From sequence record NC_029091.1: a stretch of 64,000 nt of DNA; one strand, written 5' to 3'. How positions within the stretch are numbered: the first letter of the stretch is position 1; the number at the start of each line of letters is the position of its first letter. The DNA is from Escherichia phage APCEc01. A model generated the notes under the pieces. That model had not been told where the DNA came from. It made no database searches and worked only from the letters and a program-made list of their open reading frames with translations. Positions 1 to 64,000 of the stretch are shown piece by piece. Both the position numbers and the translations under genes were made by a program.

Positions 1-398
1 CACACTAAAGGCTCGTCAGGATATGAAACTAAATTGTAAAATTTCTCACGGTTCTCGTTAATATGATAAAGAATTTGGTCGCCGCCTGCATTAGCATATT
101 TCTGAATAGAAGCTTGATACGCTGCTTCCTGAGATGTAATCCAACCATAATACGGGTCGTAGTTGTCATTACACATCAAAAGGACCCAGTATAATTGAGG
201 GTTGCCATAAATGATATTCGCTAGTTCTTCAGGACGCGGAGAGCCTTTAATATAATAAGAACGTAATCTATAATTGGCAGCAACACGCTTAAAGTACTCT
301 TTATAGTTACGAAATATGTCTGTCATAGGAATAGTAGGTGCATTCTTATCAACTGTTTTAGCACTATATCCTATTGGGTCGAAGAATGTAAATAACAA
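1..398 (-). CDS. 53: baseplate wedge protein gp53-like, N-terminal part (gene runs off the window start)
   Basis: Open minus-strand frame from TTG at 398-396 with AAGGAG 6 nt upstream; translation MLFTFFDPIGYSAKTVDKNAPTIPMTDIFRNYKEYFKR... matches my recollection of T4 gp53; late promoter upstream. Missed by the track because it leaves the window. Confidence 0.6.
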   Translation of the reverse strand, partial: MLFTFFDPIGYSAKTVDKNAPTIPMTDIFRNYKEYFKRVAANYRLRSYYIKGSPRPEELANIIYGNPQLYWVLLMCNDNYDPYYGWITSQEAAYQASIQKYANAGGDQILYHINENREKFYNLVSYPDEPLV

Positions 399-425
399 GA
401 TAGTCTCCTTCCAATATGAAATTGG

Positions 426-433
426 TATAAATA
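426..433 (+). promoter_or_regulatory. late promoter TATAAATA for gene 4
   Basis: Exact T4 late consensus TATAAATA about 27 nt upstream of the gene 4 ATG. Confidence 0.6.
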
Positions 434-440
434 ATAATAC

Positions 441-448
441 TATTTATA
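441..448 (-). promoter_or_regulatory. late promoter TATAAATA (minus strand) for gene 53
   Basis: Reverse complement of TATTTATA is TATAAATA, about 43 nt upstream of the gp53 TTG; divergent with the gene 4 promoter. Confidence 0.55.
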
Positions 449-459
449 AGGAGGACAAC

Positions 460-909
460 ATGGCCTACTCTGGTAAATGGGTCCCAAAAAATTTAAAAAA
501 ATACCGTGGAGACCATACCAAAATAACGTATCGTTCAAACTGGGAAAAATTCTTTTTCGAATGGTTGGATAAAAATCCAGAAATTATTGCATGGGGTAGT
601 GAAACAGCAGTAATTCCATATTTTTGTAATGCTGAAGGTAAGAAACGTCGATACTATATGGACATATGGATGAAAGATGCATCAGGTCAAGAGTTCTTTG
701 TAGAAATAAAACCAAAGAAAGAAACTCAGCCACCTATTAAACCGGTGAATCTTACAACTGCGGCTAAGAAACGTTATATGAATGAAATCTACACGTGGTC
801 TGTGAACTGTGACAAATGGAAAGCTGCCTCAGCTGTTGCTGAAAAGAGAAATATAAAATTTCGAGTTCTAACCGAAGATGGTCTTAGAAAACTCGGATAC
901 AAGGGGTAA
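460..909 (+). CDS. 4: head completion protein gp4
   Basis: ATG at 460 after AAGGAGG; 149 aa starting [11 protein letters not shown]; size and position between 53 and 2 as in T4. Track start 316 is an upstream extension overlapping gp53 on the other strand. Confidence 0.6.
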
Positions 910-911
910 TT

Positions 912-1733
912 ATGAGCATATTCCAAATTATATCTGAAGGCGTACAAGCCCCTAAGATTGCTCAGTCTATGAATGAAAGAAAATGGATTGAGATAGGATT
1001 AGAATACAAGAAAGCTAAAGAGAAAGGAATCACTGCAAAAGCATTTGCAGAATCAAAAGGAATAAAATACTCGTCGTTTACATCTGCAATGTCTAGATAT
1101 GCATCATCTATTAAGACTGCACAGAAAATTGAAACGCTTGAATCTAAACCTAAAAATAAACTCAATAAGCAAGAACGTCAACTTCTGATGATAAACTCGT
1201 TTCGCAGTTCAATACGAGAAAAGATTAGAAATGAAGGCGCAGCAGTAAACAACAAATCATCTAAGTGGTTTGTTGAAACAATTAAAAAAAGTGTAAAAGG
1301 TCATAAAGTAGTCAAGCCTACGCCAGGCAAAATTTATACTTACGTGTATGATGCTAAACATAAAGATACTCTGCCATACTGGGACCGATATCCTTTGATT
1401 ATTTATTTAGGATTAGGTAAACATAATTTGATGTATGGGTTAAACTTGCACTATATCCCACCTAAAGCACGTCAACAGTTTCTTGAAGAATTGCTGAAGC
1501 AATATGCTAGCACAACTACTATTACTAATAACACAAAGTTGAAGATAGACTGGAGCAAGGTGAAAGGATTTCAAGGTGCTGACAAAATGATTAAAGCATA
1601 CCTGCCAGGCCACATTAGAGGAACAATAACAGAAATAGCTCCTAAAGACTGGGCTAACATAATCATGTTACCTACTCAGCAGTTTATGTCAAAAGGAAAA
1701 CGTTTCTCTGCGAATACTGTTTGGAAATCTTAA
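912..1733 (+). CDS. 2: DNA end protector protein gp2-like
   Basis: 273 aa, same size and position as T4 gp2; basic protein; ATG 2 nt after the gp4 stop. Confidence 0.55.
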
Positions 1734-1835
1734 TTCTATTCTCTTCCGTTCTTCTGATATTCTGTTGAACCGGATTAATGGAAGAGACCTAAAACCATTA
1801 TACTGCATTTTTATTAAAGCGTTTTTGAGGTGCTT

Positions 1836-2420
1836 ATGACTCGTCCAACGAGACAGATTTTTAACCAAACAAATATAACAAACTTTGTTGTGGATATCCC
1901 AGATAGTACACGAACTTCAGGTTTTGTGCTCAATGCCCAAACAGCTCCATTGCCAGGTGTGAGAATTCCTGTTGTTGAAACTGTGACAGGCACAATGGGG
2001 TTAGGACGTGCAATGCGTGCAGGCACCACATTTGAATACGACCCTTTTGTTGTACGATTTATAGTTGATGAAGACATGACGTCCTGGATGAACATGTATA
2101 AATGGATGCTCAGCACTAATAACTATATAACCGGACATAATACGGCCCACTCCGATGGTCCTGAGTTTGTTACTTTGCACATTTTAAACAACAATAAGAC
2201 TGAAGTAGTTTTGACGGCGAATTTCTATAAACCATGGATTTCTGATTTGAGTGAAATTGAATTTAGTTACACCGAAGACTCTGACCCTGCCGTTACGTGC
2301 GTAGCAACTATTCACTATGCGTACATGACGATAGAAAAGGATGGTGAAGTCATTGTATCTCAACAACCACGTCAAGCAGTCGAATCTAAATCCATTTCTA
2401 GACACCCTTCCTTGCGTTAA
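1836..2420 (+). CDS. 3: tail completion / sheath stabilizer gp3-like
   Basis: ATG 1836 after GAGG; 194 aa; between gene 2 and gene 1 as in T4. Confidence 0.5.
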   Translation: MTRPTRQIFNQTNITNFVVDIPDSTRTSGFVLNAQTAPLPGVRIPVVETVTGTMGLGRAMRAGTTFEYDPFVVRFIVDEDMTSWMNMYKWMLSTNNYITGHNTAHSDGPEFVTLHILNNNKTEVVLTANFYKPWISDLSEIEFSYTEDSDPAVTCVATIHYAYMTIEKDGEVIVSQQPRQAVESKSISRHPSLR

Positions 2421-2473
2421 TCGCTTCTAGCTCCGTATGTTATAATCACTCATAAATTATATGAGGAAAACCT

Positions 2474-3208
2474 ATGGAGCTAATCTTTTTAAGTGGCATC
2501 AAACGTAGTGGTAAAGACACCACTGCTGATTACATCAATTCAAACTTTAAATCCGTAAAATACCAATTAGCATATCCAATTAAAGACGCTCTAGCAATAG
2601 CCTGGGGACGTAGGCATGCTGAAAATCCTGATGTATTCACAGAGTTGAAATACGAATACTTTGAAGGCATTGGATACGACCGTGAAACACCATTAAATCT
2701 CAATAAGTTGGATGTTATTGAATTATTGGAAGAAGCGCTAATTTATTTGCAAAGTCAATATTTACCGATTAATAATGTTAAAGTATTATCATCGTTAGAA
2801 GGTGGATATTCGTATCTAGATATTAAACCATATGAAGCCCTGCGTGAAGCTATAAATAATATCAACGACACATGGTCAATCCGCCGTCTTATGCAAGCCC
2901 TCGGTACGGATGTTGTCGTTAATTTATTTGACCGTATGTATTGGGTTAAACTTTTTGCATTAAACTATATGGATTATATTGGAAGTGATTTCGATTACTA
3001 TGTTGTGACCGATACACGCCAAGTCCATGAAATGGAAACCGCTAGAGCGATGGGTGCTACAGTTATTCATGTGGTTCGCTCTGGTACGGAATCCACCGAT
3101 AAACATATTACAGAAGCTGGGTTGCCTATTGAAGAAGGCGATTTAGTTATTACAAACGACGGCTCTTTAGAAGAGCTTTATTCTAAAATTGAAACAATCT
3201 TAAGGTAA
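2474..3208 (+). CDS. 1: deoxynucleoside monophosphate kinase gp1
   Basis: 244 aa; N-terminus MELIFLSGIKRSGKDTTADYI with P-loop; close to remembered T4 gp1. Confidence 0.8.
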   Translation: MELIFLSGIKRSGKDTTADYINSNFKSVKYQLAYPIKDALAIAWGRRHAENPDVFTELKYEYFEGIGYDRETPLNLNKLDVIELLEEALIYLQSQYLPINNVKVLSSLEGGYSYLDIKPYEALREAINNINDTWSIRRLMQALGTDVVVNLFDRMYWVKLFALNYMDYIGSDFDYYVVTDTRQVHEMETARAMGATVIHVVRSGTESTDKHITEAGLPIEEGDLVITNDGSLEELYSKIETILR

Positions 3209-3212
3209 TAAA

Positions 3213-3898
<686 letters not shown>

Positions 3899-3911
3899 TT
3901 TTCACAAAACA

Positions 3912-3950
3912 GTTTACATAAAGATGATGGTGTGTTACTATCATCCTATC
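3912..3950 (+). promoter_or_regulatory. early promoter (PeSL-like)
   Basis: GTTTAC -35 at 3912, TACTAT -10 about 18 nt downstream; short inverted repeat ATGAT/ATCAT around the -10. Confidence 0.5.
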
Positions 3951-3975
3951 AAATAAACAGCCTCAAGGAAATAAA

Positions 3976-4263
3976 ATGAAATCCTATAAAGAATTTATAT
4001 CACCTTTTGCTAACGTTTCTACTCTGACCGAAGCAACCCTTACTTCCGAAGTTATTAAAGCAAATAAAGGACGTGAGGGTAAACCAATGATTAGCCTGGT
4101 TGACGGCGAAGAAGTAAAAGGTACTGTTTACTTAGGGGATGGATGGTCTGCTAAGAAAGACGGCGCTACTATTGTTATCTCTCCGGCCGAAGAGACTGCA
4201 CTGTTTAAAGCTAAGCATATTTCTGTAGCTCAGCTTAAAATTATTGCAAAAACTCTTCTGTAA
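3976..4263 (+). CDS. ipI: internal head protein (IPI-like) with capsid targeting sequence
   Basis: 95 aa; N-terminus MKSYKEFISPF resembles the MKTYQEFIAE targeting sequence of T4 internal proteins; next to 57B as T4 ipI. Confidence 0.55.
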   Translation: MKSYKEFISPFANVSTLTEATLTSEVIKANKGREGKPMISLVDGEEVKGTVYLGDGWSAKKDGATIVISPAEETALFKAKHISVAQLKIIAKTLL

Positions 4264-4266
4264 GTA

Positions 4267-4306
4267 GTTTACATGCTGATAGGACTATGTTATAGTAGTC
4301 CTATCA
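4267..4306 (+). promoter_or_regulatory. early promoter (PeSL type)
   Basis: GTTTAC at 4267, TATAGT at 4291; inverted repeat TAGGACTA / TAGTCCTA flanks the -10; followed by CTATCAAAACAA box. Confidence 0.6.
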
Positions 4307-4333
4307 AAACAAATGAGTAAATGGAGAAATAAA

Positions 4334-4519
4334 ATGAAACGCGCTGAACTGATTCGTAATGTTGCTGTAGTAATTGCTTCAATGGCTTTTAGTTTTTCGA
4401 TGTTTGTAGGATTCATTTGCGGACTACTGACAACAACTGAAAATTCTATCTCATTGGTAGTAGCATTTCTAATCGGTTTAATCGCTATCGTTATGGATAA
4501 AATTGCAAAAGGTGAGTAA
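4334..4519 (+). CDS. small membrane protein
   Basis: ATG 4334 after GGAG; 61 aa with hydrophobic core; track start 4313 is an upstream extension. Confidence 0.5.
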   Translation: MKRAELIRNVAVVIASMAFSFSMFVGFICGLLTTTENSISLVVAFLIGLIAIVMDKIAKGE

Positions 4520-4520
4520 A

Positions 4521-4883
4521 ATGAAATATCACGTATATGCGGATTTTGAAGCAAATCCTTCTAAAGACCCTGATTGTCGTTTGATACGCAAACCATTTGA
4601 TTCAGCAGCTCAAGCATGGACTTGGATTAAATCTAAATCGCCTGGTTATATGTTCTTTGAAGTAGTCGATGACAATGGTACACTGCATCCAGAACCTACA
4701 GAAACTATTAATTTCCTTCTGTTTGCTGGTTACGACTGTTATCCTCTTGGTGGTATTGATGATCTTGTTGCTACAGGAAAAACTGTTGAGGCTCTTCGCG
4801 AAATTTATAAAAACGCAGAAGAAAATTTTGACTGGTACCAGATTGTCAGTGCACATACTTTTGAAGTGGTGGAACACTCATGA
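4521..4883 (+). CDS. hypothetical protein
   Basis: ATG 4521 (MKYHVYADFEA) 1 nt after previous stop, GGTGAG upstream; 120 aa. Confidence 0.5.
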   Translation: MKYHVYADFEANPSKDPDCRLIRKPFDSAAQAWTWIKSKSPGYMFFEVVDDNGTLHPEPTETINFLLFAGYDCYPLGGIDDLVATGKTVEALREIYKNAEENFDWYQIVSAHTFEVVEHS

Positions 4884-5170
4884 TTCTTTACGCTAAAGTA
4901 AAATCTGTCGAGAACGGATATGAAAGCGATCAACGTGCAGCTAAAGCACTAGTCGATGACTATGGTATTTTGACTAATTTTGAAGTTGAAAAGGTTTATA
5001 TCGACCGTTCATCTTCGCAAGTTAAATTACTCTGTGAAGATGATAAATTTAACACAGTTAACTTTGATTTCTTTATTGAAACAGAAAAAGGCCCTCTTGA
5101 ATATGATATTTTCAAGAATCCTTTGAAATTACGTTGCATTGAATATAATTACATTAATATGGTACGGTGA
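4880..5170 (+). CDS. hypothetical protein
   Basis: 96 aa; ATGA overlap with upstream gene. Confidence 0.5.
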   Translation: MILYAKVKSVENGYESDQRAAKALVDDYGILTNFEVEKVYIDRSSSQVKLLCEDDKFNTVNFDFFIETEKGPLEYDIFKNPLKLRCIEYNYINMVR

Positions 5171-5174
5171 GTAA

Positions 5175-5690
5175 ATGAATATTTGTTTAGGCAGTACAAT
5201 TCCTAAGGGTTACGTAATTGATGTCACTACTTGGGAAAATGACGGCGACAACTATAAAACTAAAACGTTGTTTGGTGTAGAAGAGCATGAGCTCCAACAG
5301 TTTAAATATCTCTTGAAGAAATTTAAGAGTCGTCATTCCAGCACTAAAGCTGAACGTTACTGTGGTAATACACCATTCAGTGATTGCTCGCTTTTAATCT
5401 ATGAATACTTGGTTGAAGGACTGTTCTCAGACCAGCTTTATCCAGAATTCATTAAAAAGGTCTTTGGTATTGAAGTCGACCTTGGTAATAAATCTGAAGA
5501 AGACGAATCGCGTGTATTTGACCTGTTCCATGAGAATGGATATTTAGTATCAGAAGGTCTCATTGATATTCTTGGCCATGCTTCTGAATATTATGATTAT
5601 GATTTCTTGCGTGTAGTTGAATGTGTTGAATTTGCTTATATTGAAGAAGAAATCGTTTTGCCGACTGTTAAAATGATTGATTTGCTTTAA
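5175..5690 (+). CDS. hypothetical protein
   Basis: 171 aa acidic protein; GGTGAG RBS. Confidence 0.5.
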   Translation: MNICLGSTIPKGYVIDVTTWENDGDNYKTKTLFGVEEHELQQFKYLLKKFKSRHSSTKAERYCGNTPFSDCSLLIYEYLVEGLFSDQLYPEFIKKVFGIEVDLGNKSEEDESRVFDLFHENGYLVSEGLIDILGHASEYYDYDFLRVVECVEFAYIEEEIVLPTVKMIDLL

Positions 5691-5769
5691 GAATTATGTG
5701 TTATTATTAATTCATACCCTCTATTACCAAAGGTGCTCTAAAGTGCCTTTCATAATAGAAAGTTATTTA

Positions 5770-5843
5770 GGCCCTGTAGCTCAATGGTTAGCAGCAGTCC
5801 CCTCATAAGGGAAAGGTTACCAGTTCGAATCTGGTCTGGGTCA
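5770..5843 (+). tRNA. tRNA with anticodon CAU (Met or Ile2/AUA-reading type)
   Basis: Hand fold: acceptor GGCCCTG/CTGGGTC (one U-U mismatch), T arm ACCAG-TTCGAAT-CTGGT, anticodon loop CTCATAA; no encoded CCA. Confidence 0.6.
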
Positions 5844-5849
5844 TATATT

Positions 5850-5926
<77 letters not shown>

Positions 5927-5944
5927 ACTTTAAGTGAGGAAAAT

Positions 5945-6289
5945 ATGAAAGGTAATATTTATCTGGTAGTTCATGATTTAACGTTTTATTTTAATGAACA
6001 GGATACAGTTATTTCCGACCGGTTGATTAATTCGTTATATCAACACGCTGATTACGTTTATTTCCAAAATGAATTTGGCCATTGGAAGTTTCTTAAAAAC
6101 CGTTCCGGGTTAACTAGTTTTGAATACTTTGACCGTAAAGACCTTTTAAACGAAATTCCATTACAACATCGGTTCCAGAAACGCGAATCACTATACTATT
6201 GTCGTCATATACCAAATGCTGAATGTGTTTATGAAGCGATTAATCTATGGCGTCGGCGTCGAGAGCAAATTGATGATATGCCAAAATAA
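5945..6289 (+). CDS. hypothetical protein
   Basis: ATG 5945 after GAGG, just downstream of tRNA-Arg; 114 aa. Track start 5897 lies inside the tRNA. Confidence 0.45.
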   Translation: MKGNIYLVVHDLTFYFNEQDTVISDRLINSLYQHADYVYFQNEFGHWKFLKNRSGLTSFEYFDRKDLLNEIPLQHRFQKRESLYYCRHIPNAECVYEAINLWRRRREQIDDMPK

Positions 6290-6457
6290 GAAGCCGGGTC
6301 GCTACCGGCAAGTCGTCGGACTGATGTTCCCTGAGTAAGGACTGGTCTTAATAAATCTTTACGATTTGTTAATATCCCCTTACATCACAGCAGAAACGGC
6401 GCACAGAATTATCGATTCGAGGAAATATCTTTGTCGTAAGCCGAGTAGCGTTTTTGA

Positions 6458-6549
6458 CGGAACGTTCGGATATGGTCGAGATATGGCCTTTTAAAAATAT
6501 TGAGTAGCGTCAACTGCTTAATAACCGGGTTCGAATCCCGGCGTTTCGT
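6458..6549 (+). ncRNA. tRNA-like element (possible degenerate tRNA or small stable RNA)
   Basis: Perfect T arm CCGGG-TTCGAAT-CCCGG followed by CGTTTCG that can pair with CGGAACG at 6458; D and anticodon arms do not fold canonically; lies in a 370-bp ORF-free stretch ending in a terminator. Confidence 0.25.
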
Positions 6550-6600
6550 ACAAACACTTGCCTTAGCAGGTGGAACCCCGACAAGGTTGCCGCAAGGCTT

Positions 6601-6630
6601 AGCCCCTTCCGAAAGGTCGGGGCTTTTTGG
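6601..6630 (+). terminator. rho-independent terminator
   Basis: AGCCCC-TTCCGAAAGGTC-GGGGCT hairpin with GAAA tetraloop core, then TTTTTGG. Confidence 0.7.
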
Positions 6631-6673
6631 CATAATAATAAATAGATAAGTTAATTAACTTAGGAAAAGCAAC

Positions 6674-7138
6674 ATGAAATCATACGCTGAATTTTTGACT
6701 GAACAATCTAGTTCAGATGTAAAAGCCGCTGCGATTGCAGCAATTCAAGCAGGTAAATATTCTTACAAAGACGCCTCTGATGAAGAACGTTTCCGTTTTA
6801 TTAGAGATTTTAAAGCCGAAGGTTTTACTAATGCTAATACTGTTAGCCGAGTTTTTAAAAGCCTAGCTGCATCAGGTGAATTGTTCCAGAAAGCTACAGG
6901 TAAAGCACCTGCGCCAAAAACAGACCCTAAAGCAGCTCAAGAAAAAAATATCGCCAAAGGAATTATTTCTAAGTATGAAGCAATTCTTAAAGAGCTTTTA
7001 GTAATCAAAACAGAAGGCCAGAAACTGGCACGAGCACATAGCTTCAAAGATAATCCTCACGCTCATAGCCTTGAGTATGTTGAAGATATCCAAAAACTTA
7101 TTAAAGACCGTATCTGGTCTGCTAAACAAATTAAATAA
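6674..7138 (+). CDS. internal-protein-like protein with capsid targeting sequence
   Basis: 154 aa; N-terminus MKSYAEFLTEQ. Confidence 0.5.
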   Translation: MKSYAEFLTEQSSSDVKAAAIAAIQAGKYSYKDASDEERFRFIRDFKAEGFTNANTVSRVFKSLAASGELFQKATGKAPAPKTDPKAAQEKNIAKGIISKYEAILKELLVIKTEGQKLARAHSFKDNPHAHSLEYVEDIQKLIKDRIWSAKQIK

Positions 7139-7144
7139 TAGAAT

Positions 7145-7172
7145 GCCCCTTCCTTATGGTTGGGGCCTTTTG
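7145..7172 (+). terminator. rho-independent terminator
   Basis: GCCCC...GGGGC stem followed by CTTTTGG; same family as the 6601 and 22839 terminators. Confidence 0.6.
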
Positions 7173-7204
7173 GTATCTAGGGCATAAAAATATTTCATAA
7201 AGAT

Positions 7205-7245
7205 GTTTACTTCTTCTAAGGACATGATACTATAGACTTATCAAC
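7205..7245 (+). promoter_or_regulatory. early promoter (PeSL type)
   Basis: GTTTAC at 7205, TACTAT 17 nt downstream, then TAGACTTATCAAC box. Confidence 0.55.
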
Positions 7246-7261
7246 CATAGAGGAAAATGTT

Positions 7262-7765
7262 ATGAGTCTTTACACTGAACTGAATAAAAAATCTGAAGAA
7301 TCTGCTGAAACTATTTTTAAAAACGTGCAAAAGCGTATTTTGGAAAAGATGTACGATGCAGCATCTAAAGGTGAAAAATCTTGCCGGTTTCCGATGAGGT
7401 GTTCTTCTGATTTATGCGCAAATACTATTGAATGGCTGGAAAGTGAAGGTCTTACGGTAGAGAAAAACCCGGCGACTTCTATTGACGGCGAATCATATAT
7501 TAGTATTTCTTGGGATAAATCAAGGGTAGAAGAGAAAGATGGTGATTGGGTTGTAGATGTTAAAACTTCTGATGGTGGACGTTCTGTTGAAGTTTCAGCT
7601 GTAGTTAAAGGCACCCACGAACAAAGGACTTGGGGTTGGGGTGGTGAAGAAAAAGAAATTGTTCTTAGTGTGATTGCCAGGTCAACTAGTAATAAAATTG
7701 CACAAAGCATCATTGACGCTGCAATTGCTGAAGCAGAAAAAATTTGCAAAATTAAAAATAAATGA
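7262..7765 (+). CDS. hypothetical protein
   Basis: 167 aa; AGAGGA RBS; antisense ORF 7270..7779 judged spurious. Confidence 0.5.
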   Translation: MSLYTELNKKSEESAETIFKNVQKRILEKMYDAASKGEKSCRFPMRCSSDLCANTIEWLESEGLTVEKNPATSIDGESYISISWDKSRVEEKDGDWVVDVKTSDGGRSVEVSAVVKGTHEQRTWGWGGEEKEIVLSVIARSTSNKIAQSIIDAAIAEAEKICKIKNK

Positions 7766-7766
7766 T

Positions 7767-7810
7767 GTACAAACGCCAAGGATGGTGGTACTATAGACTT
7801 ATCAACTACA
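7767..7810 (+). promoter_or_regulatory. early promoter (PeSL type)
   Basis: GTACAA -35-like, TACTAT -10, TAGACTTATCAACTACAGAGG box. Confidence 0.5.
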
Positions 7811-7824
7811 GAGGAGTAAACAAA

Positions 7825-7989
7825 ATGACTACTTTAATTATTTGGTTCGATGAAAATGAAGAAACATACTGTGTGAATATTGGTGAAAGTCCAATGCCTG
7901 AATTTGAATCCTCGGATAAAAACTCTGTTGTATCTTGGGCTGAAGGTTATAAAGCAGCTAAAGGTGACGTTGAAATAATTTACATCTAA
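7825..7989 (+). CDS. hypothetical small protein
   Basis: ATG 7825 after GAGGAG; 54 aa (MTTLIIWFDENEE...). Confidence 0.4.
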   Translation: MTTLIIWFDENEETYCVNIGESPMPEFESSDKNSVVSWAEGYKAAKGDVEIIYI

Positions 7990-8020
7990 GTAAGTTTATG
8001 TTATAGTAATCACATCAAAT
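7979..8020 (+). promoter_or_regulatory. early promoter
   Basis: TTTACA at 7979, TATAGT at 8003 (18-nt spacer). Confidence 0.45.
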
Positions 8021-8035
8021 CAAGAGGAAAATAAA

Positions 8036-8263
8036 ATGGCTAAAGTTAGTATTGATGTCGTTGATTATGAATACACCGAAGAAGTTATTCGCAACCGACA
8101 CCCTGAAGTTCGTATCGATTCAGTCCAAGATTCCAAGTTCTGGACAACTGAGCTTAATCTGAGTGGTCCTTATGAAGCTGTTAAGAAGTTCATGGTTGAA
8201 GAATACTGCGAAGGCATGCACCCCGAAGACGCCAAGTTTTATGTCAATTTGATTAAAAAATAA
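8036..8263 (+). CDS. hypothetical protein
   Basis: 75 aa acidic protein; AAGAGGAAA RBS. Confidence 0.45.
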   Translation: MAKVSIDVVDYEYTEEVIRNRHPEVRIDSVQDSKFWTTELNLSGPYEAVKKFMVEEYCEGMHPEDAKFYVNLIKK

Positions 8264-8300
8264 TTTACAAACTCTTGAGAGCAGAGTATAATGCTCTCAT
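8263..8300 (+). promoter_or_regulatory. early promoter (PeSL type), near-duplicate of element at 38776
   Basis: TTTACA -35, TATAAT -10 at 8287, inverted repeat GAGAGC / GCTCTC flanking the -10. Confidence 0.6.
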
Positions 8301-8333
8301 CGGATAACAAACCACCAATTGAAAGGTAATAAT

Positions 8334-8927
8334 ATGAACACACTGAAGAAACTTGTTGAATTCATCCGCACTAAACTTGGTACTGCTATGGCTAAAAATC
8401 TGACTGTCGAAGAACAGTATAACGCAGCTGCAGATAAGTTGATTACCCAAATCAAAGAACTAAAAACGGCTTCTGTTAAATCTATTAATGAAGAAAAACG
8501 TATTCGCGAACTTGTTAATGAAAAGAACAAACAAGCCGCTTCTAAGGAACGTGAAATTCGTAAGCTCTTGGCTGAAGGACAAGATGTTACCATGCATGCT
8601 AAGCTTGGTCTTCTGTATCGTCGAACTGCCGAACAACTTAATACAAAGGCTGACGGGTATGCCGCTATGCGAATTGAAATTGCTCGTAAGGTGGTTGAAC
8701 TTGATGATGCTCGTCAGAATCTGGCAATCAAACTCGAATACATTCGTGAAACTCGAGCAGCCAATGCCCTTGGTATCTCTACGGCTGATGATGTAATTGA
8801 AATCGCTGCACTGACTAAGGTTGATATCGAAGACACTCTGACTCGTGTTGAAACGTTCAATGGCACTCCAGCCGGTGTCGAAACCACTTCTGCTGATGTA
8901 CAAGAATATATTAACTCTTTGAAATAA
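8334..8927 (+). CDS. coiled-coil protein, function unknown
   Basis: ATG 8334; 197 aa, heptad-rich. Confidence 0.5.
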
Positions 8928-8935
8928 AATAATAC

Positions 8936-8958
8936 GGAGGACTCCGGTCCTCCTTTTG
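8936..8958 (+). terminator. rho-independent terminator
   Basis: GGAGGAC-TCCG-GTCCTCC hairpin then TTTTGG. Confidence 0.7.
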
Positions 8959-8976
8959 GATAATAAAGGAGTTAAC

Positions 8977-9579
8977 ATGCGAAACCAAAATAATGATATT
9001 GACTCAATGTTCGAAGAGTTCCGAGATAAGGTAAATCCACCTACGTCTTTAGTTGATTCATTACGATATGTTGCAACCGGACGTAAATGGTACTGGTCGT
9101 CTTCTTATGAGACTACTGAGAAAACGGCTAGCCATAGCAGAAAATCTTTATTAGCCCCAGGTATTATGATTCATGATATCGGAGCTATTGCTAAACTAGT
9201 TGCAGACCATGATATTAGATTCACCGATTTCGTTGCTCCTACATGGTCTGTTTGTTGTTTAAACACTGAATGGGAATATATCAGCGAACGCTCTAAAGAT
9301 TATTATGGTTTTAGAGATAAGCTTCTGAGGTCTAACATGTTTTATATTGATACAGAAGTTCTGGTCAATAATAAAAAATACTACTTCACTTTAATCGTCG
9401 ATTCTGAAACTATGTATGAAGGCGGGCCTTTGCTTAAGAGAGTTGATGCTTTAAGTGCTATTGATGCGCTTTATGAAACTATGGTTGTTAGTCCTAATTT
9501 CACTAACAATTTAATCCTTGAGCAATTTATTATGGAATGTAGAGAATATGTCAAAGCCAACCCTGTACATGCCAATTAA
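8977..9579 (+). CDS. hypothetical protein
   Basis: ATG 8977 after AAGGAG; 200 aa; C-terminal region contains EQFIMECR junction motif. Confidence 0.5.
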   Translation: MRNQNNDIDSMFEEFRDKVNPPTSLVDSLRYVATGRKWYWSSSYETTEKTASHSRKSLLAPGIMIHDIGAIAKLVADHDIRFTDFVAPTWSVCCLNTEWEYISERSKDYYGFRDKLLRSNMFYIDTEVLVNNKKYYFTLIVDSETMYEGGPLLKRVDALSAIDALYETMVVSPNFTNNLILEQFIMECREYVKANPVHAN

Positions 9580-9943
9580 GCCCTGGGCATACGAATACAA
9601 GCGTAAATTAATCCCAAATGAAGTACTATTTGGCCCTATTTTAGCTTTAGCATTTTTAATCTTTATGATTATAGGAGCTGTTTTAGATTCCAATAAAGTT
9701 ATATCGTCTGATGCAGCATTTTCATTAATGTTCGTCGCACCACTTATTGTACCGTTTTTATTAATGCCTATTAATTGGGTAGGATATTGGCACCAAGGCC
9801 GTCATCACAGAGCTCGAGTAAGAGAATGGAAAGTTCAGTGCGCAAAAGCCCAAGCTCAGTATGATGAAGCTGTTAAAAAGTATGAATATGAAGAAGCTAT
9901 GGAATTCGTTAAGGAAATAAGATGCAAAAGCCTCAACTCTTAA
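9548..9943 (+). CDS. membrane protein
   Basis: Two hydrophobic segments; start uncertain (ATG 9548 or 9569), overlaps upstream gene end. Confidence 0.4.
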   Translation: MSKPTLYMPIKPWAYEYKRKLIPNEVLFGPILALAFLIFMIIGAVLDSNKVISSDAAFSLMFVAPLIVPFLLMPINWVGYWHQGRHHRARVREWKVQCAKAQAQYDEAVKKYEYEEAMEFVKEIRCKSLNS

Positions 9944-10281
9944 CCGTATGGCCTTCTCTTGGTGAGAACATTCTAATTTTTATTATGAGTATTGGCATGG
10001 GATTTGCCTTTGGATTAGTTGGATTTCTTATTGACGGCGTTGTGTTAGGATTTATAGGGAACACTGGTGGATTCACAGACCAATGGCAGGACTTACGGTA
10101 TACCCAAGCCTTTGCATCCATCGCATCATTTTGTACTGTAGTCTATTTTTACTACGATTTTATAAACCACAACAAGAAAAATAAAAAGGTTTACGCTTCT
10201 CAAATGATTAGTTATAATGAACTCCTAGCTAGACGTGAAAATGAAACAATCGAAAACTTTATTAAGGAATGTAGAAAATGA
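9922..10281 (+). CDS. membrane protein with C-terminal ENFIKECR motif
   Basis: 119 aa, two predicted TM helices; ends ...ETIENFIKECRK overlapping next start (ATGA). Confidence 0.5.
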   Translation: MQKPQLLTVWPSLGENILIFIMSIGMGFAFGLVGFLIDGVVLGFIGNTGGFTDQWQDLRYTQAFASIASFCTVVYFYYDFINHNKKNKKVYASQMISYNELLARRENETIENFIKECRK

Positions 10282-10583
10282 GTAAGATTATTGAAATTAA
10301 AGTACCAGAGTTTAATGATGCCAAATCCGCTTCAGATGCAATTTATAAACTTCTGAATCAAGCTGAACGTATCGAAGAAGAAGCAACAAAGATCGCAGAC
10401 CAATATGCCGTATCATTTTCTGTAGGTGATTATGGTAGCGGTCGTACTTATTATCCTAAGGGTGAAATCGTATCCCAGTGGATGAAAGATGAAATTGAAA
10501 ATAATGGCGGCGATGTTAAGCGTGAAGGTAATGGATACGTTATTACTGAAGGTGCTTGGGTTTCGTCTTCTGCGTTGTGCTAA
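10278..10583 (+). CDS. small protein, paralog family member 1 (C-terminal GAWVSSSALC)
   Basis: 101 aa; first of three tandem ORFs with related C-termini. Confidence 0.5.
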   Translation: MSKIIEIKVPEFNDAKSASDAIYKLLNQAERIEEEATKIADQYAVSFSVGDYGSGRTYYPKGEIVSQWMKDEIENNGGDVKREGNGYVITEGAWVSSSALC

Positions 10584-10592
10584 GGAATCATT

Positions 10593-10865
10593 ATGTCTAA
10601 AGAACAAACCGAACTGGCTGAAGCTGTAGCAAAAATCTATGCAGCTATTGAGGCTGCCAAAGAAATTGCTGATAAACAAAACACAACATTCAACTTGTAC
10701 CCAGCTTATGGTATGGGTGGAACCTATCATTCACCCGGACATCTTAAAGCCGATCTTGAACGTTGTACAAAAAACGGCTATGCTGAATGGGCTGACGTTT
10801 ACCAATACGACTACAACCTGAGCCTCGAAACTGGTGGTTGGGTCGCATCTTCTCACACTTGCTAA
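10593..10865 (+). CDS. small protein, paralog family member 2 (C-terminal GGWVASSHTC)
   Basis: 90 aa; each of the three is preceded by CTAAGGAA RBS. Confidence 0.5.
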   Translation: MSKEQTELAEAVAKIYAAIEAAKEIADKQNTTFNLYPAYGMGGTYHSPGHLKADLERCTKNGYAEWADVYQYDYNLSLETGGWVASSHTC

Positions 10866-10874
10866 GGAAACAAT

Positions 10875-11072
10875 ATGTCTCGTGAATTAGATTGTGCTGT
10901 ACGTACGGCAGTAGCTGCTCTGGAAAACCTGTTCCAAATTGCAACAGAAGAACGCGAAGAAGTTACATTATGGATTGAAGATAACGCAGGTCTGAATCTC
11001 CAGGACGCGATCTCATTATCCCACAATAGTATCACTGTTCAAGGCTGGGTATCATCTAGTTATTCTTGCTAA
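10875..11072 (+). CDS. small protein, paralog family member 3 (C-terminal GWVSSSYSC)
   Basis: 65 aa. Confidence 0.5.
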   Translation: MSRELDCAVRTAVAALENLFQIATEEREEVTLWIEDNAGLNLQDAISLSHNSITVQGWVSSSYSC

Positions 11073-11076
11073 AACA

Positions 11077-11115
11077 GTTTACAACAAGATAGGGCTATGT
11101 TATAGTAGTCCTATC
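11077..11115 (+). promoter_or_regulatory. early promoter (PeSL type)
   Basis: GTTTAC at 11077, TATAGT at 11101, inverted repeat AGGGCTAT / ATAGTCCT. Confidence 0.6.
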
Positions 11116-11134
11116 AAAACAAATGGAGTCCACA

Positions 11135-11374
11135 ATGATTTATTACGAAAGTATCGGAACCAAAGTGGTTAGTAAAACCATTACTCGTGAAAAGTTTGCA
11201 AAGATATTCGATATGCGTTATAAAAAATCTGAACACAAAGGCATCCGATTCGAAGATGCGCACTGTACAATTTGCCCTTATAATGAAGACATAAACGGTA
11301 CAATCGTTCCATTGGTAGAGGCTTCACATGATGACCTCTGGGATGAATATAATATCGCATGTCGTGAAATTTAA
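11135..11374 (+). CDS. hypothetical protein
   Basis: ATG 11135 after GGAG; 79 aa. Confidence 0.45.
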   Translation: MIYYESIGTKVVSKTITREKFAKIFDMRYKKSEHKGIRFEDAHCTICPYNEDINGTIVPLVEASHDDLWDEYNIACREI

Positions 11375-11402
11375 GTTAATGAATTAATCCGAGGAAAATA
11401 TT

Positions 11403-12359
11403 ATGATGTTAGTTATTGGTTCTCGTGCACTTCACTATCACGGTCTTATTGATTCTAGCGCTATTAAAAATAGTGATTGGGACTTTATTGCGGACCAAGG
11501 TTCTTGGAATGCATTCAAAAATCAAATGATGGGTGTATATGTTCACCAAGATAACCCTGATGTCCAAGTTTTCAAATGCTTCCATAATGGACGCGAAACT
11601 CATTTTGAAGCATATATTGTTCCGGCAATCACTAATGTCCGTGAATTAGTCGGTGAACTCACTCCTGAAGATTTCACGTCTTCTTATGACCTTTTAAAAT
11701 ACGCCAAGAAAAATTTGACTAAAGACCGTTTGAACGGGTTTTACTGGGCAACTCCTGAGATATGTCTTGCAATTAAGATGTCTCATCGTTTCAAGAAAAA
11801 TAATCCATTCTTTTTAAAGACTATGAACCATATTCAGTATCTTCGTGGTAAAGGTGTTACACTGAACGATGAACTTACTGAAATTATGCTGAAACGCCAG
11901 AAAGAAACCTTGAATTATGCTCACCCAGTTCTTGACACTTCTAAAAGTGCGTTCTTTAAAGATGACATCTATACATATGACCATGATACTATTCATGAAG
12001 CCATTGCACTAACAGACCGTCCAGCGTATACATTTTATATGAAAGATGGTTCTGAAGTCATGACCTCACGCGAGAAGTTCGAATCATTACCAGAAATGGT
12101 CAAATTGGCCGGCGTATACGAAGAATCATGTGTACTAGCGTTAGAACGTTCTCAGATTCCTAATAACTTTGAAATCCATCCACGTGATAGTTTTATGATG
12201 GCCCTTGAAAAGGTCTGTACATCAATCACATCAGGATGGTTCCGTGAGTTCGCTTGGGAAAATTATAGCAAAGTAGTAAGTATGTACCAAAGCTTAGGAC
12301 ACGACGATTACGTCAAGCGTTTCAAACAAAACTTTCATATGGTAAAACCTTTCAAATAA
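11403..12359 (+). CDS. hypothetical protein (318 aa)
   Basis: Long ORF with GAGGAAAATA RBS; no family recognised. Confidence 0.5.
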   Translation: MMLVIGSRALHYHGLIDSSAIKNSDWDFIADQGSWNAFKNQMMGVYVHQDNPDVQVFKCFHNGRETHFEAYIVPAITNVRELVGELTPEDFTSSYDLLKYAKKNLTKDRLNGFYWATPEICLAIKMSHRFKKNNPFFLKTMNHIQYLRGKGVTLNDELTEIMLKRQKETLNYAHPVLDTSKSAFFKDDIYTYDHDTIHEAIALTDRPAYTFYMKDGSEVMTSREKFESLPEMVKLAGVYEESCVLALERSQIPNNFEIHPRDSFMMALEKVCTSITSGWFREFAWENYSKVVSMYQSLGHDDYVKRFKQNFHMVKPFK

Positions 12360-12371
12360 TTTCACAAAACA

Positions 12372-12410
12372 GTTTACAAGGTCTGTAGTTGTTGATACTA
12401 TAGACCTATC
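12372..12410 (+). promoter_or_regulatory. early promoter (PeSL type)
   Basis: GTTTAC at 12372, TACTAT at 12396, TAGACCTATCAAAACAA box. Confidence 0.6.
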
Positions 12411-12439
12411 AAAACAAATGAGTGAATGGAGATATAAAA

Positions 12440-12640
12440 ATGACTACTTTGAATAAACGTTTCGGTAAAGCTAAACCTGGTTGTGCAGCAGAACGTCGTT
12501 ATGTTTTCGCTCAGTTAGAAGATGTAGAGTATCAGATTAATCAAGTTCACATTACTGGCATCGAGCCTATGTGTGGCCTTGAAGCTCTTCGTGAAGTTCG
12601 TGATGGGTATCGTCGTGACATCGAAGAAATGTCAAAATAA
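12440..12640 (+). CDS. hypothetical small protein
   Basis: ATG 12440 after GGAG; 66 aa. Confidence 0.45.
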   Translation: MTTLNKRFGKAKPGCAAERRYVFAQLEDVEYQINQVHITGIEPMCGLEALREVRDGYRRDIEEMSK

Positions 12641-12641
12641 G

Positions 12642-12680
12642 TGTACAAACTGATAGGACTATGTTATAGTAGTCCTATTA
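12642..12680 (+). promoter_or_regulatory. early promoter (PeSL type)
   Basis: TGTACA -35-like, TATAGT at 12665, inverted repeat TAGGACTA / TAGTCCTA. Confidence 0.55.
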
Positions 12681-12698
12681 AAACATGAGGAGAATATT

Positions 12699-13004
12699 AT
12701 GAAATTAGGCGAAACCAACCGAATTGGTCTTTTAACAATATTTGTATCACTTTTTTACGCAGCTCTTTCTGTTGCAGTATTACAAAAGGCTTACAGTATG
12801 GATGGTGTTCCTGGTTTTGTATTCTTATCGCCGTTTTTGCTATTCGTTGGAGCATTGTTATTATATGCCACGACTAGTTTCGACCATAACGTCTGGGTCA
12901 ATTATAAATGTAAATTGTCTGAAGAAGAACACGCAGAAGCTCGTAAAAAAGCTATTGAATCTACCAATCTAGAAAATTTCATTAAAGAATGTCGAGGAAA
13001 ATAA
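12699..13004 (+). CDS. membrane protein with C-terminal ENFIKECR motif
   Basis: 101 aa, two hydrophobic helices; ends ...NLENFIKECRGK. Confidence 0.5.
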   Translation: MKLGETNRIGLLTIFVSLFYAALSVAVLQKAYSMDGVPGFVFLSPFLLFVGALLLYATTSFDHNVWVNYKCKLSEEEHAEARKKAIESTNLENFIKECRGK

Positions 13005-13005
13005 T

Positions 13006-13692
13006 ATGAATAGTTCTAAAGTGTTTAATAGTCAAGCTCGTGCAGTAGGTGGTTTTGCTCATGCGATTAAAAATGACCAGATTAAAAACGAGCCTATGTT
13101 CTTTAATTGCGATTTGAATTTTGCTTTTGATAACGGCGGTCCAATTACTCGTAGCTTTATCCAAAATCTCCCTGACGATTGGAAAGACTCGGATGTAGTA
13201 TTTGATTCACGAGTCCATATGCTGATGCCTGGTTGGTATCCTGCTATTCCTGGTTATCACCATGATGACGTACCACGCCCGGATATTCCGGTTGGTCAAC
13301 ATTTTATTACTGCAGGACAACCTGACTATGACAATCCTCGCTATTTGTCTGAACATATTCTTGGTCTTGTTAACGCTGATGTGTGTCCTACTCATTTTGC
13401 AACAGGAACTGCAGAGTTCAGTCAGATTCCTGATGGCGAACTTATCTATCGCCAGTGGCACAAAGAAGTCCTCGAAAAAATCGAAAAAGGCGAACTAGAG
13501 AAATGGGAAGCTCCAGATCGTACTCTTCTTCAGTTTGATTGGCAAACATGGCACACTGGTTCTCGTGCAATTAGTAACGGATGGCGTTGGTTCGGACGTG
13601 TATCTCGTAATACAGACCGAGTTAAAAAGATTACCAATGAAATTCGTGTCAATGCCCAAGTTTATCTGGAATTCCCTATGGAAGGATGGTAA
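13006..13692 (+). CDS. hypothetical protein (weak hint of 2OG-Fe(II) oxygenase-like His/Asp motifs)
   Basis: 228 aa; contains HHDD and WHTGSR...GRVSR; assignment tentative. Confidence 0.45.
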   Translation: MNSSKVFNSQARAVGGFAHAIKNDQIKNEPMFFNCDLNFAFDNGGPITRSFIQNLPDDWKDSDVVFDSRVHMLMPGWYPAIPGYHHDDVPRPDIPVGQHFITAGQPDYDNPRYLSEHILGLVNADVCPTHFATGTAEFSQIPDGELIYRQWHKEVLEKIEKGELEKWEAPDRTLLQFDWQTWHTGSRAISNGWRWFGRVSRNTDRVKKITNEIRVNAQVYLEFPMEGW

Positions 13693-14183
13693 TGATTAAC
13701 AAAACATATTGGTCTAATATAGACGATGGCAACGAAGGTATTTCATACTATTCAGTAGATTGGACAGGATGTCCATCCTACTTAGTGAAACATATTTGCC
13801 AAGAATTTAAAATCGACCAGCCAGCAGGTATTATCGTGAACAGATACATTAATGGATATCAACCTATCGATGAAGTAATACGAACAACTCAAGCTGAGCT
13901 TGAAAAGTTTTTCAATAAGTGCCAATGGATAACAGGATGGATTATATTTGTACCGTCGGTATGGTTTTTTAGTACTAAGGTGAGTTCTTTCGGTTTTGTT
14001 GATATTATTGCTATCTTATTAGCATCTGCTATCGTAAGTATAATTGGCGGTATAATTGGTGGAGGTACTGTAGGCATCATTATTAATCTTGTTAAAAGTA
14101 GTTTACAAGAACGTAAAGACAAGATAAAGGCCAAGAATAATGAAGTTGAACGTTTTATTACCGAATGCAGGAATTTGAGATGA
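13686..14183 (+). CDS. membrane protein with C-terminal ERFITECR motif
   Basis: 165 aa; C-terminal TM segments and Gly-rich stretch; ends ...NNEVERFITECRNLR. Confidence 0.5.
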   Translation: MVMINKTYWSNIDDGNEGISYYSVDWTGCPSYLVKHICQEFKIDQPAGIIVNRYINGYQPIDEVIRTTQAELEKFFNKCQWITGWIIFVPSVWFFSTKVSSFGFVDIIAILLASAIVSIIGGIIGGGTVGIIINLVKSSLQERKDKIKAKNNEVERFITECRNLR

Positions 14184-14416
14184 GTATAGCAATTTACATT
14201 AAATCAGAATCATGTGATAGTTATCTGTACACATATGATAAAGATGTGTCAGAAGAAAAAATCAAAGACGACCTTAATATGGACCTTGATATGTTCTGTC
14301 CTATTGCAGATTACAAACTTGCGGTCTCTAATAGTGAAAGTCCATCTAAAGAAACGCGCATTGAAGAATTTATGTCCGAATTAATGGCCAAATCATGGGA
14401 CCGAGATGATGAGTAA
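14180..14416 (+). CDS. hypothetical acidic protein
   Basis: ATG 14180 overlapping upstream stop; 78 aa. Confidence 0.45.
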   Translation: MSIAIYIKSESCDSYLYTYDKDVSEEKIKDDLNMDLDMFCPIADYKLAVSNSESPSKETRIEEFMSELMAKSWDRDDE

Positions 14417-14864
14417 GAAAAATAAAGTGAAAGAACTATCAGCCGGTATTATTTTCCTTACCGAAGATAAAGAATTATTCATGGGGCGTGTAACTGGTTC
14501 TCGTCCTAAAGGTGCATTAGCTCATCGGTGGGATATTCCTAAAGGCCGTGTCGAACCTGGCGAATCTCCTATTGAAGCCGCTATTCGTGAATGCGAAGAA
14601 GAAACTGGGTTTACACAATATGACCCTGCCTTCCTGAAAGACCTAGGTGAACATCATTACTCAGACAATAAGAATATTCATCTGTTCCTATATACCATCC
14701 CTGTAGAGCACGAGCAATTCAGAAACAGTGTTTGTAATTCCTATCATACATTCCCAGACGGACGACAGATTCCTGAATTTGATGCATTCGCTTTAATTAA
14801 ACCTTCTCAATGGGAATATGTAATGGGTAAATCATTATATAAGGTGCTCACTACACTCCTATAA
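14406..14864 (+). CDS. nudE: Nudix hydrolase (NudE-like)
   Basis: Nudix box GRVEPGESPIEAAIRECEEETG; immediately upstream of e as T4 e.1/nudE. Confidence 0.7.
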   Translation: MMSKKNKVKELSAGIIFLTEDKELFMGRVTGSRPKGALAHRWDIPKGRVEPGESPIEAAIRECEEETGFTQYDPAFLKDLGEHHYSDNKNIHLFLYTIPVEHEQFRNSVCNSYHTFPDGRQIPEFDAFALIKPSQWEYVMGKSLYKVLTTLL

Positions 14865-14871
14865 GTAATAA

Positions 14872-14897
14872 ATACCTCCTATAAACGTGGGAGGTAT
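14872..14897 (+). promoter_or_regulatory. stem-loop sequestering the lysozyme Shine-Dalgarno; possible late promoter
   Basis: ATACCTCC (14872-14879) pairs with GGAGGTAT (14890-14897), which contains the GGAGG RBS of gene e; TAATAAATA at 14866-14874 resembles late TATAAATA. Confidence 0.5.
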
Positions 14898-14898
14898 T

Positions 14899-15387
14899 AT
14901 GAATATATTTGAAATGCTTCGTAATGACGAAGGTCTTAGACTGACTTTATACAAAGACACTGAAGGCTTTTGGACGATTGGCATAGGCCATTTAGTAACA
15001 AAGAACCCGTCTTTAGCCGTAGCTAAAGCTGAACTTGACAGAATGATCGGTCGTAAATGCAACGGTACAATTACCCTTGATGAGGCTGAAAAGCTATTTA
15101 ATGAAGACGTTGATAAAGCCGTCCGCGGAATCTTGGGTAATGCTAAACTTAAACCGGTATATGATTCTTTAGACGCAGTTCGTCGGTGTGCATTGGTCAA
15201 TATGGTCTTCCAAATGGGTGTAGCAGGAGTCGCCGGTTTTACTAATTCTCTTCGTATGCTTCAACAGAAACGTTGGGATGAAGCGGCAGTAAATCTAGCC
15301 CAATCTAAATGGTATCGTCAGACACCTAATCGCGCGAAACGCGTAATCTCAACATTTAAAACAGGAACTTGGAAAGCGTATATATGA
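14899..15387 (+). CDS. e: lysozyme (endolysin, T4 e-like)
   Basis: [32 protein letters not shown]... near-identical in pattern to T4 lysozyme; 162 aa. Confidence 0.92.
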
Positions 15388-15665
15388 AAACATATAGTGA
15401 ATTTTTATCAGAATCTATTCTTAACGAAGCTACTGACACATTTGCAACTAAGCTAGGTGCAGCTTTGGTTGAAGCTGAAAGTCTATTAGCACGTATTTCT
15501 GAACTTGCTAGTAAGATAGATACTCGCAAATTTGAACGTACCAGCGATATCGCTAAGCTTGAAGCCTTGTTGCGTATGTGCGATAAACCAGAAGAAATCG
15601 CTAAGAACGGCTCGCTGATGAAACAACGTCTTGAAAAATATATTTCAGGCGCTTCAGAAAAATAG
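15384..15665 (+). CDS. internal-protein-like protein with capsid targeting sequence
   Basis: ATG 15384 overlapping e stop; N-terminus [11 protein letters not shown]; 93 aa. Confidence 0.5.
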
Positions 15666-15666
15666 T

Positions 15667-15700
15667 GTTTACTTCCTCCAAGGGTTTTGATACTATACAT
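15667..15700 (+). promoter_or_regulatory. early promoter
   Basis: GTTTAC at 15667, TACTAT at 15691. Confidence 0.5.
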
Positions 15701-15723
15701 TCATCAACTACTTGGAGGAAATT

Positions 15724-16137
15724 ATGACTCGTATCAATTTAACACTTGTTTCTGAACTGTCCGACCAACATCTTATGGCTGAGTATCGTGAATTACCACG
15801 CGTATTTGGTGCAGTCCGTAAACATGTTCAAAACGGTAAACGTGTAAAGGATTTTAAAATCTCTCCAACATTTATCTTAGGCACAGGTCACGTAACATTC
15901 TTTTACGACAAACTCGAATTTTTACGTTTACGTCAAATCGAGCTAATCGCTGAATGCTTGAAACGTGGTTTCAAAATCAAGGACACGACTGTCCAGGATA
16001 TTTCCGACATTCCTGTAGAATTTCGTAATAATTACGTCCCGTCCGAAGCGTCCATTGCGATAAGTCAAGCACGCTTAGATGAAAAAATTGCTCAACGTCC
16101 GACTTGGTACAAATACTATGGTAAATCAATTTACTAA
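15724..16137 (+). CDS. denV: endonuclease V (pyrimidine dimer DNA glycosylase, DenV)
   Basis: ATG 15724 after GGAGG; [34 protein letters not shown]... matches T4 DenV; 137 aa. Confidence 0.9.
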
Positions 16138-16144
16138 GGAAAAA

Positions 16145-16405
16145 ATGAAAATGTATCAAGAATTTATCATTGAAGTAGATGCCAAAGACCCCAAATTTAA
16201 AGTTAAAGCTTTCATTGGTGATGCGGAAGACTTTGGCTCATTAAAACGTAATGGGTATTCTTTCTTGGGTGGCGATGGTAAAGAAATCAACACCTATGCA
16301 AAACGTAGTGAAATTGCTTATGTTGTAGTAAGTCCTAAAGTAGATGTTGACGATATTGGATACGATTTTAACAACTTCGGAATTATTTCTGGCGGTAAAG
16401 CTTAA
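16145..16405 (+). CDS. internal-protein-like protein with capsid targeting sequence
   Basis: ATG 16145; N-terminus MKMYQEFIIEV; 86 aa. Track start 16079 lies inside denV. Confidence 0.5.
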   Translation: MKMYQEFIIEVDAKDPKFKVKAFIGDAEDFGSLKRNGYSFLGGDGKEINTYAKRSEIAYVVVSPKVDVDDIGYDFNNFGIISGGKA

Positions 16406-16408
16406 ATT

Positions 16409-16445
16409 GTTTACGCTTAAGTATTAATATGGTATAATTACTCTA
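16409..16445 (+). promoter_or_regulatory. early promoter
   Basis: GTTTAC at 16409, TATAAT at 16434, CTCTATCAAAACAAACAAGG box. Confidence 0.5.
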
Positions 16446-16468
16446 TCAAAACAAACAAGGAAACAAAA

Positions 16469-16783
16469 ATGAAAACGTATAAAGAATTTATTGCAGAATC
16501 CGCCAACCAACGCGTTGAAGGTGGTTATATTTGGATTGAACAAGTTGAGCCACCGAGCCGCACTTCTACAGGTAAATGGAAAATTACTGTTGACGGTCCT
16601 GGCGGTAAACGTAGGACTCTTAAAGAAATTAACGGGTACTATGAAGAAGCTCTTTCGGATGCAGGAACTTACATGATGCAAATCATGATTAAAAACCCTG
16701 AAAACCGTTTTGCAGCTAAAGTCTTCCGTCGTATTGGTAATAAACTTTATGATGCATACTCTAAAAACTTCCCTAAAGAATAA
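16469..16783 (+). CDS. internal-protein-like protein with capsid targeting sequence
   Basis: N-terminus MKTYKEFIAES; 104 aa. Confidence 0.55.
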   Translation: MKTYKEFIAESANQRVEGGYIWIEQVEPPSRTSTGKWKITVDGPGGKRRTLKEINGYYEEALSDAGTYMMQIMIKNPENRFAAKVFRRIGNKLYDAYSKNFPKE

Positions 16784-16808
16784 CATAAATTAAAACAATA
16801 GGAACAAA

Positions 16809-17138
16809 ATGAAAACATATCAGGAGTTTATCACTGAAGTTACATTATCTGCGGAACAGAAAGCTGCTATCGAAGAAGGTAAAAATCCCAAAGTAACATA
16901 CAAAGTAAATAGTAAAGGCGTTTTTGATGGCTTGGTTCAAGACCCTGAATTGAAAAAAGCTCTTTCTAAAACTAATGCGTACTTTGCTCCTAAATTTAAC
17001 ACAGCCGGTGTACTTATTGGATTGGACGTATTCAACTCTAAAGGTGTTCTATCTAATGCCTTTGGTTATGCCGCTAACAAAATTACCAAAGCAGCATGGG
17101 AATCCAATACCAAACAAGCTCAAAAGCCTAGAGTATAA
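16809..17138 (+). CDS. internal-protein-like protein with capsid targeting sequence
   Basis: N-terminus MKTYQEFITEV; 109 aa. Confidence 0.55.
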   Translation: MKTYQEFITEVTLSAEQKAAIEEGKNPKVTYKVNSKGVFDGLVQDPELKKALSKTNAYFAPKFNTAGVLIGLDVFNSKGVLSNAFGYAANKITKAAWESNTKQAQKPRV

Positions 17139-17311
17139 TTCTTGCCTAATAAAGGGAAACGCAACCTCTCCTCATGAACGTCGAGTCCTCTGAGTGATGT
17201 ACCTTTTCCAACCTGTAATAAGGTCGAGCCCAAGTGCGGTAATGGGTTTACATAGCGAGTCGAAGGACCTAACATGTGCCACGGAATGGCCCAAACCTTA
17301 AGAGAAATAAT

Positions 17312-17851
17312 ATGAGAACATTTTTAACTGGACCTTATCTATCCCTGATGAATGCTTTTACACACCATTCTGATGCTAGAGTAGAAGAAATTTGTAAGAA
17401 CGGTTATGTCCCACCATTTGAAGACGTACTCAAGCAGTACTGTACACTTCGTTTAGACGGCGGCCGACAATCAGGTAAATCAATTGCTGTGACTAACTTT
17501 GCTGCTAATTGGCTGTATGATGGCGGAACAGTTATTGTTCTTTCTAATACTTCAGCTTATGCTAAAATTTCTGCTGGCAACATTGAAAAAGAATTTTCGC
17601 GTTATTCTAGCGACGATATTCGATTCCGTTTATTTACTGATTCTGTTCGTAGTTTTATTGGCAATGAAGGTTCTAAATTCCGTGGATTAACGCTTTCTCG
17701 TATTCTGTATATAATTGACGAGCCTATTAAAGCTCCTGATATGGATAAGATTTACAATGTACATATTAAAACAGTCCAACACTGTTGCAAAAGCAAATAT
17801 TGCATCGGCGGTAATGCTCGTCCTCAATTTTTTGTGATTGGAATGCAATGA
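17312..17851 (+). CDS. hypothetical protein with P-loop-like motif
   Basis: ATG 17312; 179 aa; GGRQSGKS Walker-A-like and YIIDE segments. Confidence 0.45.
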   Translation: MRTFLTGPYLSLMNAFTHHSDARVEEICKNGYVPPFEDVLKQYCTLRLDGGRQSGKSIAVTNFAANWLYDGGTVIVLSNTSAYAKISAGNIEKEFSRYSSDDIRFRLFTDSVRSFIGNEGSKFRGLTLSRILYIIDEPIKAPDMDKIYNVHIKTVQHCCKSKYCIGGNARPQFFVIGMQ

Positions 17852-18156
17852 TGACCACTATTGAAGTTTTTGAATATTGTTATAACAGCCCAGTATGCAA
17901 TAAAAGGGCCCTTGTAGAAAATTACGAGATTTACCATTTTAAACCTAAACGATACCGTTTGACTAAAGGTCCGTTCGCAGGGCAGCAGGTTCTTTGTACT
18001 GCTCCTAATGCACGGTTGATGACTAGTATTCCACATTTCAAAATGGAATTTATTGACGGGCCATTTAAGGGATTAATCACTCAAAGTTTAATGGCGTTTA
18101 ATTCCGACCCATTTTTGATTAAAGAAAAAACTTGGATAAATTTATTTTCTAATTGA
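17848..18156 (+). CDS. hypothetical protein
   Basis: 102 aa; ATGA overlap with upstream gene. Confidence 0.45.
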   Translation: MMTTIEVFEYCYNSPVCNKRALVENYEIYHFKPKRYRLTKGPFAGQQVLCTAPNARLMTSIPHFKMEFIDGPFKGLITQSLMAFNSDPFLIKEKTWINLFSN

Positions 18157-18162
18157 GGTTAT

Positions 18163-18525
18163 ATGAAAGCATATCAAATTCTTGAAGGCACACACAAAGG
18201 CACTATTTATTTTGAAGACGGTACTCAAGCCCGGATTATTGTCTCTAAGACTTTTAAAGAAGACGCTATTGTAGACCCGGAAATTTTCTACGGTTTGCAT
18301 GCCCGTGAAATTGAAATTGAACATCACCCTAAAGTTAAAATTGAAGGTGGTCAACATCTGAACGTTAACGTTCTGCGTCGTGAAACTCTAGAAGATGCAG
18401 TTAAGCATCCAGAAAAATATCCGCAGCTGACCATCCGTGTATCTGGTTATGCAGTTCGCTTTAACTCTCTGACTCCGGAACAGCAGCGCGACGTTATCGC
18501 TCGCACCTTTACTGAGAGTCTATAA
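18163..18525 (+). CDS. autonomous glycyl radical cofactor (GrcA/YfiD-like)
   Basis: C-terminus [32 protein letters not shown] carries the glycyl-radical RVSGYAV fingerprint; 120 aa. Confidence 0.75.
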
Positions 18526-18749
18526 TGGCTAAATTGATTATAGAAGGGTCTGAAGATGTTTTAAAATGTTTTGCCGCCTGGTTTAGTTGCTCAGGCGAGC
18601 AATCATTCACTGAAGCATTTAGAATGGGTGATATTACCGGAAACTATCCGGCAACTGATATCACTGTACGTGGATATGGTATTAATGAGCCTATCCAATT
18701 GGTCGAATATGACCTTGCCACTGATGAGGAAATTCCTTATGTCGATTGA
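18525..18749 (+). CDS. hypothetical protein
   Basis: 74 aa; start overlaps upstream stop. Confidence 0.4.
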   Translation: MAKLIIEGSEDVLKCFAAWFSCSGEQSFTEAFRMGDITGNYPATDITVRGYGINEPIQLVEYDLATDEEIPYVD

Positions 18750-19005
18750 AGACATCAAAGGCTACAAGCCGCATACCGATGATAAAATCGGTAAAGTGAA
18801 CGCTATTAAAGATGCAGAAGTCCGTCTTGGATTGTTGTTTGATGCTCTGATTGAAGAAGCATATATCTTGAAAGAAAATGAAACAGAGCAACAAACCAAA
18901 GAAGATATGGATGCAGTGCAGGCTCTTAAGTATGCTAAGCAACATCTAAAAGAAGCCAGCATGTGGGCGTGTCGTGCAGTATTTCGACCTGAGGAAAAAT
19001 ACTAA
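18739..19005 (+). CDS. hypothetical protein
   Basis: ATG 18739 (MSIEDIKGYKPH) overlapping upstream stop; 88 aa; track ORF 18571 is an upstream extension. Confidence 0.4.
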   Translation: MSIEDIKGYKPHTDDKIGKVNAIKDAEVRLGLLFDALIEEAYILKENETEQQTKEDMDAVQALKYAKQHLKEASMWACRAVFRPEEKY

Positions 19006-19220
19006 TGGCTTCTACTATTACTGGGTTATTGGACTTTCAAGAAAAGGTCAACAAAATTTGTAGTGAATACTTAAAGTATCTTGAAGAAGACCTTGAAGAT
19101 TGTAAGGAAGAAGGCGAAGAAGACTATGCTGACCAGCGTCGACGCCAAATCGAAGAGATGAGGCATTTCGCCAATATGGTATCTAAAGAATCTTGGGCTT
19201 TAACTCCATTTTATCAATAA
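19005..19220 (+). CDS. hypothetical acidic protein
   Basis: 71 aa. Confidence 0.4.
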   Translation: MASTITGLLDFQEKVNKICSEYLKYLEEDLEDCKEEGEEDYADQRRRQIEEMRHFANMVSKESWALTPFYQ

Positions 19221-19224
19221 AGTA

Positions 19225-19272
19225 GTTTACTTCTCCTCTAGTTGTGTTACTATAGACCTGTCAACTAGAGGA
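19225..19272 (+). promoter_or_regulatory. early promoter (PeSL type)
   Basis: GTTTAC at 19225, TACTAT at 19248, perfect 10-bp inverted repeat CCTCTAGTTG / CAACTAGAGG flanking the -10. Confidence 0.6.
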
Positions 19273-19281
19273 GAAATCAAA

Positions 19282-19740
19282 ATGACTATCAATTCAGACG
19301 TTTTTATCCGCCGTAATAAACTCCGTCGAATCTTTGAAACGGAGTTCCGCAAAATAAATGCCGGTATAAAAGATGCTGCAAAGTCTCTTGGACTACCAGG
19401 CTTTCATATCAAGTATTCTCAACATCTCTTAGATCGTGCCATCCAGAGAGAAATAGATGAGAATTACGTTTTTGAATTATTTCATAAAGTAAAAAATCAT
19501 GTTAAAGAAGTTGCAGAATTTTTATCAATGCCGGCACGTCCAGATGTTGATGAAGATTTTGTCGAAGGTGTCGAATATCGCCCAGGCCGTTTAGAAATAA
19601 CTGATGGAAATCTTTGGTTAGGACTTACAGTTTGTCGCGAAAATCCGGCATTCAAAATGAAGACTCTTCAATGCAGAATGGCTATTATTAACAATAAACG
19701 ACTACCAGGAAAAGCTTCTAAAGCAGTGATTAAAATCTAG
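19282..19740 (+). CDS. regB: RegB site-specific endoribonuclease
   Basis: MTINSDVFIRRNKLRRIFETEFRKIN...LPGKASKAVIKI closely matches remembered T4 RegB; 152 aa. Confidence 0.8.
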   Translation: MTINSDVFIRRNKLRRIFETEFRKINAGIKDAAKSLGLPGFHIKYSQHLLDRAIQREIDENYVFELFHKVKNHVKEVAEFLSMPARPDVDEDFVEGVEYRPGRLEITDGNLWLGLTVCRENPAFKMKTLQCRMAIINNKRLPGKASKAVIKI

Positions 19741-19748
19741 AGGTAAAC

Positions 19749-20291
19749 ATGAGAAAAGCACTACTCGCTGGTCTATTTGCTCTTTCATTATCAGCACATA
19801 GCTCCGAGCATACTTTTAGTAATGTCCAACTCGATAACTTGAATTATGCTTATCAGTTTGGGGAACAGTTTTCTAAGGATGGAAAATTTAAAACGCATGA
19901 AAATATGCATAAGAAAGGACTTGGATACATAATGGCCGCAATACTATGGCAGGAATCATCTGCCGGTATTAATCTTAAAGATAAGAAAGGTCACCATGCG
20001 TATGGAATGTTCCAAAATTATCTACCGACAATGAGGGCAAGAATTAACCAGCTTGGTTATAATATGACTGATGCCCAAATTAAGAAAATGCTATCTAAGC
20101 GGTCTAATTCAGCCAGATGGGCTTATATCGAATTTTCTTATTGGTTAAATATACATAACGGGGATATAAGAAAAGCTATATCCTCATATAATGCGGGATG
20201 GAAGACAAGTGCCGGAAGTAAATATGCTTCTGAAGTCCTAGAAAAGGCTAATTACCTTAAATCAAATAAACTACTGGAAATAAAAGAATGA
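19749..20291 (+). CDS. secreted lytic transglycosylase-like (SLT domain) protein
   Basis: N-terminal signal peptide; ILWQESSAG...GMFQ resembles the SLT catalytic Glu-Ser motif. Confidence 0.5.
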   Translation: MRKALLAGLFALSLSAHSSEHTFSNVQLDNLNYAYQFGEQFSKDGKFKTHENMHKKGLGYIMAAILWQESSAGINLKDKKGHHAYGMFQNYLPTMRARINQLGYNMTDAQIKKMLSKRSNSARWAYIEFSYWLNIHNGDIRKAISSYNAGWKTSAGSKYASEVLEKANYLKSNKLLEIKE

Positions 20292-20635
20292 CCAAAATGT
20301 TGGCTTTAATAGTTGGCTTGGTTTCATTTAACGCTCTTGCTAATACTACATATACTGATGTAACGGAGTATACAAACAGAACGGCGTCTGATTACTGTGG
20401 TAAAAGTCAAGAGTGTAAAGTAGATTTTTCACAAAAATTGTTATATGCGTATAAAGACGGAGAAAAAGACGGGGCGTCTAGTAGGTTCAAGGCGTCTACC
20501 TTAATTAAAAGATACTATAAAAAATGGCAAATATTAGAATGCTCGGTGGCGGAACCTAAAGATAAGGCAGCATGCAATTCTATGGTGGACCGTCTAGTTG
20601 ACTCTTATAATAGAGGACTTGCAGCAAGTGATTAA
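20288..20635 (+). CDS. secreted/periplasmic hypothetical protein
   Basis: 115 aa with N-terminal signal peptide MTKMLALIVGLVSFNALA. Confidence 0.45.
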   Translation: MTKMLALIVGLVSFNALANTTYTDVTEYTNRTASDYCGKSQECKVDFSQKLLYAYKDGEKDGASSRFKASTLIKRYYKKWQILECSVAEPKDKAACNSMVDRLVDSYNRGLAASD

Positions 20636-21095
20636 AAACTATATCAAGGGCGATATTGTCGCCCTGTTTTCTAAAGGTAATAATATTGCTCATGGGTGTA
20701 ATTGTTTTCATACAATGGGCGCGGGTGTGGCAGGACAATTAGCAAAGGCTTATCCAAAAATTCTGGAAGCCGATAAACTTCAAACCGAATTCGGAGACGA
20801 GTCTAAACTCGGGACTTATTCGGTTTATGAAAAATATTTTAAGACCCATAAAGCTTATTGCTTTAATCTTTATACACAGTTTGAGCCGGGACCTAATTTT
20901 GAGTACTCTGCTTTAATGAATTGTATAATAGAATTAAATGAATTCGGAAAGAATAAGATAATAAAGCCTGTAATTTATATGCCAAGAATTGGTGCAGGTA
21001 TTGGTGGTGGAAACTGGGATGTCATCGAAGAGATTTTAGATACGTATTCTACTAAACTAGAAATTGTGATTGTTGATTGGGAACCGTTATTATGA
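20598..21095 (+). CDS. macro domain (ADP-ribose binding/processing) protein; start uncertain
   Basis: HGCNCFHTMGAGVAGQL and PRIGAGIGGGNWDVI match macro-domain glycine-rich motifs; no ATG near 5' end (TTG 20598 or GTG 20628). Confidence 0.55.
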   Translation: MTLIIEDLQQVIKNYIKGDIVALFSKGNNIAHGCNCFHTMGAGVAGQLAKAYPKILEADKLQTEFGDESKLGTYSVYEKYFKTHKAYCFNLYTQFEPGPNFEYSALMNCIIELNEFGKNKIIKPVIYMPRIGAGIGGGNWDVIEEILDTYSTKLEIVIVDWEPLL

Positions 21096-21304
21096 ATATA
21101 CATTATCCACATCCATATGACCCAAAGAATAAGGCAGTAATTATTCGTCAATGGGAACGCATTTGTCGTACCAAATGTCCAATTAATAGTCCACATGATG
21201 TAGATAAAGACTACATCGGAACATTCGTTGAATATACCTTTATTGATAAGAAAGGCCGTAAACAACATGTAGAAGAATATTGCTTAAAGGTGACATGGCT
21301 ATGA
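21092..21304 (+). CDS. hypothetical protein
   Basis: ATG 21092 overlapping macro-domain gene stop; 70 aa. Confidence 0.4.
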   Translation: MNIHYPHPYDPKNKAVIIRQWERICRTKCPINSPHDVDKDYIGTFVEYTFIDKKGRKQHVEEYCLKVTWL

Positions 21305-21507
21305 GTCAAACAAAAATTCTTACAGGTGCTAAATGCGAAAAATGCGAATGGCCTGTAGTTTTTGCTTTATGCAATGACGAAATGGCTTGTGATTTTGATT
21401 ATTGGTGTTACTGTTCGAACAAAGGTTGTAGCAATCATAAAGGTGAAGGGTTTTACTCAGGATTTTACCCTTACCCAGATTTCGTTAAAGAAGGTGAACC
21501 TAAATGA
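21295..21507 (+). CDS. Cys-rich small protein (possible zinc-binding)
   Basis: 70 aa with CEKCEW...CDFDYWCYCSNKGC; ATG 21295 after AAGG. Confidence 0.4.
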   Translation: MAMSQTKILTGAKCEKCEWPVVFALCNDEMACDFDYWCYCSNKGCSNHKGEGFYSGFYPYPDFVKEGEPK

Positions 21508-21686
21508 AATTGACTAAAGAAGAGAAAACTAAACTGTTCGAACTTATCCATGACCTATTGGATGAGCAAGCAGCCACCAATGCGTACGATGAATATGCTC
21601 CTTTGACGGACGAAGAATATCAAGCATTGTTGGAATCATTTGACAGGAAAGAACAAGAACTCATTGACTATGTGAATTCACTATAA
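21504..21686 (+). CDS. hypothetical acidic protein
   Basis: 60 aa; ATGA overlap. Confidence 0.4.
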   Translation: MKLTKEEKTKLFELIHDLLDEQAATNAYDEYAPLTDEEYQALLESFDRKEQELIDYVNSL

Positions 21687-21695
21687 GGGACTCTT

Positions 21696-22277
21696 ATGGC
21701 TAGTTTAATTTTTACCTATGCCGCTATGAACGCTGGTAAGTCTGCTTCATTACTTACTGCTGCACATAACTATAAAGAACGTGGCATGGGTGTATTAGTT
21801 CTTAAACCGGCTATTGATACTCGCGATTCAAAAGGTGAAATAGTCTCTCGTATTGGTATTCGTCAGGATGCCAATATAATTACAAAAGACATGGATATCT
21901 TTGAATTTTATAAATGGGCTGCAGCACAAAAGGATATTCATTGTGTATTTGTTGACGAAGCTCAGTTCTTAACTACTGAAAAGGTGTATCAACTTAGTCG
22001 TATTGTTGACGTGTACAATGTGCCGGTAATGGCATATGGACTACGAACAGATTTTAAAGGTAATCTATTTGAAGGTTCTCAAGCATTAATGGCTATTGCC
22101 GATAAGCTTGTTGAACTTAAAGGTGTCTGTCATTGTGGTAAAAAGGCCACAATGGTAGCTAGAGTCACGGAAGACGGACTTCCAATTACAGATGGCAGTC
22201 AAATTGAAATTGGTGATACCGATAGATATGTGTCATTATGCCGGAAGCATTGGAATGATTTGACAGGGTTGTTATAA
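21696..22277 (+). CDS. tk: thymidine kinase
   Basis: 193 aa; MASLIFTYAAMNAGKSASLL...CHCGKKATM...; matches T4 Tk length and sequence pattern. Confidence 0.88.
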   Translation: MASLIFTYAAMNAGKSASLLTAAHNYKERGMGVLVLKPAIDTRDSKGEIVSRIGIRQDANIITKDMDIFEFYKWAAAQKDIHCVFVDEAQFLTTEKVYQLSRIVDVYNVPVMAYGLRTDFKGNLFEGSQALMAIADKLVELKGVCHCGKKATMVARVTEDGLPITDGSQIEIGDTDRYVSLCRKHWNDLTGLL

Positions 22278-22280
22278 ATA
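22273..22280 (+). promoter_or_regulatory. late promoter TATAAATA
   Basis: Exact TATAAATA upstream of the 22305 ORF and rI. Confidence 0.5.
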
Positions 22281-22304
22281 CTAATATCTAACCAAGAGGT
22301 ATAT

Positions 22305-22517
22305 ATGCAGCAATTAAACGAAAGACAACTTCGTAATCTTACTGTAACCCAATTAGATGAAATCCGAAGAGAATTAGGACATTCTATTTCTCATTTAAAC
22401 GAGGATATCCGTCAAACTGGTTCTAAAGCTGATTATACACGCAAGCGCAAGCTGGAAAAATACCTCACAGATGTTAAGGCCGTCCAAAGGCGAAAAATAA
22501 ATACTGGCCAAAATTAA
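22305..22517 (+). CDS. hypothetical protein
   Basis: 70 aa; AAGAGG RBS. Confidence 0.45.
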
Positions 22518-22529
22518 CAGGAGGCCTAT

Positions 22530-22832
22530 ATGGCCTTAAGAGCGATAGCTGTCATAGCGATGCTGGGGTTTTTTGCAGCAACAACTCCTATCGTTGGTAC
22601 TGCACATATCGACCCATATTTTGATAACTTTATGGAATCAGGGATTAAAAACGTATATACTTTGTTTGAAATTCAAAATGTCGAGAATTCTGAAAAATTC
22701 TATAAGTATATGGCAAAGCATTACAAAAATAGCCCCTGTGATGATGCATTTGAATGTCATGAACAAGGCATAAAAACTGCCAGACAATTTGCCGAGTTCA
22801 TGAAAATAAAATTAGAGCCTACATCTATCTAA
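22530..22832 (+). CDS. rI: lysis inhibition regulator rI (periplasmic antiholin-binding protein)
   Basis: Signal peptide then DPYFDNFMESGIKNVYTLFE...SPCDDAFEC, matching remembered T4 RI; 100 aa. Confidence 0.7.
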   Translation: MALRAIAVIAMLGFFAATTPIVGTAHIDPYFDNFMESGIKNVYTLFEIQNVENSEKFYKYMAKHYKNSPCDDAFECHEQGIKTARQFAEFMKIKLEPTSI

Positions 22833-22838
22833 TTTACT

Positions 22839-22868
22839 AGCCCCTTCCGAAAGGTTGGGGCTTTTTGG
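22839..22868 (+). terminator. rho-independent terminator
   Basis: AGCCCCTTCCGAAAGGTTGGGGCTTTTTGG, near-identical to the 6601 terminator. Confidence 0.7.
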
Positions 22869-22877
22869 CATCTATCA

Positions 22878-22930
22878 GTTTACTTCTCCTCAGGTTGTGT
22901 TATAGTAAACCTTACTTACTAGAGGAGAAC
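22878..22930 (+). promoter_or_regulatory. early promoter (PeSL type)
   Basis: GTTTAC at 22878, TATAGT at 22901, inverted repeat TCTCCTC / GAGGAGA. Confidence 0.55.
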
Positions 22931-22933
22931 GTT

Positions 22934-23113
22934 ATGTCACGTAAAGAAAAAATTTCTAAGTTAATGTTTTTGATTGAAGAGTACGCTAATGCGGTATCTG
23001 ATTGGGAAAATGCTCATGGTTGCGAAGATGGAGACATCGACATTAACAGAGCTATGAAAAAGATGGCTGAAGCCCACACCGAATTGCAAATGTATGTTAA
23101 CGAGATTATGTGA
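22934..23113 (+). CDS. hypothetical small protein
   Basis: ATG 22934 after AGAGGAGAA; 59 aa. Confidence 0.4.
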   Translation: MSRKEKISKLMFLIEEYANAVSDWENAHGCEDGDIDINRAMKKMAEAHTELQMYVNEIM

Positions 23114-23120
23114 GGATATT

Positions 23121-23327
23121 ATGCTTTACGATTATACTGGAAAATCTGAAGACGGTGTACTTGAACTTTTACCTGAAAGCGCTGAAGATGATGATACGGT
23201 GGTGATGTTTTGTAAAAATGGCCCTGGGGATAAGGGATGGATTTATCTTCGTCAAGAAAATGACTTAATTGTTTTGGGCCCAAAACAAGTTGAAGAACTT
23301 TATCAACATTTAAAACACAATCGGTAG
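23121..23327 (+). CDS. hypothetical protein
   Basis: ATG 23121; 68 aa. Confidence 0.4.
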   Translation: MLYDYTGKSEDGVLELLPESAEDDDTVVMFCKNGPGDKGWIYLRQENDLIVLGPKQVEELYQHLKHNR

Positions 23328-23370
23328 TTTACATCTTGGTAGGACTATGTTATAGTAGTCCTATCAAAAC
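23327..23370 (+). promoter_or_regulatory. early promoter (PeSL type)
   Basis: GTTTAC at 23327, TATAGT at 23351, inverted repeat TAGGACTA / TAGTCCTA, CTATCAAAACAAACGGAG box. Confidence 0.6.
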
Positions 23371-23491
23371 AAACGGAGAACAAAATGAAACTTTTGCTTA
23401 TCGCTTATGTTGTAGTACAATACAATTATCCGATGTTTACTTATAACATGGTAAACGGCATAGTGAATCTTATTGAAACGAGTATGGTAAA

Positions 23492-23671
23492 ATGACCCGT
23501 GAACAAGCTAATAAATTGATGGAACTTATCCGTAACTTACGTGAAGCCGATTCAGATTTGAATGATGTAGCTTATCATGCAGTAAATGATAACGAAGACT
23601 TTTATGAAAATCAGGTTGATGCTTGTCTGAATGATTTGGTGAATTTTGTTGAAACTTTAATTGGTGAATAA
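23492..23671 (+). CDS. hypothetical small acidic protein (59 aa, below track threshold)
   Basis: ATG 23492 to TAA 23669-23671; a 36-codon ORF (23385..23495) precedes it. Confidence 0.35.
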   Translation: MTREQANKLMELIRNLREADSDLNDVAYHAVNDNEDFYENQVDACLNDLVNFVETLIGE

Positions 23672-23672
23672 T

Positions 23673-24203
23673 ATGAAAACTGTAATTGAAACAACCGAGT
23701 TGTTTGGCGATTTATGTATCGAAAAACGTGGTTATGCTTACGTTCTGACACAAGAAGATGATGCTGTTACTATTCTTCCTATGGAACTGGACAAGATTTT
23801 GAAACTCAATCCGCCCGGCCATGCATCTGTAATTAACATTGATGAAGACCTTCAAGTTCGTTTTTATCACGGTCTTTATAGTGGGGTTAATATCGAAACA
23901 GAAGATGAATGCCTTTCTATCAATAATTGGAAAACATTCGTCACTAAGGTGAAAGAATTCATAGAATCTGAAACTGCCAAAAAGGCCAAACTTCAATGGG
24001 CTAAATGCCGTAATGCTTTTATTACAAATCAGGACCGCCCTGACTATACAACAGTCCTAGGCGTTAATCCTTCTTATGAAGACGGTGATGTCGTAGTTAT
24101 TCGCCAAATTGATGACCTTCGTCAACATATCATTACATTAGACAAAGATGAAGCAGTTGCTCTTAAAGCTTATCTTGATTCTATTATCCCAACCTTGAAA
24201 TAA
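23673..24203 (+). CDS. hypothetical protein
   Basis: ATG 23673; 176 aa. Confidence 0.5.
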   Translation: MKTVIETTELFGDLCIEKRGYAYVLTQEDDAVTILPMELDKILKLNPPGHASVINIDEDLQVRFYHGLYSGVNIETEDECLSINNWKTFVTKVKEFIESETAKKAKLQWAKCRNAFITNQDRPDYTTVLGVNPSYEDGDVVVIRQIDDLRQHIITLDKDEAVALKAYLDSIIPTLK

Positions 24204-24213
24204 GGAAATTATT

Positions 24214-24687
24214 ATGATTATCAATGAAAACTCTTGGCACTTTAAAATTTATGCCGCGTTCAATAGTACATGGAATCGTCCGAAAACGTTGTGTGCTTAT
24301 TTTTGGAAAACGCTAATCCCGGTATTGGCTGCTTCAATTATTGGATTTGCGATTTTAGCAGCAGTCACAATCATTGGCCAGGAAATTTTAACTAAATTCT
24401 TTGTTTTTAGCAGTCTATGGACATTAGTTCCAGCCTCAATTGGTGTAGGCATTTTGATTGTAGCAGTCATGGCTTTTATTGCTACCGGGTTGGTAATTGG
24501 TCCGTCTTGGTTGTTAGACAAATATAACGACAGAAAATATTATAAAGAAATTGAGCTCATTGCGCAAAACCAAGAACGAATTAAAAATGGACTTGAGCCT
24601 ATTGAACGTAAGAAATCATTAATAGGCGAATACCTTAAAGCTCGTAAAGAAAAAGTCTGTCCTACTCTTGAATATAAGGCTAAATGA
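24214..24687 (+). CDS. membrane protein
   Basis: 157 aa with three hydrophobic helices. Confidence 0.5.
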   Translation: MIINENSWHFKIYAAFNSTWNRPKTLCAYFWKTLIPVLAASIIGFAILAAVTIIGQEILTKFFVFSSLWTLVPASIGVGILIVAVMAFIATGLVIGPSWLLDKYNDRKYYKEIELIAQNQERIKNGLEPIERKKSLIGEYLKARKEKVCPTLEYKAK

Positions 24688-25673
24688 TGAAAACAATTAT
24701 GAAAGGCTACTTTGGTAGCCACCTTTATGGAACGTCTACTCCTGAATCTGACGTCGATTTTAAAGAAATTTATGTCCCTCATGCTCGTGATATCTTGACC
24801 GGTAACGTTAAAGAACACATGAGCAAGAACACGAATAACACATCTTCTAAGAACACAAAAGACGACGTGGACCATGAGTTATATAGTCTCAAATATTTCT
24901 TTAAACTAGCTGCGGATGGTGAAACCGTCGCATTAGATATGCTTCACACTCCACAAAGTCTAGTAGTTAAATCTGATTTGCCTGATGTATGGAAGTATAT
25001 TCAAGATAACAGGTCTCGTTTCTATACCACTAACATGAAATCTTATTTAGGGTATGTCCGTAAGCAAGCTTCTAAATACGGTGTCAAGGGTTCTCGACTG
25101 GCCGTTCTTCGTCAAGCCCTTAAACGTTCTAATGAATGGGGACAATACTTTGATAATGGTGCAGTAATTCGTTTATCACATATGAAGAATGTTCTGCCCG
25201 TAGGTGAATTTGCTTCGTGGGTTGAAACCGAAAACAAGAAAACAGGTAAGCAAACATTCTATAATCTGTTAGACCGTAAATTCCAAGATACGTTAACCAA
25301 TAAAGAGTTCAATGCCATCCTGGTTAAACTTGAAGAGAACTATGGCGAACGTGCTCGTAAGGCAGAAGCCAACGAAGGTATTGACTGGAAAGCATTGAGT
25401 CATGCATGTCGTGGTGGACTTCAATTATTGGAAATTTACAAAACCGGCGACCTGGTTTACCCACTTCAGGATGCTCCATTTATTCTCGATGTTAAGCTTG
25501 GTAAACATACGTTTAAAACTGTACAAGAATTCCTAGAAGATATCGTTGACCAAGTTGAACATGCGTCAGAACAAGCCGCTAAGAACGGTATGCAACAAAA
25601 AGTAGATATGAGTTTCTGGGATGATTTCCTTGAGCAAGTCTATCTCGAAAATCATAATTCTTACTATAAATAA
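24684..25673 (+). CDS. Pol-beta superfamily nucleotidyltransferase-like protein
   Basis: N-terminal GSHLYGTSTPESDVDF fits the NTase motif G[SG]x(9-13)Dh[DE]; 329 aa; function unknown. Confidence 0.5.
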   Translation: MMKTIMKGYFGSHLYGTSTPESDVDFKEIYVPHARDILTGNVKEHMSKNTNNTSSKNTKDDVDHELYSLKYFFKLAADGETVALDMLHTPQSLVVKSDLPDVWKYIQDNRSRFYTTNMKSYLGYVRKQASKYGVKGSRLAVLRQALKRSNEWGQYFDNGAVIRLSHMKNVLPVGEFASWVETENKKTGKQTFYNLLDRKFQDTLTNKEFNAILVKLEENYGERARKAEANEGIDWKALSHACRGGLQLLEIYKTGDLVYPLQDAPFILDVKLGKHTFKTVQEFLEDIVDQVEHASEQAAKNGMQQKVDMSFWDDFLEQVYLENHNSYYK

Positions 25674-25704
25674 ATAGATAAATAACCATTAACTTGAGGT
25701 AAAT

Positions 25705-25971
25705 ATGAAAAAATTAGTAATTGGTTTATTCGCGGTAATGATGGCATTCTCTGTTGGTGCTACCACGGGCGCAGGAGCTGATGGTAACCAGTCTTCTGCG
25801 CCTTCTAACGGTTCGGTAAATGCATCACATTCTCAGGGTATTGAGAACATTAAATCAAGCTATATTAATAGCACGGCCGGACAAGCAACTGAAGCATGGT
25901 CAAAGGGTCGAGTAGTTACTCGCTCTGTATTCTGTGATATGCCTAATTATGTTGCTAAGTGTGATAAGTAA
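25705..25971 (+). CDS. small secreted protein
   Basis: 88 aa with signal peptide MKKLVIGLFAVMMAFSVGA and two C-terminal Cys. Confidence 0.45.
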   Translation: MKKLVIGLFAVMMAFSVGATTGAGADGNQSSAPSNGSVNASHSQGIENIKSSYINSTAGQATEAWSKGRVVTRSVFCDMPNYVAKCDK

Positions 25972-25976
25972 ATGTG

Positions 25977-25995
25977 GGGACCTTCGGGTCCCTTT
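25977..25995 (+). terminator. candidate terminator hairpin
   Basis: GGGACC-TTCG-GGTCCC hairpin followed by TTT. Confidence 0.45.
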
Positions 25996-26013
25996 AGGGG
26001 GTTAAAATATTTT

Positions 26014-26050
26014 TAAAAAGTAGTGTACATGCTTTTAGGATATGATACTA
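26014..26050 (+). promoter_or_regulatory. early promoter (PeSL type)
   Basis: TGTACA -35-like, TACTAT at 26036, TAGACCTATCGAAACGAAATGAG box. Confidence 0.5.
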
Positions 26051-26089
26051 TAGACCTATCGAAACGAAATGAGTAAATTGGAGAATAAA

Positions 26090-27070
26090 ATGTTCAACGT
26101 TCAAATCAAAAAAGGTATCTATCGTAATAACGAAATCTCTGGTTCTTATGTTGCCACAAAGACCTGGTTCCCGGCAAAGCTTAATCCTGAATGTTCCCAC
26201 TTAGGTGATGGTAAAATTTTCGTTATTATTGATGGTTCTGAACGTGGAGTATGGGTCTTCAAATCAGACATCGTAATGGAAGGAGTTGAGACATCACCAG
26301 TTGCAGTTGTTGAAAGCACTGAAGATATGAAAACCCGTATCAACAAACGCTTTAAAGTAATGAACATGATGACGAATGGTATTATCGATGGCAAAATTCG
26401 TTCACTCATTATTTCAGGTGCAGCTGGTATTGGTAAGACGTATTCTCTGGATAAAGCACTTAATAATGCTAATGATAATGGTTTCATCAAATACAAAAGC
26501 ATTAATGGTAAAATCTCTGGTATTGGCCTTTACGAACAACTTTGGCTCAACCGTGATGCAGACAGCGTTCTCTTAATCGATGACGTTGACGTATTCTCAG
26601 ATATGGACATCCTGAACCTTCTTAAAGCAGCATTAGATACCGGAGATAAACGCAAAGTTTGTTGGAGCACTGCGTCATCTTATCTCGAGGATAAGGGTAT
26701 TGATAAAGAATTTGAGTTTGAAGGTACTATCGTTTTCATTACAAACGTTGATATCGATAAAGAGTTAGAACGGGGTTCGAAACTTGCTCCACATCTTCAA
26801 GCTTTAGTATCTCGTTCAGTGTATCTCGACCTTGGAGTACACTCTAATGAAGAGATTATGGTTCGAGTTGAAGATGTAATATTATCTACTGACATGATGC
26901 AGAAACGTGGTCTGACGGATGCAGAAACGTATAAAGCATTGTCCTGGATGAAGGCTAACGTATCTCGTCTTCGCAATGTATCATTACGTACGGCTCTTTA
27001 TGTAGCAGATTTTATTTCAACTGATAAAGATGGTTGGGAGGAAATCTCTGAAGTAACTTTACTGAAATAA
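26090..27070 (+). CDS. AAA+ family ATPase, function unknown
   Basis: ATG 26090 after GGAG; Walker A ISGAAGIGKT, Walker B VLLIDDVD; 326 aa. Confidence 0.55.
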   Translation: MFNVQIKKGIYRNNEISGSYVATKTWFPAKLNPECSHLGDGKIFVIIDGSERGVWVFKSDIVMEGVETSPVAVVESTEDMKTRINKRFKVMNMMTNGIIDGKIRSLIISGAAGIGKTYSLDKALNNANDNGFIKYKSINGKISGIGLYEQLWLNRDADSVLLIDDVDVFSDMDILNLLKAALDTGDKRKVCWSTASSYLEDKGIDKEFEFEGTIVFITNVDIDKELERGSKLAPHLQALVSRSVYLDLGVHSNEEIMVRVEDVILSTDMMQKRGLTDAETYKALSWMKANVSRLRNVSLRTALYVADFISTDKDGWEEISEVTLLK

Positions 27071-27208
27071 GCTTATAGGAAGTTCTGAGGTAACAAAAGC
27101 CATAAAGATGAATAATCATATGGCTTACCTCAAAGAAGGACACCAGGAACCTACTGAGGGCATAGAAATATTTAAAAATAATGATGTACAAATCAAAGAG
27201 GATATGTT

Positions 27209-27496
27209 ATGGATTTTATGCAAAAAATTAAAGCCGCAGTCGAACTCTATGCTCATCGTATGGTTAGTTCTACAATGCAATATAGCGAGGAGGTTCGCCA
27301 GGACTCTTCCTTGAAAGGAAAAACTAAAGCCTTAATTACCTTAGATCGTTTGCAAAAGAATGCCATAGAGATGCTCCAGTACGACAAGGGTGTATATAAG
27401 AAAGAACAGGAAGAGAAACTTAAATCTGAAAAATTACAAAAAATCCCGAAGTCTGTTTGGTTCAGTGGAAAAAATACCGAAAAAAGTTTCTTTTAG
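27209..27496 (+). CDS. hypothetical protein
   Basis: 95 aa; AGAGGA RBS; overlapping track ORF 27108..27314 judged less likely. Confidence 0.45.
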   Translation: MDFMQKIKAAVELYAHRMVSSTMQYSEEVRQDSSLKGKTKALITLDRLQKNAIEMLQYDKGVYKKEQEEKLKSEKLQKIPKSVWFSGKNTEKSFF

Positions 27497-27498
27497 TT

Positions 27499-27540
27499 GT
27501 TTACAAGGTCTATGGTTATGTTATTATAGACCTATCAACT
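27499..27540 (+). promoter_or_regulatory. early promoter (PeSL type)
   Basis: GTTTAC at 27499, TATTAT at 27522, inverted repeat AGGTCTAT / ATAGACCT. Confidence 0.55.
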
Positions 27541-27554
27541 ACTGGAGGTAAAAC

Positions 27555-28082
27555 ATGAACGCTAAAGATATTTTCAACCTGGTAAATTATAACGACGGTA
27601 AATTTAAATCTGAAGCACAAAGCAAGTTCTTTAATGACGTTGCTTATGGTAACGAGATTACCGTGGACGGAGGTCAGATTTTCAAATCTCGCTGGAATTG
27701 GATTGTTATCATCGATTCAGTTGGAATTGTGGAAGTCTACAAAAACACTAACAAAAAACGTACATTATTCTGGTCTCGTGAAACTAACGAGCAGTACAAA
27801 AAGGATAAAGCATCTCGTTTATCCAAAGTAACCCAGGAAGATATCGAGTTTATCAAGAAAGATATCGAGATGTACGAAAATTTAATCGCTGAAGACCAGG
27901 CAGTACTCGATAAGTTTGATGAAATTAAAGCTTCTCGTGAAATCCCTGACTTCATGAAAGAAACAGTAAACGAACGATACGCTCTCACTTCAGAACGTAT
28001 TGCAAACTATACAAAACAGAAAGCAGAACGTATTAGTACTCTTCGGAAATTTGAAGAACGTTTAAAGACGGTTCACGCATAA
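27555..28082 (+). CDS. hypothetical protein
   Basis: 175 aa; CTGGAGG RBS. Confidence 0.5.
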   Translation: MNAKDIFNLVNYNDGKFKSEAQSKFFNDVAYGNEITVDGGQIFKSRWNWIVIIDSVGIVEVYKNTNKKRTLFWSRETNEQYKKDKASRLSKVTQEDIEFIKKDIEMYENLIAEDQAVLDKFDEIKASREIPDFMKETVNERYALTSERIANYTKQKAERISTLRKFEERLKTVHA

Positions 28083-28109
28083 ACGCTTTACCCAAGGACG
28101 GGTTATAAT
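28082..28109 (+). promoter_or_regulatory. candidate MotA-dependent middle promoter
   Basis: ACGCTTTA (MotA-box-like, one mismatch to TGCTTtA) 13 nt upstream of TATAAT at 28104. Confidence 0.35.
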
Positions 28110-28144
28110 GGTTTTGAGTTCCAATTCAATCTGAGGAAATAGTT

Positions 28145-29140
28145 ATGAGCATTACATCTGATGCGGTAAAACATGAAATTAACGGTTTATGTGCTTCACA
28201 GATTAAAGTATGGTTTAAAGACCATAACGATCGCAGAGCACTTAATTATGAGCAAATTGCTATCCAAGTTCATCAATTACTGACTAGTAAATTTGATTTT
28301 CATATGCCGTCTGAAATCTATACTAATCTGCCGCGAGCACTTATTAAAGCGTGTAAAGGTTATGGAAAATCAATGGCTGATGGAATCTTCAGCGCGCTGA
28401 ATAAACTTAACGTTCTGTCGATGATTAACTCTAACAACATCCTGCGTAATCTAGGACGTACTGATTTGTTCGGCCGTGAACAGGGTAAAATGCCTTTGAA
28501 ATGGATTGTTGCTCATCTTAACGAGAACCAAACACGTTTTATGGCCGTAACAGCACGTTTACAAATGGGCCTAGATCGTCAGATGAACTTTAAAACTCAT
28601 CCATGTTATTCAGGTTCAACAAACTTTTATAAATGTGAGCTTCAAAAGGTCGGTGGCAAAACCGTCTTAGTAGTTCGTGTAACGTTTGAAGGACGACGTC
28701 AAGGATATTTTGACATAATCGGCTCTGGACTTAAACATTGTGGATTTATCGACGAAGTTGATATCAAGCGAGACGGCGTTGGATACCGTATTGGGTATGT
28801 TTGTACTCTTAAAGAAGAGATTTCAGGACCAGCTCCAGGACTAAAAGACGTTAGATATAAAGACGAGCTCGTTGAAGAAATAAAAGAAGTTGAATATGAT
28901 ATCAACCAAGAAGATGCTCTTAAAGACCTTATTGATGAACTGAACCAAGACGTTATTCCGGTTCAGAAATTTGAATCAAAACATGCTGAGCAAATCAAAT
29001 ACTTTGAAGCTTTGATTAACGAACTTAATGTAACTATTCAACAGACTGACGATGAAATCTCACGATTAGCAGGCTTAAACGGTAAAAATAAAACAGAACG
29101 AGCTAATCTTATTCAAGTAGTAAAACTTCTTAAGGAATGA
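28145..29140 (+). CDS. hypothetical protein with C-terminal coiled coil
   Basis: 331 aa. Confidence 0.5.
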   Translation: MSITSDAVKHEINGLCASQIKVWFKDHNDRRALNYEQIAIQVHQLLTSKFDFHMPSEIYTNLPRALIKACKGYGKSMADGIFSALNKLNVLSMINSNNILRNLGRTDLFGREQGKMPLKWIVAHLNENQTRFMAVTARLQMGLDRQMNFKTHPCYSGSTNFYKCELQKVGGKTVLVVRVTFEGRRQGYFDIIGSGLKHCGFIDEVDIKRDGVGYRIGYVCTLKEEISGPAPGLKDVRYKDELVEEIKEVEYDINQEDALKDLIDELNQDVIPVQKFESKHAEQIKYFEALINELNVTIQQTDDEISRLAGLNGKNKTERANLIQVVKLLKE

Positions 29141-29170
29141 TGTACAACCAAGGATGGTTGGAGTATAATA
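29141..29170 (+). promoter_or_regulatory. early promoter (PeSL type), duplicate of element at 30135
   Basis: TGTACA, then ACCAAGGATGGTTGGAG hairpin, then TATAAT at 29164. Confidence 0.55.
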
Positions 29171-29195
29171 AATTTTTCAACATGAGGAATATAAA

Positions 29196-30131
29196 ATGGC
29201 TTTTATTACACGTAGAGAACTTATCAAAGAATTTACCTCGAACGCATATACTCCAGGACCTAATCCTATCCGTATGCCTGTAAAGACTCCTGAAGAGATT
29301 GAGGAAATCTGTTCGTATTATGGGATTAATTCTCGTAAGTTTACTCAATTTGAATGCGTTACTAACACACCCGTTAAAGAGTTCATTAAAAATGGCGAGT
29401 TCAGCCGTTTATTGGCCAAACAGAAACTTCGTAATTTTTGTATTGGCGGTGAAGGACAATATTTCGCTAAGCAGTTCCGGAATAACCTTAACAATCTGAT
29501 GGCCATTGCTTCTCGTATTCGTCCTCAAGCAATTAACATGAAACATTTGAAATATACTTACGATAAGTTGGAAATCATGGTTATCAGTGAGAACGAGTTC
29601 ACTCTCACGTATAAACCTAAGAATGATAACGTTGCTCGTGTATTCCACCAAGCGTTGGAAGTGTTAGGTGATAATATTCACCAGATTAAAGCAATTTATT
29701 CTCGTGAGCTTAATATTATCAACCCTATCAAGAATAAGGGCCATATCGCTATCCAGGCTCGTGTATCTATTGGTAAAAAGGTTCCTGCGCCATGGTGGCA
29801 CAAAGACTCTGAATACTATCAAAATCTTAAAAAGGAAAATGCAACGTTCGAAGCGTCAATTACTGCAACCCCAATTGGCCATGCTGAAGTTCTAGGTGCA
29901 TATTCTACTGCTCCATCTATACACATTTCACCGTCGACTAAACTGGAAATCTCTAACGGTCTTCTTCCTGCCGAAGATTACCATTATAATCAAATCAAGG
30001 CCACTGTAGACCAACTATCCGTTGAACTTGACAAAGCACAAGCTAAGCTTCGTGATGCTCAACAAGTAGTTACCAAGCTCCAGTTGCAGTACTCTAAACT
30101 TTTTAACGCAATGAATGCGTTAAAATCATAA
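29196..30131 (+). CDS. hypothetical protein with C-terminal coiled coil
   Basis: 311 aa. Confidence 0.5.
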   Translation: MAFITRRELIKEFTSNAYTPGPNPIRMPVKTPEEIEEICSYYGINSRKFTQFECVTNTPVKEFIKNGEFSRLLAKQKLRNFCIGGEGQYFAKQFRNNLNNLMAIASRIRPQAINMKHLKYTYDKLEIMVISENEFTLTYKPKNDNVARVFHQALEVLGDNIHQIKAIYSRELNIINPIKNKGHIAIQARVSIGKKVPAPWWHKDSEYYQNLKKENATFEASITATPIGHAEVLGAYSTAPSIHISPSTKLEISNGLLPAEDYHYNQIKATVDQLSVELDKAQAKLRDAQQVVTKLQLQYSKLFNAMNALKS

Positions 30132-30134
30132 ATC

Positions 30135-30166
30135 AGTTTACAACCAAGGATGGTTGGAGTATAATA
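30135..30166 (+). promoter_or_regulatory. early promoter (PeSL type), duplicate of element at 29141
   Basis: GTTTACAACCAAGGATGGTTGGAGTATAAT; same 26-bp core as at 29141. Confidence 0.55.
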
Positions 30167-30193
30167 AATTTATCTTAACGAGAGGAAAATATT

Positions 30194-31144
30194 ATGACAC
30201 GTTCACATTACATTGAATACTTTGCAGGTCTTATCGCTAACGTTCATGCCCAACGTGCTTCTGGTGTACTAGGATTTGATGTTCCACACCGAGATGTAGT
30301 AAGTGGTATTCTTCGAGATTTTGGTACATACATAGGCCAAGAAAATCATATCTGTAAAGATACTCAAAATGCATATTCTCATTCATTAGGGACACTGCTT
30401 CAATGGTTCAAACGTTCTCGTTTATTATCTTCTACTGTAGCTCGCGATAACATTAAAAACTTTATGAAGCCGAGCTTCATTAAATCTGTGACATCTAAAA
30501 CCGATTTGGTTGAATTCACTATTGTTAATGATGTTAAAAAGACTCATTTGGCTGATTGGTTATCTACCATTCCTGAAACTAAATTTGCTGATAAATTTGC
30601 TTGTGAATTCAATAACCAAGTGAATATGCTTTTTAAACATTCTCGTAAATTATTCACAGGCGGCGATGATCGTACAAATACAGTTCATGCTAAAGATTGG
30701 GTTACTGCAGTGTTCAAACCAACCGGTAATGGTACCGCATCATTATCAATTGATATTCAGGTTCCTTATTATTACTCACGTAATCTCGGCACCATGAAAG
30801 CTGAAGAAATTAAGAAGCACAATAAAACCATTCGTTCGCTGTCTTATAAACTTCGCATGATGTTAAGAGTCATGGACGTGGTAGAAATGTATGATGAAAC
30901 CGAAGATAATGGTTCAATGTTATACAGTTCTCGCATTCAAATTAAGTTGAAGAACCCTAACGAGTATAAGCCTAAGCCTATTAAAGAGCCTAAAGCAGAA
31001 AAAGTTGATAACTTAAGAGAAGAACGCGAATATCTCAAATCTCGTCTGAAAGAAGTCGAAGCCCAGATTGCAGAACAAACTAAATCGTTAAAAGCTCTGA
31101 ATGCGAAAGCGGATGGTTTACGAAATGCCATTGAGGTGTTATAA
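30194..31144 (+). CDS. hypothetical protein with C-terminal coiled coil
   Basis: 316 aa. Confidence 0.5.
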   Translation: MTRSHYIEYFAGLIANVHAQRASGVLGFDVPHRDVVSGILRDFGTYIGQENHICKDTQNAYSHSLGTLLQWFKRSRLLSSTVARDNIKNFMKPSFIKSVTSKTDLVEFTIVNDVKKTHLADWLSTIPETKFADKFACEFNNQVNMLFKHSRKLFTGGDDRTNTVHAKDWVTAVFKPTGNGTASLSIDIQVPYYYSRNLGTMKAEEIKKHNKTIRSLSYKLRMMLRVMDVVEMYDETEDNGSMLYSSRIQIKLKNPNEYKPKPIKEPKAEKVDNLREEREYLKSRLKEVEAQIAEQTKSLKALNAKADGLRNAIEVL

Positions 31145-31449
31145 TGAAACTACGTCTTTTAGAGGATATTGATATGAGCACTAATCATGGCTTGGTTAAG
31201 TTTATTGACGATAGTTCAAAGATTGAATTTGTTCAGCGAGATAAAATCCACGGTGAAGAAGAGTTTGTTCCTCCGGCATGGAACGAAATAATGAAAATGG
31301 TTGAACGACGTGAAAATGCTGCCAAATCGGCAGCAAAACATCCATGCCCGGAATGTGGAACTATCCAAGTCCAACTGGTTAACTGGACAACTGATAACTT
31401 GAAATTGAAATGCCGTAAATGCTTCCACAAATTTGAGAGAACATTATAA
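31144..31449 (+). CDS. zinc-ribbon protein
   Basis: 101 aa with CPECG...CRKC. Confidence 0.45.
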   Translation: MKLRLLEDIDMSTNHGLVKFIDDSSKIEFVQRDKIHGEEEFVPPAWNEIMKMVERRENAAKSAAKHPCPECGTIQVQLVNWTTDNLKLKCRKCFHKFERTL

Positions 31450-31862
31450 TGAGATATAGCCTTCGTTGTTTTATCGCAGCTTTAGTTTTTGCTATTATTC
31501 CATTCATTTGGAACAGCCAGAATACTTACATGGAAACTAAAGTAATTCCTGTGGAGGTAGTGGAATTAATCTCAGGCCAATCTACAGGAAAATATTCTAA
31601 ATTAGAATTTATTGCAGTCTATAAAGATGAGCAAGGACGAGTTTTTGACAGGCATGTATCACCGTCGTTTTATACGCTTCTGAATAAAGGTGATACGATA
31701 GCTATAGAAATTCGTGAGATGGATATCAAACAAACTACTAAAGATAACTTGATTTGGTTCTTTGGTACGGTGTTGTTGGTTTCTATCTGTATCACAGGTT
31801 TTATTACATGTATTGTATTTGGCGTTGCATATTTAATCGATGAAAGGAAAAATAATGTTTAA
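31449..31862 (+). CDS. membrane protein
   Basis: 137 aa; N- and C-terminal hydrophobic helices. Confidence 0.45.
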   Translation: MRYSLRCFIAALVFAIIPFIWNSQNTYMETKVIPVEVVELISGQSTGKYSKLEFIAVYKDEQGRVFDRHVSPSFYTLLNKGDTIAIEIREMDIKQTTKDNLIWFFGTVLLVSICITGFITCIVFGVAYLIDERKNNV

Positions 31863-32118
31863 AGTGTACGGGTATGACTCTACTATTCATAAATGCGTTT
31901 ATTGTGATAATGCGAAACGATTGCTGACTGTTAAGAAACAGCCATTCGAATTCATTAATGTTATGCCAGAAAAAGGTGTGTTCGACGATGAGAAAATTAC
32001 TGAGCTTCTGACTAAGCTCGGGCGTGAAACAAAAGTCGGATTGACAATGCCACAGGTATTTGCTCCTGATGGAACTTTGATCGGCGGATTTGACCAACTG
32101 CGAGAATATTTTAAATGA
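31855..32118 (+). CDS. nrdC: thioredoxin/glutaredoxin NrdC
   Basis: ATG 31855; MFKVYGYDSTIHKCVYCDNAKRLL... with CVYC active site; 87 aa as T4 NrdC. Confidence 0.85.
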   Translation: MFKVYGYDSTIHKCVYCDNAKRLLTVKKQPFEFINVMPEKGVFDDEKITELLTKLGRETKVGLTMPQVFAPDGTLIGGFDQLREYFK

Positions 32119-32411
32119 GTATTGATTTAACTTTCCCGGGCCCTTATGACCTGGGTGAATTAGAAGCTTTATTATATCAAGAAATGTGCTCTCGTGCTAA
32201 GAACGATATTCAGTATGCTATCGATAATCCATGGGGTGAATTTCGTATATTAATGGGTAATCGAATCATCGGTGTCCAATGGCGATTCGTTGGCCTTGAG
32301 CCTGAGGACTATGAAGAAAACGAGCACGGTGACTGGATTCCTGTTGGTGAATACCACTGGGAATACGGTGGTCCTGATTTTGAAGTCTCTTGTTCATGGG
32401 TAGAACAATAA
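32115..32411 (+). CDS. hypothetical acidic protein
   Basis: 98 aa; ATGA overlap with nrdC. Confidence 0.45.
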   Translation: MSIDLTFPGPYDLGELEALLYQEMCSRAKNDIQYAIDNPWGEFRILMGNRIIGVQWRFVGLEPEDYEENEHGDWIPVGEYHWEYGGPDFEVSCSWVEQ

Positions 32412-32429
32412 CCTGCGAGAAAATTTTAA

Positions 32430-32786
32430 ATGACATATTCATTAAATCTTAAAGATTTCCAAGATGTATACGAAGTTTGTGCCAATGAACTTGGACCTGA
32501 TGCTCCAACTATTATTGAAGTTTTAAATGTGCTCCCTTCATCATTAGCTTACGAAGCCAAATCATGGGGTTGGAACGACACTGTCGTTCGTGATGACCTT
32601 TACGTCCTGATGAACGATATGATGGTTAAAAAGGCAGAACCGGTTGCGCCAATGGTTACCATTACCGTTGAAGAATATAATCGCCTGCAAGCCATTGAAG
32701 AGCTTCTGTGGAACATTGAATGTGACCTGCCGTCAGGGCTAGAATCCTGGATTGATTATGAAGAGCTCAATAAACTCCGGGGTTAA
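32430..32786 (+). CDS. hypothetical protein
   Basis: 118 aa. Confidence 0.45.
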   Translation: MTYSLNLKDFQDVYEVCANELGPDAPTIIEVLNVLPSSLAYEAKSWGWNDTVVRDDLYVLMNDMMVKKAEPVAPMVTITVEEYNRLQAIEELLWNIECDLPSGLESWIDYEELNKLRG

Positions 32787-32914
32787 ACCGTGGTATTCTG
32801 CTCGATGGGAGACTGTCGAGCCAGACGTCGAAACGGTTTACAACGACGAAGAACCATGTTATGATGAACCTTCAATAAATGAATTAATTGATATGGAAAT
32901 GGGAAGAGATTATT

Positions 32915-33085
32915 ATGCAAGTTAAATTATTGTACCGTTTATTAAAAAATGGCAAACACGATTGGTATTTGCTTATTAAAACCGATCCGAATTTTTTCTC
33001 TGGACAACCATTTACAGTTCGTCCTACTAAACGTCAGCTTCGCAAAGCTAAACGTTCTCATCGTAACTTTTATAGAGAATATTGA
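32915..33085 (+). CDS. small basic protein with C-terminal VRPTKRQLRK tail
   Basis: ATG 32915; 56 aa; C-terminus resembles that of ORF 61315..61527. Confidence 0.35.
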   Translation: MQVKLLYRLLKNGKHDWYLLIKTDPNFFSGQPFTVRPTKRQLRKAKRSHRNFYREY

Positions 33086-33086
33086 T

Positions 33087-33512
33087 ATGAATATTTCTGA
33101 AACTCGCGGTAAATGGTTCAAGATTGTTAAAGAAGATGAAGAACTACAAGTCAAGTTTCCTGAATTAAAGAAAGATACGATCATCAAGGTAATTGGTACT
33201 ACTACCGAAGATGGTTATGGCGACCATGGCATTATTGAAGTGATGTTGTCTACCGGTGAGAAACTTTGCATCTATGACCGTGATACTTCTCTTTGGTGCT
33301 TCTGGGAATCACATTCAATAGATGAACTCGAAGAAATTGATTCGGCTGATATTGCGGATGTGCTAGGTAGTAAACTTGGTGAATTCGAAGGTGAACGAAT
33401 TTCTTATGCATTAGCTAAATTAGCTGGACAAGAAAATAACGACGGCTATGAAGGTAACCTGATGCAAGCAGCCGCAGAATACATTGAATATTTAGAAAGA
33501 CGTTTAAGTTAA
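33087..33512 (+). CDS. hypothetical acidic protein
   Basis: ATG 33087 (MNISETRGKWF); 141 aa. Confidence 0.45.
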   Translation: MNISETRGKWFKIVKEDEELQVKFPELKKDTIIKVIGTTTEDGYGDHGIIEVMLSTGEKLCIYDRDTSLWCFWESHSIDELEEIDSADIADVLGSKLGEFEGERISYALAKLAGQENNDGYEGNLMQAAAEYIEYLERRLS

Positions 33513-33517
33513 TAAAT

Positions 33518-33545
33518 ACCCTTATCTATTTAAGGTAAGGGTTTA
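33518..33545 (+). terminator. candidate weak terminator hairpin
   Basis: ACCCTTA...TAAGGGT stem followed by TTTATC. Confidence 0.3.
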
Positions 33546-33547
33546 TC

Positions 33548-34021
33548 ATGTTATTATCAGGCGCAAAATATAAAGAAGAAAAACAAAAATTTTATGATGC
33601 ACAGAACGGTAAGTGTCCTATTTGCCACCGTGAATTAGACCCTGATGTTCAAGGTAACCATCTTGACCACGACCACGAATTAAACGGGCCAAAAGCCGGT
33701 AGAGTTCGTGGATTACTCTGTAATCTGTGCAACGCAGCAGAAGGCCAAATGAAGCATAAGTTCAATCGTTCCGGTCTTAAAGGACGTGATGTTGACTACC
33801 TCGAATGGCTTGAAGCTCTTCTTGCTTATTTGAAACAAGATTATTCTGATAATAATATCCATCCTAATTTTGTTCCAGACAAAACTAAAGAGTTCTCAAG
33901 ACTAGGTAAAGAGGAAATGATGGCTGAGATGCTTCAAAGAGGATTTGAATATAATGAATCTGACACCAAAACACAGTTAATAGCTTCATTTAAGAAGCAG
34001 CTTAGAAAGAGTTTAAAATGA
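33548..34021 (+). CDS. 49: endonuclease VII (Holliday junction resolvase gp49)
   Basis: MLLSGAKYKEEKQKFYDAQNGKCPICHRELDPDVQGNHLDHDHELNGPKAG... matches T4 EndoVII including Zn-binding Cys; 157 aa. Confidence 0.88.
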   Translation: MLLSGAKYKEEKQKFYDAQNGKCPICHRELDPDVQGNHLDHDHELNGPKAGRVRGLLCNLCNAAEGQMKHKFNRSGLKGRDVDYLEWLEALLAYLKQDYSDNNIHPNFVPDKTKEFSRLGKEEMMAEMLQRGFEYNESDTKTQLIASFKKQLRKSLK

Positions 34022-35835
34022 CAATTGAAAAAGAAATTGAAGGATTGATTCATAAAACTAATAAAGACCTTTTAAACGAGAATGCTAATAAAGATTCTCG
34101 TGTTTTTCCAACTCAACGGGACCTTATGGCTGGTATTGTGTCTAAACACATTGCCAAAAATATGGTCCCGTCTTTTATTATGAAAGCACATGAAAGCGGA
34201 ATTATCCATTTCCACGATATTGATTATTCCCCTGCTCTTCCGTTTACTAATTGCTGTTTAGTCGATTTAAAGGGGATGCTTGAGAACGGATTTAAATTAG
34301 GCAATGCTCAAATTGAAACGCCTAAATCTATTGGCGTTGCTACTGCAATTATGGCACAAATTACTGCACAAGTTGCTTCCCATCAATACGGCGGAACGAC
34401 TTTTGCTAATGTAGATAAAGTACTTTCTCCTTATGTTAAACGCACCTATGCAAAACATATTGAGGATGCAGAAAAATGGCAAATCGCTGATGCGTTAAAT
34501 TATGCTCAATCTAAAACAGAAAAAGACGTATACGATGCATTCCAAGCTTATGAATATGAAGTAAATACTCTCTTTAGTTCAAACGGACAAACGCCTTTTG
34601 TAACAATTACATTTGGTACGGGAACTGACTGGACTGAACGAATGATTCAGAAAGCAATTCTGAAAAATCGTATTAAAGGTCTTGGTCGTGATGGGATAAC
34701 TCCTATTTTTCCTAAACTTGTTATGTTCGTTGAAGAAGGTGTTAATCTTTATAAAGACGATCCGAACTATGATATTAAGCAGCTTGCGTTAGAATGTGCA
34801 AGCAAAAGAATGTATCCTGACATTATTTCGGTTAAGAATAATAAAGCTATCACCGGCTCATCTATTCCTGTTTCTCCAATGGGTTGTCGTAGTTTCTTGA
34901 GTGCATGGAAAGATTCAACTGGAAATGAAATTCTTGACGGTCGTAATAATCTTGGCGTTGTAACACTGAATCTTCCTCGTATAGCATTAGATTCTTATAT
35001 TGGAACACAGTTCAATGAACAGAAATTTGTTGAGCTATTTAACGAACGAATGGACCTGTGTTTTGAAGCCTTGATGTGTAGAATTAGTTCCTTAAAAGGA
35101 GTTAAAGCGACTGTTGCTCCTATTCTTTACCAAGAAGGTGCATTCGGGGTTCGTCTTAAACCTGATGACGACATAATTGAGTTATTTAAAAACGGTAGAA
35201 GTTCAGTGTCTTTAGGATACATTGGTATTCACGAATTGAATATTCTTGTCGGTCGTGATATTGGGCAAGAAATTTTAACTAAAATGAATGCTCATCTTAA
35301 ACAGTGGTCCGAAAGAACTGGATTTGCTTTTAGTTTGTATTCTACTCCTGCTGAAAACCTTTGTTACAGCTTCTGTAAACTTGATACAGAAAAATATGGA
35401 AGTGTAAAGGATGTTACTGATAAAGGTTGGTACACTAATAGTTTCCATGTTTCAGTAGAAGAAAATATTACTCCGTTTGAAAAGATTTCTCGTGAAGCGC
35501 CATATCATTTCATAGCGACAGGTGGTCACATTTCTTATGTTGAACTTCCAGATATGAAAAACAATTTAAAGGGACTTGAGGCCGTCTGGGATTATGCTGC
35601 ACAACATTTAGATTATTTTGGTGTTAATATGCCAGTGGATAAATGTTTTACATGTGGAAGTACCCATGAAATGACTCCTACTGAAAACGGATTTGTTTGT
35701 TCTATTTGTGGAGAAACTGATCCTAAAAAGATGAACACAATAAGAAGAACATGTGGTTATTTGGGAAATCCGAACGAACGCGGATTTAATCTCGGTAAAA
35801 ATAAAGAAATCATGCATAGGGTTAAACACCAATGA
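34018..35835 (+). CDS. nrdD: anaerobic ribonucleoside-triphosphate reductase NrdD
   Basis: 605 aa; C-terminal Cys cluster CFTCGSTHEM...CSICG and glycine-radical region; continuous ORF (no intron). Confidence 0.9.
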   Translation: MTIEKEIEGLIHKTNKDLLNENANKDSRVFPTQRDLMAGIVSKHIAKNMVPSFIMKAHESGIIHFHDIDYSPALPFTNCCLVDLKGMLENGFKLGNAQIETPKSIGVATAIMAQITAQVASHQYGGTTFANVDKVLSPYVKRTYAKHIEDAEKWQIADALNYAQSKTEKDVYDAFQAYEYEVNTLFSSNGQTPFVTITFGTGTDWTERMIQKAILKNRIKGLGRDGITPIFPKLVMFVEEGVNLYKDDPNYDIKQLALECASKRMYPDIISVKNNKAITGSSIPVSPMGCRSFLSAWKDSTGNEILDGRNNLGVVTLNLPRIALDSYIGTQFNEQKFVELFNERMDLCFEALMCRISSLKGVKATVAPILYQEGAFGVRLKPDDDIIELFKNGRSSVSLGYIGIHELNILVGRDIGQEILTKMNAHLKQWSERTGFAFSLYSTPAENLCYSFCKLDTEKYGSVKDVTDKGWYTNSFHVSVEENITPFEKISREAPYHFIATGGHISYVELPDMKNNLKGLEAVWDYAAQHLDYFGVNMPVDKCFTCGSTHEMTPTENGFVCSICGETDPKKMNTIRRTCGYLGNPNERGFNLGKNKEIMHRVKHQ

Positions 35836-36302
35836 ATTATGATAGATTTTATCCTTGCGATTTTGTGAATGGCCCTGGATGCAGGGTCGTTCTTTTCGTT
35901 ACGGGTTGTTTGCATAAATGCGAAGGGTGTTATAATAAATCAACATGGAATGCTAGAAATGGTGTTCCATTCACTGGTGAAACACTAGAACAATTAATTG
36001 AATGTTTGAATAATGATTATATAGAAGGATTAACTATAACCGGAGGTGACCCTCTCTATCCTGATAACCGAGATGTTATTCATTGCATTGCTCAAACAGT
36101 AAAAAATCTTTATCCCAATAAAAGCATTTGGTTGTGGACAGGATATAAGTTTGAAGATATTAAACAACTAGAAATGCTTAAATATGTTGATGTTATTATT
36201 GATGGGAAGTATGAGAAAAATCTTCCGACTAAAAAGCTGTGGCGAGGATCAGATAATCAGCGACTTTGGTCAAATACCGATGGGGTGTGGAAACATGATT
36301 AA
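35832..36302 (+). CDS. nrdG: anaerobic ribonucleotide reductase activating protein NrdG (radical SAM)
   Basis: 156 aa; N-terminal Cys-rich radical SAM-type motif GCLHKCEGCYN; ATGA overlap with nrdD. Confidence 0.85.
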   Translation: MNYDRFYPCDFVNGPGCRVVLFVTGCLHKCEGCYNKSTWNARNGVPFTGETLEQLIECLNNDYIEGLTITGGDPLYPDNRDVIHCIAQTVKNLYPNKSIWLWTGYKFEDIKQLEMLKYVDVIIDGKYEKNLPTKKLWRGSDNQRLWSNTDGVWKHD

Positions 36303-36412
36303 ATTGAATTACATTATGGATACTATAAATGATATGATTTTTCGTTTTGGTCCAGAATTTTATTCGCAATATAGTTTAATGATTATCAATGTTTAGTTAA
36401 TTAAGGGTAAAT

Positions 36413-36628
36413 ATGTACAAATTTCGTAAAGGTTTAGCTGATTTTCTTACATCTGTAACGTTCTTTTTGTTTATGGCAGTTGGAGCTATTTTTCTTATTC
36501 CTTTTACTGGTGTATTTTTCGTGATTAGTTTAATTTCTCCAGAAAAGGGTTTATCCTCCAGCGAATTCAATGAACGTTTGGACAAAATTACTAATAAACT
36601 GAATTCTGTTCTTGATAAAAAGGCTTAA
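36413..36628 (+). CDS. small membrane protein
   Basis: 71 aa, two TM segments. Confidence 0.45.
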   Translation: MYKFRKGLADFLTSVTFFLFMAVGAIFLIPFTGVFFVISLISPEKGLSSSEFNERLDKITNKLNSVLDKKA

Positions 36629-36630
36629 TT

Positions 36631-36948
36631 ATGATTAGTTTTGAGCGGTATGTAGTAGAGAGTTGGAATGGTTTTGATATGTTCGGTAATGACTATTATT
36701 TCTATGAATGTAGTCTGAACCCAAGCTTCTGGGCTGGACGTGAACAAGACCTCGAAGAAATCAACGCTCGTGCCGATTTGTTAGGTGAACTGCCTACGGT
36801 TTATTTTACCTTTGATGAATCCGGCTTCGTTATCCAGGTTTATTTTCCTGAAGAAAACTCTGGTGAGGATTCTGTTAATCCTCCTTATTGGGCTTACCAA
36901 GGAATTATTTCTCGTGGAACAAAACTCGAACTTAAAGAACAAGATTGA
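36631..36948 (+). CDS. hypothetical acidic protein
   Basis: 105 aa. Confidence 0.45.
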   Translation: MISFERYVVESWNGFDMFGNDYYFYECSLNPSFWAGREQDLEEINARADLLGELPTVYFTFDESGFVIQVYFPEENSGEDSVNPPYWAYQGIISRGTKLELKEQD

Positions 36949-37237
36949 AATTTATGGCATCCCTGAAGAAGTAGGACGTTGTCCAGGATGTTATGCTGTT
37001 ACAAAACTTTTAAAGGATCTCAATGCTCCTTATACATTTTATAAAGTCCTCACTAATAATGGTAAGATTGAATATGACCGTCCTTTAATCGTATCTCTTG
37101 CTAAACGTGCAGGATTCACTTCACTTAATATTCGTTATCCTGTCATATTTTTAAATGATAAGAAACAAAAGAATATTGCAGAGTTTAAAAAGTCCTTGAT
37201 TTCATTAGGATATGACTCTGATATCATAGAAGATTGA
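36914..37237 (+). CDS. nrdH: glutaredoxin-like protein (NrdH-like); start uncertain
   Basis: C-terminal 95 aa contain KIEIYGIPEEVGRCPGCYAVTK redoxin motif; no in-frame ATG near the domain, candidate GTG 36914; 5' part of track ORF 36785 overlaps the previous gene in another frame. Confidence 0.5.
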   Translation: MEQNSNLKNKIEIYGIPEEVGRCPGCYAVTKLLKDLNAPYTFYKVLTNNGKIEYDRPLIVSLAKRAGFTSLNIRYPVIFLNDKKQKNIAEFKKSLISLGYDSDIIED

Positions 37238-37260
37238 CCAGGTGCCGCCTGGTCTTCTTT
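37236..37260 (+). terminator. rho-independent terminator
   Basis: GACCAGG-TGCCG-CCTGGTC hairpin followed by TTCTTT; overlaps the nrdH-like stop. Confidence 0.55.
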
Positions 37261-37347
37261 ATCTCATTTCTAATATAATCCATTGGAATCTTCACTTCAC
37301 TATCTCCTTGTGCCCCTCTCAAATCAAAAAATATTTTCATAAAACCA

Positions 37348-37380
37348 GTTTACATCCTCGATAGATATGTTAAGATTAAC
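37348..37380 (+). promoter_or_regulatory. early promoter
   Basis: GTTTAC at 37348, TAAGAT about 17 nt downstream. Confidence 0.4.
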
Positions 37381-37405
37381 ACCATCTACCGCAGAGGAAA
37401 ACAAA

Positions 37406-37588
37406 ATGACAATTGAAGATAAAGAAATTAAGGTTGACCAGTACTATTCTGTCAATGGTAATGCCATACAGATAACCAGAGTTTCAAGCCTGGATGTTTG
37501 GTACCGTTCAATCAAATATCCAGAAATTGGTGAAATGCTTTGTGACCGTGGTATATTCTGTTCAATTGCGAAGGAAATTAAGTCATGA
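37406..37588 (+). CDS. hypothetical small protein
   Basis: ATG 37406 after AGAGGAAAA; 60 aa. Confidence 0.4.
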   Translation: MTIEDKEIKVDQYYSVNGNAIQITRVSSLDVWYRSIKYPEIGEMLCDRGIFCSIAKEIKS

Positions 37589-37833
37589 TTAGTTTAGATT
37601 CAAAGAAAGTTGTTCTATCTCTTAATGTAAATAACGAACGTCCGATATTCATTACCATTTCCGATTTGAACGTTGAAATTGCTAATGGAGTCCGTACTTA
37701 TCAAACGTCTAAAACACATTGGGATTATATCCCGATGTTGACGCTTACTCAGCGTTTAGAATCAATCGGTCTTAAAGACCTTTCAGTAAGTGAAGTGAAT
37801 TTTATCAAACGCGTTGTATCAATCAACCTCTGA
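37585..37833 (+). CDS. hypothetical protein
   Basis: 82 aa; ATGA overlap. Confidence 0.4.
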   Translation: MISLDSKKVVLSLNVNNERPIFITISDLNVEIANGVRTYQTSKTHWDYIPMLTLTQRLESIGLKDLSVSEVNFIKRVVSINL

Positions 37834-37840
37834 GGTACTT

Positions 37841-38134
37841 ATGGGTAAAACATATCGTCGTAAAGATTTGAAAGTTCGCGATTACGACTATTTTGGTAAG
37901 CGTAAAGCTCCTGATGGTGTTAGCCACAAAGACATGGTTGAAAACATTTTCCGCTCAGATAAATGGAAACGTATGAAAGGCGTTGATTCTGAAGTCAAGA
38001 ATGAAATGAATCGACAACTCCGCAAAGAAGTTCGTAAGTTGAAAAAAGATGTTTACAGTAAAGAAGAGTATGATTATAATACTTCTCATACTGAAGCCAA
38101 ACGTAAAGCTAACGAATGTTATCGTTACAGTTGA
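37841..38134 (+). CDS. basic small protein
   Basis: ATG 37841; 97 aa, Lys/Arg-rich. Confidence 0.45.
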   Translation: MGKTYRRKDLKVRDYDYFGKRKAPDGVSHKDMVENIFRSDKWKRMKGVDSEVKNEMNRQLRKEVRKLKKDVYSKEEYDYNTSHTEAKRKANECYRYS

Positions 38135-38141
38135 GGAAATT

Positions 38142-38276
38142 ATGAATATCAAACGAATGCTTTTTAAGCAGGGATTATATACTTTAAATGTTAATCCAAA
38201 GGGTGATACAACTAAATGGTCTGTAAATGACTGGATTAAGTTCATCGATGAAAATGGGGCCTGGAACACAAAATGA
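38142..38276 (+). CDS. hypothetical small protein (44 aa)
   Basis: ATG 38142 after GAGGAAA. Confidence 0.35.
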   Translation: MNIKRMLFKQGLYTLNVNPKGDTTKWSVNDWIKFIDENGAWNTK

Positions 38277-38473
38277 ATCCTGAATCTATGTTATCGCAAA
38301 AGCTTCGTGAAGAACGTGCCGAATTCTTTGCCAATATGAAACTCAACGGCGTTGAGGATGAAGACTTCTTACGCTGGTTCTGGATTTACAAATACAAAGA
38401 ATGCCAGCACGCTGTACTACTGACTTGTGCAGTTATGTACGAAGGCTGGAAAGGCGCTAAAAAGTTCGGTTAA
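38273..38473 (+). CDS. hypothetical protein
   Basis: 66 aa. Confidence 0.4.
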   Translation: MNPESMLSQKLREERAEFFANMKLNGVEDEDFLRWFWIYKYKECQHAVLLTCAVMYEGWKGAKKFG

Positions 38474-38476
38474 TAA

Positions 38477-38516
38477 TGTACAACGATAGGAAGATATGTT
38501 ATTATCTTCCTATCGT
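38477..38516 (+). promoter_or_regulatory. early promoter (PeSL type)
   Basis: TGTACA at 38477, TATTAT at 38500, perfect 12-bp inverted repeat GATAGGAAGATA / TATCTTCCTATC. Confidence 0.6.
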
Positions 38517-38536
38517 CTTAAAATGAGGAAAATATC

Positions 38537-38776
38537 ATGGCCCAAGAATTAGATTTTATCAAATTCAAAAAACACCTCGACGTTAAAATTGGGGATTCAA
38601 TTGTTAGGATTGAGTATGACATTTTAACAGATGCTATTACTGTTGGTTGTGATGGAAATAGTTTCAGCTTCGATACAACCGAAAACAAATACCCAATCTA
38701 TAAAGGCATCTTTGATATGGGTGTTGATATTACTCCACGCGATACAAATTACTTGCTTTTCATGCTTAAAAAATAG
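38537..38776 (+). CDS. hypothetical protein
   Basis: 79 aa. Confidence 0.45.
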   Translation: MAQELDFIKFKKHLDVKIGDSIVRIEYDILTDAITVGCDGNSFSFDTTENKYPIYKGIFDMGVDITPRDTNYLLFMLKK

Positions 38777-38815
38777 TATACAAACTCTTGAGAGCAGAGT
38801 ATAATTCTCTCGTTG
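38776..38815 (+). promoter_or_regulatory. early promoter (PeSL type), near-duplicate of element at 8263
   Basis: TATACAAACTCTTGAGAGCAGAGTATAATTCTCTC; about 40 bp nearly identical to 8263-8300. Confidence 0.6.
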
Positions 38816-38842
38816 GATAATAAAATAACCGAGGAAAATAAT

Positions 38843-39175
38843 ATGTCTACTAAAATCAAAAACGTAGTTAATTCTTTCGCTTTCGATAAAGTTGTTGCTC
38901 TTCTGGAATCTGGCAATATTGTTACTCCTCAAGTTCTTGACGCATGGGAATTCCGTCTTTATGAAATCATGCAAAAACACAACCAGAAAATTGGACGTAA
39001 TTCTATTCGTGAAATTCTAGTGCAATATATTCTTTCTGAATTTGACGTTGCTGCGTTTGGTGTTGAATCTAAAGCTTATCAGAAACATGAAATCTCTGAA
39101 AAGACTATCCGTCGTATGAAAAATCAACGTAAGAAAAAATTCGTTGACCTGAAAATTGTTAAGGCGGCAAAATGA
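38843..39175 (+). CDS. hypothetical protein
   Basis: ATG 38843 after GAGGAAAATA; 110 aa. Confidence 0.45.
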   Translation: MSTKIKNVVNSFAFDKVVALLESGNIVTPQVLDAWEFRLYEIMQKHNQKIGRNSIREILVQYILSEFDVAAFGVESKAYQKHEISEKTIRRMKNQRKKKFVDLKIVKAAK

Positions 39176-39399
39176 GCGTATTAACAGAAACTTTGATTAA
39201 TGACCTGCGTCTAGCTGGTTACGAAGTTGGTACAAATAGTCTAGGTCTTCCTCAGATTGAAGGTCCTGGATTTATTCTAGAATACGAATTCAAACAATGG
39301 TGGTTATATGCTACGGTTGACGATGCGTTGAATATTGATTTCGTTGACCAATTTGATTCGCTGGATGCTGCTCTTGAAGCAGCAAAGGAACTAGAATGA
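39172..39399 (+). CDS. hypothetical acidic protein
   Basis: 75 aa. Confidence 0.4.
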   Translation: MSVLTETLINDLRLAGYEVGTNSLGLPQIEGPGFILEYEFKQWWLYATVDDALNIDFVDQFDSLDAALEAAKELE

Positions 39400-39665
39400 A
39401 ATTAACTCGAATCAGTATAACTGAAGAAAAGCTGGGCGAATTTTATGTTGACGAATACATGAAAGTCACGTATTTTCCATTCGTTAAAGGTGTTGGTTTT
39501 TGGGAAACTCATGTATCTCAATTAAACGAAGGCGACTATAACGAAACACATGAGAACTTTTTAGATTTTCTTTATAATGCCGGTCTTACTGAGCTTTATA
39601 TCGATATCCATGAGTTCAAACGTTTAATGGAAAAAGTGTTTCAGGCTTATTGTTTGCTCCGATAG
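39396..39665 (+). CDS. hypothetical protein
   Basis: 89 aa. Confidence 0.4.
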   Translation: MKLTRISITEEKLGEFYVDEYMKVTYFPFVKGVGFWETHVSQLNEGDYNETHENFLDFLYNAGLTELYIDIHEFKRLMEKVFQAYCLLR

Positions 39666-39737
39666 TATCTCGTGCTTTAAGATAGGTCTCTAAATATTAT
39701 GATATAATAGACCTATGAATTGAGCCAAGAGGTACTT

Positions 39738-40295
39738 ATGACTGAACAAAAACCTAAAAATAACTATGTGAATAATAAAGAGCTTCTCGCCGCTATAATC
39801 GAGTGGAAAAAGGAGCTCTTAAATAATAAAGACCCAAACAAAATTATTCGTCAGAATGATACCATCGGTTTAGCAATTATGCTTATCGCCGAAGGCCTGT
39901 CCAAACGTTTCAACTTTTCAGGATATACCCAGTCTTGGAAGCAGGAGATGATTGCAGATGGGATTGAAGCCTCTATTAAGGGACTTCATAATTTCGACGA
40001 AACTAAGTACAATAACCCACATGCATACATAACTCGAGCTTGTTTTAATGCTTTTGTCCAACGTATCAAAAAAGAACGTAAGGAAGTTGCAAAGAAATAT
40101 AGTTACTTCGTTCATAATGTCTACGACAGTCATGACGATGATATGGTAGCGTTGGTAGATGAAACGTTTATTCAAGACATCTACGATAAAATGACGCATT
40201 ATGAAGAATCCGCTTATAAAGCTCCTGGGGCTGAAAAGAAGGAAGTTGTTAGCGATTCGCCTAGTTTGGATTTTTTATATGAGGATGACAATTGA
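39738..40295 (+). CDS. 55: late transcription sigma factor gp55
   Basis: ATG 39738; [78 protein letters not shown]... matches T4 gp55; 185 aa. Confidence 0.88.
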
Positions 40296-40494
40296 CATCT
40301 CTAACTACTTAGAAGAACCTTTTGACGAAGCAATCCCTTATTTGGTAAAACTGTTGGGTCGTGAATTTAAAATTAATTTTGACATCGACCCTTTGAACCC
40401 ACATGACGTGTCATTTTCGATAAATGGGACTCCGGTTGAGTATGAGTTCTGTATTGAAGAGGATGGACGTTTTTATTTTAATTTAATGAGATAA
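40285..40494 (+). CDS. hypothetical protein
   Basis: ATG 40285 overlapping gp55 stop; 69 aa. Confidence 0.4.
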
Positions 40495-40495
40495 T

Positions 40496-40819
40496 ATGAC
40501 TACCGAGATTATTGAAAATAAAGAAGCAGAAGATGCAGTAGCTAAAATGCTACAAGAAATCCAAAAGAAAAATGAAGCTGAAGCACGTAAAAAATCCGAA
40601 AAGATTCTTAAAAAGAATCGTTTTGAACTAAACCGTCTTTATGCTCATGCTCAAGAAGCAGCAATTCAAAACAACTTCGAAGCTTACGAATATGCTATTA
40701 AGAAATCTCGGGATATTCTACGACAACCATATAATGACAAGTTAATTAAAATCCAGTGGGTTACTACTCGTCAGGCTATTGAGGACATCATTAATGGCGC
40801 TAGTTCAAACAAAGTTTAA
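40496..40819 (+). CDS. hypothetical coiled-coil protein
   Basis: 107 aa. Confidence 0.45.
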   Translation: MTTEIIENKEAEDAVAKMLQEIQKKNEAEARKKSEKILKKNRFELNRLYAHAQEAAIQNNFEAYEYAIKKSRDILRQPYNDKLIKIQWVTTRQAIEDIINGASSNKV

Positions 40820-41000
40820 ACGTCTAAAGCTGAACGCAGGGTTCACCCTTAAATTGGGAGGTCCTCTTTGTGTTAAAATCTCTGAAAAGGAATATCACGA
40901 CGGTTCTATTACAGAAATTTGTCCGCCTATTGTAAAGGCAGACCCAAAACAACTCGTGTGGGTTGATTCATTTCAAGTTAAGAAATGGTGGAAACGATGA
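40794..41000 (+). CDS. hypothetical protein
   Basis: ATG 40794; 68 aa. Confidence 0.4.
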   Translation: MALVQTKFKRLKLNAGFTLKLGGPLCVKISEKEYHDGSITEICPPIVKADPKQLVWVDSFQVKKWWKR

Positions 41001-41039
41001 GAGAAATCGGTTTAGGTATTTTCTGAGAGGTGCTTATGC

Positions 41040-41213
41040 ATGACGAACATCCCGACTTCTGAAAATTTCGATAAAATCCGTAAAGGCAAAGCAGAAAGAA
41101 TGAGACGTTTTAAAGAGTCTTATGATAAAGCTAAAGCCGAAGGAACTATTACATACAAGCCCATTCGATTTAAAAGTTCAAATGAGCCTCTGTACGGTGT
41201 ACTATGTGGATAG
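41040..41213 (+). CDS. hypothetical small basic protein (57 aa, below track threshold)
   Basis: ATG 41040 after GAGAGG; stop TAG at 41211, directly before a strong terminator. Confidence 0.35.
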   Translation: MTNIPTSENFDKIRKGKAERMRRFKESYDKAKAEGTITYKPIRFKSSNEPLYGVLCG

Positions 41214-41240
41214 GAACTCTTCGGAGTTCCTTTTTTTTTT
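41213..41240 (+). terminator. rho-independent terminator
   Basis: GGAACTC-TTCG-GAGTTCC hairpin followed by ten T. Confidence 0.85.
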
Positions 41241-41286
41241 GCTTTATAAACGGATGATAAAATGAATTAACTAATGAGGAAATAAT

Positions 41287-42306
41287 ATGAAAATTTTGCA
41301 CTTAGGCGACTTCCATATCGGAGTCAAACAAGACGACCCATGGGTTCAAGATATTCAACGTGATGGTATTCGTCAAGCAATTGAATACTCTAAGAAACAC
41401 GGGATTAAAACTTGGATTCAGTACGGTGATTGGTTTGACGTCCGTAAAGCAATAACACATCGTACAATGGAATTCAATCGTGAAATCGTTGATATGATTT
41501 CTAAAGCAGGCATTCACGTTCATGTCACGATAGGAAACCATGACATGGCGTTTAAGAATACAATAACACCTAACACTGTTTCTGAATTGTTAACTCAATT
41601 TGAAAACTTTACTATTTATGAACATCCAACTACTGTAGATTTTGACGGATGTCTGATTGATATCGTTCCATGGATGTGTGAAGAAAATACAGGTGAAATC
41701 TTAGAGCACATCAAGACTTCTTCCGCAGCGTATTGTGTTGGGCACTGGGAACTGAATGGCTTTTATTTCTATAAAGGAATGAAGTCTCATGGGCTTGAAC
41801 CTGATTTCTTAAAGACCTATAAACAAGTCTGGTCTGGCCACTTCCACACAATCTCTGAAGCTGCTAACGTCAAATATATTGGGACACCATGGACCCTTAC
41901 TGCAGGTGATGAGAACGACCCGCGCGGATTCTGGGTATTTGACACTGATGTTGAACGTATGGAATTTATTCCTAATGAAACAACATGGCATCGACGAATC
42001 ACTTATCCGTTTAAAGGCAAAATCAATTATTCTGATTATACTAATCTAGCCTTACGTGTTATAGTATCAGAAATTGATTCAGAGTTGACTAAGTTTGAAT
42101 CTGAACTTGAAAAAGTAGTTCACTCTCTTCGTATGGTTTCTAAAGTTGATAACAGTGTTGAATCTGATGACGACCAGGAAATCGAGATTAAATCACTTCA
42201 AGATATCATTAAAGAATATATTGACGCGATTCCAGATATCTCAGACGAAGACAGAGAAGCGCTGGTCAAATATTCCAACGAACTTTATATTGAGGCAACA
42301 CAATGA
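41287..42306 (+). CDS. 47: recombination endonuclease subunit gp47 (Mre11-like)
   Basis: 339 aa; N-terminal MKILHLGDFHIG phosphoesterase motif, GNHD motif; T4 gp47 size. Confidence 0.88.
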   Translation: MKILHLGDFHIGVKQDDPWVQDIQRDGIRQAIEYSKKHGIKTWIQYGDWFDVRKAITHRTMEFNREIVDMISKAGIHVHVTIGNHDMAFKNTITPNTVSELLTQFENFTIYEHPTTVDFDGCLIDIVPWMCEENTGEILEHIKTSSAAYCVGHWELNGFYFYKGMKSHGLEPDFLKTYKQVWSGHFHTISEAANVKYIGTPWTLTAGDENDPRGFWVFDTDVERMEFIPNETTWHRRITYPFKGKINYSDYTNLALRVIVSEIDSELTKFESELEKVVHSLRMVSKVDNSVESDDDQEIEIKSLQDIIKEYIDAIPDISDEDREALVKYSNELYIEATQ

Positions 42307-42560
42307 CTTTAGATGAATTTAATAATGCTGGGCTTGGACTTGAAGTTGAAATGGACGTTAAAGACGATGATGGATTCGAGAACACTATCAAGTATTGGAT
42401 TGAGCCATTACGCGTTGAAGGCAATGAAGTTAAAGCAGTTCATGTCTGCACCGACTGGGCTATTGAATTTAGCTTTAATATAATGGACAACGATACTCCC
42501 GGCTCTATTCTTAAAATGGCTGAAGCGTGTATTGAGGATGCGTATAATGACGAAGACTGA
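42303..42560 (+). CDS. hypothetical acidic protein
   Basis: 85 aa between 47 and 46. Confidence 0.45.
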   Translation: MTLDEFNNAGLGLEVEMDVKDDDGFENTIKYWIEPLRVEGNEVKAVHVCTDWAIEFSFNIMDNDTPGSILKMAEACIEDAYNDED

Positions 42561-42786
42561 TTATGAAATCCATCGTCATGAATTTAGTATTGGTGACGGT
42601 TATATTGGTATCGTTGAATGGACTGAGAATTACGAGGAATCAACTCCTCGTTTCTTTGGAACAATGTATGTTACCTGTGAGTATGCACCAGGTGTTGTTA
42701 TGTATGCAGAACTAGATGAATATTTTGCTGATAGAGATGACATGTTAAAATATGTAGAGGACTTCATTCGAAGAGAATACATATGA
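42547..42786 (+). CDS. hypothetical protein
   Basis: ATG 42547 after GAGGA; 79 aa. Confidence 0.4.
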   Translation: MTKTDYEIHRHEFSIGDGYIGIVEWTENYEESTPRFFGTMYVTCEYAPGVVMYAELDEYFADRDDMLKYVEDFIRREYI

Positions 42787-44471
42787 AATCATTTAAATTA
42801 AATCGTGTTCGTTATCAAAACATCATGTCGGTAGGTGGGAATCCTATCGATATCCAATTAGATAAAGTCCAAAAGACCTTAATCACCGGTAAAAATGGCG
42901 GTGGTAAATCTACGATGTTAGAAGCCATTACTTTCGGACTTTTCGGTAAACCATTTCGTGATGTTAAGAAAGGACAAATCATTAATAGCACGAACAAGAA
43001 AGAGCTCTTAGTTGAGCTTTGGATGGAATTCGATGATAAAAAATACTTCATTAGACGCGGCCAAAAGCCCAATATTTTCGAAATCTCCGTTGACGGTGTT
43101 CGTCTCGATGAATCTGCCAGCAGTCGTGACTTCCAAGAAGAATTTGAACGTAGCATCGGAATGTCATACGCGTCTTTTAAACAGATCGTTGTGCTTGGGA
43201 CGGCAGGGTATACCCCTTTCATGGCTCTTAGCACCCCTGCTCGTAGAAAACTTGTCGAAGACCTTTTAGAAGTCGGCACACTCGCTGAAATGGATAAAAT
43301 CAATAAGTCTCAAGTTCGAGAACTTAATTCCCAGGGACAAGTTCTCGATGCTAAGAAAGATGGTGTTATCCAACAAATTAAGATTTATAACGAGAATATC
43401 GAACGTCAAAAGAAATTATCTGGTGATAATGTAGCGCGTCTACAGAATATGTATGACGACCTAGCCAAAGAAGCTCGTTCATTAAAAGCAGAAATCGAAG
43501 AAGCTAATGAGCGACTACTTAATATCGTTCTTGATGAAGACCCTACTGAGGCATTCAACAAGATAGGACAAGAAGCATTCTTGATTAAATCTAAAATCGA
43601 CTCATACAACAAAGTTATTAAGATGTATCACGATGGCGGTACATGTCCTACTTGCGCATCACAGTTGCACCAGGGTGACCCTATTGTCTCTAAGATTACC
43701 GATAAGCTTCACGAATGTAATCACTCATTCGAGCAACTTACATGTCACAGAGATAACCTGAGTGTCCTAGTGGACGAATATAGAGCTAATGTTAAGACTA
43801 AACAGGACCTTGCATCTGATATTCGTACCAAGAAACAAGCAATGATTGCCACTATTGATAAAGCTAAGAAAGTTAAAGCTGCAATAGAACAAGCCTCGGC
43901 GGAATTTATCGACCATGCCGATGAGATAGCTTTGCTTCAAAAAGAACTTGATAAAATCATTAAAACAAAATCAGATATCGTTCTTGAAAAATACCATCGT
44001 GGTATTATTACAGATATGTTAAAAGATTCTGGTATTAAAGGTGCTATCATTAAAAAATATGTGCCTCTGTTCAACAAGCAGATTAACCATTATCTTAAAA
44101 TCATGGAAGCCGATTACGTGTTTTCTATTGATGAAGAATTCAATGAATCTATAAAATCACGTGGCCGTGAAGATTTTAGTTATGCTTCATTTAGTCAAGG
44201 TGAAAAGGCACGTATCGATATCGCATTGTTGTTTACATGGCGAGATATTGCTGAAAAGGTCTCTGGTGTTAAAATCAACACTCTGATTCTTGATGAGGTT
44301 TTTGATGGGGCAGTTGATTCTGAAGCTGTTAAGGCTATAGATACCATTCTTGGAAGTTTACAAAATACTAACGTGTTCATTATTTCTCATAGGGACCATG
44401 ACCCTCAACGTTATGGACAACATTTGCAAATGAGCAAAGTTGGACGATTTACTGTAATGACTGTTTCATAA
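42783..44471 (+). CDS. 46: recombination endonuclease subunit gp46 (Rad50/SbcC-like ATPase)
   Basis: 562 aa; Walker A GKNGGGKST, central coiled coil with CPTC zinc hook, C-terminal signature and Walker B LILDEVFDG. Confidence 0.88.
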   Translation: MKSFKLNRVRYQNIMSVGGNPIDIQLDKVQKTLITGKNGGGKSTMLEAITFGLFGKPFRDVKKGQIINSTNKKELLVELWMEFDDKKYFIRRGQKPNIFEISVDGVRLDESASSRDFQEEFERSIGMSYASFKQIVVLGTAGYTPFMALSTPARRKLVEDLLEVGTLAEMDKINKSQVRELNSQGQVLDAKKDGVIQQIKIYNENIERQKKLSGDNVARLQNMYDDLAKEARSLKAEIEEANERLLNIVLDEDPTEAFNKIGQEAFLIKSKIDSYNKVIKMYHDGGTCPTCASQLHQGDPIVSKITDKLHECNHSFEQLTCHRDNLSVLVDEYRANVKTKQDLASDIRTKKQAMIATIDKAKKVKAAIEQASAEFIDHADEIALLQKELDKIIKTKSDIVLEKYHRGIITDMLKDSGIKGAIIKKYVPLFNKQINHYLKIMEADYVFSIDEEFNESIKSRGREDFSYASFSQGEKARIDIALLFTWRDIAEKVSGVKINTLILDEVFDGAVDSEAVKAIDTILGSLQNTNVFIISHRDHDPQRYGQHLQMSKVGRFTVMTVS

Positions 44472-44505
44472 ACGCTTTAACACGATGTGGTTATAATGAC
44501 CACAT
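44471..44505 (+). promoter_or_regulatory. candidate middle promoter with stem-loop
   Basis: ACGCTTTA (MotA-box-like) 12 nt upstream of TATAAT at 44492; inverted repeat ATGTGGT / ACCACAT flanks the -10. Confidence 0.4.
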
Positions 44506-44525
44506 CAAATTAAATGGAGAACAAC

Positions 44526-44714
44526 ATGGAGTATTCAACTGGACAACATCTTCTCGTTGTCCCTGAAATTAAAAAATATGTTTTGACCAATACGTTTTCA
44601 GGTGAAGAACATATTGTTACTGAACAAATGCTCAAATCTGCTTTTAAAGATGAGTATAATAAAATAATGTCTAATCGCAATTCCGCATGGACAGTTACCG
44701 ACTTCTACGAATAA
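44526..44714 (+). CDS. hypothetical small protein
   Basis: ATG 44526 after GGAG; 62 aa. Confidence 0.4.
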   Translation: MEYSTGQHLLVVPEIKKYVLTNTFSGEEHIVTEQMLKSAFKDEYNKIMSNRNSAWTVTDFYE

Positions 44715-44726
44715 GAGAGAAATAAT

Positions 44727-45143
44727 ATGTTTACTACTGCTAAAGGTTTTACCGCTGCTGATCTGAAAGTTACTTCTATCCGTACTGACGCTAACCCGCA
44801 TAACCATAATCGTGTTCGTAAAGCATGGGTCCTGCATTGTGATGACGCAAGTGCTAAAAAACTCCAATCTTTGCCACAAGAAACTCGTTTTATGATTTAT
44901 GGTTTTATTGATAACGATGTGTCTGATATGTGGATTCATTTGATGCGTAAGCACTATAAAGATTCTATCGAAGCAGGTGCTAAAATCGTTCTTGATAAAG
45001 ACGGTTCTGAACGCCTTGAAGATTTTTACTGTGTTGATGCCGACGAACAACTAATTGCAGCTGGCGAAATTGTTGCTTCTAAAATTCCAGAATATATTGA
45101 ATCACTGCCTGAAGCTATTAAAAAGCAGATTGTTGCTGCATAA
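44727..45143 (+). CDS. rpbA: RNA polymerase binding protein RpbA-like
   Basis: 138 aa immediately upstream of gene 45, as T4 rpbA; assigned by synteny only. Confidence 0.45.
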   Translation: MFTTAKGFTAADLKVTSIRTDANPHNHNRVRKAWVLHCDDASAKKLQSLPQETRFMIYGFIDNDVSDMWIHLMRKHYKDSIEAGAKIVLDKDGSERLEDFYCVDADEQLIAAGEIVASKIPEYIESLPEAIKKQIVAA

Positions 45144-45185
45144 TAAATTTGTTATAAACTTTGAATTGTCTTGAAAGGAAATAAA

Positions 45186-45872
45186 ATGAAACTGTCTAAA
45201 GATACTATCGCTATTCTGAAAAACTTTGCCTCTATTAACTCTGGCATTCTGCTGAGTCAAGGTAAATTTATTATGACTCGTGCAGTTAATGGCACCACTT
45301 ATGCGGAAGCAAATATCTCTGATGAAATTGATTTTGACGTAGCACTTTATGATTTGAATAGCTTCTTAAGCATTTTGAGTCTAGTGTCTGATGATGCCGA
45401 AATTTCAATGCATACTGATGGCAATATTAAAATTGCAGATACACGTTCCACAGTTTATTGGCCTGCTGCCGACAAGAGCACCATTGTTTTTCCTAATAAG
45501 CCAATTCAATTCCCAGTGGCTTCTGTGATTACTGAAATTAAAGCTGAAGACCTTCAACAATTGCTTCGAGTTTCACGTGGACTTCAGATTGATACAATTG
45601 CTATTACAAATAAAGATGGTAAAATTGTTATCAATGGCTATAATAAAGTTGAAGATTCCGGACTAACTCGTCCTAAGTATTCTTTGACTCTTACTGATTA
45701 TGACGGTTCTAATAACTTTAACTTCGTAATCAATATGGCTAATATGAAAATCCAGCCAGGTAACTATAAAGTAATGTTGTGGGGAGCTGGTGATAAAGTT
45801 GCAGCTAAGTTTGAAAGCTCTCAAGTAAGTTATGTTATTGCGATGGAAGCCGATTCTACTCACGACTTCTAA
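45186..45872 (+). CDS. 45: sliding clamp gp45
   Basis: ATG 45186; MKLSKDTIAILKNFASINSGILLSQGKFIMTRAVNGTTYAEANISDEIDFDVALYDLNSF... matches T4/RB69 gp45; 228 aa. Confidence 0.92.
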   Translation: MKLSKDTIAILKNFASINSGILLSQGKFIMTRAVNGTTYAEANISDEIDFDVALYDLNSFLSILSLVSDDAEISMHTDGNIKIADTRSTVYWPAADKSTIVFPNKPIQFPVASVITEIKAEDLQQLLRVSRGLQIDTIAITNKDGKIVINGYNKVEDSGLTRPKYSLTLTDYDGSNNFNFVINMANMKIQPGNYKVMLWGAGDKVAAKFESSQVSYVIAMEADSTHDF

Positions 45873-45947
45873 GTCAAAGCTTTACGTTTATTGTGATACG
45901 ATTATGGAGGAGAAATCCTCCAGTTTAATGATAATGAGGAAAATTAC

Positions 45948-46910
45948 ATGATTACTATCAATTCCAAAGAACACATTCTAGAACAGAAATATCGTCCTTC
46001 TTCCATTGACGAATGTATTCTGCCTGCGTATGACCATGAAACATTCAAGTCTTTAGTATCTAAAGGAAAACTTCCTCATATTATTTTACACTCTCCATCT
46101 CCTGGTACCGGTAAAACAACCGTAGCAAAAGCATTATGTAATGATATCAATGCCGAAATGATGTTCGTCAACGGTTCTGATTGTAAGATTGATTTTGTGC
46201 GTGGTCCATTAACTGCATTTGCTCGTTCAGTCTCAATGGAAGGCAAGCCTAAAGTTATCGTTATCGATGAATTTGACCGTAGTGGCCTTGCTGAATCACA
46301 ACGGCACCTTCGTACGTTTATGGAAGAATTCTCTAGTAACTGTTCTATTATTATTACTGCCAACAACATCGATGGAATTATCGAACCATTACGTAGTCGT
46401 TGTCGAGTTATCGAATTCGGACGTCCGACTGAAGAAGATAAAATCTCGATGATGAAGAAAATGATTCATCGTATGGTTGAAATCTGTAAGAACGAAAATA
46501 TCGAAATCGCTGATATGAAAGTTGTTGCAGCTTTGGTTAAAAAGAACTTCCCGGACTTTCGTCGTACAATTGGCCAATTAGACCAGTACTCGTCTAAAGG
46601 TGTTCTTGATGCAGGTATTTTGTCAATTGTAACCAATGATCGTGGCACGGTAGATGATGTCATAGAAGCAATGAAGAACAAAGATATCAAACAACTTCGT
46701 GCATTAGCTCCAAAATATGCTGCAGATTATTCATGGTTCATCGATAAATTAGTTTCTGAGTGTTATGACAAAGTTGCACCAGGTAAAAGTATTATTTCGC
46801 TTTATGAAATTGCAGGCGAAAATAATAAGTTTCATGGATTAGCAAGTAATATTGAATTACATGTTATGTATATGCTTCTTCAACTGACCTGCGAACTAAC
46901 TTGGAAATAA
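45948..46910 (+). CDS. 44: clamp loader large subunit gp44 (AAA+)
   Basis: 320 aa; Walker [14 protein letters not shown] Walker B, SRC motif. Confidence 0.92.
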
Positions 46911-46911
46911 T

Positions 46912-47475
46912 ATGAACTTATTCGATGATGACGTCCAGCTTAACGAGCACCAAATTGCATGGAAGTCTAATGACGCTGATGCGATTCAAAAATGTGCTGA
47001 TATGTTTAAAGAAAAACCTGAGAATGAATTCTTTAAAATCATTAATGCTATTAATGAAAAGAAATCTATGTCAATTGCTCAGGTCGACTACTCAAAATTT
47101 ATGGTTGAGAACTCATTATCCCAGTTCCCGGAATGTATGCCAGCTGTTTACATGATGAACTTAGTCGGTTCTGAATTAAGTGATGAAGCGCACTTCAACT
47201 ATATGATGGCTGCAATTCCGCGTGGTCGTCGATTCTCTAAATGGGCTAAACTAGTTGAAGACACTTCAGAGTTACTAGTTATCAAACTGTTGATGAAACA
47301 TTACACAATCAACATGAATGATGCTACCGAGTATAAGCGGCTCCTTGAAAAAAATAACAAGTTGCCAATAGTCCTTAAAGAACTGAAGGCCATGGTCACT
47401 GATGAGTTTCTCAAAGAAGTTACAAAAAATGTGAAAGAACAAAAACAATTTAAAAAATTAGCATTGGAATGGTAA
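46912..47475 (+). CDS. 62: clamp loader small subunit gp62
   Basis: 187 aa; directly after gene 44, overlaps regA start as in T4. Confidence 0.8.
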
Positions 47476-47477
47476 AA

Positions 47478-47846
47478 ATGATCGAAATTAAATTGAAGAA
47501 CCCCGAAGATTTTCTGAAAGTCAAAGAGACTCTGACCCGTATGGGCATCGCTAATAACAAGGATAAAGTTCTTTATCAGTCCTGTCATATCCTCCAAAAG
47601 CAAGGTAAATATTACATCGTCCACTTTAAAGAAATGCTGCGTATGGACGGACGTCAGGTTGATATTGATGGTGAAGACTATCAGCGACGTGATTCGATTG
47701 CTCAGTTGCTTGAAGACTGGGGCTTGATTGTTATTGAAGACTCTGCTCGTGAAGATCTGTTTGGCCTTACTAATAACTTCCGTGTTATCTCTTTTAAACA
47801 GAAAGATGACTGGACTTTGAAAGCAAAATATACAATTGGTAATTAA
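47478..47846 (+). CDS. regA: translational repressor RegA
   Basis: ATG 47478; MIEIKLKNPEDFLKVKETLTRMGIANNKDKVLYQSCHILQKQGKYYIVHFKEMLRMDGRQV... matches T4 RegA; 122 aa. Confidence 0.88.
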   Translation: MIEIKLKNPEDFLKVKETLTRMGIANNKDKVLYQSCHILQKQGKYYIVHFKEMLRMDGRQVDIDGEDYQRRDSIAQLLEDWGLIVIEDSAREDLFGLTNNFRVISFKQKDDWTLKAKYTIGN

Positions 47847-47850
47847 AGCA

Positions 47851-47868
47851 ATGGGACTTCGGTCCCAT
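47851..47868 (+). terminator. terminator/attenuator hairpin upstream of gene 43
   Basis: ATGGGAC-TTCG-GTCCCAT hairpin then TTTGG; followed by GAGTATAAT. Confidence 0.5.
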
Positions 47869-47927
47869 TTGGAGTATAATAAGTTCATCAACAAACAAAA
47901 GACAATAACTCGTCTAAAGGAAATTAA

Positions 47928-50639
47928 ATGAAAGAATTTTACTTAACGGTTGAACAGATTGGTGATTCAATTTTTGAACGTTACATCGATTCTAATGGCC
48001 GTGAACGTACTCGTGAAGTAGAATATAAACCATCACTGTTTGCTCATTGTCCAGAAAGTCAGGCTACGAAATATTTCGATATCTACGGTAAGCCGTGTAC
48101 TCGTAAGTTGTTCGCTAATATGCGTGATGCCTCCCAATGGATTAAACGCATGGAAGATATCGGACTTGAAGCACTTGGCATGGACGATTTCAAATTGGCG
48201 TATTTGTCTGACACTTATAACTATGAAATCAAATACGACCATACAAAAATTCGTGTGGCTAACTTCGACATCGAAGTAACATCTCCGGACGGGTTCCCTG
48301 AGCCGTCACAAGCAAAACATCCGATTGATGCTATCACCCATTATGACTCAATTGACGACAGGTTCTACGTATTTGATCTATTGAATTCTCCATATGGTAA
48401 TGTAGAAGAATGGTCTATTGAAATCGCTGCTAAGCTTCAAGAACAAGGCGGTGATGAAGTTCCATCTGAAATTATCGATAAAATCATTTATATGCCGTTC
48501 GATAACGAAAAAGAATTGTTGATGGAATATCTCAACTTCTGGCAACAGAAAACTCCTGTCATTTTGACTGGATGGAACGTTGAGTCATTTGATATTCCAT
48601 ATGTGTATAACCGAATCAAGAATATTTTTGGCGAATCTACTGCGAAACGTTTATCGCCACATCGTAAAACTCGTGTTAAAGTTATCGAAAACATGTATGG
48701 TTCTCGTGAAATCATTACATTGTTCGGTATCTCTGTTCTTGATTACATTGGCCTTTACAAAAAATTCTCTTTTACCAATCAACCGTCGTATTCTCTGGAT
48801 TACATTTCAGAATTTGAATTGAACGTTGGTAAACTGAAATATGACGGCCCTATTTCTAAGCTTCGTGAAAGCAATCACCAACGATATATTTCTTATAACA
48901 TTATCGACGTGTATCGTGTATTGCAAATTGATGCTAAGCGTCAGTTCATCAACTTGAGCTTGGACATGGGTTATTATGCTAAGATACAGATTCAATCTGT
49001 GTTTAGCCCAATTAAAACATGGGATGCTATTATTTTTAATAGCCTTAAAGAGCAGAACAAGGTGATTCCACAAGGTCGTTCTCACCCGGTTCAACCTTAT
49101 CCCGGCGCTTTTGTTAAGGAACCTATTCCAAATCGATACAAATATGTAATGAGTTTCGACCTTACATCTCTGTATCCAAGTATTATTCGCCAAGTGAATA
49201 TTAGCCCGGAAACAATAGCAGGAACGTTTAAAGTAGCTCCATTGCATGATTATATTAACGCAATCGCTGAACGTCCTTCAGATGTGTACAGTTGCTCTCC
49301 TAACGGCATGATGTATTATAAAGACCGTGATGGTGTAGTTCCAACTGAAATCACTAAGGTCTTTAATCAACGTAAAGAACATAAAGGTTACATGCTTGCA
49401 GCTCAACGTAATGGTGAAATAATTAAAGAGGCATTGCATAATCCTAATCTTTCTGTTGACGAACCATTAGATGTTGATTATCGTTTCGACTTCAGTGATG
49501 AGATTAAAGAAAAGATTAAAAAGTTGTCTGCTAAATCTCTTAATGAAATGTTGTTTAGAGCTCAACGTACTGAAGTTGCAGGTATGACCGCACAAATTAA
49601 CCGTAAATTGCTTATCAACTCACTTTATGGTGCACTTGGCAACGTTTGGTTCCGTTATTATGATTTGCGTAATGCTACTGCAATCACAACATTCGGGCAA
49701 ATGGCTTTACAGTGGATTGAACGTAAAGTTAATGAATATCTGAATGAAGTTTGTGGTACAGAAGGTGAAGCTTTCGTTCTATATGGTGATACAGACTCTA
49801 TTTACGTATCTGCTGATAAAATTATCGATAAGGTTGGTGAATCTAAATTCCGTGATACCAACCATTGGGTAGACTTCTTAGATAAGTTTGCACGTGAACG
49901 TATGGAACCTGCTATTGATAGAGGTTTCCGTGAAATGTGTGAATACATGAACAATAAACAACACTTAATGTTCATGGACCGAGAAGCTATCGCTGGTCCT
50001 CCGCTCGGTTCTAAAGGTATTGGTGGATTCTGGACTGGTAAGAAACGTTATGCATTAAACGTGTGGGATATGGAAGGAACCAGATACGCTGAGCCTAAAC
50101 TCAAAATCATGGGTCTAGAGACTCAGAAATCTTCGACCCCTAAAGCAGTACAGAAAGCTCTTAAAGAATGTATTCGTCGTATGCTTCAAGAAGGTGAAGA
50201 ATCATTACAAGAATATTTTAAAGAGTTTGAAAAAGAATTCCGTCAATTGAATTATATTAGCATCGCGTCGGTATCTTCTGCGAATAACATTGCTAAATAC
50301 GACGTAGGTGGATTCCCGGGTCCTAAATGCCCGTTCCATATTCGTGGAATTCTGACATATAACCGAGCTATCAAAGGTAATATTGATGCACCACAAGTTG
50401 TAGAAGGTGAAAAAGTATATGTTCTGCCTTTACGTGAAGGAAACCCATTCGGTGATAAATGTATCGCATGGCCTTCTGGTACTGAAATCACAGATTTAAT
50501 TAAAGACGATGTACTTCATTGGATGGACTACACTGTTCTCCTTGAGAAGACATTTATTAAACCACTTGAAGGATTCACATCAGCAGCTAAACTCGATTAC
50601 GAGAAGAAAGCATCTCTGTTCGATATGTTTGATTTTTGA
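47928..50639 (+). CDS. 43: DNA polymerase gp43 (family B, with 3'-5' exonuclease)
   Basis: 903 aa; MKEFYLTVEQIGDSIFERYIDSNGRERTREVEYKPSLFAHCPES...; exo motifs FDIEV and NVESFDIPYVY, pol motifs SLYPSII and YGDTDS; matches my memory of the RB69 polymerase. Confidence 0.97.
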   Translation: MKEFYLTVEQIGDSIFERYIDSNGRERTREVEYKPSLFAHCPESQATKYFDIYGKPCTRKLFANMRDASQWIKRMEDIGLEALGMDDFKLAYLSDTYNYEIKYDHTKIRVANFDIEVTSPDGFPEPSQAKHPIDAITHYDSIDDRFYVFDLLNSPYGNVEEWSIEIAAKLQEQGGDEVPSEIIDKIIYMPFDNEKELLMEYLNFWQQKTPVILTGWNVESFDIPYVYNRIKNIFGESTAKRLSPHRKTRVKVIENMYGSREIITLFGISVLDYIGLYKKFSFTNQPSYSLDYISEFELNVGKLKYDGPISKLRESNHQRYISYNIIDVYRVLQIDAKRQFINLSLDMGYYAKIQIQSVFSPIKTWDAIIFNSLKEQNKVIPQGRSHPVQPYPGAFVKEPIPNRYKYVMSFDLTSLYPSIIRQVNISPETIAGTFKVAPLHDYINAIAERPSDVYSCSPNGMMYYKDRDGVVPTEITKVFNQRKEHKGYMLAAQRNGEIIKEALHNPNLSVDEPLDVDYRFDFSDEIKEKIKKLSAKSLNEMLFRAQRTEVAGMTAQINRKLLINSLYGALGNVWFRYYDLRNATAITTFGQMALQWIERKVNEYLNEVCGTEGEAFVLYGDTDSIYVSADKIIDKVGESKFRDTNHWVDFLDKFARERMEPAIDRGFREMCEYMNNKQHLMFMDREAIAGPPLGSKGIGGFWTGKKRYALNVWDMEGTRYAEPKLKIMGLETQKSSTPKAVQKALKECIRRMLQEGEESLQEYFKEFEKEFRQLNYISIASVSSANNIAKYDVGGFPGPKCPFHIRGILTYNRAIKGNIDAPQVVEGEKVYVLPLREGNPFGDKCIAWPSGTEITDLIKDDVLHWMDYTVLLEKTFIKPLEGFTSAAKLDYEKKASLFDMFDF

Positions 50640-50679
50640 TATAATGCCAAGGACGGCCAACTAATTAAATGAGAGAAAT

Positions 50680-51315
50680 ATGAAAACTACTCCTATTACT
50701 ATCGCTATTGACGCAATCGTAAAACAAGCTTCATCTCTTGCCACTATGGCTAAAGTAATTAGTCAAAACCCTGCTCGTTATAATGCTATTCTAGAAACTC
50801 TTCGACGCCCTGGACTTAGTAATTATGAAAGCCGGGTAATTATTACAGGTGTTGGTAAGAATGCTAATATCGCAACTAAAGCTTCCGAGACTTTTGCTTC
50901 ACTAGGTATTCCTAGCATGTATTTGAACACCGGGCATTATTCTCATGGTGACGCAGGATTTATTGCGCCTAATGACGTGTTGATTCATATTAGTCGTTCT
51001 GGTAAAACTGAAGAAATGATAGGTGTTGCTAAACATCTTCGTATGATTCGTCCTCAGGTTAAACAGATTCTGTTACATTGTAACCCAGACATTCCACAAG
51101 AATACGAAGCTCTTTTTGATTATACGTTCTGTACCGGTATCGCGGTAGAAGTTGACGAGAACTCTTTAGCTCCGACTATGTCCACTACATTGTTGTTAGC
51201 GCTTATCGATACGTTTGCTATCAACCTTTCGTCTGAACGTGGATTTACCTCTAATGATTTCCTTAAGTTCCATCCAGGCGGTGCACTAGGTGCCATGTTA
51301 CGAGGCGAACAATGA
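50680..51315 (+). CDS. SIS-domain sugar-phosphate isomerase (KdsD/GutQ-like arabinose-5-phosphate isomerase candidate)
   Basis: 211 aa; SIS motifs ITGVGKNANIATKASETFASLGIP and IHISRSGKTEE; C-terminal FHPGGALGAML as in API enzymes; no CBS domains. Confidence 0.65.
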   Translation: MKTTPITIAIDAIVKQASSLATMAKVISQNPARYNAILETLRRPGLSNYESRVIITGVGKNANIATKASETFASLGIPSMYLNTGHYSHGDAGFIAPNDVLIHISRSGKTEEMIGVAKHLRMIRPQVKQILLHCNPDIPQEYEALFDYTFCTGIAVEVDENSLAPTMSTTLLLALIDTFAINLSSERGFTSNDFLKFHPGGALGAMLRGEQ

Positions 51316-51452
51316 AAGCAATAACAATAGGACTTTTACTATTGATGCTTGTCATGACTATCTACTGGAGCTTAACGGCTCCGGTAATGATTCCAACACT
51401 TGTAATTGGATGGATTATGATTGGACTACAAGCAAAGTATGAATGCTTTAAC
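51312..51452 (+). CDS. small hydrophobic membrane peptide (46 aa; possible Imm-like remnant)
   Basis: ATG 51312 overlaps upstream stop; MKAITIGLLLLMLVMTIYWSLTAPVMIPTLVIGWIMIGLQAKYECFN; below track size threshold. Confidence 0.4.
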
Positions 51453-51496
51453 TAGAATAGTGTACAATACTCCTACTTACCAATGAGGACTTCAAC

Positions 51497-53182
51497 ATGA
51501 AAAAAGCTGTTATTCTTGGTGCTGGACTGGCAACTCGTTTGTATCCAATAACGCATCATATTCCTAAGGTGCTTGTTAATTATAAACAAGACACTATTCT
51601 GAGCAATTTGTATACAATTTATTCTGACCTTGGCGCAGATGAAATTATTGTAGTAGTTCATTCAAAATTTGCTGAAACTGTTCGAGCTTATTGTGAGCAA
51701 GAAGGGTTCAATGTGACTATTCGTACAGTTGATGAAGCGTATGGTTCTGCTTATGCTCTTGCTAAATTACACAAAGATTTAGACGGCCATAATGTAATTG
51801 TTAACTGGTGTGATATTATTCCTGATTTTGGTTCATGGTCTTGGAATGTTAACGCAATCTATGTTAAGGGTGACGAATGTCGATATAATTTCGACGGTGA
51901 AAATATCACTAACGTAGGTTCAACAGGTGGTAATGTTGTAGGAATTTATCAGTTCAAAGACTGGGAATTCTATATGGGTTCTACCGATGAGGAAATTCAT
52001 GAATACTGCAAAGGACGTGATTTCGTAGAATTCCTTTACGGCAGCGCATTCAATAAATCAGAGCTTATGAATATAATTGATTTAGGTGATATGCCTAAAC
52101 TTGAAAAGGCTCATGAAGTTCGTGAACTTAATCGTAGTTTTAATGCAGTTGAAATTGGTGAAGAAACTGTAACTAAATTCGCATTAACCGAACAGGGTCG
52201 AGCTCTTCAGAAAGATGAGATTTCGTGGTATTTGAAAGTGAAATCAGATTCAGTTCCTCAGTTAGTTTCTGTTAATGAAAATAACTTTGAAATGGAACGC
52301 ATTAAAGGTAAGCCAGCATTTGAATATATTAAATCCAAATCAAGTCTTGCTCGTCCACAAATTGTTGATGCAATTTTAGATGCACTGAAATTCAGCACAG
52401 ACACTTATTTTGTAAGTCCTGAAACTGTTCGTCGTGATTTCACTAAAGAATTCTATACGAAAGTTATTGATCGTTGTGAAAGCATTCAACCGTTGATTGA
52501 TTCATTTGGTAAAATCACACATGTGAACTACACTAAGATTGGACGTCTGAAGCCAATGCTGAAACAAGCTTTAGAACACCTTATTCGGTATCATAACCGT
52601 TCTCAGGGACAGTACTCTGTTATTCACGGTGACCCGAACTTCAGTAATACTATGATTACTGATAACGGCGAAGTCAAGTTTATCGACCCTCGTGGATATT
52701 TTGGCGAAACCAAGATTTACGGGCCAAAATTGTATGATGAAGCTAAAGTGCTTTATGCTGTTTCAGGTTATGATGAATTCAATGCTAATCCGACCTGGGG
52801 GCAGTTTACTATTGATGAAACAACTTGTAATGTGACTATTAACATCAATCCATTAGTTTACAAATATGGAAAGATGAGTTCGTTTAACGAGTATCATCAT
52901 TTGGCAGTGGCAATTATCTGGATTGCATTAGGTGGTTATTTCAAGAATAATCCACTTAAAGCGGTAGCCGCATATTATAAAGGTATGGAACTTCTGACTA
53001 AGCAATTACGTAACATGGGCCGTGTACTTCAGGACGGCTCTATTAGTTATGACGTAGCAGAACCTGTAACGGCTACTCTGATTACAAAAAATCCTGGTAA
53101 ATGGGTACTAACTGATAAAGAAACTGGTGTTTCCTATCGTCCAATCGGTGGCGATATCACTCATCAATGGGAACGAATCTAA
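51497..53182 (+). CDS. bifunctional sugar-1-phosphate nucleotidyltransferase / anomeric sugar kinase (APH-ChoK fold)
   Basis: 561 aa; N-terminal AVILGAGLATRLYPITHHIPKVLV pyrophosphorylase signature; C-terminal IHGDPNFSNTMITDNGEVKFIDPRGYFG matches the HxDxxxxN catalytic loop and Dxx metal motif of APH/choline-kinase-like kinases. Confidence 0.7.
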   Translation: MKKAVILGAGLATRLYPITHHIPKVLVNYKQDTILSNLYTIYSDLGADEIIVVVHSKFAETVRAYCEQEGFNVTIRTVDEAYGSAYALAKLHKDLDGHNVIVNWCDIIPDFGSWSWNVNAIYVKGDECRYNFDGENITNVGSTGGNVVGIYQFKDWEFYMGSTDEEIHEYCKGRDFVEFLYGSAFNKSELMNIIDLGDMPKLEKAHEVRELNRSFNAVEIGEETVTKFALTEQGRALQKDEISWYLKVKSDSVPQLVSVNENNFEMERIKGKPAFEYIKSKSSLARPQIVDAILDALKFSTDTYFVSPETVRRDFTKEFYTKVIDRCESIQPLIDSFGKITHVNYTKIGRLKPMLKQALEHLIRYHNRSQGQYSVIHGDPNFSNTMITDNGEVKFIDPRGYFGETKIYGPKLYDEAKVLYAVSGYDEFNANPTWGQFTIDETTCNVTININPLVYKYGKMSSFNEYHHLAVAIIWIALGGYFKNNPLKAVAAYYKGMELLTKQLRNMGRVLQDGSISYDVAEPVTATLITKNPGKWVLTDKETGVSYRPIGGDITHQWERI

Positions 53183-53568
53183 TGCACCGTGTAGAAAACA
53201 TGCTTAATCTTTGTTTTGATGTCGATGATTGTATAACAGAGTGGAATAACAATCGTGATTACGTGAACTTCAAACCTGACGTCGAAATGGTGTCTGCCAT
53301 TAATGCCCTGTATGATGCAGGGCATACCATAACGCTTTACACTGCTCGCGGTATGAAGTCAGTAGGTCCTGGTCGTATAGCAATTGACATTCTCCCAAGT
53401 CTTATTCAGAACTTGGCAAACATTGGCTTGAAGTACCATAATTTGCTAACACATAAACCAGTATATGATTGGATTATCGACGACAAAGCTATGCGTCCTG
53501 ACGAATTCAAAGCTCTTATGAATAAAGGCGAATTCGAAACATTTAAATCATATAAACCGAATCTATAA
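53182..53568 (+). CDS. HAD-superfamily phosphatase
   Basis: ATG 53182 overlapping upstream stop (TAATG); 128 aa; motif I DVDDCIT near N-terminus, TARG and DDK motifs downstream. Confidence 0.6.
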   Translation: MHRVENMLNLCFDVDDCITEWNNNRDYVNFKPDVEMVSAINALYDAGHTITLYTARGMKSVGPGRIAIDILPSLIQNLANIGLKYHNLLTHKPVYDWIIDDKAMRPDEFKALMNKGEFETFKSYKPNL

Positions 53569-53628
53569 TAATTTAAGTAAGACCTGCAAAAAAAAACCAT
53601 CGCATCAATTAACGCGAGATGCAAAAAA

Positions 53629-54789
53629 ATGAATACTTTTAAAATCGGAACGAATTTTGATTTAGCTCTTCTTGATAAAATCGTAGAGCTCAATAAAACT
53701 TATCCTAATAGCTTGATAAATGAAGTATACGGCTCTACAAGAGAAATGGCTTTTGTAGCAGCCAGACCTGATTTTAGGCTTCCTGACGTTGACAAAAAGA
53801 TGTTAGAAGATTACGTTAAACGTTGTAACGAATTAGGTATTTGCTTTAACTATACACTCAACACGATAAATCCTGGTTCAAAAAGAGAACTAGTTGAGTG
53901 GAAGAAGAAAGCTATTCAGGATTATGTTCAGTATCTTTGGTCAATAGGCGTATGGCGTATTACTATCGCTAACCCTGTTGTTATGGAAATTGTTCGTGAA
54001 GTCAATAAAGACATTGAGATTGAAGTTTCAACAATTCTACATGTCGATGCTGTAACTCAAATCAAATACTTGCATGACCAATATAATATCAAAAAGGTCT
54101 GCTGTGGAATTCATAAGAACCGTTCAGTTTCTTTCCTGAAGCGTGCAGCAGAGTTTTGCAATAAGAACAATATAATATTTGAAGTTCTTGTAAATGAGTT
54201 CTGTTCTAATGCTGGTAAAGGGTATACAACACATTGTAGCTATCGTGACTCTTGCTATATTTTCCATAGTACTGATGTTACAGCTGATGATGCTAAATCC
54301 TTAAACGGATATCCTATGCAGCACTGTATTAAAGCTCGTGATACAGACCCATTTAACTGGTTGAGAACTCGTTTTGTTCGTCCTCAAGATTTGAAACTTT
54401 ATAATGATATTGGTATCACTCAATTCAAAGTTTCAGGACGTACAGGTAGCACAGACTACATTTTGAAAGTTCTTGAAGCATACGCTTCTGAAAAGTTTGA
54501 AGGTAATTTGTTAGAACTGTGGAAGCCTTTAGAGACTATTTTCACTCTTGAAAACGAAACTGAGTTTTCACATACAGTAAATATTGAAACCTCTTTGTTA
54601 GATGGCTTTTTAGAAAAAAGGTGGTTCAGACATCCAGATTTCGATTGTGCTAATGAAATCTGCGGGACGACGTGTACATATTGTGAAAGATATTATAAAC
54701 GTCAATTATCTAAAAACGGGTTAGCAGAAAACTCTATATCTATTATTGATATAACTAACTCTGATGACGCTTTGAGGTACCCGGAATGA
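53629..54789 (+). CDS. Cys-cluster enzyme of unknown function (possible U32-like/TIM-barrel or transferase)
   Basis: 386 aa; internal EFCSNAGKGYTTHCSYRDSCY and C-terminal CANEICGTTCTYCERYY Cys clusters; family not confidently recognised. Confidence 0.5.
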   Translation: MNTFKIGTNFDLALLDKIVELNKTYPNSLINEVYGSTREMAFVAARPDFRLPDVDKKMLEDYVKRCNELGICFNYTLNTINPGSKRELVEWKKKAIQDYVQYLWSIGVWRITIANPVVMEIVREVNKDIEIEVSTILHVDAVTQIKYLHDQYNIKKVCCGIHKNRSVSFLKRAAEFCNKNNIIFEVLVNEFCSNAGKGYTTHCSYRDSCYIFHSTDVTADDAKSLNGYPMQHCIKARDTDPFNWLRTRFVRPQDLKLYNDIGITQFKVSGRTGSTDYILKVLEAYASEKFEGNLLELWKPLETIFTLENETEFSHTVNIETSLLDGFLEKRWFRHPDFDCANEICGTTCTYCERYYKRQLSKNGLAENSISIIDITNSDDALRYPE

Positions 54790-55025
54790 TTTCTAGAAAA
54801 ACTTTTAACCACCAACTTAATGAAGAGATTTTGACTATGAAACTGAACACTAATGAACAAATTCTTAAAAAGGCCCATCAGGGCCTTTTTGAAACTAAAG
54901 CGGCTAAAGTGATTAAAGAACCTGTTCAATTAGAATACTACGCTGATGCATTTCTTCATAGTGTTCTTGGAAGTATCGATGCCGAAGCTTTACGTTATAT
55001 CAATATTGCCAAGAAATTCAAATAA
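54786..55025 (+). CDS. hypothetical protein
   Basis: 79 aa; ATGA overlap with upstream gene. Confidence 0.45.
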   Translation: MISRKTFNHQLNEEILTMKLNTNEQILKKAHQGLFETKAAKVIKEPVQLEYYADAFLHSVLGSIDAEALRYINIAKKFK

Positions 55026-55047
55026 GCTTTACGAATTGAGTATATAA
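55023..55047 (+). promoter_or_regulatory. candidate MotA-dependent middle promoter for gene 42
   Basis: AAGCTTTA MotA-box-like sequence 11 nt upstream of TATAAT at 55042. Confidence 0.4.
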
Positions 55048-55066
55048 TAATTGTATTGAGGTAAAC

Positions 55067-55783
55067 ATGGGAAAACATAACACAATGAAATATATCAAAG
55101 CCGCAGATTTTCAAACCGCATTTAAAGCAGTCAATCGTGAAATTTTAGAAAACCCGGAATTCGTAACTGATTCTCGTATTGGACGTTGTAATGAAATTGG
55201 GTCTATGACAGTAGTTGTTGACACTCCATCATCATTCAAAATGACCGACCCACGTATTAACCGCATCTCTTATGAATATGCCGAAGACTTCTGGAAGTTT
55301 ATGATTTCTGGTGGTACCAACGCAGAAGAAGCGTTTAAGGCATATCCTAATGTCGCTAAATTTATTTCTAAACCAAAATCAGATGTTTTGCCGGCGAACT
55401 TCAACACTTTCTATGGTCCTCGCATTGCGGCTCAATTACCAGCTCTTCTAAAAGAACTTAAAGAGAAGCCTAACTCCCGAAGAGTTGTGTTCCAAATTCT
55501 AGAAAGTTCTGATCAGGCTTTGCTTGATTCGGACGAAACGCTTGAATATCCATGTACTGACTCAGTGACTTATTATATTCGTGATGGTAAGCTTTATACC
55601 CACTGTCATATGCGTTCTCAGAACTGTGCTGTTGTTATGCAGTTGGATTTTTATCTCCAAGGAAAATTACTTCATTATATCGCTAACGAATGTGGTGTAG
55701 AAGTTGGTGATTATACTCATACCATGGTAAGTGCCCATGTGTTTGAACGTGATTTTGATTATGTTAAAGGATTCCTTGACTAA
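55067..55783 (+). CDS. 42: dCMP hydroxymethylase gp42 (thymidylate-synthase fold)
   Basis: 238 aa; TS-family landmarks SRRVVFQ, nucleophile PCTD, MRSQNCAVVMQLDF, SAHVF; only TS-like gene here; position between 43 and uvsX as in T4. Confidence 0.7.
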   Translation: MGKHNTMKYIKAADFQTAFKAVNREILENPEFVTDSRIGRCNEIGSMTVVVDTPSSFKMTDPRINRISYEYAEDFWKFMISGGTNAEEAFKAYPNVAKFISKPKSDVLPANFNTFYGPRIAAQLPALLKELKEKPNSRRVVFQILESSDQALLDSDETLEYPCTDSVTYYIRDGKLYTHCHMRSQNCAVVMQLDFYLQGKLLHYIANECGVEVGDYTHTMVSAHVFERDFDYVKGFLD

Positions 55784-56682
55784 TGGCTATTTTCCGCGTA
55801 CCTATCTTGAGTATGCGGTCTTATGAAACTGGACAGTATGCTATCCTTAAGGATGGCAACTTCCAACTTCATTTGCACCGTGCTAATCCGGGTGATGTGA
55901 TTACATATCCACGTAATGCATCTGATATTAAAGAATGCGAACGTCTTTTTCCAGAATTTAAGTTTGTTCCATTATGGTATAAAGATAACGCGTATAACAC
56001 TCGTAAATATTTCTGGTCTGAAAATGAATTTGTGGTTGATTCATTAATTGCTTATTATGACTGTGATTTTCTAATCACAGATATCACTGGATATGACGGC
56101 GCTTTTGATGTGGAATTCAATTTCAATATCACTGCAGACCCTAATAAACCACGTTTTTATATTGACGAATTCTTAAAAACCGATATGTTGTCGGTTAATC
56201 GTTCACTTCAAACTACTGTGTTGAATGAACGTCAAAAAGAAGTGCTGGTTAACGCTGGTGCAGATGGTAATAAGATTATCGTAACGCAGAAAGTTATACG
56301 TCCTTCCATCATGCAGCGTCTTGTAGGTGATTTGGCTCCTATTCATCTAGATGGTATTTTTCATCCATTTCGAATTAGTGACCCATGCTATCGTTTTGAA
56401 CAAGTTGTTGAATGCGCAATTCAATTAGGTCAACCGCTTTATATAACCGATCCAAATAATAGCTTCGACAGAAATAAGTATCCTGAAGAAGCGTTGATTC
56501 GAATTTTTAAACCAACTAAAACTGAGTACTATCAAATTCTTAAAGGACGTCCGAAAATTCAATATTTCGAAAATCCTGAAGAAGTATTCCATCCAGGTCT
56601 TGGTGAGTTCATCTACTTTAATGCTTTAATTTCTTCGCCGTATAATATACCTAAATATGAAGATGTCGTAATCGAGGAATAA
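55783..56682 (+). CDS. hypothetical protein occupying the beta-glucosyltransferase position (candidate modification enzyme)
   Basis: 299 aa; no resemblance to remembered T4 beta-gt; ATGG overlap with gene 42 stop. Confidence 0.5.
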   Translation: MAIFRVPILSMRSYETGQYAILKDGNFQLHLHRANPGDVITYPRNASDIKECERLFPEFKFVPLWYKDNAYNTRKYFWSENEFVVDSLIAYYDCDFLITDITGYDGAFDVEFNFNITADPNKPRFYIDEFLKTDMLSVNRSLQTTVLNERQKEVLVNAGADGNKIIVTQKVIRPSIMQRLVGDLAPIHLDGIFHPFRISDPCYRFEQVVECAIQLGQPLYITDPNNSFDRNKYPEEALIRIFKPTKTEYYQILKGRPKIQYFENPEEVFHPGLGEFIYFNALISSPYNIPKYEDVVIEE

Positions 56683-56683
56683 A

Positions 56684-57232
56684 ATGGCTAAAATTATTTT
56701 AGTAGATGGCCCAGATAATGCTGGTAAAACAACTTTCATTAATGTCATAATGGAAATTAGTGAAAGATATGTAAAGATTGATTTCCCTAAACGAACAGTT
56801 GATGGGCGTTTCGATGTTAAGTCTCGAAATGAAGTTGGCTGTTTCGAAACGATGTTGAATTATTTAGACCCTACTAAGATTTATCTGTTAGACCGTGGAT
56901 ATATTAGTAACTGGGTTTATGGACGTATTCGACAAGATGCGGACTCGATTCTTGACGTTTATGAACAGGACTATGTTCGTCTTTGCCAAAACCATGATGT
57001 GTTCACAATTATTTTAACACGTAACGAAATGACTGAAAGTTTTGAAGACGACCTTATTACTTTGTCTTCATTCGGTTTTAATACAGTCATTTCACATTTT
57101 GAAGAGTTTGCAATTCATAACAAAATCCAAACGTATCAATTACTTAATCATGATGGTGCTAACAAAGTTATAGGATTTAATGCAAGCGAACGTAATTATT
57201 TGATTACAGAAATTATCAAATGGGCTCGTTAA
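56684..57232 (+). CDS. P-loop nucleotide/nucleoside kinase-like protein
   Basis: 182 aa; Walker A ILVDGPDNAGKTT, DRGY segment; resembles dNMP/thymidylate-kinase-like P-loop kinases. Confidence 0.5.
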   Translation: MAKIILVDGPDNAGKTTFINVIMEISERYVKIDFPKRTVDGRFDVKSRNEVGCFETMLNYLDPTKIYLLDRGYISNWVYGRIRQDADSILDVYEQDYVRLCQNHDVFTIILTRNEMTESFEDDLITLSSFGFNTVISHFEEFAIHNKIQTYQLLNHDGANKVIGFNASERNYLITEIIKWAR

Positions 57233-57251
57233 GAGCCATTTAAAGTTTTAA

Positions 57252-57277
57252 ATGCTGTATAACCCTTAGTATATAAT
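57252..57277 (+). promoter_or_regulatory. candidate middle promoter for uvsX
   Basis: AAATGCTGTA (MotA-box-like) 11 nt upstream of TATAAT at 57272. Confidence 0.35.
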
Positions 57278-57330
57278 CATCTTATCTTTTAAACATGAGT
57301 AAAATATAATGATGCCTATGGAAAAATACA

Positions 57331-58503
57331 ATGTCTGATTTAAAATCTCGTCTGATTAAAGCTTCTACTTCTAAAATGACTGCAGACTTGACTAAGTCTA
57401 AGCTGTTTAATAATCGTGATGAAGTCCCTACTCGTATTCCGATGTTGAATATTGCACTAGGTGGTGCACTGAATGCTGGGTTGCAATCAGGCTTAACTAT
57501 TTTTGCTGCTCCTTCTAAACACTTTAAAACATTGTTTGGGCTGACCATGGTTGCAGCATATATGAAGAAATATAAAGATGCAATCTGTTTGTTTTATGAC
57601 TCAGAATTCGGTGCTTCAGAATCTTATTTTCGTTCAATGGGTGTTGATTTAGACCGTGTAGTTCATACTCCGATTCAATCTGTCGAACAACTTAAAGTTG
57701 ATATGACTAATCAGCTTGACGCGATTGAACGCGGTGATAAAGTTATTATCTTTATCGATTCAATCGGTAATACTGCATCTAAGAAAGAAACCGAAGATGC
57801 GTTGAACGAGAAAGTTGTAGGTGATATGTCTCGTGCTAAGGCACTTAAATCTCTGTTCCGCATTGTGACCCCGTATCTGACTATTAAAGATATTCCGTGT
57901 GTTGCAATTAACCATACCGCAATGGAAATCGGCGGACTATATCCTAAAGAGATTATGGGTGGTGGTACAGGTATTCTTTACTCTGCTAACACTGTATTCT
58001 TTATCTCTAAACGTCAGGTTAAAGAAGGTACAGAATTGACCGGTTATGACTTCACGTTGAAAGCAGAAAAATCTCGTACAGTTAAAGAGAAATCTACTTT
58101 CCCGATCACGGTTAATTTTGATGGCGGTATTGATCCATTCAGTGGCTTGTTAGAAATGGCAACTGAAATTGGATTTGTTGTTAAGCCTAAAGCTGGTTGG
58201 TATGCTCGTGAATTCCTTGACGAAGAAACAGGTGAAATGATTCGTGAAGAGAAATCGTGGCGTGCTAAAGCTACTGATTGTGTAGAATTCTGGGGTCCGT
58301 TGTTTAAACACAAACCTTTCCGTGACGCAATTGAAACTAAATATAAACTAGGTGCTATCTCTTCTATTAAAGAAGTTGATGACGCTGTTAATGACCTTAT
58401 TAATTGCAAAGCAACAACTAAAGTTCCGGTTAAAACTTCTGATGCTCCGTCTGCAGCAGATATAGAAAACGACCTTGACGAAATGGAAGATTTCGATGAA
58501 TAA
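57331..58503 (+). CDS. uvsX: recombinase UvsX (RecA-like)
   Basis: 390 aa; MSDLKSRLIKASTSKMTADLTKSKLFNNRDEVPTRIPMLNIALGG...; Walker A GPSKHFKT; matches T4 UvsX. Confidence 0.93.
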   Translation: MSDLKSRLIKASTSKMTADLTKSKLFNNRDEVPTRIPMLNIALGGALNAGLQSGLTIFAAPSKHFKTLFGLTMVAAYMKKYKDAICLFYDSEFGASESYFRSMGVDLDRVVHTPIQSVEQLKVDMTNQLDAIERGDKVIIFIDSIGNTASKKETEDALNEKVVGDMSRAKALKSLFRIVTPYLTIKDIPCVAINHTAMEIGGLYPKEIMGGGTGILYSANTVFFISKRQVKEGTELTGYDFTLKAEKSRTVKEKSTFPITVNFDGGIDPFSGLLEMATEIGFVVKPKAGWYAREFLDEETGEMIREEKSWRAKATDCVEFWGPLFKHKPFRDAIETKYKLGAISSIKEVDDAVNDLINCKATTKVPVKTSDAPSAADIENDLDEMEDFDE

Positions 58504-58837
58504 TCTCGATGATTTAAATCTAGAAATCGTTGATGAATCCCCTTCTTCGGAAGGGGAAGACATTCGCAAAGAACGAGTGTTTAATGAATCTCTTAAAATT
58601 ATCCGTTCAGCAATGGAAAATGTCATTCAAGAGATTCTGATTACACTTGAAGACGGTTCCCATCATATAGTCTATATTACAAAACTAGACTGGGTTGATG
58701 GTAAAATCGTAATGGACTTTGCAGTTCTTGACCAGGACAGAAAAGCAGAACTTGCACCGCATGTTGAAAAATGTGTTACAATGCAAGTACAACAAGCTTT
58801 TAATGAACGAACCAAGAAAAAATTTAAATTCTTTTAA
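58496..58837 (+). CDS. 40: head vertex assembly chaperone gp40-like
   Basis: ATG 58496 overlapping uvsX stop; 113 aa; position between uvsX and 41 as in T4. Confidence 0.55.
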   Translation: MNNLDDLNLEIVDESPSSEGEDIRKERVFNESLKIIRSAMENVIQEILITLEDGSHHIVYITKLDWVDGKIVMDFAVLDQDRKAELAPHVEKCVTMQVQQAFNERTKKKFKFF

Positions 58838-58846
58838 GGAGTTATC

Positions 58847-60289
58847 GTGGTAGAAATTATTTTGTCTCATCTCGTATATGACCAGGCTTATTTTTCTAAG
58901 GTCTGGCCTTATATGGATTCTGAGTATTTTGAGCGTGGACCGGCAAAAAATGTCTTTAAAATTATAAAGAGCCACGTTAACGAATATAATGCAATGCCAT
59001 CTATCAATGCGTTAAAGGTGGCTTTAGATAACAGTTCTTTAACTGAAGCCGAATATAAAGGAACTTCAGACCTAATTGAAAAATTGGCTGATACTCCTGA
59101 AGACCACGAATGGTTGGTTAAAGAAACTGAGAAATATGTCCAGCAAAAAGCGATGTATAATGCTACATCCAAAATCATTGAGATTCAGTCTAATGCTGAA
59201 CTACCTCCGGAACAACGTAACAAGAAAATGCCTGACGTAGGAGCTATTCCTGATATTATGCGTCAAGCACTTTCAATTTCGTTCGATAGTTATGTTGGGC
59301 ATGACTGGATGGAAGACTATGAAGCACGTTGGCTTTCTTATCTAAATAAAGCACGTAAGGTCCCGTTCAAATTAAACATTTTGAATAAAATCACTAAAGG
59401 TGGTGCTGAAACCGGTACACTAAACGTTTTAATGGCTGGTGTTAACGTCGGTAAATCTTTAGGCCTTTGTTCACTTGCTGCAGATTATCTTCAAACAGGG
59501 CATAATGTTCTTTATATTTCCATGGAAATGGCTGAAGAAGTTTGTGCTAAGCGTATAGATGCAAACATGCTTGACGTATCACTTGATGATATTGATGATG
59601 GTAACGTATCTTATGCTGAATATAAAGCCAAGATGGAAAAATGGCGTTCAAAAACAACATTAGGACGTTTAGTAGTTAAACAGTATCCTACTGGTGGAGC
59701 TAATGCTAATACATTTCGTGCATTGCTTAATGAGTTAAAACTTAAGAAGAACTTTGTGCCATCTGTAATCATGGTTGATTACTTAGGTATTTGTGGGTCT
59801 TGTCGTATCAGAGTTTACACTGAAAATAGCTACACATTAGTTAAAGCTATCGCAGAAGAACTTCGTGCATTAGCAGTAGAATCTGAAACAGTTCTATGGA
59901 CTGCAGCTCAAGTAGGACGTGCAGCATGGGATGCTTCAGACATGAACATGAGTGATATCGCAGAATCAGCAGGTTTACCAGCAACGGCAGATTTCATGTT
60001 GGCTGTAATTGAAACCGAAGAACTTGCACAAGCTGAACAACAACTTATCAAACAAATCAAATCACGATACGGCGATAAGAATAAGTGGAATAAATTCCTG
60101 ATGGGTGTACGTAAAGGCAATCAGAAATGGGTTGAGATTGAGCAAGAAGGCATGAACACACCTAACACAGTAAATGAAAACGCAGGTGCTCAGATGCGTC
60201 AGGCAGAGGTGAATCGTACGGAACGCGTAGGTAAAGCCAAAGCAACACGTGCGGACCTAGATAGCTTAGCCAATGAGTTAAAATTTTAA
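58847..60289 (+). CDS. 41: replicative DNA helicase gp41 (DnaB-like)
   Basis: GTG start after AAGGAG; MVEIILSHLVYDQAYFSKVWPYMDSEYFE...; Walker A GVNVGKS; 480 aa; matches T4 gp41. Confidence 0.93.
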   Translation: MVEIILSHLVYDQAYFSKVWPYMDSEYFERGPAKNVFKIIKSHVNEYNAMPSINALKVALDNSSLTEAEYKGTSDLIEKLADTPEDHEWLVKETEKYVQQKAMYNATSKIIEIQSNAELPPEQRNKKMPDVGAIPDIMRQALSISFDSYVGHDWMEDYEARWLSYLNKARKVPFKLNILNKITKGGAETGTLNVLMAGVNVGKSLGLCSLAADYLQTGHNVLYISMEMAEEVCAKRIDANMLDVSLDDIDDGNVSYAEYKAKMEKWRSKTTLGRLVVKQYPTGGANANTFRALLNELKLKKNFVPSVIMVDYLGICGSCRIRVYTENSYTLVKAIAEELRALAVESETVLWTAAQVGRAAWDASDMNMSDIAESAGLPATADFMLAVIETEELAQAEQQLIKQIKSRYGDKNKWNKFLMGVRKGNQKWVEIEQEGMNTPNTVNENAGAQMRQAEVNRTERVGKAKATRADLDSLANELKF

Positions 60290-60295
60290 TAAAAA

Positions 60296-60316
60296 GGAGA
60301 CTTCGGTCTCCTTTCG
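60296..60316 (+). terminator. rho-independent terminator
   Basis: GGAGAC-TTCG-GTCTCC hairpin followed by TTTCGGGGTTT. Confidence 0.6.
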
Positions 60317-60318
60317 GG

Positions 60319-60350
60319 GTTTACATCTTCCTCTAGGCATGATATGATGT
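60319..60350 (+). promoter_or_regulatory. early promoter
   Basis: GTTTAC at 60319, TATGAT about 18 nt downstream. Confidence 0.45.
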
Positions 60351-60377
60351 ACTTACACAAACCAAGAGGAAAACATT

Positions 60378-60752
60378 ATGAATATGTCTCAAGCAATTTT
60401 TACTGCAATCACCGAAAACACAACTGTTGAAGTAGTTTCTCCGCTGGCAACCTACGTTATTCTTGCTCCTAAAACTATTGTATCTCGTATGGAAAACACA
60501 GGCAAACGTATCGTACAAATAGTTGGAGCTGGAAATCAAAAACTTGATTATCTACGAACCATAAAAGCTTATGAACATTTCCAACTCGAAAAAGGTTCTC
60601 CTATCCAGGTAGAACTCGTAAATGGTGATATCGTTCGAGCAATGTTCCATCATTTCTATGCATTGAATGACCCATCTAAAGCAGTTCGTTTAATTGCATA
60701 CGACGCAAACCAAAACGAAATCAACGCAGATGTATCTAAATTACGTTTTTAA
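60378..60752 (+). CDS. hypothetical protein
   Basis: 124 aa; AAGAGGAAAA RBS. Confidence 0.5.
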   Translation: MNMSQAIFTAITENTTVEVVSPLATYVILAPKTIVSRMENTGKRIVQIVGAGNQKLDYLRTIKAYEHFQLEKGSPIQVELVNGDIVRAMFHHFYALNDPSKAVRLIAYDANQNEINADVSKLRF

Positions 60753-60800
60753 GTTTACTTCTCCAGTAGTTGTGTTATTATAGACCTATCAACTACTGGA
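60753..60800 (+). promoter_or_regulatory. early promoter (PeSL type)
   Basis: GTTTAC at 60753, TATTAT at 60776, inverted repeat TCCAGTAGTTG / CAACTACTGGA. Confidence 0.6.
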
Positions 60801-60807
60801 GAACAAA

Positions 60808-61125
60808 ATGAAAACCATCGATTGTAAAGCAGAATTTAAGATTTTTTATCACGGTTCAAGTAGTTCAGCTAACATCGAAAACATGCTTTGTCCTCCTGAA
60901 GAAACAGGAGTTCTGTCTGAAACTGGACGTAAGAAAAACTTGGATCGTGTATTCTTTACTGAAGATATCGGTTTAGCAAAGATTTATGCAGGACGAGCAG
61001 CACGCTCTTATGGAGGTGAACCACGTCTCTATCGAGTAATTTCTCCGGTAGATGTAGTTCAAATGAATGATACTAAAGGCGCTACAGTTTATCACGCTGA
61101 ATGGGCATTTTGCGAGGAAATATGA
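60808..61125 (+). CDS. hypothetical protein (speculative ADP-ribosyltransferase-like His/Glu pattern)
   Basis: 105 aa; FYHGSS ... KIYAG ... YHAEW segments; assignment speculative. Confidence 0.45.
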   Translation: MKTIDCKAEFKIFYHGSSSSANIENMLCPPEETGVLSETGRKKNLDRVFFTEDIGLAKIYAGRAARSYGGEPRLYRVISPVDVVQMNDTKGATVYHAEWAFCEEI

Positions 61126-61313
61126 GCAAATTAACTAAAGTTACTTTTATCGGTTGGTTTAAAAGCGGTGAGATGTTCACTAAAGATATCATGTTATCAG
61201 GTGATCGCGAAGAAATCGAGTGGGTTACGGTACAACTTGCTGAAGTGAACAATGCATTAGTTAAAGCATTTATTAATGACGAGAAAGTTTTTGAAGCTGA
61301 TTTCAGAGGATAA
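61122..61313 (+). CDS. dmd: Dmd (discriminator of mRNA degradation; antitoxin against RnlA/LsoA-type RNases)
   Basis: ATG 61122; MSKLTKVTFIGWFKSGEMFTKDIML...VNNALVKAFINDEKVFEADFRG resembles T4 Dmd; 63 aa. Confidence 0.7.
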   Translation: MSKLTKVTFIGWFKSGEMFTKDIMLSGDREEIEWVTVQLAEVNNALVKAFINDEKVFEADFRG

Positions 61314-61314
61314 T

Positions 61315-61527
61315 ATGTATTCAACTGTGTTTAAACCATCAACATACGAATTTGCATCAACTACACAATGGAAAGCTCTTATTCTGGAAGGATGGGAACT
61401 AATGATGGACTGCGAAGCATCTGAAAAGTTTCCACACGGCAAAGTGGACTTCGTTAAATTTGCTGTACGTCCGACTAAACGACAGATTCGTCAAGAAAAA
61501 CGCAAATTTCGCAAAAGTTTAAAATAG
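61315..61527 (+). CDS. small basic protein with C-terminal VRPTKRQIRQ tail
   Basis: ATG 61315; 70 aa; C-terminus parallels ORF 32915..33085. Confidence 0.4.
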   Translation: MYSTVFKPSTYEFASTTQWKALILEGWELMMDCEASEKFPHGKVDFVKFAVRPTKRQIRQEKRKFRKSLK

Positions 61528-61529
61528 CT

Positions 61530-61560
61530 GTTTACAAGCACCACATACTGTGTTACTATC
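61530..61560 (+). promoter_or_regulatory. early promoter
   Basis: GTTTAC at 61530, TACTAT at 61554. Confidence 0.5.
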
Positions 61561-61587
61561 TTTCTATCAACTACAGAGGAAATTGAA

Positions 61588-61956
61588 ATGAAAAAATTAA
61601 TCGCTTTAGCAATGGTGTTTGGATTAACCGGATGTGGTGCCCATGGCTTTATCCCTAATAACGTCGGCCAATTGATTTACAATCCGAATGTTAAACAGTA
61701 CGACCAACCTAAAGTTGAAGTGGAAGACCCGGTTACTGTAGGTAATCGAATGATTCAAGCTGATGCCCATGCTCAACGTTATCGTGACTCTGATACCGTA
61801 GCATTGTCAAAAGAACAACGCGTTAAAGAACATTGTCTACAGGCTACTGAAATCGCATTCATTCGCTATGTTGAAACAACTGGTAAAGAGCCTACCCAGA
61901 AACAAATCGCGAATAACTACGTCCAGTGTATTGAACGTTTAAACAAATTTAATTAA
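61588..61956 (+). CDS. lipoprotein
   Basis: 122 aa; signal peptide with lipobox LTGC (MKKLIALAMVFGLTGCG). Confidence 0.55.
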   Translation: MKKLIALAMVFGLTGCGAHGFIPNNVGQLIYNPNVKQYDQPKVEVEDPVTVGNRMIQADAHAQRYRDSDTVALSKEQRVKEHCLQATEIAFIRYVETTGKEPTQKQIANNYVQCIERLNKFN

Positions 61957-61959
61957 TTG

Positions 61960-61990
61960 GTTTACGCAAAAGTTAAAACAAGATACTATA
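61960..61990 (+). promoter_or_regulatory. early promoter
   Basis: GTTTAC at 61960, TACTAT at 61984. Confidence 0.5.
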
Positions 61991-62017
61991 AACATAACAA
62001 ATCAAGAGGAAATTAAC

Positions 62018-62266
62018 ATGGAATTATTCGTAGCTAGTTCAGTGGCAGTTTTAATCGCAGGTATTGGTTCAATCATCATTTACATGTTGCCTTGGGTAAT
62101 CGCACTTATTCGTGGCACAAAAAGCACAACAGCAATCTTCTTTGTATCTTTACTCTTTAACTGGACGATGGTTGGTTGGATTGGAACTTTAATTTGGTCT
62201 ATCGTTGCCGAAAAGAAATCGGCTCAGCAGCCTCAACAAGTAATTATTATTCGTGAAAAAGAATAA
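62018..62266 (+). CDS. small inner-membrane protein
   Basis: 82 aa; two TM helices. Confidence 0.5.
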   Translation: MELFVASSVAVLIAGIGSIIIYMLPWVIALIRGTKSTTAIFFVSLLFNWTMVGWIGTLIWSIVAEKKSAQQPQQVIIIREKE

Positions 62267-62270
62267 ACTT

Positions 62271-62310
62271 GTTTACATTATGGATGGACTATAGTATAAT
62301 AGTCCTATCA
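62271..62310 (+). promoter_or_regulatory. early promoter (PeSL type)
   Basis: GTTTAC at 62271, TATAAT at 62295, inverted repeat GGACTAT / ATAGTCC. Confidence 0.6.
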
Positions 62311-62329
62311 AATCAACTAAGGAGTTAAA

Positions 62330-62623
62330 ATGAAAAAGTTATCATTGGCAGCAATCTTACTTGCAGTATCATGTGCACCGGCTCCAGTTACGGCAGGTTA
62401 TGATAAAGACCTCTGTGAGTGGTCAATGACTGCAAATCAAGAAGATGTTGAACAACAAATCTTCTCTGATATCATGAACATCACTAAACGAGACCGTCCT
62501 AATATGGTTAATAAAGTTGTTGAACAACTTAAGTCTGGTGGTATCATGCAGTACAACTATGTTTTGTATTGTGACCCTAATTTCGATAACAAAGATATCG
62601 TAACCGAAATCACAGGTGAATAA
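62330..62623 (+). CDS. sp: Spackle (Sp) periplasmic superinfection-exclusion / lysozyme-inhibitor protein
   Basis: 97 aa; signal peptide then GYDKDLCEWSMTANQEDVEQQI...SGGIMQYNYVLYCDPNFDNKDIVTEITGE matches remembered T4 Sp. Confidence 0.7.
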   Translation: MKKLSLAAILLAVSCAPAPVTAGYDKDLCEWSMTANQEDVEQQIFSDIMNITKRDRPNMVNKVVEQLKSGGIMQYNYVLYCDPNFDNKDIVTEITGE

Positions 62624-62624
62624 T

Positions 62625-63275
62625 ATGATTTATTATATGCACAAAAATCCACCGTTTAAATACGGTAAATTTCCTGATGCACAATGTTATAATATAACGC
62701 CTGATGAAAACAATCGTGGATATCATATTGGTGTAATTTTTGTAATTGTTAAAGATAACGAAATCGTTGCCTGGGCAGATTTTAAAGGTACAACATATGA
62801 TGTTAATCCTGTGCCTTTCACATATTACAATATAATGGATTTGGCATATGATTATAATTGGTTTAATCATGACACGTTGGCTCATATTGAAGGTGTAGGA
62901 TTTGACATCTCTTATTCTAGCTATTCATTATGTCCTATGAGCCGAGCTCACGGTAAAGATGCCTCATATTTTTCATTTCGGAAACGTGTAAACTTCAAAC
63001 GTAGTACAGAGTATGTTGGTGGACTCTTTGTTAAAGATAATAAAATAACCCGTATTAGTTATCCTCTAAGTGTAGGCCAAAAAGATGTTGATGTTGATTT
63101 AGACTTAACTGAAAATAACATTAATCGTATTGCTTCTGTATATTTTGATATCGATGAAAAAATTGTAGTGTGTGGATATGAATTACCACCTGAAGAAAAG
63201 GCTGAAGCAATTGAAGTCGAATTAGAAATTTCTGTCGATGACCAAATATTTAATGCATTTATGAATCGAGGTTAA
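62625..63275 (+). CDS. hypothetical protein
   Basis: ATG 62625 just after sp stop; 216 aa. Confidence 0.5.
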   Translation: MIYYMHKNPPFKYGKFPDAQCYNITPDENNRGYHIGVIFVIVKDNEIVAWADFKGTTYDVNPVPFTYYNIMDLAYDYNWFNHDTLAHIEGVGFDISYSSYSLCPMSRAHGKDASYFSFRKRVNFKRSTEYVGGLFVKDNKITRISYPLSVGQKDVDVDLDLTENNINRIASVYFDIDEKIVVCGYELPPEEKAEAIEVELEISVDDQIFNAFMNRG

Positions 63276-63276
63276 A

Positions 63277-63474
63277 ATGACTACTGCAATTTGCACTGGT
63301 TCTAAAATTAGTGTTTTTACAAGTTTTGAAGATTATGAAGTTGTTTCAAAACACCAATGCCATATTAGCGTAAAAGCTAATGACGGTGTAATTTGGAATA
63401 TTCCACAGTATGAAGGCACTACATATGAAGTCACAGATATAAATGGTGACAAAGCAATCTTTGTAATTGATTAA
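63277..63474 (+). CDS. hypothetical small protein
   Basis: 65 aa. Confidence 0.4.
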   Translation: MTTAICTGSKISVFTSFEDYEVVSKHQCHISVKANDGVIWNIPQYEGTTYEVTDINGDKAIFVID

Positions 63475-63493
63475 ATATACTCAGGAGGTACCT

Positions 63494-63961
63494 ATGGGTA
63501 TTATTAACACTGCAATAGATTCTGTTTACGCATATAAGTTTATTCGACTAATGCAAAAACCTTTTACCGAATGGAAAGCATATGAAGCCAAAATCATCGA
63601 TGAACGTGGAAGTGTTCTTAAACGCCCTTCTACTCCTGAAGAGAAAGCGGCTTATACACCTTTTCATGCTTCAGTTCGTTCAATGAAGCGAATGATGAGC
63701 ACTGTTCCAGGTCTTAATGGAATGGCCTCAATGATGTCTGCTTGGAGTGCTGTAGCTTCACGCTATAACATTACGGAAGAACAACAGAAAGAAATATTTA
63801 AAGAACTCCCTTTATTTGAGGATATGGTTGCTGGCGATTCAGGTGGCAGCCCTCAAGCTATTGCATCAGGAACAACTACAGGTGCAATTGTAAATAAAGG
63901 TCCCGAACAAATTCCTTCCAAGAAAAGAAAGCGAATTAAAGTAAATATTAATAAGTTGTGA
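63494..63961 (+). CDS. hypothetical protein
   Basis: ATG 63494 after AGGAGG; 155 aa; C-terminal KKRKRIK basic tail. Confidence 0.5.
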   Translation: MGIINTAIDSVYAYKFIRLMQKPFTEWKAYEAKIIDERGSVLKRPSTPEEKAAYTPFHASVRSMKRMMSTVPGLNGMASMMSAWSAVASRYNITEEQQKEIFKELPLFEDMVAGDSGGSPQAIASGTTTGAIVNKGPEQIPSKKRKRIKVNINKL

Positions 63962-64000
63962 TAAGATGGCCTTATTAATTTAAGGCCTCTGGAGAATACT

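What the first reader, a model, noticed from the sequence alone, without database searches (positions are those of the whole stretch)
53629..54789. 386-aa Cys-cluster protein of unknown family inside the cassette
Has an internal EFCSNAGKGYTTHCSYRDSCY segment and a C-terminal C-x4-C-x3-C-x2-C cluster. I could not place it confidently; it weakly recalls U32-family (Fe-S, TIM-barrel) proteins or a metal-dependent transferase. It could be the sugar transferase, an epimerase or oxidoreductase acting on the donor, or a DNA-directed enzyme.
Basis: inference. Interest (0 to 1): 0.65.

Follow-up and report, generated by a model that had tools for sequence, protein, structure and literature searches.

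The report
Likely oxygen-free cytosine hydroxylase in phage
This RB69-type phage gene encodes an iron-sulfur protein of the U32 family that most likely lets the phage make its unusual DNA base, 5-hydroxycytosine, without oxygen, using the metabolite prephenate; no readable paper proposes this role, and it can be tested directly.

Summary
The ORF (53629-54789, +, 386 aa) and both Cys motifs are real. It is the ortholog of RB69 gp50 (384/386 identical), inside the arabinosyl-5-hydroxycytosine DNA-modification cassette. It is a true Peptidase_U32 member by Pfam score, fold, aligned Fe-S cysteines and the K-x-x-G-R motif. It belongs to a distinct, large subfamily with two invariant four-ligand metal sites.

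Published work gives it no tested function ('peptidase'; 'sugar or heterocycle reductase'). Characterised U32 proteins (RlhA, TrhP, UbiU/V) act in O2-independent, prephenate-dependent hydroxylation, including C5 of cytidine and uridine.

The new evidence here is contextual. 51 related phages carry a chorismate mutase (the prephenate-forming enzyme) between this gene and the O2/flavin-dependent 5hodCMP synthase. Uncultivated phages and contigs from obligate anaerobes pair it with standalone CM or fused DAHP-synthase/CM, the DNA glycosyltransferase, sugar-activation genes and dNMP kinases, with no ThyA-like hydroxylase nearby. All 57 Acinetobacter (strict aerobe) phage records with the pathway lack it.

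Best reading, at confidence 0.55: an anaerobic, prephenate-dependent route to 5-hydroxy-dCMP. This is not shown biochemically, and two key papers could not be read.

The parts
53629..54789 (+). U32-family Fe-S protein, ortholog of RB69 gp50 (NP_861740); proposed prephenate-dependent, O2-independent pyrimidine C5 hydroxylase
   Evidence: ORF. Pfam PF01136, E 7e-11, 42.2 bits against a cut-off of 22.4. PHROG 5757. 384/386 identical to RB69 gp50. AF2 pLDDT 91.7; top PDB fold hit is 5d88, a U32 protein.
53908..54486 (+). Peptidase_U32 domain (aa 94-286)
   Evidence: Pfam match to profile positions 2-192 of 233; coordinates checked.
54202..54327 (+). Metal site 1: C192-x10-C203-x5-C209-x23-C233, a probable [4Fe-4S] site
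   Evidence: C203 and C209 align with UbiU C169/C176 (proven 4Fe-4S ligands), RlhA C169/C176 and TrhP C170/C177. C192, C203 and C233 are invariant and position 209 is Cys or His in 51 sequences down to 24% identity.
54427..54441 (+). K267-V-S-G270-R271, counterpart of the U32 family K-I-E-G-R motif
   Evidence: Aligns with UbiU K270/G273/R274, RlhA K240/G243/R244 and TrhP K287/G290/R291. K267 and R271 are invariant across the subfamily.
54646..54684 (+). Metal site 2: C340-x4-C345-x3-C349-x2-C352, a subfamily-specific C-terminal Cys4 site (second Fe-S cluster or zinc)
   Evidence: All four Cys are invariant in 51 sequences, with slightly variable spacing. Absent from UbiU, and from the first 330 residues of RlhA and TrhP, in the alignment. 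Local pLDDT is 90-94.
54786..55025 (+). 79-aa ORF (RB69 gp49, phrog_8601) overlapping the U32 stop codon (ATGA); function unknown; not a chorismate mutase
   Evidence: No Pfam or NCBIfam hit. No similarity to the phage CM (hhalign probability 0.15%). dN/dS 0.45. Often truncated in relatives.
55067..55783 (+). ThyA-homolog 5hodCMP synthase (RB69 gp48 ortholog), the flavin/O2-dependent route to the same product
   Evidence: 236/238 identical to gp48. gp48's activity and 18O2 incorporation are reported in PMC13326640.
55783..56682 (+). 299-aa DNA arabinosyltransferase 1 (RB69 gp46:47 ortholog)
   Evidence: PHROG 3891. Assignment from PMC13326640. Homologs lie directly upstream of the U32 gene in six uncultivated phage loci.
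56684..57232 (+). Thymidylate-kinase-like nucleotide kinase (RB69 gp45 ortholog)
   Evidence: PHROG 761; PMC13326640 Table 1.
50680..51315 (+). Arabinose-5-phosphate isomerase (SIS domain; RB69 gp55 ortholog)
51497..53182 (+). Bifunctional arabinose-5-P kinase / UDP-arabinose pyrophosphorylase (AfhE-like; RB69 gp52:53)
53167..53568 (+). HAD-type phosphatase (AfhF-like; RB69 gp51)

Best explanation
The gene encodes a U32-family iron-sulfur enzyme that hydroxylates C5 of a pyrimidine deoxynucleotide, most likely dCMP to 5-hydroxy-dCMP, without O2. Prephenate serves as the oxygen donor, as proposed for UbiU/V, TrhP and RlhA. This gives the phage an anaerobic route to the base that its flavin/O2-dependent ThyA-like synthase (gp48 ortholog, 55067-55783) makes in air. 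The product would be phosphorylated, incorporated into DNA and arabinosylated by the neighbouring glycosyltransferase.

Shown here: U32 membership, two conserved metal sites, strong purifying selection, and genomic linkage to prephenate-forming enzymes, DNA glycosyltransferase, sugar-activation genes and dNMP kinases. The phyletic pattern is also shown. Inferred: the reaction, the substrate level (dNMP rather than dNTP or DNA), prephenate use, and the aerobic/anaerobic division of labour. In this window's lineage (Mosigvirus) no phage chorismate mutase is present, so host PheA/TyrA would supply prephenate.
For: 1. Family. Pfam U32 above threshold. Confident TIM-barrel model whose best PDB match is the U32 protein 5d88. 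C203 and C209 align with the proven 4Fe-4S ligands of UbiU and the matching Cys of RlhA and TrhP, and KVSGR aligns with KIEGR.

2. Family chemistry. RlhA makes 5-hydroxycytidine and TrhP makes 5-hydroxyuridine. Both need prephenate and not O2, and prephenate is the O donor for UbiU/V.

3. Prephenate linkage, in three separate architectures. (a) A type II chorismate mutase (Pfam CM_2, 36-43 bits against a cut-off of 27) lies between the U32 gene and the ThyA-like gene in 51 phage records from 12 host genera. (b) Fused DAHP-synthase/CM lies next to the U32 in L039, L042, L043, L053 and L064, and DAHP synthase alone in L011 and L028. (c) A standalone CM lies right after the U32 in jumbo-phage groups (L045, L048) and Romboutsia contigs. 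No CmoA-like prephenate consumer is in the T4-like cassettes.

4. In 26 dereplicated distant loci the U32 sits with homologs of the DNA glycosyltransferase (13 loci, 6 of them directly upstream), AfhE-like (12) and the isomerase (9). The top Pfam neighbours are DAHP_synth_1 and Thymidylate_kin. A sensitive profile finds no ThyA-like hydroxylase within 8-10 kb, apart from a 16.6-bit hit in L030.

5. Oxygen ecology. All 220 phage records with the gene have Enterobacterales or Shewanella hosts. All 57 Acinetobacter phage records with the AfhE-like pathway enzyme lack it, and in Berthold it is missing from exactly its usual slot. All 7 hits in named bacterial assemblies are obligate gut anaerobes.

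6. The known route needs O2: 18O2 is incorporated and a flavin is bound.

7. Strong constraint: dN/dS 0.01-0.07.
Against: No biochemical or genetic data exist for this protein or subfamily. No U32 enzyme has yet been shown to hydroxylate directly in vitro.

The window's own lineage has no chorismate mutase; the 79-aa ORF in that slot is unrelated. E. coli Dhakavirus JS10 lacks the U32 gene, and about 40 further Escherichia phage records have the AfhE-like enzyme with no U32 match. So the gene is dispensable in at least some facultative-anaerobe hosts.

The third and fourth canonical Cys of the CX6CX15CX3/4C motif do not align, and the spacing differs. Absence of a ThyA-like gene in the distant phages was tested only within 8-10 kb. 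The host correlation rests on few independent lineages. He et al. 2026 and Mahler et al. 2025 could not be read and may contain contrary or pre-empting data.
Confidence: 0.55

Rival explanations
1. Same chemistry, different substrate level. The enzyme hydroxylates cytosine in DNA after replication, or acts on dCDP/dCTP or another pyrimidine such as dUMP, rather than on dCMP.
For: RlhA and TrhP act on polymers. In L001, L012 and L055 a dCMP deaminase lies directly upstream, which could mean a dUMP substrate in those phages.
Against: It lacks the C-terminal extensions of the RNA-acting U32 enzymes; Pfam finds only PF01136 in 386 aa. Thymidylate-kinase-like genes are among the commonest neighbours, as expected for a monophosphate product. 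RB69-type phages replace all C through the nucleotide pool.
Confidence: 0.15
2. A redox or isomerising enzyme of the sugar-donor pathway: the 'sugar or heterocycle reductase' of Lee et al., or the 'putative enzyme involved in UDP-arabinose biosynthesis' of the BASEL annotation.
For: It lies between the sugar-activation genes and the base-modifying genes. It co-occurs with AfhE-like and isomerase genes in 9-12 of 26 distant loci. Annotations.
Against: According to Lee et al., UDP-arabinofuranose synthesis was reconstituted with AfhE and AfhF alone, and DLP3 makes the same sugar modification without this gene. The subfamily also occurs with dCMP deaminase, dNK or NT5C and no sugar genes. No U32 protein is known to act on sugars. 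The chorismate mutase / DAHP synthase linkage has no role in a pentose pathway.
Confidence: 0.1
3. A prephenate-linked Fe-S enzyme doing some other reaction, for example modifying another metabolite or cofactor needed during infection.
For: The linkage to CM and DAHP synthase supports prephenate use but not a particular substrate. Most U32 subfamilies are uncharacterised.
Against: Its neighbours are consistently DNA-precursor and DNA-glycosylation genes.
Confidence: 0.1
4. An RNA hydroxylase like TrhP or RlhA that modifies host or phage tRNA/rRNA to support translation during anaerobic infection.
For: The closest characterised relatives do exactly this.
Against: NCBIfam TrhP and UbiU models score only 12-18 bits against cut-offs of 440-534. 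No Peptidase_U32_C domain. The gene is embedded in the DNA-modification cassette and, elsewhere, next to dNMP-metabolism genes.
Confidence: 0.06
5. A collagenase-type peptidase, as most database records say.
For: Legacy family name and annotations.
Against: The family's characterised members are Fe-S proteins involved in hydroxylation. Eight conserved metal ligands. Nucleotide-metabolism context.
Confidence: 0.02

Closest known systems
RlhA (YdcP), E. coli 23S rRNA 5-hydroxycytidine C2501 synthase (U32 family)
   Same: Same Pfam family. The first two Fe-S cysteines and the K-x-x-G-R motif align. The product base, 5-hydroxycytosine, is the one this phage needs. The reaction is prephenate-linked and O2-independent.
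   Different: RlhA is 653 aa with a large C-terminal extension and acts on one rRNA residue. The phage protein is 386 aa, with different Cys spacing (C-x10-C-x5-C-x23-C against C-x6-C-x15-C-x3-C) and its own C-terminal Cys4 site. Its proposed substrate is a deoxynucleotide.
TrhP (YegQ) and its O2-dependent partner TrhO
   Same: TrhP is a U32, prephenate-dependent C5 hydroxylase of a pyrimidine. E. coli pairs it with an unrelated O2-dependent enzyme that makes the same product. The phage cassette appears to have the same logic: U32 plus a ThyA-like flavoenzyme.
   Different: TrhP acts on tRNA U34 and has a Peptidase_U32_C domain. The NCBIfam TrhP model scores only about 12 bits on two of this protein's metagenomic homologs and gave no hit on the window protein itself.
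UbiU/UbiV, O2-independent ubiquinone hydroxylases
   Same: Small-molecule U32 enzymes of similar size, with proven [4Fe-4S] clusters and prephenate shown to be the O donor. They are the anaerobic counterparts of flavin/O2 hydroxylases. UbiU is the best NCBIfam hit.
   Different: That hit is far below the equivalog cut-off (18.5 against 440 bits). UbiU/V work as a heterodimer with UbiT on a prenylated phenol; no such partners are found here.
RB69 gp48 / DLP3 gp80 / the HY126 homolog: ThyA-type 5hodCMP synthase
   Same: Proposed to make the same product. Encoded two genes downstream in the same cassette.
   Different: Unrelated fold (thymidylate synthase), flavin cofactor, and O2 as the oxygen source. 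It is present in all arabinosyl-5hoC phages examined, whereas the U32 gene is accessory.
Mk0906 (PDB 5d88), U32 protein of Methanopyrus kandleri
   Same: Best structural match: Foldseek E 4.6e-7, TM 0.73 normalised to the target. Lee et al. report the same hit for RB69 gp50.
   Different: 11% identity. It covers only the barrel, and its function is unknown.

Membership tests
Peptidase_U32 (PF01136) superfamily | Score above the Pfam gathering threshold | tested here: met
   42.2 bits against 22.4; aa 94-286 match profile positions 2-192.
Peptidase_U32 (PF01136) superfamily | TIM-barrel fold like the only solved member (5d88) | tested here: met
   AF2 pLDDT 91.7, pTM 0.90. 5d88 is the top PDB hit, E 4.6e-7.
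Peptidase_U32 (PF01136) superfamily | K-[IV]-x-G-R motif late in the U32 domain | tested here: met
   K267-V-S-G270-R271 aligns with UbiU, RlhA and TrhP. K267 and R271 are invariant in 51 sequences.
U32 Fe-S hydroxylases (UbiU/V, RlhA, TrhP) | Four conserved Cys in the pattern CX6CX15CX3/4C that bind a [4Fe-4S] cluster | tested here: inconclusive
   The first two Cys align with proven ligands (C203 and C209 with UbiU C169 and C176). The spacing is CX5C, and the other two ligands are displaced (candidates C192 and C233).
U32 Fe-S hydroxylases (UbiU/V, RlhA, TrhP) | Physical binding of an oxygen-sensitive [4Fe-4S] cluster | not testable with these tools
   Needs anaerobic purification, Fe/S analysis, and UV-vis and EPR spectroscopy.
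U32 Fe-S hydroxylases (UbiU/V, RlhA, TrhP) | Dependence on prephenate | not testable with these tools
   Only contextual support: CM or DAHP-synthase/CM genes next to the gene in 51 phage records and 8 of 26 distant loci.
U32 Fe-S hydroxylases (UbiU/V, RlhA, TrhP) | O2-independent hydroxylation of an aromatic or heteroaromatic carbon | not testable with these tools
   Indirect only: host and organism oxygen lifestyles.
TrhP / RlhA RNA hydroxylases (equivalogs) | NCBIfam equivalog score and the C-terminal Peptidase_U32_C or RNA-binding extension | tested here: not met
   No TrhP hit on the window protein; about 12 bits on two of its homologs against a cut-off of 534. No second Pfam domain in 386 aa.
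UbiU (equivalog) | NCBIfam NF047963 score at or above 440 bits | tested here: not met
   18.5 bits.
Radical SAM enzymes | CX3CX2C motif within a Radical_SAM (PF04055) domain | tested here: not met
   C345-x3-C349-x2-C352 has this spacing, but it lies at the C-terminus and there is no PF04055 hit. The spacing also varies across the subfamily.
Type II chorismate mutase (for the adjacent 79-aa ORF, 54786-55025) | Pfam CM_2 match, or similarity to the phage CM that occupies the same slot | tested here: not met
   No Pfam or NCBIfam hit, no BLASTP similarity, hhalign probability 0.15%.

The most novel reading that the evidence does not exclude
This is the founding member of a U32 subfamily that hydroxylates DNA precursors without oxygen. 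Phages bring or borrow the oxygen donor (prephenate), sometimes carrying their own chorismate mutase or DAHP-synthase/CM fusion. In phages of obligate anaerobes this enzyme would be the only hydroxylase, which implies a large, unrecognised pool of glycosylated 5-hydroxypyrimidine DNA among gut phages. The aerobic ThyA-type enzyme would then be the later or alternative solution.
Probability: 0.4. Interest if true: 0.85.

Novelty: new variant of a known kind. Interest (0 to 1): 0.72.

Why it matters
5-hydroxycytosine was only recently recognised as the attachment point for sugars in RB69-type phage DNA, and the only known route to it needs O2. These phages live in the gut and destroy their dCTP pool, so they need an oxygen-free source of the base.

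If this protein is that source, four things follow:
- It would explain how these phages replicate anaerobically.
- It would be the first U32 enzyme tied to DNA rather than RNA or quinones.
- It would offer a small, soluble substrate for the in vitro reconstitution of prephenate-dependent hydroxylation, which had not been achieved for any U32 enzyme as of the 2024 PNAS paper.
- It would explain why phages carry chorismate mutase and DAHP synthase genes.

It would also affect phage therapy and phage engineering. DNA modification, and so resistance to restriction and CRISPR, could depend on oxygen and on host aromatic-pathway status.

Tried and rejected
- PDB sequence search found nothing meaningful.
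- hhalign of the subfamily profile against single UbiU and TrhP sequences aligned only the N-terminal barrel, at low probability. A MAFFT alignment with several subfamily members was needed to place the cysteines.
- The AFDB fold library was unavailable.
- I tested whether the 79-aa ORF in the window is a diverged chorismate mutase. It is not. Its homologs are too close and too often truncated to justify a structure prediction.
- I considered KDO8P synthase for the DAHP_synth_1 neighbours. I rejected it because DAHP synthase models score 216-237 bits against 63 bits for KDO8P synthase.
- I considered CmoA (carboxy-SAM synthase) as the consumer of phage-made prephenate. There is no such gene, and no methyltransferase, in the T4-like cassettes.
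- The promoter and terminator scan gave counts no higher than shuffled sequence.
- He et al. 2026 and Mahler et al. 2025 could not be retrieved by DOI or PMID. The 2026 NAR paper has no held supplements.
- TrhP's six essential residues are named only in a figure, so I could not check them.
- Model coordinates are not exposed, so I could not measure Cys-Cys distances or the position of the C-terminal site relative to the barrel.
Full report
**What is there.** The window is a T4-like phage of the RB69 group (Mosigvirus). The region 50600-57300 is 99.3% identical to Shigella phage JK42, and 150 records cover at least 80% of it. The ORF 53629-54789 (+, 386 aa) exists as described. The protein is 384/386 identical to RB69 gp50 (NP_861740).

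It lies between gp43 polymerase and UvsX in a one-strand, tightly packed cassette:
- arabinose-5-P isomerase (50680-51315)
- AfhE-like kinase/pyrophosphorylase (51497-53182)
- HAD phosphatase (53167-53568)
- this gene (53629-54789)
- a 79-aa ORF whose start overlaps this gene's stop codon (54786-55025)
- the ThyA-like synthase (55067-55783; 236/238 identical to RB69 gp48)
- the 299-aa glycosyltransferase (55783-56682)
- a thymidylate-kinase-like protein (56684-57232)

**What the cassette does, from the literature.** Lee et al. (NAR 2026, PMC13326640) showed that RB69 DNA carries arabinosylated 5-hydroxycytosine. The ThyA homolog gp48 makes 5-hydroxy-dCMP. The oxygen comes from O2 (18O2 labelling), and a flavin is bound. 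They cite He et al. 2026 for in vitro reconstitution of that reaction and for UDP-arabinose synthesis by AfhE and AfhF.

gp50 appears only in their Table 1, as 'sugar or heterocycle reductase' with a fold hit to 5d88. Their discussion mentions 'two other pyrimidine hydroxylation pathways', citing RlhA and the tRNA ho5U genes, but does not connect them to gp50. Earlier papers say only 'homologs among peptidases' or say nothing. Four full-text searches found no paper that links a U32 protein, chorismate mutase or prephenate to phage DNA modification. He et al. 2026 and Mahler et al. 2025 are not in the library, so I cannot exclude that they discuss the gene.

**Family.** The protein passes the Pfam Peptidase_U32 threshold (42.2 bits against 22.4). 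An AlphaFold2 model built on 44 homologs is confident (pLDDT 91.7, pTM 0.90). Its best PDB match is 5d88, the only solved U32 protein, followed by generic TIM barrels.

I aligned it with UbiU, RlhA and TrhP taken from E. coli K-12. C203 and C209 fall on UbiU C169 and C176, which are experimentally proven [4Fe-4S] ligands, and on the matching Cys of RlhA and TrhP. Y210 matches Y177. K267-V-S-G270-R271 matches the family's K-I-E-G-R.

It is not an equivalog of any named U32. The NCBIfam UbiU model scores 18.5 bits against a cut-off of 440. The TrhP model gave no hit on the window protein and about 12 bits on two of its homologs, against a cut-off of 534. It has no second domain.

An exhaustive profile search of 1.84 billion representatives found 1678 relatives, 462 of them at E ≤ 1e-30, mostly full-length proteins of 340-390 aa. 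So this is a large, separate subfamily. Across 51 members down to 24% identity the invariant residues are C192, C203, C233, C340, C345, C349 and C352, plus R46, N78, S134, P252, K267, R271 and Y285. Position 209 is Cys in 41 and His in 10. That pattern indicates two four-ligand metal sites. One is the counterpart of the family's Fe-S site, with altered spacing. The other, at the C-terminus, is specific to the subfamily.

**Selection.** Against six orthologs at 82-89% protein identity, the gene's dN is 0.09-0.14. The ThyA-like synthase has 0.13-0.24, and the AfhE-like, glycosyltransferase and kinase genes have 0.20-0.59. Only the phosphatase is lower, in two comparisons. dN/dS is 0.01-0.07 where dS is not saturated. 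The 79-aa ORF has dN/dS 0.45.

**Link to prephenate.** In Enterobacter phage Entb_45 the ORF overlapping the U32 stop codon is annotated as chorismate mutase. It passes Pfam CM_2 (40.9 bits against 27) and hits many NCBIfam CM models. tblastn finds this CM in 51 phage records. In every row listed, the match lies beside the ThyA-like and/or U32 gene. The hosts are Klebsiella, Serratia, Yersinia, Enterobacter, Edwardsiella, Erwinia, Pectobacterium, Escherichia (EcS1), Shewanella, Providencia, Morganella and Kosakonia. Those cassettes contain no CmoA-like gene or any other methyltransferase that could use prephenate.

Distant homologs (40-58% identity) from metagenomes, IMG/VR and GTDB assemblies show the same link in other forms:
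- Fused DAHP-synthase/CM_2 proteins lie next to the U32 in L039, L042, L043 and L053 (CM domains 39-86 bits) and in L064.
- DAHP synthase alone lies next to it in L011 and L028. It scores 216-237 bits on DAHP synthase models against 63 bits on KDO8P synthase.
- A standalone CM_2 (52-55 bits) lies just after the U32 in the jumbo-phage groups L045 and L048 and in the Romboutsia contigs.

In total, 8 of 26 dereplicated distant loci carry one of these genes. Chorismate mutase makes prephenate, and DAHP synthase opens the pathway that leads to it. Prephenate is required for TrhP and RlhA function and is the oxygen donor for UbiU/V.

**Link to DNA precursors and glycosylation.** In the 26 distant loci, homologs of the window's 299-aa DNA glycosyltransferase lie directly upstream of the U32 in six loci and elsewhere in the cluster in seven. 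AfhE-like genes occur in 12 and the isomerase in 9. dCMP deaminase lies directly upstream in three.

An unbiased Pfam census of the 139 nearest neighbours ranks DAHP_synth_1 and Thymidylate_kin first (6 each). Next come SIS (5), DnaE domains and CM_2 (4 each), dCMP deaminase (3) and NTP_transferase (3). Other contexts include NT5C, deoxynucleoside kinase, deoxyribosyltransferase and UDG.

A profile of the ThyA-like synthase, run with filters off, scores above 450 bits in every T4-like locus. In the distant loci it finds nothing except 16.6 bits in L030. So in those phages the U32 is the only candidate hydroxylase near the glycosylation genes, within the 8-10 kb I could see.

**Oxygen ecology.** All 220 phage records that encode the protein (≥80% identity) infect Enterobacterales or Shewanella, which are facultative anaerobes. 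The AfhE-like pathway enzyme occurs in 370 records, including 57 Acinetobacter phages, and none of those has the U32. In Acinetobacter phage Berthold the cassette runs isomerase, AfhE, phosphatase, ThyA-like, glycosyltransferase, with the U32 and CM slot empty.

The record-level association is extreme (Fisher p 6e-29), but it reflects few independent lineages. JS10, an E. coli Dhakavirus, also lacks the gene, so it is accessory. All seven hits in named bacterial assemblies are obligate gut anaerobes: Erysipelotrichales, Bacillota, Oscillospiraceae, Gastranaerophilaceae, Romboutsia (two) and Phocaeicola.

**Interpretation.** The most economical reading is that this is a prephenate-dependent, O2-independent C5 hydroxylase of a pyrimidine deoxynucleotide, the anaerobic twin of the flavin/O2-dependent 5hodCMP synthase. 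E. coli uses the same pairing twice: UbiI/H/F with UbiU/V, and TrhO with TrhP.

The steps that are inferred, not shown, are the reaction itself, dCMP as the substrate, and prephenate as the donor. I put this reading at 0.55. A further 0.15 goes to the same chemistry on a different substrate level. The sugar-pathway reading (0.10) is weakened because the donor pathway is reported complete without this gene, and because homologs occur without any sugar genes. An RNA-hydroxylase role (0.06) and a peptidase role (0.02) fit the context poorly.

**Novelty.** The gene and its family are known, and the family's chemistry is known in outline. The proposed substrate class, the phage setting, the phage-encoded prephenate supply and the distinct two-site subfamily are not described in anything I could read. 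I therefore rate it a new variant of a known kind.

Noticed in passing
54786-55025 (+): The 79-aa ORF (RB69 gp49, phrog_8601) overlaps the U32 stop codon (ATGA). It has no detectable family, evolves fast (dN/dS 0.45; only 90-95% identical in most Mosigvirus records where the U32 is ≥99%) and is often truncated to 47-58 aa in public clusters. In Yersinia TG1, Pectobacterium PM2 and Serratia 92A1 it sits beside the chorismate mutase, so it is a separate gene and not a replacement for it.
   Followed up: partly
L005 6158-6400 (Escherichia phage HY126, PP658200): In HY126, the phage He et al. used for pathway biochemistry, the 79-aa ORF is broken by two single-base insertions relative to the window and is annotated as only 40 aa. 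This is either sequencing error or real decay.
   Followed up: partly
L004 6158-6397; also L016-L027 and L029: A 79-132-aa type II chorismate mutase sits between the U32 and ThyA-like genes in 51 T4-like phage records. The Mosigvirus lineage of this window lacks it: only 41 nt separate 55025 and 55067. The Proteus phage versions carry N-terminal extensions.
   Followed up: yes
L039 8411-9433, L042 7302-8357, L043 8332-9387, L053 11079-12197, L064 6931-7959: Uncultivated phages, and a Gastranaerophilaceae contig, encode fused DAHP-synthase/chorismate-mutase proteins with the CM domain at the C-terminus. These look like shikimate-pathway auxiliary metabolic genes, placed next to the U32 gene.
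   Followed up: partly
L002/L062 7179-7982 and L067 5249-6052: An unannotated ~265-aa protein lies directly upstream of the U32 in Bacillota and Phocaeicola contigs. In the Bacillota contigs it is part of an island with NT5C, an NMN transporter, deoxynucleoside kinase, a radical SAM/SPASM protein, a second very divergent U32 and a deoxyribosyltransferase-like gene. This may be a different nucleoside-modification system.
   Followed up: no
L001 7447-9086, L012 8279-9858, L055 9540-11110: dCMP deaminase lies directly upstream of, or overlaps, the U32 gene on large phage-like contigs. L001 and L012 also encode DnaE-type polymerase, UDG and thymidylate kinase. This raises the possibility that those phages hydroxylate dUMP rather than dCMP.
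   Followed up: no
53569-53628 (+), and RB69 L068 4492: RB69 gp50 is annotated as starting three codons upstream (MQKM...). In the window that upstream ATG is 10 nt from the downstream ATG rather than 9, so it is out of frame. The shared ATG at 53629 is therefore the likely true start. The 60-nt gap also holds a hairpin (53600-53617) next to an A-run; the scan calls it a minus-strand terminator-like site.
   Followed up: partly
51497-53182 and 55783-56682: The AfhE-like (561 aa) and glycosyltransferase (299 aa) ORFs are intact here, whereas the RB69 reference splits each in two (gp52/53 and gp46/47). This agrees with Lee et al.'s statement that the RB69 splits are sequencing errors.
   Followed up: yes
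54655-54684 (C345-x3-C349-x2-C352): The last three cysteines have the CX3CX2C spacing, with an aromatic residue before the last Cys, that is typical of radical SAM clusters. There is no Radical_SAM domain and the spacing varies across the subfamily, so this is probably coincidental.
   Followed up: partly

What the first reader, a model, noticed from the sequence alone, without database searches (positions are those of the whole stretch)
56684..57232. Extra P-loop kinase between gene 42 and uvsX despite a canonical dNMP kinase (gp1) elsewhere in the window
Walker A ILVDGPDNAGKTT and overall size resemble dNMP/thymidylate-type or small sugar-kinase P-loop enzymes. Gene 1 (2474..3208) already supplies the dNMP kinase, so this second kinase may phosphorylate a modified nucleotide or a sugar intermediate.
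Basis: inference. Interest (0 to 1): 0.5.

Follow-up and report, generated by a model that had tools for sequence, protein, structure and literature searches.

The report
Thymidylate-kinase-like gene in 5-hydroxycytosine cluster
The ORF is a real, conserved, thymidylate-kinase-fold P-loop kinase, the ortholog of phage RB69 gp45. It is the last gene of the already described cluster that gives RB69-like phages arabinosylated 5-hydroxycytosine DNA, and its exact substrate is untested in every paper I could read.

Summary
The window is a Mosigvirus (RB69-like) genome. The protein is identical to deposited proteins named 'hypothetical protein' or 'thymidylate kinase', and 97.8% identical to RB69 ORF045c. 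Lee et al. (NAR 2026) list that ORF, without an assay, as a 'nucleotide kinase' in the gp45-gp55 cluster for arabinosyl-5-hydroxycytosine.

The neighbouring 'gene 42' is therefore a 5-hydroxy-dCMP synthase, not a hydroxymethylase, and a glycosyltransferase lies between it and the kinase.

- **Families ruled out:** it is not a T4 gp1-type dNMP kinase and not a 5-hmdU DNA kinase.
- **Context:** it sits inside the cluster in nearly all of 342 phage genomes. Distant relatives sit beside other dCMP-modifying ThyA homologs.

Best reading, at about 0.5: an ATP-dependent kinase for a C5-modified dCMP, either 5-hydroxy-dCMP or a glycosylated derivative. The main caveat is that the gp1-type kinase already phosphorylates 5-hydroxy-dCMP in vitro.

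This is a known gene with an open substrate question. Interest is modest.

The parts
56684..57232 (+). The finding: a 182-aa TMK-fold P-loop kinase, ortholog of RB69 ORF045c (gp45), DLP3 gp78 and Thanatos TH1_064.
55783..56682 (+). Putative first DNA/nucleotide arabinosyltransferase (GT1; RB69 gp46:47, DLP3 gp79). Its stop codon lies one base before the kinase ATG.
   Evidence: phrog_3891, E 3e-156. Annotated as glycosyltransferase in NRG-P0074. Role proposed but not reconstituted in PMC13326640. Syntenic in 15 of 17 loci.
55067..55783 (+). 5-hydroxy-dCMP synthase, a thymidylate-synthase homolog (RB69 gp48).
   Evidence: Pfam Thymidylat_synt, E 2.3e-15. PDB 9iqc/9ir2, E 7.9e-161. 'MRSQN' = D169N signature.
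54786..55025 (+). Conserved 79-aa ORF of unknown function (phrog_8601). By its position it should be the RB69 gp49 equivalent, which was not checked.
53629..54789 (+). Peptidase-U32-family protein (RB69 gp50). Its role in the cluster is unknown.
   Evidence: Pfam PF01136, E 7.3e-11. phrog_5757. Weak UbiU hit. Listed as 'sugar or heterocycle reductase' in PMC13326640.
53167..53568 (+). AfhF-like HAD phosphatase (RB69 gp51): Araf-1,5-P2 to Araf-1-P.
51497..53182 (+). AfhE-like bifunctional Ara-5-P kinase / UDP-arabinose pyrophosphorylase (RB69 gp52:53).
50680..51315 (+). Arabinose-5-phosphate isomerase (RB69 gp55).
   Evidence: 98% identical to the HY126 gene annotated as D-arabinose-5-phosphate isomerase.
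2474..3208 (+). gp1-type dNMP kinase (RB69 gp159 ortholog). In RB69 this enzyme was shown to convert 5hodCMP to 5hodCDP.
   Evidence: Pfam DNMK PF21448, E 1.4e-96. Activity reported in PMC13326640.

Best explanation
The ORF is the Mosigvirus copy of RB69 gp45. It is a divergent thymidylate-kinase-fold nucleoside-monophosphate kinase and a fixed component of the gene module that replaces cytosine with glycosylated 5-hydroxycytosine.

**Proposed mechanism (inferred).** It binds ATP-Mg through the P-loop (G9..G14-K15-T16). It binds a 2'-deoxy-pyrimidine 5'-monophosphate through the TMK-type acceptor site: P-loop Asp11, the FPK(R) loop, Phe54 on the base-stacking helix, and Asp70-Arg71 with Ser75..Tyr79. 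It then transfers the gamma-phosphate to make the diphosphate.

**Likely acceptor.** The acceptor is most likely a C5-modified dCMP made by the adjacent synthase. That is 5-hydroxy-dCMP, or possibly a glycosylated derivative of it. The role would be to pull the modified nucleotide into the dNTP pool, alongside or beyond what the gp1-type kinase does.

**Shown here:** ORF reality, conservation, fold, motifs and genomic linkage.
**Inferred:** kinase activity and the identity of the acceptor.
For: **1. Fold**
- Foldseek's top hits are TMKs (yeast 3tmk, E 6e-7).

**2. Sequence link to TMKs**
- The family profile reaches bona fide Pfam TMKs in a 1.84-billion-protein library. One example is P0162 (109 bits to PF02223), reached at E 3.9e-5.
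- The joint alignment shares G9, G14, K15, T17, D70, R71, S75 and Y79, and D11 in at least 90% of the sequences.
- The profile aligns to vaccinia TMK over the P-loop and the 'FPxR' loop.

**3. Linkage to the cluster**
- In 15 of the 17 loci from IMG/VR, the kinase lies next to or within the cluster of isomerase, AfhE-like, AfhF-like, synthase and GT1 genes. The same holds in VR5, a Klebsiella phage, Thanatos-1, PM2, Providencia PSTRCR_127 and DLP3.
- The kinase start often overlaps the stop codon of the upstream gene.

**4. The kinase tracks the modified base, not the sugar**
- RL38J1 attaches galactose and glucose to 5hoC, and still has a TMK-like kinase, a GT and the synthase as neighbours.
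- A 47-kb metagenomic contig has a family member beside a ThyA homolog with the D169N signature (MRSNN), an FMN reductase, an isomerase and an AfhE-like gene.
- A PolA-type phage contig has the order kinase-like, MazG-like pyrophosphatase, unknown ORF, dCMP-type ThyA homolog, unknown ORF, polymerase. That is the classic set for replacing a base at the nucleotide-pool level.

**5. Charge**
- All 22 aligned family members are acidic (pI 4.75-5.83), like gp1 (4.73). The proven DNA kinase M6 gp54 has pI 8.66.

**6. Published label**
- Lee et al. 2026 independently label RB69 gp45, DLP3 gp78 and RL38J1 gp214 as 'nucleotide kinase'.
Against: - **Possible redundancy.** RB69 gp159 (gp1-type) converts 5hodCMP to 5hodCDP in vitro. 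Synthase plus gp159 is enough for 5hodC to enter E. coli DNA, and the synthase alone gives traces. A plain 5hodCMP kinase would therefore be redundant.
- **Coexistence.** Both kinase types coexist in Straboviridae and in Pootjesviridae.
- **An orphan copy.** Morganella phage MP1 keeps an intact copy with the conserved motifs. No synthase, GT1, AfhE-like or isomerase gene was found in the 132 of 163 kb I examined.
- **Below family thresholds.** The protein scores 12.2 bits against the Pfam TMK cut-off of 27, and 17 bits against the TIGR00041 cut-off of 83.
- **Missing arginines.** The P-loop has Asn12 where type-I TMKs have Arg. The lid region reads F-x-D-D-L-I instead of the Arg-rich TMK lid (the comparison with TMK motifs is from my own knowledge).
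- **No assay seen.** I found no assay of this protein. Two key papers, He et al. 2026 Nat Chem Biol and Mahler et al. 2025 Cell Host Microbe, are not held and could not be read.
Confidence: 0.5

Rival explanations
1. It is an ordinary dTMP kinase, as RefSeq, PHROGs and several GenBank records name it. It would boost dTTP supply for an AT-rich genome.
For: - TMKs are the closest fold.
- It is annotated as 'thymidylate kinase' in many records and in phrog_761.
- MP1 keeps the gene without the 5hoC cluster.
Against: - It is far below the curated TMK thresholds.
- gp1-type kinases already phosphorylate dTMP (established for T4 gp1, from my own knowledge).
- The gene is found almost only in phages carrying the 5hoC cluster, and inside that cluster.
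- On my own motif mapping, the position four residues after the stacking Phe54, where TMKs have the thymine-O4-binding Arg, is Leu58. This was not structurally verified.
Confidence: 0.12
2. The first sugar is added at the mononucleotide level. GT1 arabinosylates 5-hydroxy-dCMP, and this kinase is the dedicated enzyme that phosphorylates the bulky arabinosyl-5-O-dCMP, which gp1 cannot handle. This would explain why two kinases coexist.
For: - GT1 and the kinase are adjacent, and their coding regions abut or overlap, in Mosigvirus, DLP3, Thanatos and Providencia phages.
- Lee et al. saw no arabinosylation when individual GTs were given UDP-Araf or UDP-Arap and 5hoC-DNA. [quoted passage not shown]
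- gp1 already covers unglycosylated 5hodCMP.
- GT1 proteins are acidic (pI 4.7-5.6), while the GT2/GT3 proteins range from 5.7 to 7.2. DLP3 gp76/gp77 are the ones shown to act on DNA. This is weak evidence.
Against: - As far as I know, every characterised phage DNA glycosylation occurs after replication.
- In VR5 and the Klebsiella phage the kinase is not next to GT1.
- 5hodC is incorporated into DNA without any GT.
- The papers I could not read may already show GT1 acting on DNA.
Confidence: 0.12
3. It phosphorylates a sugar or sugar phosphate of the arabinose pathway.
For: - The gene lies in a cluster with sugar-activating enzymes.
Against: - Ara-5-P to UDP-Araf is already fully assigned to AfhE and AfhF.
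- The TMK-specific DR..S..Y acceptor motif and the P-loop Asp are invariant.
- A kinase in the same syntenic position persists in RL38J1, which lacks the arabinose pathway. A related kinase is also present in the L020 module, which has no sugar genes.
Confidence: 0.07
4. It acts on DNA, phosphorylating 5-hydroxycytosine residues in the polymer, by analogy with the 5-hmdU DNA kinases of thymidine-hypermodifying phages.
For: - Distant family members (P0059, P0060) are fused to a helix-hairpin-helix HhH-GPD DNA-glycosylase-like domain. P0059 was found inside a 5hoC-type cluster.
- That architecture recalls SP10 gp186, which fuses a 5-HMUDK to an aGPT-Pplase.
Against: - There is no hit to Pfam PF18748 (HMUDK), which M6 gp54 hits at 65 bits.
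- hhalign against M6 gp54 aligns only the P-loop region, and M6 gp54 has no DR motif.
- The two proteins fall in different PHROGs, 761 against 800.
- The family is acidic, while M6 gp54 has pI 8.66.
- Glycosylating a hydroxyl from a UDP-sugar needs no phosphate activation (inference).
Confidence: 0.05

Closest known systems
RB69 gp45 (ORF045c), DLP3 gp78 and Thanatos TH1_064: 'nucleotide kinase' of the arabinosyl-5-hydroxycytosine cluster (Lee et al., NAR 2026, PMC13326640)
   Same: It is the same protein family and an ortholog. It is 97.8% identical to RB69 ORF045c, holds the same position after GT1 and before uvsX, and has the same TMK-like predicted fold.
   Different: Nothing substantive differs. 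The window is simply another Mosigvirus isolate, about 98.9% identical in DNA to MM02 and JK42. In that paper the role was assigned from structure prediction only and was not assayed.
Thymidylate kinase family (Pfam PF02223, TIGR00041; e.g. vaccinia 2v54, yeast 3tmk)
   Different: - It is 20-30 residues shorter and only 12-19% identical.
- It is below the curated HMM cut-offs.
- It has Asn instead of the type-I P-loop Arg.
- Its lid is short and acidic, with an invariant F-x-DDLI.
- It has its own invariant 'RNEV..FET' helix.
- It is restricted to phages with C5-modified cytosine pathways.
T4 gp1-type dNMP kinase (Pfam PF21448), present in this window at 2474..3208
   Same: Both are phage-encoded P-loop kinases acting, or presumed to act, on dNMPs in the modified-dCTP supply line.
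[quoted passage not shown]
   Same: Both are small phage P-loop kinases encoded next to a thymidylate-synthase homolog in a base-hypermodification cluster. Distant relatives of the ORF are fused to a helix-hairpin-helix glycosylase-fold domain, as SP10 gp186 is.
   Different: - The Pfam and PHROG families differ.
- Only the P-loop region aligns.
- The charge is opposite.
- The host-phage distributions are disjoint.

Membership tests
Thymidylate kinase (PF02223 / TIGR00041) | Walker A P-loop GxxxxGK[ST] with a conserved Asp two to three residues before the GK | tested here: met
   G9-P-D11-N-A-G14-K15-T16, invariant in 22 homologs. Shared with bona fide TMKs in alignment A2.
Thymidylate kinase (PF02223 / TIGR00041) | Acceptor-site DR[YHF] motif followed by S..(A/V)Y | tested here: met
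   D70-R71-G-Y-I-S75-N-W-V-Y79. D70, R71, S75 and Y79 are invariant across the family and in Pfam-confirmed TMKs P0162, P0083, P0173 and P0142. The third residue is Gly rather than Tyr, His or Phe.
Thymidylate kinase (PF02223 / TIGR00041) | Score above the curated family thresholds | tested here: not met
   PF02223: 12.2 bits against a cut-off of 27. TIGR00041: 17 bits against a cut-off of 83.25.
Thymidylate kinase (PF02223 / TIGR00041) | TMK three-dimensional fold | tested here: met
Thymidylate kinase (PF02223 / TIGR00041) | Catalytic Arg in the P-loop (type I) or an Arg-rich lid (type II) | tested here: inconclusive
   The P-loop position is Asn12, which is invariant. The lid region has one invariant Arg (R113), followed by an invariant F120-x-D122-D123-L-I. 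The mapping onto TMK lids rests on my own knowledge of TMK motifs, and this is the region of lowest confidence in the model, with a block mean of 65.
Thymidylate kinase (PF02223 / TIGR00041) | dTMP phosphorylation activity | not testable with these tools
   Needs an enzyme assay.
RB69 gp45 / phrog_761 kinases of glycosyl-5-hydroxycytosine clusters | Close sequence similarity to RB69 ORF045c | tested here: met
   97.8% identity over 182 aa (H44). phrog_761, E 2.7e-44.
RB69 gp45 / phrog_761 kinases of glycosyl-5-hydroxycytosine clusters | Encoded in a cluster with a D169N-type 5hodCMP synthase and GT1 | tested here: met
   The synthase (MRSQN) is at 55067..55783 and GT1 at 55783..56682, directly upstream. 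The same linkage holds in 15 of 17 IMG/VR loci and in six further genomes.
5-hmdU DNA kinase (PF18748) | Match to the HMUDK_HMUD1 profile or to a proven member | tested here: not met
   No PF18748 hit at E <= 1, while M6 gp54 scores 65 bits. hhalign against M6 gp54 aligns only the P-loop region. PHROG 761 against 800.
5-hmdU DNA kinase (PF18748) | Co-occurrence with an aGPT-Pplase / amino-acid:DNA transferase | tested here: not met
   No such gene is present in the window cluster. Only distant relatives carry a fused HhH-GPD-like domain.
T4 gp1-type dNMP kinase (PF21448) | Match to the DNMK profile or fold | tested here: not met

The most novel reading that the evidence does not exclude
The extra kinase exists because the first sugar is attached before replication. 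GT1 would arabinosylate 5-hydroxy-dCMP, and this TMK-like enzyme would phosphorylate the resulting arabinosyl-5-O-dCMP. The phage polymerase would then incorporate a ready-glycosylated dNTP. As far as I know, that would be the first pre-replicative DNA glycosylation pathway in a virus. It would also explain why the first arabinosylation could not be reconstituted on 5hoC-DNA, and why two dNMP kinases coexist.
Probability: 0.1. Interest if true: 0.8.

Novelty: already known. Interest (0 to 1): 0.3.

Why it matters
The gene is one of the unassigned components of the recently described pathway that gives RB69-like, Acinetobacter, Serratia and Shewanella phages arabinosylated 5-hydroxycytosine DNA. 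That modification shapes their sensitivity to restriction, CRISPR and type IV systems.

Knowing what this kinase phosphorylates would settle two questions. It would show whether the pathway needs a dedicated kinase in addition to gp1. It might also show whether the first glycosylation happens on nucleotides or on DNA. Both matter for reconstituting the modification in vitro or in engineered phages.

As a genome-scan finding it is ordinary: a conserved gene, already catalogued, correctly recognised as a kinase.

Tried and rejected
- **Membership in the 5-hmdU DNA kinase family.** I fetched the proven enzyme M6 gp54 (L022:16686-17249). It is Pfam PF18748 and phrog_800, is basic, and aligns to this ORF only around the P-loop. 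Rejected.
- **Direct sequence match to a solved structure.** phmmer found only noise (thioredoxin, ABC transporters). The family profile found concatenated RecA chains through a repeated P-loop match, and TMKs only weakly.
- **Promoter and terminator scan of 50500..57450.** It found fewer promoter-like sites than shuffled sequence gives, so it was uninformative.
- **The two papers most likely to have assayed the protein.** He et al. 2026 Nat Chem Biol and Mahler et al. 2025 Cell Host Microbe are not held. Searches on Afh gene names returned only noise.
- **Other papers checked.**
  - The Thanatos, Durham-collection, CMoRE, Thomas 2018 and transposon-mutagenesis papers say nothing about this kinase.
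  - Iyer et al. 2013 is not held.
- **RL38J1 gp214 as a sequence homolog.** hhalign probability is only 42%. I treat it as an analogous TMK-like kinase in the same syntenic position, not as a family member.
- **pI as a discriminator of DNA-acting against nucleotide-acting enzymes.** The trend exists but is too weak to carry weight.
- **A relocated synthase in Morganella phage MP1.** None was found in 1-82 kb or 113-163 kb. The 82-113 kb stretch was not read. It is flanked by baseplate genes on both sides, so I assume it is structural.

Full report
**1. The observation**

The ORF at 56684..57232 (+) is present exactly as described. It has an ATG start and encodes 182 aa. Residues 4-17 read IILVDGPDNAGKTT, which includes the Walker A motif. 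A GAGGAA Shine-Dalgarno sequence lies in the last codons of the upstream gene, whose stop codon ends one base before this ATG.

The ORF is a real gene:
- The exact protein is deposited many times. It occurs on 64 contigs, in a 148-member cluster at 90% identity.
- tblastn finds it in 342 phage records.
- Thirty-seven positions are invariant in an alignment of 22 homologs that go down to 44% identity.
- Rough dN/dS within Mosigvirus is 0.1-0.3, from small counts.
- AlphaFold2 gives a confident alpha/beta model, with pLDDT 87.9 and pTM 0.85.

The 'canonical dNMP kinase' at 2474..3208 is confirmed by Pfam DNMK, E 1.4e-96.

**2. Where the window comes from and what surrounds the gene**

The region is 98-99% identical in DNA to Mosigvirus phages such as MM02, JK42, phiC120 and HY126. 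The protein is 97.8% identical to RB69 ORF045c.

The gene order in the window is:
- DNA polymerase gp43
- arabinose-5-P isomerase (50680..51315)
- a 561-aa AfhE-like enzyme (51497..53182)
- an AfhF-like HAD phosphatase (53167..53568)
- a U32-family protein (53629..54789)
- a 79-aa ORF (54786..55025)
- a thymidylate-synthase homolog (55067..55783)
- a 299-aa glycosyltransferase (55783..56682)
- this kinase (56684..57232)
- uvsX (57331..58503)

This is the RB69 gp45-gp55 cluster described by Lee et al. (NAR 2026, PMC13326640). RB69 DNA carries mono- and di-arabinosylated 5-hydroxycytosine, not arabinosyl-hmC. The thymidylate-synthase homolog (gp48) is a flavin-dependent 5-hydroxy-dCMP synthase.

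The window's copy has the diagnostic D169N signature (MRSQN). It matches the solved chain 9iqc_A over its full length, E 7.9e-161.

The kinase is also separated from it by the putative first arabinosyltransferase.

**3. What kind of protein it is**

Curated HMMs see little:
- Pfam gives only sub-threshold P-loop hits, with Thymidylate_kin at 12.2 bits against a cut-off of 27.
- NCBIfam dTMP kinase gives 17 bits against a cut-off of 83.
- PHROGs places it in phrog_761 'thymidylate kinase', E 2.7e-44.

Structure is clearer:
- Foldseek's best PDB hits are thymidylate kinases.

A profile of the family, searched against 1.84 billion representative proteins, finds only 307 proteins at E <= 1e-3. At the weak end these include Pfam-confirmed TMKs, such as P0162.

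A joint alignment shares the P-loop (G9, D11, G14, K15, T17) and the TMK acceptor motif (D70-R71 ... S75 ... Y79). The profile also aligns to vaccinia TMK through the 'FPxR' loop.

The family-specific invariant features are:
- Asn12, where type-I TMKs have Arg
- the helix R48-N-E-V..F54-E-T
- R113
- a short acidic lid, F120-x-D-D-L-I

On that basis it is a divergent member of the TMK superfamily. It is not a member of the curated dTMP-kinase family.

**4. Families it does not belong to**

It is not a gp1-type dNMP kinase.

I tested the attractive idea that it is a relative of the 5-hmdU DNA kinases, which phosphorylate a base in DNA (PMC5889632, PMC8989533). The proven enzyme M6 gp54:
- hits Pfam PF18748 at 65 bits, which the ORF does not hit at all
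- falls in a different PHROG
- aligns with the ORF's family only around the P-loop and lacks the DR motif
- is basic (pI 8.66), whereas all 22 aligned family members are acidic, pI 4.75-5.83

**5. Genomic linkage**

Of 17 related loci pulled from IMG/VR, 15 have the kinase adjacent to the synthase/GT1 pair or within the cluster. The same holds in:
- Dhakavirus VR5
- a Klebsiella phage
- Shewanella phage Thanatos-1
- Proteus phage PM2
- Providencia phage PSTRCR_127
- Acinetobacter phage DLP3

The position within the cluster varies. The kinase follows GT1 in most genera and follows the phosphatase in VR5 and the Klebsiella phage. Its coding region usually overlaps or abuts its upstream neighbour.

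The association follows the modified base rather than the sugar:
- Rhizobium phage RL38J1 carries galactosyl/glucosyl-5hoC. It has a TMK-like kinase (gp214), a GT (gp215) and the synthase (gp216) side by side, plus a separate gp1-type kinase (gp219). gp214 is barely similar in sequence to this family.
- A 47-kb metagenomic contig carries a family member next to a ThyA homolog with the D169N signature (MRSNN), an FMN reductase, an isomerase and an AfhE-like gene.
- A PolA-type phage contig has the order kinase-like, MazG-like pyrophosphatase, unknown ORF, dCMP-type ThyA homolog, unknown ORF, polymerase. That is the standard toolkit for replacing a base at the nucleotide-pool level.

The one clear exception is Morganella phage MP1. 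It keeps an intact copy between gp43 and uvsX, but I found no synthase, GT1, AfhE-like or isomerase gene in the 132 of 163 kb I examined. It does retain a dCTPase-like gene, DenB and gp1.

**6. Most likely mechanism**

The TMK-type ATP and acceptor sites and the acidic, small-molecule-enzyme character point to an ATP-dependent nucleoside-monophosphate kinase. So does the tight linkage to enzymes that make C5-modified dCMP. The acceptor would be 5-hydroxy-dCMP or a derivative of it.

The fold, motifs and linkage are shown. The activity and the substrate are inferred.

The main difficulty is redundancy. RB69 gp159 (gp1-type) phosphorylates 5-hydroxy-dCMP in vitro and is sufficient, with the synthase, for incorporation into E. 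coli DNA. Both kinase types nevertheless coexist in two phage families.

There are two possible ways out:
- The kinase travelled with the synthase as a self-sufficient cassette and now adds capacity.
- The kinase handles a substrate that gp1 cannot.

The second possibility connects to an open point in Lee et al. Individual GTs given UDP-arabinose did not modify 5hoC-DNA. [quoted passage not shown] A kinase for arabinosyl-5-O-dCMP is therefore the most novel reading that my evidence does not exclude. I rate it at about 0.1.

**7. Rivals**

- **Plain dTMP kinase, 0.12.** This is the database name. It is weakened by the sub-threshold scores, by the restriction of the gene to 5hoC phages, and by gp1 already covering dTMP.
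- **Sugar-phosphate kinase, 0.07.** It is weakened because AfhE and AfhF already complete the UDP-arabinose route, and because a kinase persists where there is no arabinose pathway.
- **DNA-level kinase, 0.05.** Its only support is the fusion of distant relatives to an HhH-GPD-like domain. The failed 5-HMUDK tests and the acidic pI count against it.

**8. Novelty and verdict**

The gene is already catalogued. Identical proteins are in GenBank, RefSeq calls them thymidylate kinase, and the 2026 NAR paper lists the RB69 ortholog as a putative nucleotide kinase of the cluster. The modification chemistry was wrong, since the base is 5-hydroxy rather than hydroxymethyl.

What remains open is the substrate, which a simple enzyme assay can settle. 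Two papers that may bear on it could not be read. I score interest as modest, at 0.3.

Noticed in passing
window 53629..54789 (+): A peptidase-U32-family gene sits in the cluster (RB69 gp50).
- From my own knowledge, this family includes the O2-independent hydroxylases UbiU/UbiV, TrhP and RlhA. There is a weak UbiU hit, E 9e-4.
- The flavin-dependent 5hodCMP synthase needs O2, so this gene might provide an anaerobic route to 5-hydroxycytosine.
- The gene is absent from the three Acinetobacter-type loci (L017-L019), whose hosts are strict aerobes, and also from VR5. It is present in enterobacterial, Proteus, Providencia and Shewanella phages.
   Followed up: partly
L016 / NC_031020 (Morganella phage MP1), kinase gp031 at record 20500..21030: MP1 keeps an intact copy of the kinase between gp43 and uvsX. 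It lacks the synthase, GT1, AfhE-like, AfhF-like, U32 and isomerase genes in 132 of 163 kb examined. It still encodes a dCTPase-like protein, DenB and gp1. It is unclear which cytosine it puts in its DNA and what the orphan kinase does there.
   Followed up: partly
L023 8001..9074 (P0059; contig JAXOUH010003483.1 of GCA_034680565.1): Distant family members of 314-357 aa fuse the kinase to a C-terminal domain that, in P0059 and P0060, gives weak HhH-GPD (DNA-glycosylase-like) hits.
- P0059 lies between a ThyA homolog with the D169N signature and an FMN reductase, an isomerase and an AfhE-like gene.
- I recognised no GT in the 12.8 kb I held.
- The architecture recalls the kinase-aGPT-Pplase fusion of SP10 gp186.
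   Followed up: partly
L020 10001..13131 (IMG/VR contig of 47.8 kb): A PolA-type phage contig has a compact module in this order: kinase-like ORF (33% identity over a partial match), MazG-like pyrophosphatase, 282-aa unknown ORF, ThyA homolog that keeps D169 but has the dCMP-type Asp, 182-aa unknown ORF, DNA polymerase. This is probably a different C5-cytosine replacement pathway using the same kinase family.
   Followed up: partly
It has the MRSQN (D169N) signature and matches the solved structures 9iqc, 9ir2 and 9iqu, which are deposited simply as 'Thymidylate synthase'.
   Followed up: yes
L022 16686..17249 (M6 gp54); L001 1..1486 and 2198..2572 (NRG-P0074): Some public annotations look misleading.
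- The experimentally proven 5-hmdU DNA kinase M6 gp54, and phrog_800 as a whole, are labelled 'terminase small subunit'.
- The AfhE-like enzyme is labelled 'dCMP deaminase' in NRG-P0074.
- The HAD phosphatase is labelled 'phosphoheptose isomerase' in NRG-P0074, VR5 and the Klebsiella phage.
   Followed up: no
L001 1471..2232, compared with window 53167..53182: Phage NRG-P0074 has a homing-endonuclease gene inserted between the AfhE-like and AfhF-like genes. In the window these two genes overlap directly. uvsX is likewise interrupted by homing endonucleases in Thanatos-1 and Proteus phage PM2.
   Followed up: no
L024 6090..6992 (Thanatos TH1_063, GT1 ortholog): The GT1 ortholog of Thanatos was reported to form UDP-xylose from UTP and xylose-1-P in vitro, and was called a pyrophosphorylase (PMC12838424). 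That sits oddly with its proposed role as the first DNA arabinosyltransferase, a role that has not been reconstituted on 5hoC-DNA.
   Followed up: no

Follow-up and report, generated by a model that had tools for sequence, protein, structure and literature searches.

Toxin-inhibitor and superinfection-exclusion genes between genes 41 and 61 of an RB69-like Escherichia phage

What does an RB69-like phage carry between its essential replication genes 41 and 61, and what might the intervening genes contribute to infection? We analyzed a 64,000-nucleotide stretch of Escherichia phage APCEc01 [NC_029091.1], hereafter the window, which belongs to an RB69-like phage (Mosigvirus) with 99.7% identity to vB_EcoM_SCS57, the closest record, and 97.9% to RB69. 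The gap between genes 41 and 61 measures 3,711 bp and contains ten genes, all on the + strand, in the order ORF041c, ORF040c, dmd, tifA (61.4), imm.1, imm, sp, adfA (61.2), ORF033c and a 155-aa form of 61.1. RB69ORF041c, RB69ORF040c and RB69ORF033c are referred to below as ORF124, ORF105 and ORF65. A first-pass annotation had placed a superinfection-exclusion and anti-toxin island after gene 41, and the identities of Dmd, Sp, Imm and Imm.1 established here make this a correct description. The dmd gene, a lipobox lipoprotein, a two-TM protein and spackle, which it listed, are all present on the + strand within 60378–63961; dmd, which it placed first after the helicase gene, is actually third, being preceded by the 124-aa and 105-aa ORFs, and tifA, adfA, ORF124, ORF105, the 65-aa ORF and the 155-aa 61.1 homolog had been left out. 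The primase gene 61 does lie outside the window, as had been stated: alignment to RB69 maps its ATG to position 64001, one base beyond the window end. In our opinion the block is very probably the RB69-type (Mosigvirus) version of the T-even accessory region between these two replication genes, expressed early and protecting the infection. The Dmd/TifA/AdfA region, which this description fits, was proposed as an "anti-TA island" by Srikant et al. 2022 [PMC9391042], and the finding is therefore an ordinary and known one. The one fresh lead is ORF105, a small enzyme-like protein whose gene shares an operon with the inhibitor genes dmd and tifA.

For Dmd, Sp, Imm, TifA and AdfA the Pfam scores exceed the curated cut-offs by a wide margin, and so does the DUF5481 score of imm.1. 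At the protein level Dmd, TifA, Imm and the ORF033c product are 100% identical to their RB69 counterparts. The activities attributed below to Dmd, TifA, AdfA, Imm and Sp are taken from published work on the T4 and RB69 proteins.

Three of the products are homologs of toxin inhibitors. Dmd (gene 61.5; 61122–61313, 63 aa) matches the Pfam Dmd family [76.6 bits, cut-off 27; 1.8e-21], is 100% identical to the RB69 Dmd crystal structure [PDB 5I8J] and also matches chain B of PDB 5HY3, deposited as "Antitoxin Dmd"; it would inhibit the RNase toxins RnlA/LsoA in the cytoplasm. Relatedness to Dmd and Sp, on which the first-pass annotation depended, was upheld by alignment with the T4 proteins (58% and 66% identity, respectively). 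That annotation was right to include Dmd as anti-toxin content but understated the latter, since TifA (anti-ToxN) and AdfA (anti-DarT) are also encoded. TifA (61315–61527, 70 aa) carries DUF7279 [71.7 bits] and shows 57% identity to its T4 homolog and 100% to RB69 gp61.4; a P53-T54 motif is followed by a basic cluster. RB69 TifA has been tested experimentally [PMC9391042, PMC10853763], is a potent ToxN inhibitor [PMC9391042], and has had its mechanism and PT motif described [PMC10853763]. The protein of this phage would likewise bind the ToxN RNase in the cytoplasm and inhibit it.

The third is AdfA (anti-DarT factor A; 62625–63275) [Pfam AdfA, 410 bits], which is 67–69% identical to T4 gp61.2. 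Starting at the ATG at position 62625 it has 216 aa; the RB69 annotation uses the start at 62637, which gives 212 aa. We establish its allele as R164, residue 164 (RB69 numbering) being Arg. H164 alleles have been described as neutralizing, and R164 alleles as non-neutralizing, against DarT1 [PMC11257639]. AdfA would be a DarT-binding factor in the form reported as non-neutralizing for E. coli DarT1, and because of R164 at least one "anti-toxin" of the block is not expected to work against the one DarT1 that has been tested.

The exclusion and envelope genes lie in the middle of the block. Imm.1 (61588–61956, 122 aa) is a predicted lipoprotein containing DUF5481 [37.3 bits], a hydrophobic signal region and an LTGC lipobox at residues 13–16 (Cys16, Gly at +2). 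It is the lipoprotein of the first-pass annotation and shows 32% identity to T4 Imm.1, in which the lipobox reads LAGC. Imm.1, a lipoprotein whose gene immediately precedes imm in T4 as well as here, may also act at the envelope. The two-TM protein, correctly noticed and left unnamed in the first-pass annotation, is the superinfection immunity membrane protein Imm (62018–62266, 82 aa) [Imm_superinfect, 56.9 bits], with two hydrophobic segments by hydropathy and 64% identity to T4 Imm; located in the inner membrane, it would bar DNA entry by later T-even phages. Spackle, the product of sp (61.3; 62330–62623, 97 aa) [T4_Spackle, 145 bits], matches PDB entries 6X6O, 6XC0, 6XC1 and 7CN6. Its signal peptide comprises residues 1–22, the mature chain of 7CN6 beginning at residue 23, and the periplasmic protein would inhibit gp5, the tail lysozyme that incoming phages bring with them.

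The remaining small genes are less informative. ORF124 (60378–60752, 124 aa) matched phrog_10668 and nothing in Pfam, NCBIfam or PDB; it is confined to Mosigvirus apart from one 52% relative and a syntenic Dhakavirus homolog (35–36%). ORF65 (63277–63474, 65 aa) matched phrog_3249 and neither Pfam nor PDB. The long gp61.1 (63494–63961, 155 aa; phrog_2086) is helical in its N-terminal portion; its C-terminus is basic and disordered, and carries the motif MVAGDSGG...GTTTGA.VNKGP in the family alignment; T4 gp61.1 (54 aa) aligns solely to approximately residues 102–149, and a fold search with its AF2 model (pLDDT 62) returned no informative match. At most we infer the envelope role of Imm.1, and the same applies to any role of ORF124, ORF65 and the long 61.1. 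Demonstrated functions cover five of the ten genes (not ORF124, ORF105, imm.1, ORF65 or 61.1), for which reason "functional island" as a description of the whole block overreaches the data.

How is the block expressed? The intergenic gaps before ORF124, ORF105, imm.1, imm and sp each contain one T4-early-type promoter motif (GTTTAC-N17-TAnnnT); across the whole window, motifs of this type number 24 on the + strand and 2 on the - strand. From these matches the five, all on the + strand, appear to be early promoters: P1 ((G)TTTACA-17-TATGAT with TG, 60320–60348), P2 (TTTACT-16-TATTAT with TG, 60754–60781), P3 (TTTACA-17-TACTAT with TG, 61531–61559), P4 ((G)TTTACG-17-TACTAT, 61961–61989; under threshold in a generic sigma-70 scan) and P5 (TTTACA-17-TATAAT, 11/12 matches, 62272–62300). 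The earlier proposal that each gene has its own early promoter holds for imm.1, imm and sp; it fails for dmd, which has none, its start codon overlapping the ORF105 stop (ATGA). A 1-nt spacer then precedes tifA, and these three translationally coupled genes have the P2 motif in common. Five promoter-led early units would result: ORF124 from P1, ORF105-dmd-tifA from P2, imm.1 from P3, imm from P4, and sp-adfA-ORF65-61.1 from P5, the last reading onward toward gene 61. Directly 3' of the gene 41 stop is a terminator-like + strand hairpin (60293–60314; 9-bp stem, UUCG loop, then UUUC; -12.8 kcal/mol, z -3.4), annotated as "terminator" in several relatives, which together with P1 may form a composite terminator/promoter resembling the PeSL, or promoter/stem-loop module [PMC4122927]. 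A second + strand hairpin (63964–63990; -13.6 kcal/mol, z -3.0) follows 61.1 and precedes the ribosome-binding site of gene 61.

This arrangement would also suit a permissive gap, or "hyperplastic region", in which early cassettes with PeSLs gather by recombination and the mixture of anti-toxin and exclusion genes is a historical accident. A near-identical early promoter and leader opens every cassette (repeat families D1, D2 and D5), P2 sits within inverted repeat I3 (60759–60803, 14-bp stem; DNA fold z -5.2), and a terminator-like hairpin adjoins P1, as in PeSLs [PMC4122927]. Furthermore, imm.1-imm of T4 is located between genes 43 and 42, and Aeromonas phage 44RR2.8t has its ORF105 homolog between hoc and 24. 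Against accident, three independently validated toxin inhibitors are grouped in both T4 and RB69, the exclusion genes imm and sp are now adjacent in this phage, and a Dhakavirus retains the order 41, ORF124-like, ORF105 ... dmd, 61.4, sp. We consider such an accident possible, if rather doubtful; it concerns origin and not function, and is compatible with a protective island.

Within the block, ORF105 (60808–61125, 105 aa, conserved) opens the P2 operon. When the profile of its family was compared with PDB, Arr was the only family matched [6e-4; 2HW2, 9IAF], and the HG[ST] motif lines up in the two. Remote members of the ORF105 family reach the Arr-ms gathering score; ORF105 alone gave no match to PF12120 even at E 10, and a literature search found no paper on ORF040c. 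We predict that ORF105 is a small NAD+-using enzyme of the Arr clade, with a minimal version of the ADP-ribosyltransferase fold. Probably it is one more early enzyme that modifies the host or counters its defenses, a reading drawn from its fold, remote homology, place in the operon and presence within phage polyvalent proteins. Many phage anti-defense proteins are small binders or sponges, and one might instead regard ORF105 as a catalytically inactive binder, for instance a sponge that takes up NAD+/ADP-ribose or a decoy that engages a host defense protein. Phe49 replaces the NAD-contacting Tyr49 of Arr, no third catalytic position could be assigned, and Glu103 varies in distant relatives. 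Yet His15-Gly16, Glu38, Arg41 and Tyr60 are invariant in relatives down to 30% identity, and the domain is joined with NUDIX, GNAT, ART-PolyVal and 2H domains in large multidomain proteins, as is typical of active effectors; we think inactivity unlikely. Tpt1 has a separate RNA-binding lobe, for which the 105 aa of ORF105 leave scant space, the matched Tpt1 chains being 178–206 aa. A Tpt1/KptA-like RNA-end processor that removes or caps phosphates on RNAs cleaved by RNase toxins of the host, complementing Dmd and TifA, seems quite improbable, even with the coupling to genes for two endoribonuclease-toxin inhibitors and the KptA-type ARTs reported from large phages [PMC9503650], as the profile affinity is to Arr and not Tpt1, and neither an RNA ligase nor a 2H phosphoesterase gene adjoins ORF105 in the block.

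The predicted Arr-clade enzyme differs from the rifampin ADP-ribosyltransferases [PF12120] in length (105 against 143 aa), in its setting, an early counter-defense operon of lytic T4-like phages, and in showing no indication of action on rifamycins. The anti-CRISPR ADP-ribosyltransferase AcrF11 [PDB 6KYF] offers a functional analogy only, no sequence relationship being detected.

As to related phages, co-location is not conserved throughout: ORF105 homologs occur in unrelated loci of other genera, and imm.1-imm is placed elsewhere in T4. The stretch of RB69 from gene 41 to gene 61 [NC_004928, RB69p031-p041] shares gene order and content with the present block. In its reference sequence 61.1 is broken into ORF032c and gp61.1 by a 1-nt deletion, whereas the window has the intact gene; the AdfA proteins differ at 3.3% of residues, with R164 in both. 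The corresponding T4 gap measures 1,648 bp and contains five genes (dmd-61.4(tifA)-sp-61.2(adfA)-61.1). The present block is, as had been claimed, at least as large as the T4 61.1–61.5 region, and exceeds it because of ORF124, ORF105, the imm.1-imm pair, ORF65 and an N-terminal extension of 61.1 of approximately 100 aa. T4 and the window are alike in the flanking genes, in the relative order of dmd, tifA, sp, adfA and 61.1, and in having early promoters 5' of dmd-tifA and 5' of sp. They differ in that dmd is promoter-proximal in T4 and second in its operon here, T4 TifA has a C-terminal extension which the window protein lacks, and AdfA residue 164 is His in T4 and Arg in the window.

The 3.7 kb downstream of helicase gene 41 in APCEc01 is occupied by ten non-overlapping ORFs, all on the + strand (60378–63961); uvsX (57331–58503), gene 40 and gene 41 itself (58847–60289; 99.8% identity to RB69 gp41 and 85.6% to that of T4) lie upstream of them in the window. 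The block has matches in 358 phage records, the closest being Escherichia phage vB_EcoM_SCS57 (99.7% identity), the linear record of which shares its end point with the window; about 150 further Mosigvirus genomes match, RB69 at 97.9%. In RB69 the ATG of primase gene 61 stands at locus position 7710 and the final base of the window aligns to 7709; gene 61 therefore lies outside the window with an expected start at 64001, in agreement with the first-pass annotation, which had placed the primase beyond the window.

The block is already known and partly characterized: dmd, 61.4, imm.1, imm, sp, 61.2 and 61.1 are all labeled as such in the RB69 annotation, and the idea of an "anti-TA island" has been in print since 2022 (Srikant et al., PMC9391042). 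From the sequence alone it had been described as an island of superinfection exclusion and anti-toxin genes, and this description holds, Dmd, TifA, AdfA, Imm and Sp all having been matched to Pfam families or T4 homologs. Comparison with T4 by tblastn gave identities of 58% for Dmd, 57% for TifA, 32% for Imm.1, 64% for Imm, 66% for Sp and 67–69% for AdfA, together with 67–72% for gp61.1, over only 40–48 residues. Dmd and Sp are related to their T4 namesakes and the observation is therefore confirmed; details apart, known biology was recognized correctly. The reading with the best support is an island that is expressed early and has two arms, and of the gene identities behind it we are highly confident. 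The cytoplasmic arm would consist of the toxin inhibitors Dmd and TifA plus AdfA, in an allelic form that probably does not work against DarT1, and the envelope arm would provide exclusion through Imm and Sp, perhaps aided by the lipoprotein Imm.1; the whole has presumably been built up from promoter-led cassettes.

Dmd (61122–61313, 63 aa) matches its Pfam family [PF17587, 76.6 bits, cut-off 27] through residues 11–70 of a 70-aa ORF and profile positions 3–60 of 60, and agrees at every residue (100% identity) with the crystallized Dmd of RB69 [PDB 5I8J]. It also matches chain B of PDB 5HY3, deposited under the title "Antitoxin Dmd", which we take to be the Dmd–RnlA complex. By analogy with that entry and with published T4 work on the role of Dmd against RNase LS/RnlA (reviewed in PMC3014915), the APCEc01 protein would be an inhibitor of the RnlA/LsoA toxins.

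The adjacent gene, tifA (61.4; 61315–61527, 70 aa), specifies a protein with an above-cut-off match to PF23945 [DUF7279, 71.7 bits versus 24.5] which is identical (100%) to RB69 TifA and carries the conserved Pro-Thr motif with a basic cluster after it (P53-T54-KRQIRQEKRKFRK). Srikant et al. (2022, PMC9391042) renamed gene 61.4 tifA as the gene of a ToxN inhibitor, and found RB69 TifA, which is 56% identical to T4 TifA and without its C-terminal extension, to be the stronger inhibitor. That RB69 TifA neutralizes ToxN is reported in both this study and that of Guegler et al. (2023, PMC10853763), in which TifA bound ToxN as well as RNA and a Pro-Thr motif (P53 and T54 in RB69 TifA) plus a basic helix were described. 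A second ORF of the TifA family, of 56 aa, was noted elsewhere in the window [32915–33085, + strand; DUF7279 54.5 bits, cut-off 24.5; phrog_3272]; it shares the motif F.VRPTKRQ.R..KR with TifA and may specify a second inhibitor of ToxN-type RNases.

AdfA (61.2; 62625 or 62637–63275, 216 or 212 aa) matches PF23813 over its full length (410 bits, cut-off 27; profile positions 1–211 of 211), and a search of the PDB found no related solved structure. Its residue 164 is Arg (NINRIASVYF), where T4 has His. His164 is reported to be necessary for binding and neutralization of Escherichia coli DarT1; the RB69 allele with Arg164 does neither, the T4-type His allele and the R164H mutant do both, and Arg is found at this position in RB69, Bas46 and Bas47 (PMC11257639). 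The APCEc01 protein, while a member of the family, is thus predicted to be an inactive allele with respect to the tested E. coli DarT1, and because of Arg164 DarTG1 is probably not evaded by this phage through the adfA locus. The start of adfA is ambiguous: the RB69 annotation, on which the R164 numbering is based, begins at the ATG of MHKN (62637, 212 aa), SCS57 uses an ATG four codons upstream (62625, MIYYMHKN, 216 aa), and T4 AdfA aligns from this same upstream ATG (MLYQMHK).

Turning to the envelope, Imm (62018–62266, 82 aa) was identified through Pfam Imm_superinfect [PF14373, 56.9 bits, cut-off 27.9] and possesses two hydrophobic stretches by hydropathy (residues 1–34 and 40–59), and so is the two-TM protein that had been announced for this region. 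Sp (62330–62623, 97 aa) matches T4_Spackle [PF25676, 145 bits, cut-off 27] at residues 1–96/96; it has an N-terminal signal sequence (hydrophobic segment, residues 4–24), with the mature chain of PDB 7CN6 aligned from residue 23. The first-pass annotation had listed spackle as a periplasmic protein. Its matches in the PDB are structures of T4 Spackle, presumably including the complex of Sp with lysozyme. In the established T4 literature Imm keeps DNA from entering the cell and Sp acts as an inhibitor of the tail lysozyme of the incoming phage; both actions are also given in the RB69 genome annotation notes. Based upon its 66% identity to T4 Sp, the APCEc01 homolog would likewise bind and inhibit the gp5 tail lysozyme.

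The first-pass annotation had also listed a lipobox lipoprotein, and this proved to be Imm.1 (61588–61956, 122 aa; DUF5481, 37.3 bits). Its N-terminus, MKKLIALAMVFGLTGC, has a hydrophobic segment followed by the lipobox LTGC at residues 13–16 (Cys16), the pattern sought being a signal peptide ending in [LVI][ASTVI][GAS]C; the lipobox of T4 Imm.1 is LAGC. Imm.1 is accordingly a predicted bacterial-type lipoprotein. A search of the 64-kb window found one imm and one imm.1, both inside the block.

Early transcription of the block is suggested by its promoter motifs. A scan for the T4 early form (GTTTAC-N(16–18)-TAnnnT) gave 24 sites for the + strand and two for the – strand of the window; among the former, the motifs at 60319, 60753, 61530, 61960 and 62271, which we call P1–P5, occupy the block's five intergenic gaps, one apiece, ahead of ORF124, ORF105, imm.1, imm and sp, respectively; four of the five were also detected by a generic sigma-70 scan. 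The start codon of dmd overlaps the stop codon of ORF105 (ATGA) and tifA follows after a 1-nt spacer. Since there is no gap ahead of dmd, tifA, adfA, ORF65 and 61.1, these genes have no promoter of their own. The claim that each gene possesses its own early promoter consequently stands for the lipoprotein gene, imm and sp, and falls for dmd.

Past the stop codon of gene 41 the sequence folds into a 9-bp UUCG hairpin (–12.8 kcal/mol, z –3.4), and a second hairpin lies ahead of the gene 61 ribosome-binding site. The one site returned by a generic terminator scan, inside ORF105, was below the shuffled-sequence count and was disregarded, and the single sub-threshold miRNA match from an Rfam scan of 60200–64000 was read as chance. 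P2 lies inside an inverted repeat with a perfect 14-bp stem (within 60750–60812, DNA fold z –5.2). This repeat begins just past the –35 element and reaches as far as the Shine-Dalgarno sequence, and a transcript would carry its 3' arm only; as DNA it could be a recombination module similar to PeSLs. These composite promoter/stem-loop cassettes have been proposed as drivers of gene shuffling in the hyperplastic regions of T4-type phages (PMC4122927). Promoter and leader sequences form direct repeats across the block; the pattern of a terminator-like stem-loop plus promoter at cassette boundaries is clear at the 41/ORF124 junction (hairpin, then P1) and at P2, and faint or missing at P3, P4 and P5. 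The block junctions resemble PeSLs, with a good fit only at the first two.

Four ORFs (ORF124, ORF105, ORF65 and the long 61.1) matched PHROGs only, all of unknown function. Among them ORF105 (RB69ORF040c; 60808–61125, 105 aa) deserves most attention. Its single sequence gave no match against Pfam (even at E ≤ 10), NCBIfam or the PDB, nor did a close-family profile against the PDB, and the link to Arr was seen only with an exhaustive profile search (224 clusters) and a broadened alignment. Several relatives found in this way (E 1e-23 to 1e-27) match Pfam Arr-ms [PF12120, 26.9–29.4 bits versus 25] through the same domain. In some of these, the domain is one part of a large multidomain protein, accompanied by ART-PolyVal, NUDIX, GNAT or Toprim, or by a lambda-type portal together with a 2H/Acb1-like domain. 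This is the setting of "polyvalent proteins", giant examples of which carry the domain in other mobile elements. The broadened alignment, reaching down to 30% identity, leaves His15, Gly16, Pro29, Glu38, Arg41, Ala57 and Tyr60 invariant, and against the PDB its profile recovered Arr only [2HW2 and 9IAF, E 6e-4; ARR-2, E 0.12]. Arr His19 aligns to the invariant His15 and Arr Tyr49 to Phe49, while the third, acidic residue has no placement; the catalytic and NAD-binding roles of these Arr residues are said to have been described by Baysarowich et al. in 2008. A viral "Rifampin ADP-ribosyl transferase" entry in BFVD is a further match [E 1.3e-7]. An alignment of 26 sequences yielded a confident AlphaFold model (pLDDT 84.4, pTM 0.76), in which ORF105 has the ART fold. 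From profiles and model together, ORF105 is predicted to be a minimal ART of the Arr clade, encoded by the first cistron of an ORF105-dmd-tifA operon.

Homologs of ORF105 occur in 608 phage records (about 600 Straboviridae genomes), and the family is remarkably well conserved, with 60–89% identity among phages of Escherichia, Klebsiella, Enterobacter, Proteus, Pectobacterium, Aeromonas, Acinetobacter and Vibrio hosts. The gene has no fixed site: in Mosigvirus and Dhakavirus it follows gene 41, in Acinetobacter phage Acj61 it precedes sp-61.1-61, and in Aeromonas phage 44RR2.8t it is found between hoc and 24. In Acj61 (locus 249–4297), annotated nicotinamide phosphoribosyltransferase and ribose-phosphate pyrophosphokinase genes lie some 1 kb upstream of the homolog, and an NAD+-consuming fold therefore adjoins NAD+ salvage genes. 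In a 2022 survey of viral NAD+/ADP-ribose systems, the only phages mentioned as having Arr-family ARTs are those of Microbacterium, Gordonia and Sinorhizobium (PMC9503650). Our literature search found no paper on ORF040c or ORF041c or on Arr-type ARTs of T4-like phages; a few GenBank records already label homologs "ADP-ribosyl transferase". ORF105 may act by transfer to a protein, to an RNA end (Tpt1-like) or to a small molecule (Arr-like), or by mere binding. That it is an active enzyme, expressed early in translational coupling with dmd and tifA and modifying a conserved host molecule as a counter-defence or host-takeover factor, is a tentative proposal to which we give somewhat less than an even chance. 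Its target could then be a defence protein, RNA or a small molecule and, if the proposal is true, ORF105 would be the island's fourth, enzymatic factor of this kind.

ORF124 (RB69ORF041c; 60378–60752, 124 aa) had no match in Pfam, NCBIfam or the PDB and is confined to Mosigvirus, one 52% relative and a syntenic Dhakavirus homolog (35–36%), with two database clusters only. For ORF65 (RB69ORF033c; 63277–63474, 65 aa) the searches detected no family or PDB match and no relative of known function. The long 61.1 (63494–63961, 155 aa) keeps its place directly ahead of the primase gene across many Straboviridae; its structure model is poor and its fold matches are generic. T4 gp61.1 (T4 locus 3467–3631) begins MKTFKEFIKE, 7/10 identical to the internal-protein targeting sequence, and its homologous, internal counterpart in the long form (KEIFKELPLFE) includes a conserved (L/I)xE site right ahead of MVAGDSGG. 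The N-terminus could mark T4 gp61.1 as a capsid-targeted internal protein and gives a hint of processing by the prohead protease or of packaging, or the likeness may be coincidence. N-termini of the form MKTY.EF..E, resembling the capsid-targeting sequence of T4 internal head proteins, were also noted in small + strand ORFs at 15384, 16145, 16469 and 16809, as well as at 3976 and 6674; this cluster is presumably the internal-protein locus of the phage.

The practical value of these results is a correct defence map of the phage, in which evasion of RnlAB/LsoAB is expected via Dmd and that of ToxIN via the potent RB69-type TifA. The remaining interest lies in the uncharacterized genes beside proven anti-defence genes, above all the Arr-like mini-ART ORF105, a sensible candidate for counter-defence screens.

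One difference from RB69 concerns 61.1. A 1-nt deletion in an A-run of the RB69 reference (GAGAAAGCG to GAGAAGCG, RB69 locus 7204–7670) breaks the 155-aa gene in two, annotated as "ORF032c" and "gp61.1", whereas APCEc01 and most relatives have it intact. The hairpin before gene 61 (63968–63987; RB69 7677–7696) has a common stem in both phages (GGCCTTA/TAAGGCC) and a reverse-complemented 6-nt loop (TTAATT in APCEc01, AATTAA in RB69), which looks like a hairpin-loop inversion.

In T4 the 41–61 gap is 1,648 bp long and holds five genes (dmd, 61.4, sp, 61.2 and 61.1), against 3,711 bp with ten genes here, in keeping with the earlier estimate that the block is at least as large as the T4 region. 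The extras are ORF124, ORF105, imm.1-imm, ORF65 and some 100 N-terminal residues on 61.1, the 54-aa T4 gp61.1 being the counterpart of the C-terminal third only; for ORF124, ORF105 and ORF65 the T4 search covered the 41–61 and 42–43 loci. In T4 the imm.1-imm pair, with imm.1 again directly upstream of imm, sits between genes 43 and 42; since it is part of the block in APCEc01, imm and sp are now neighbors in this lineage.
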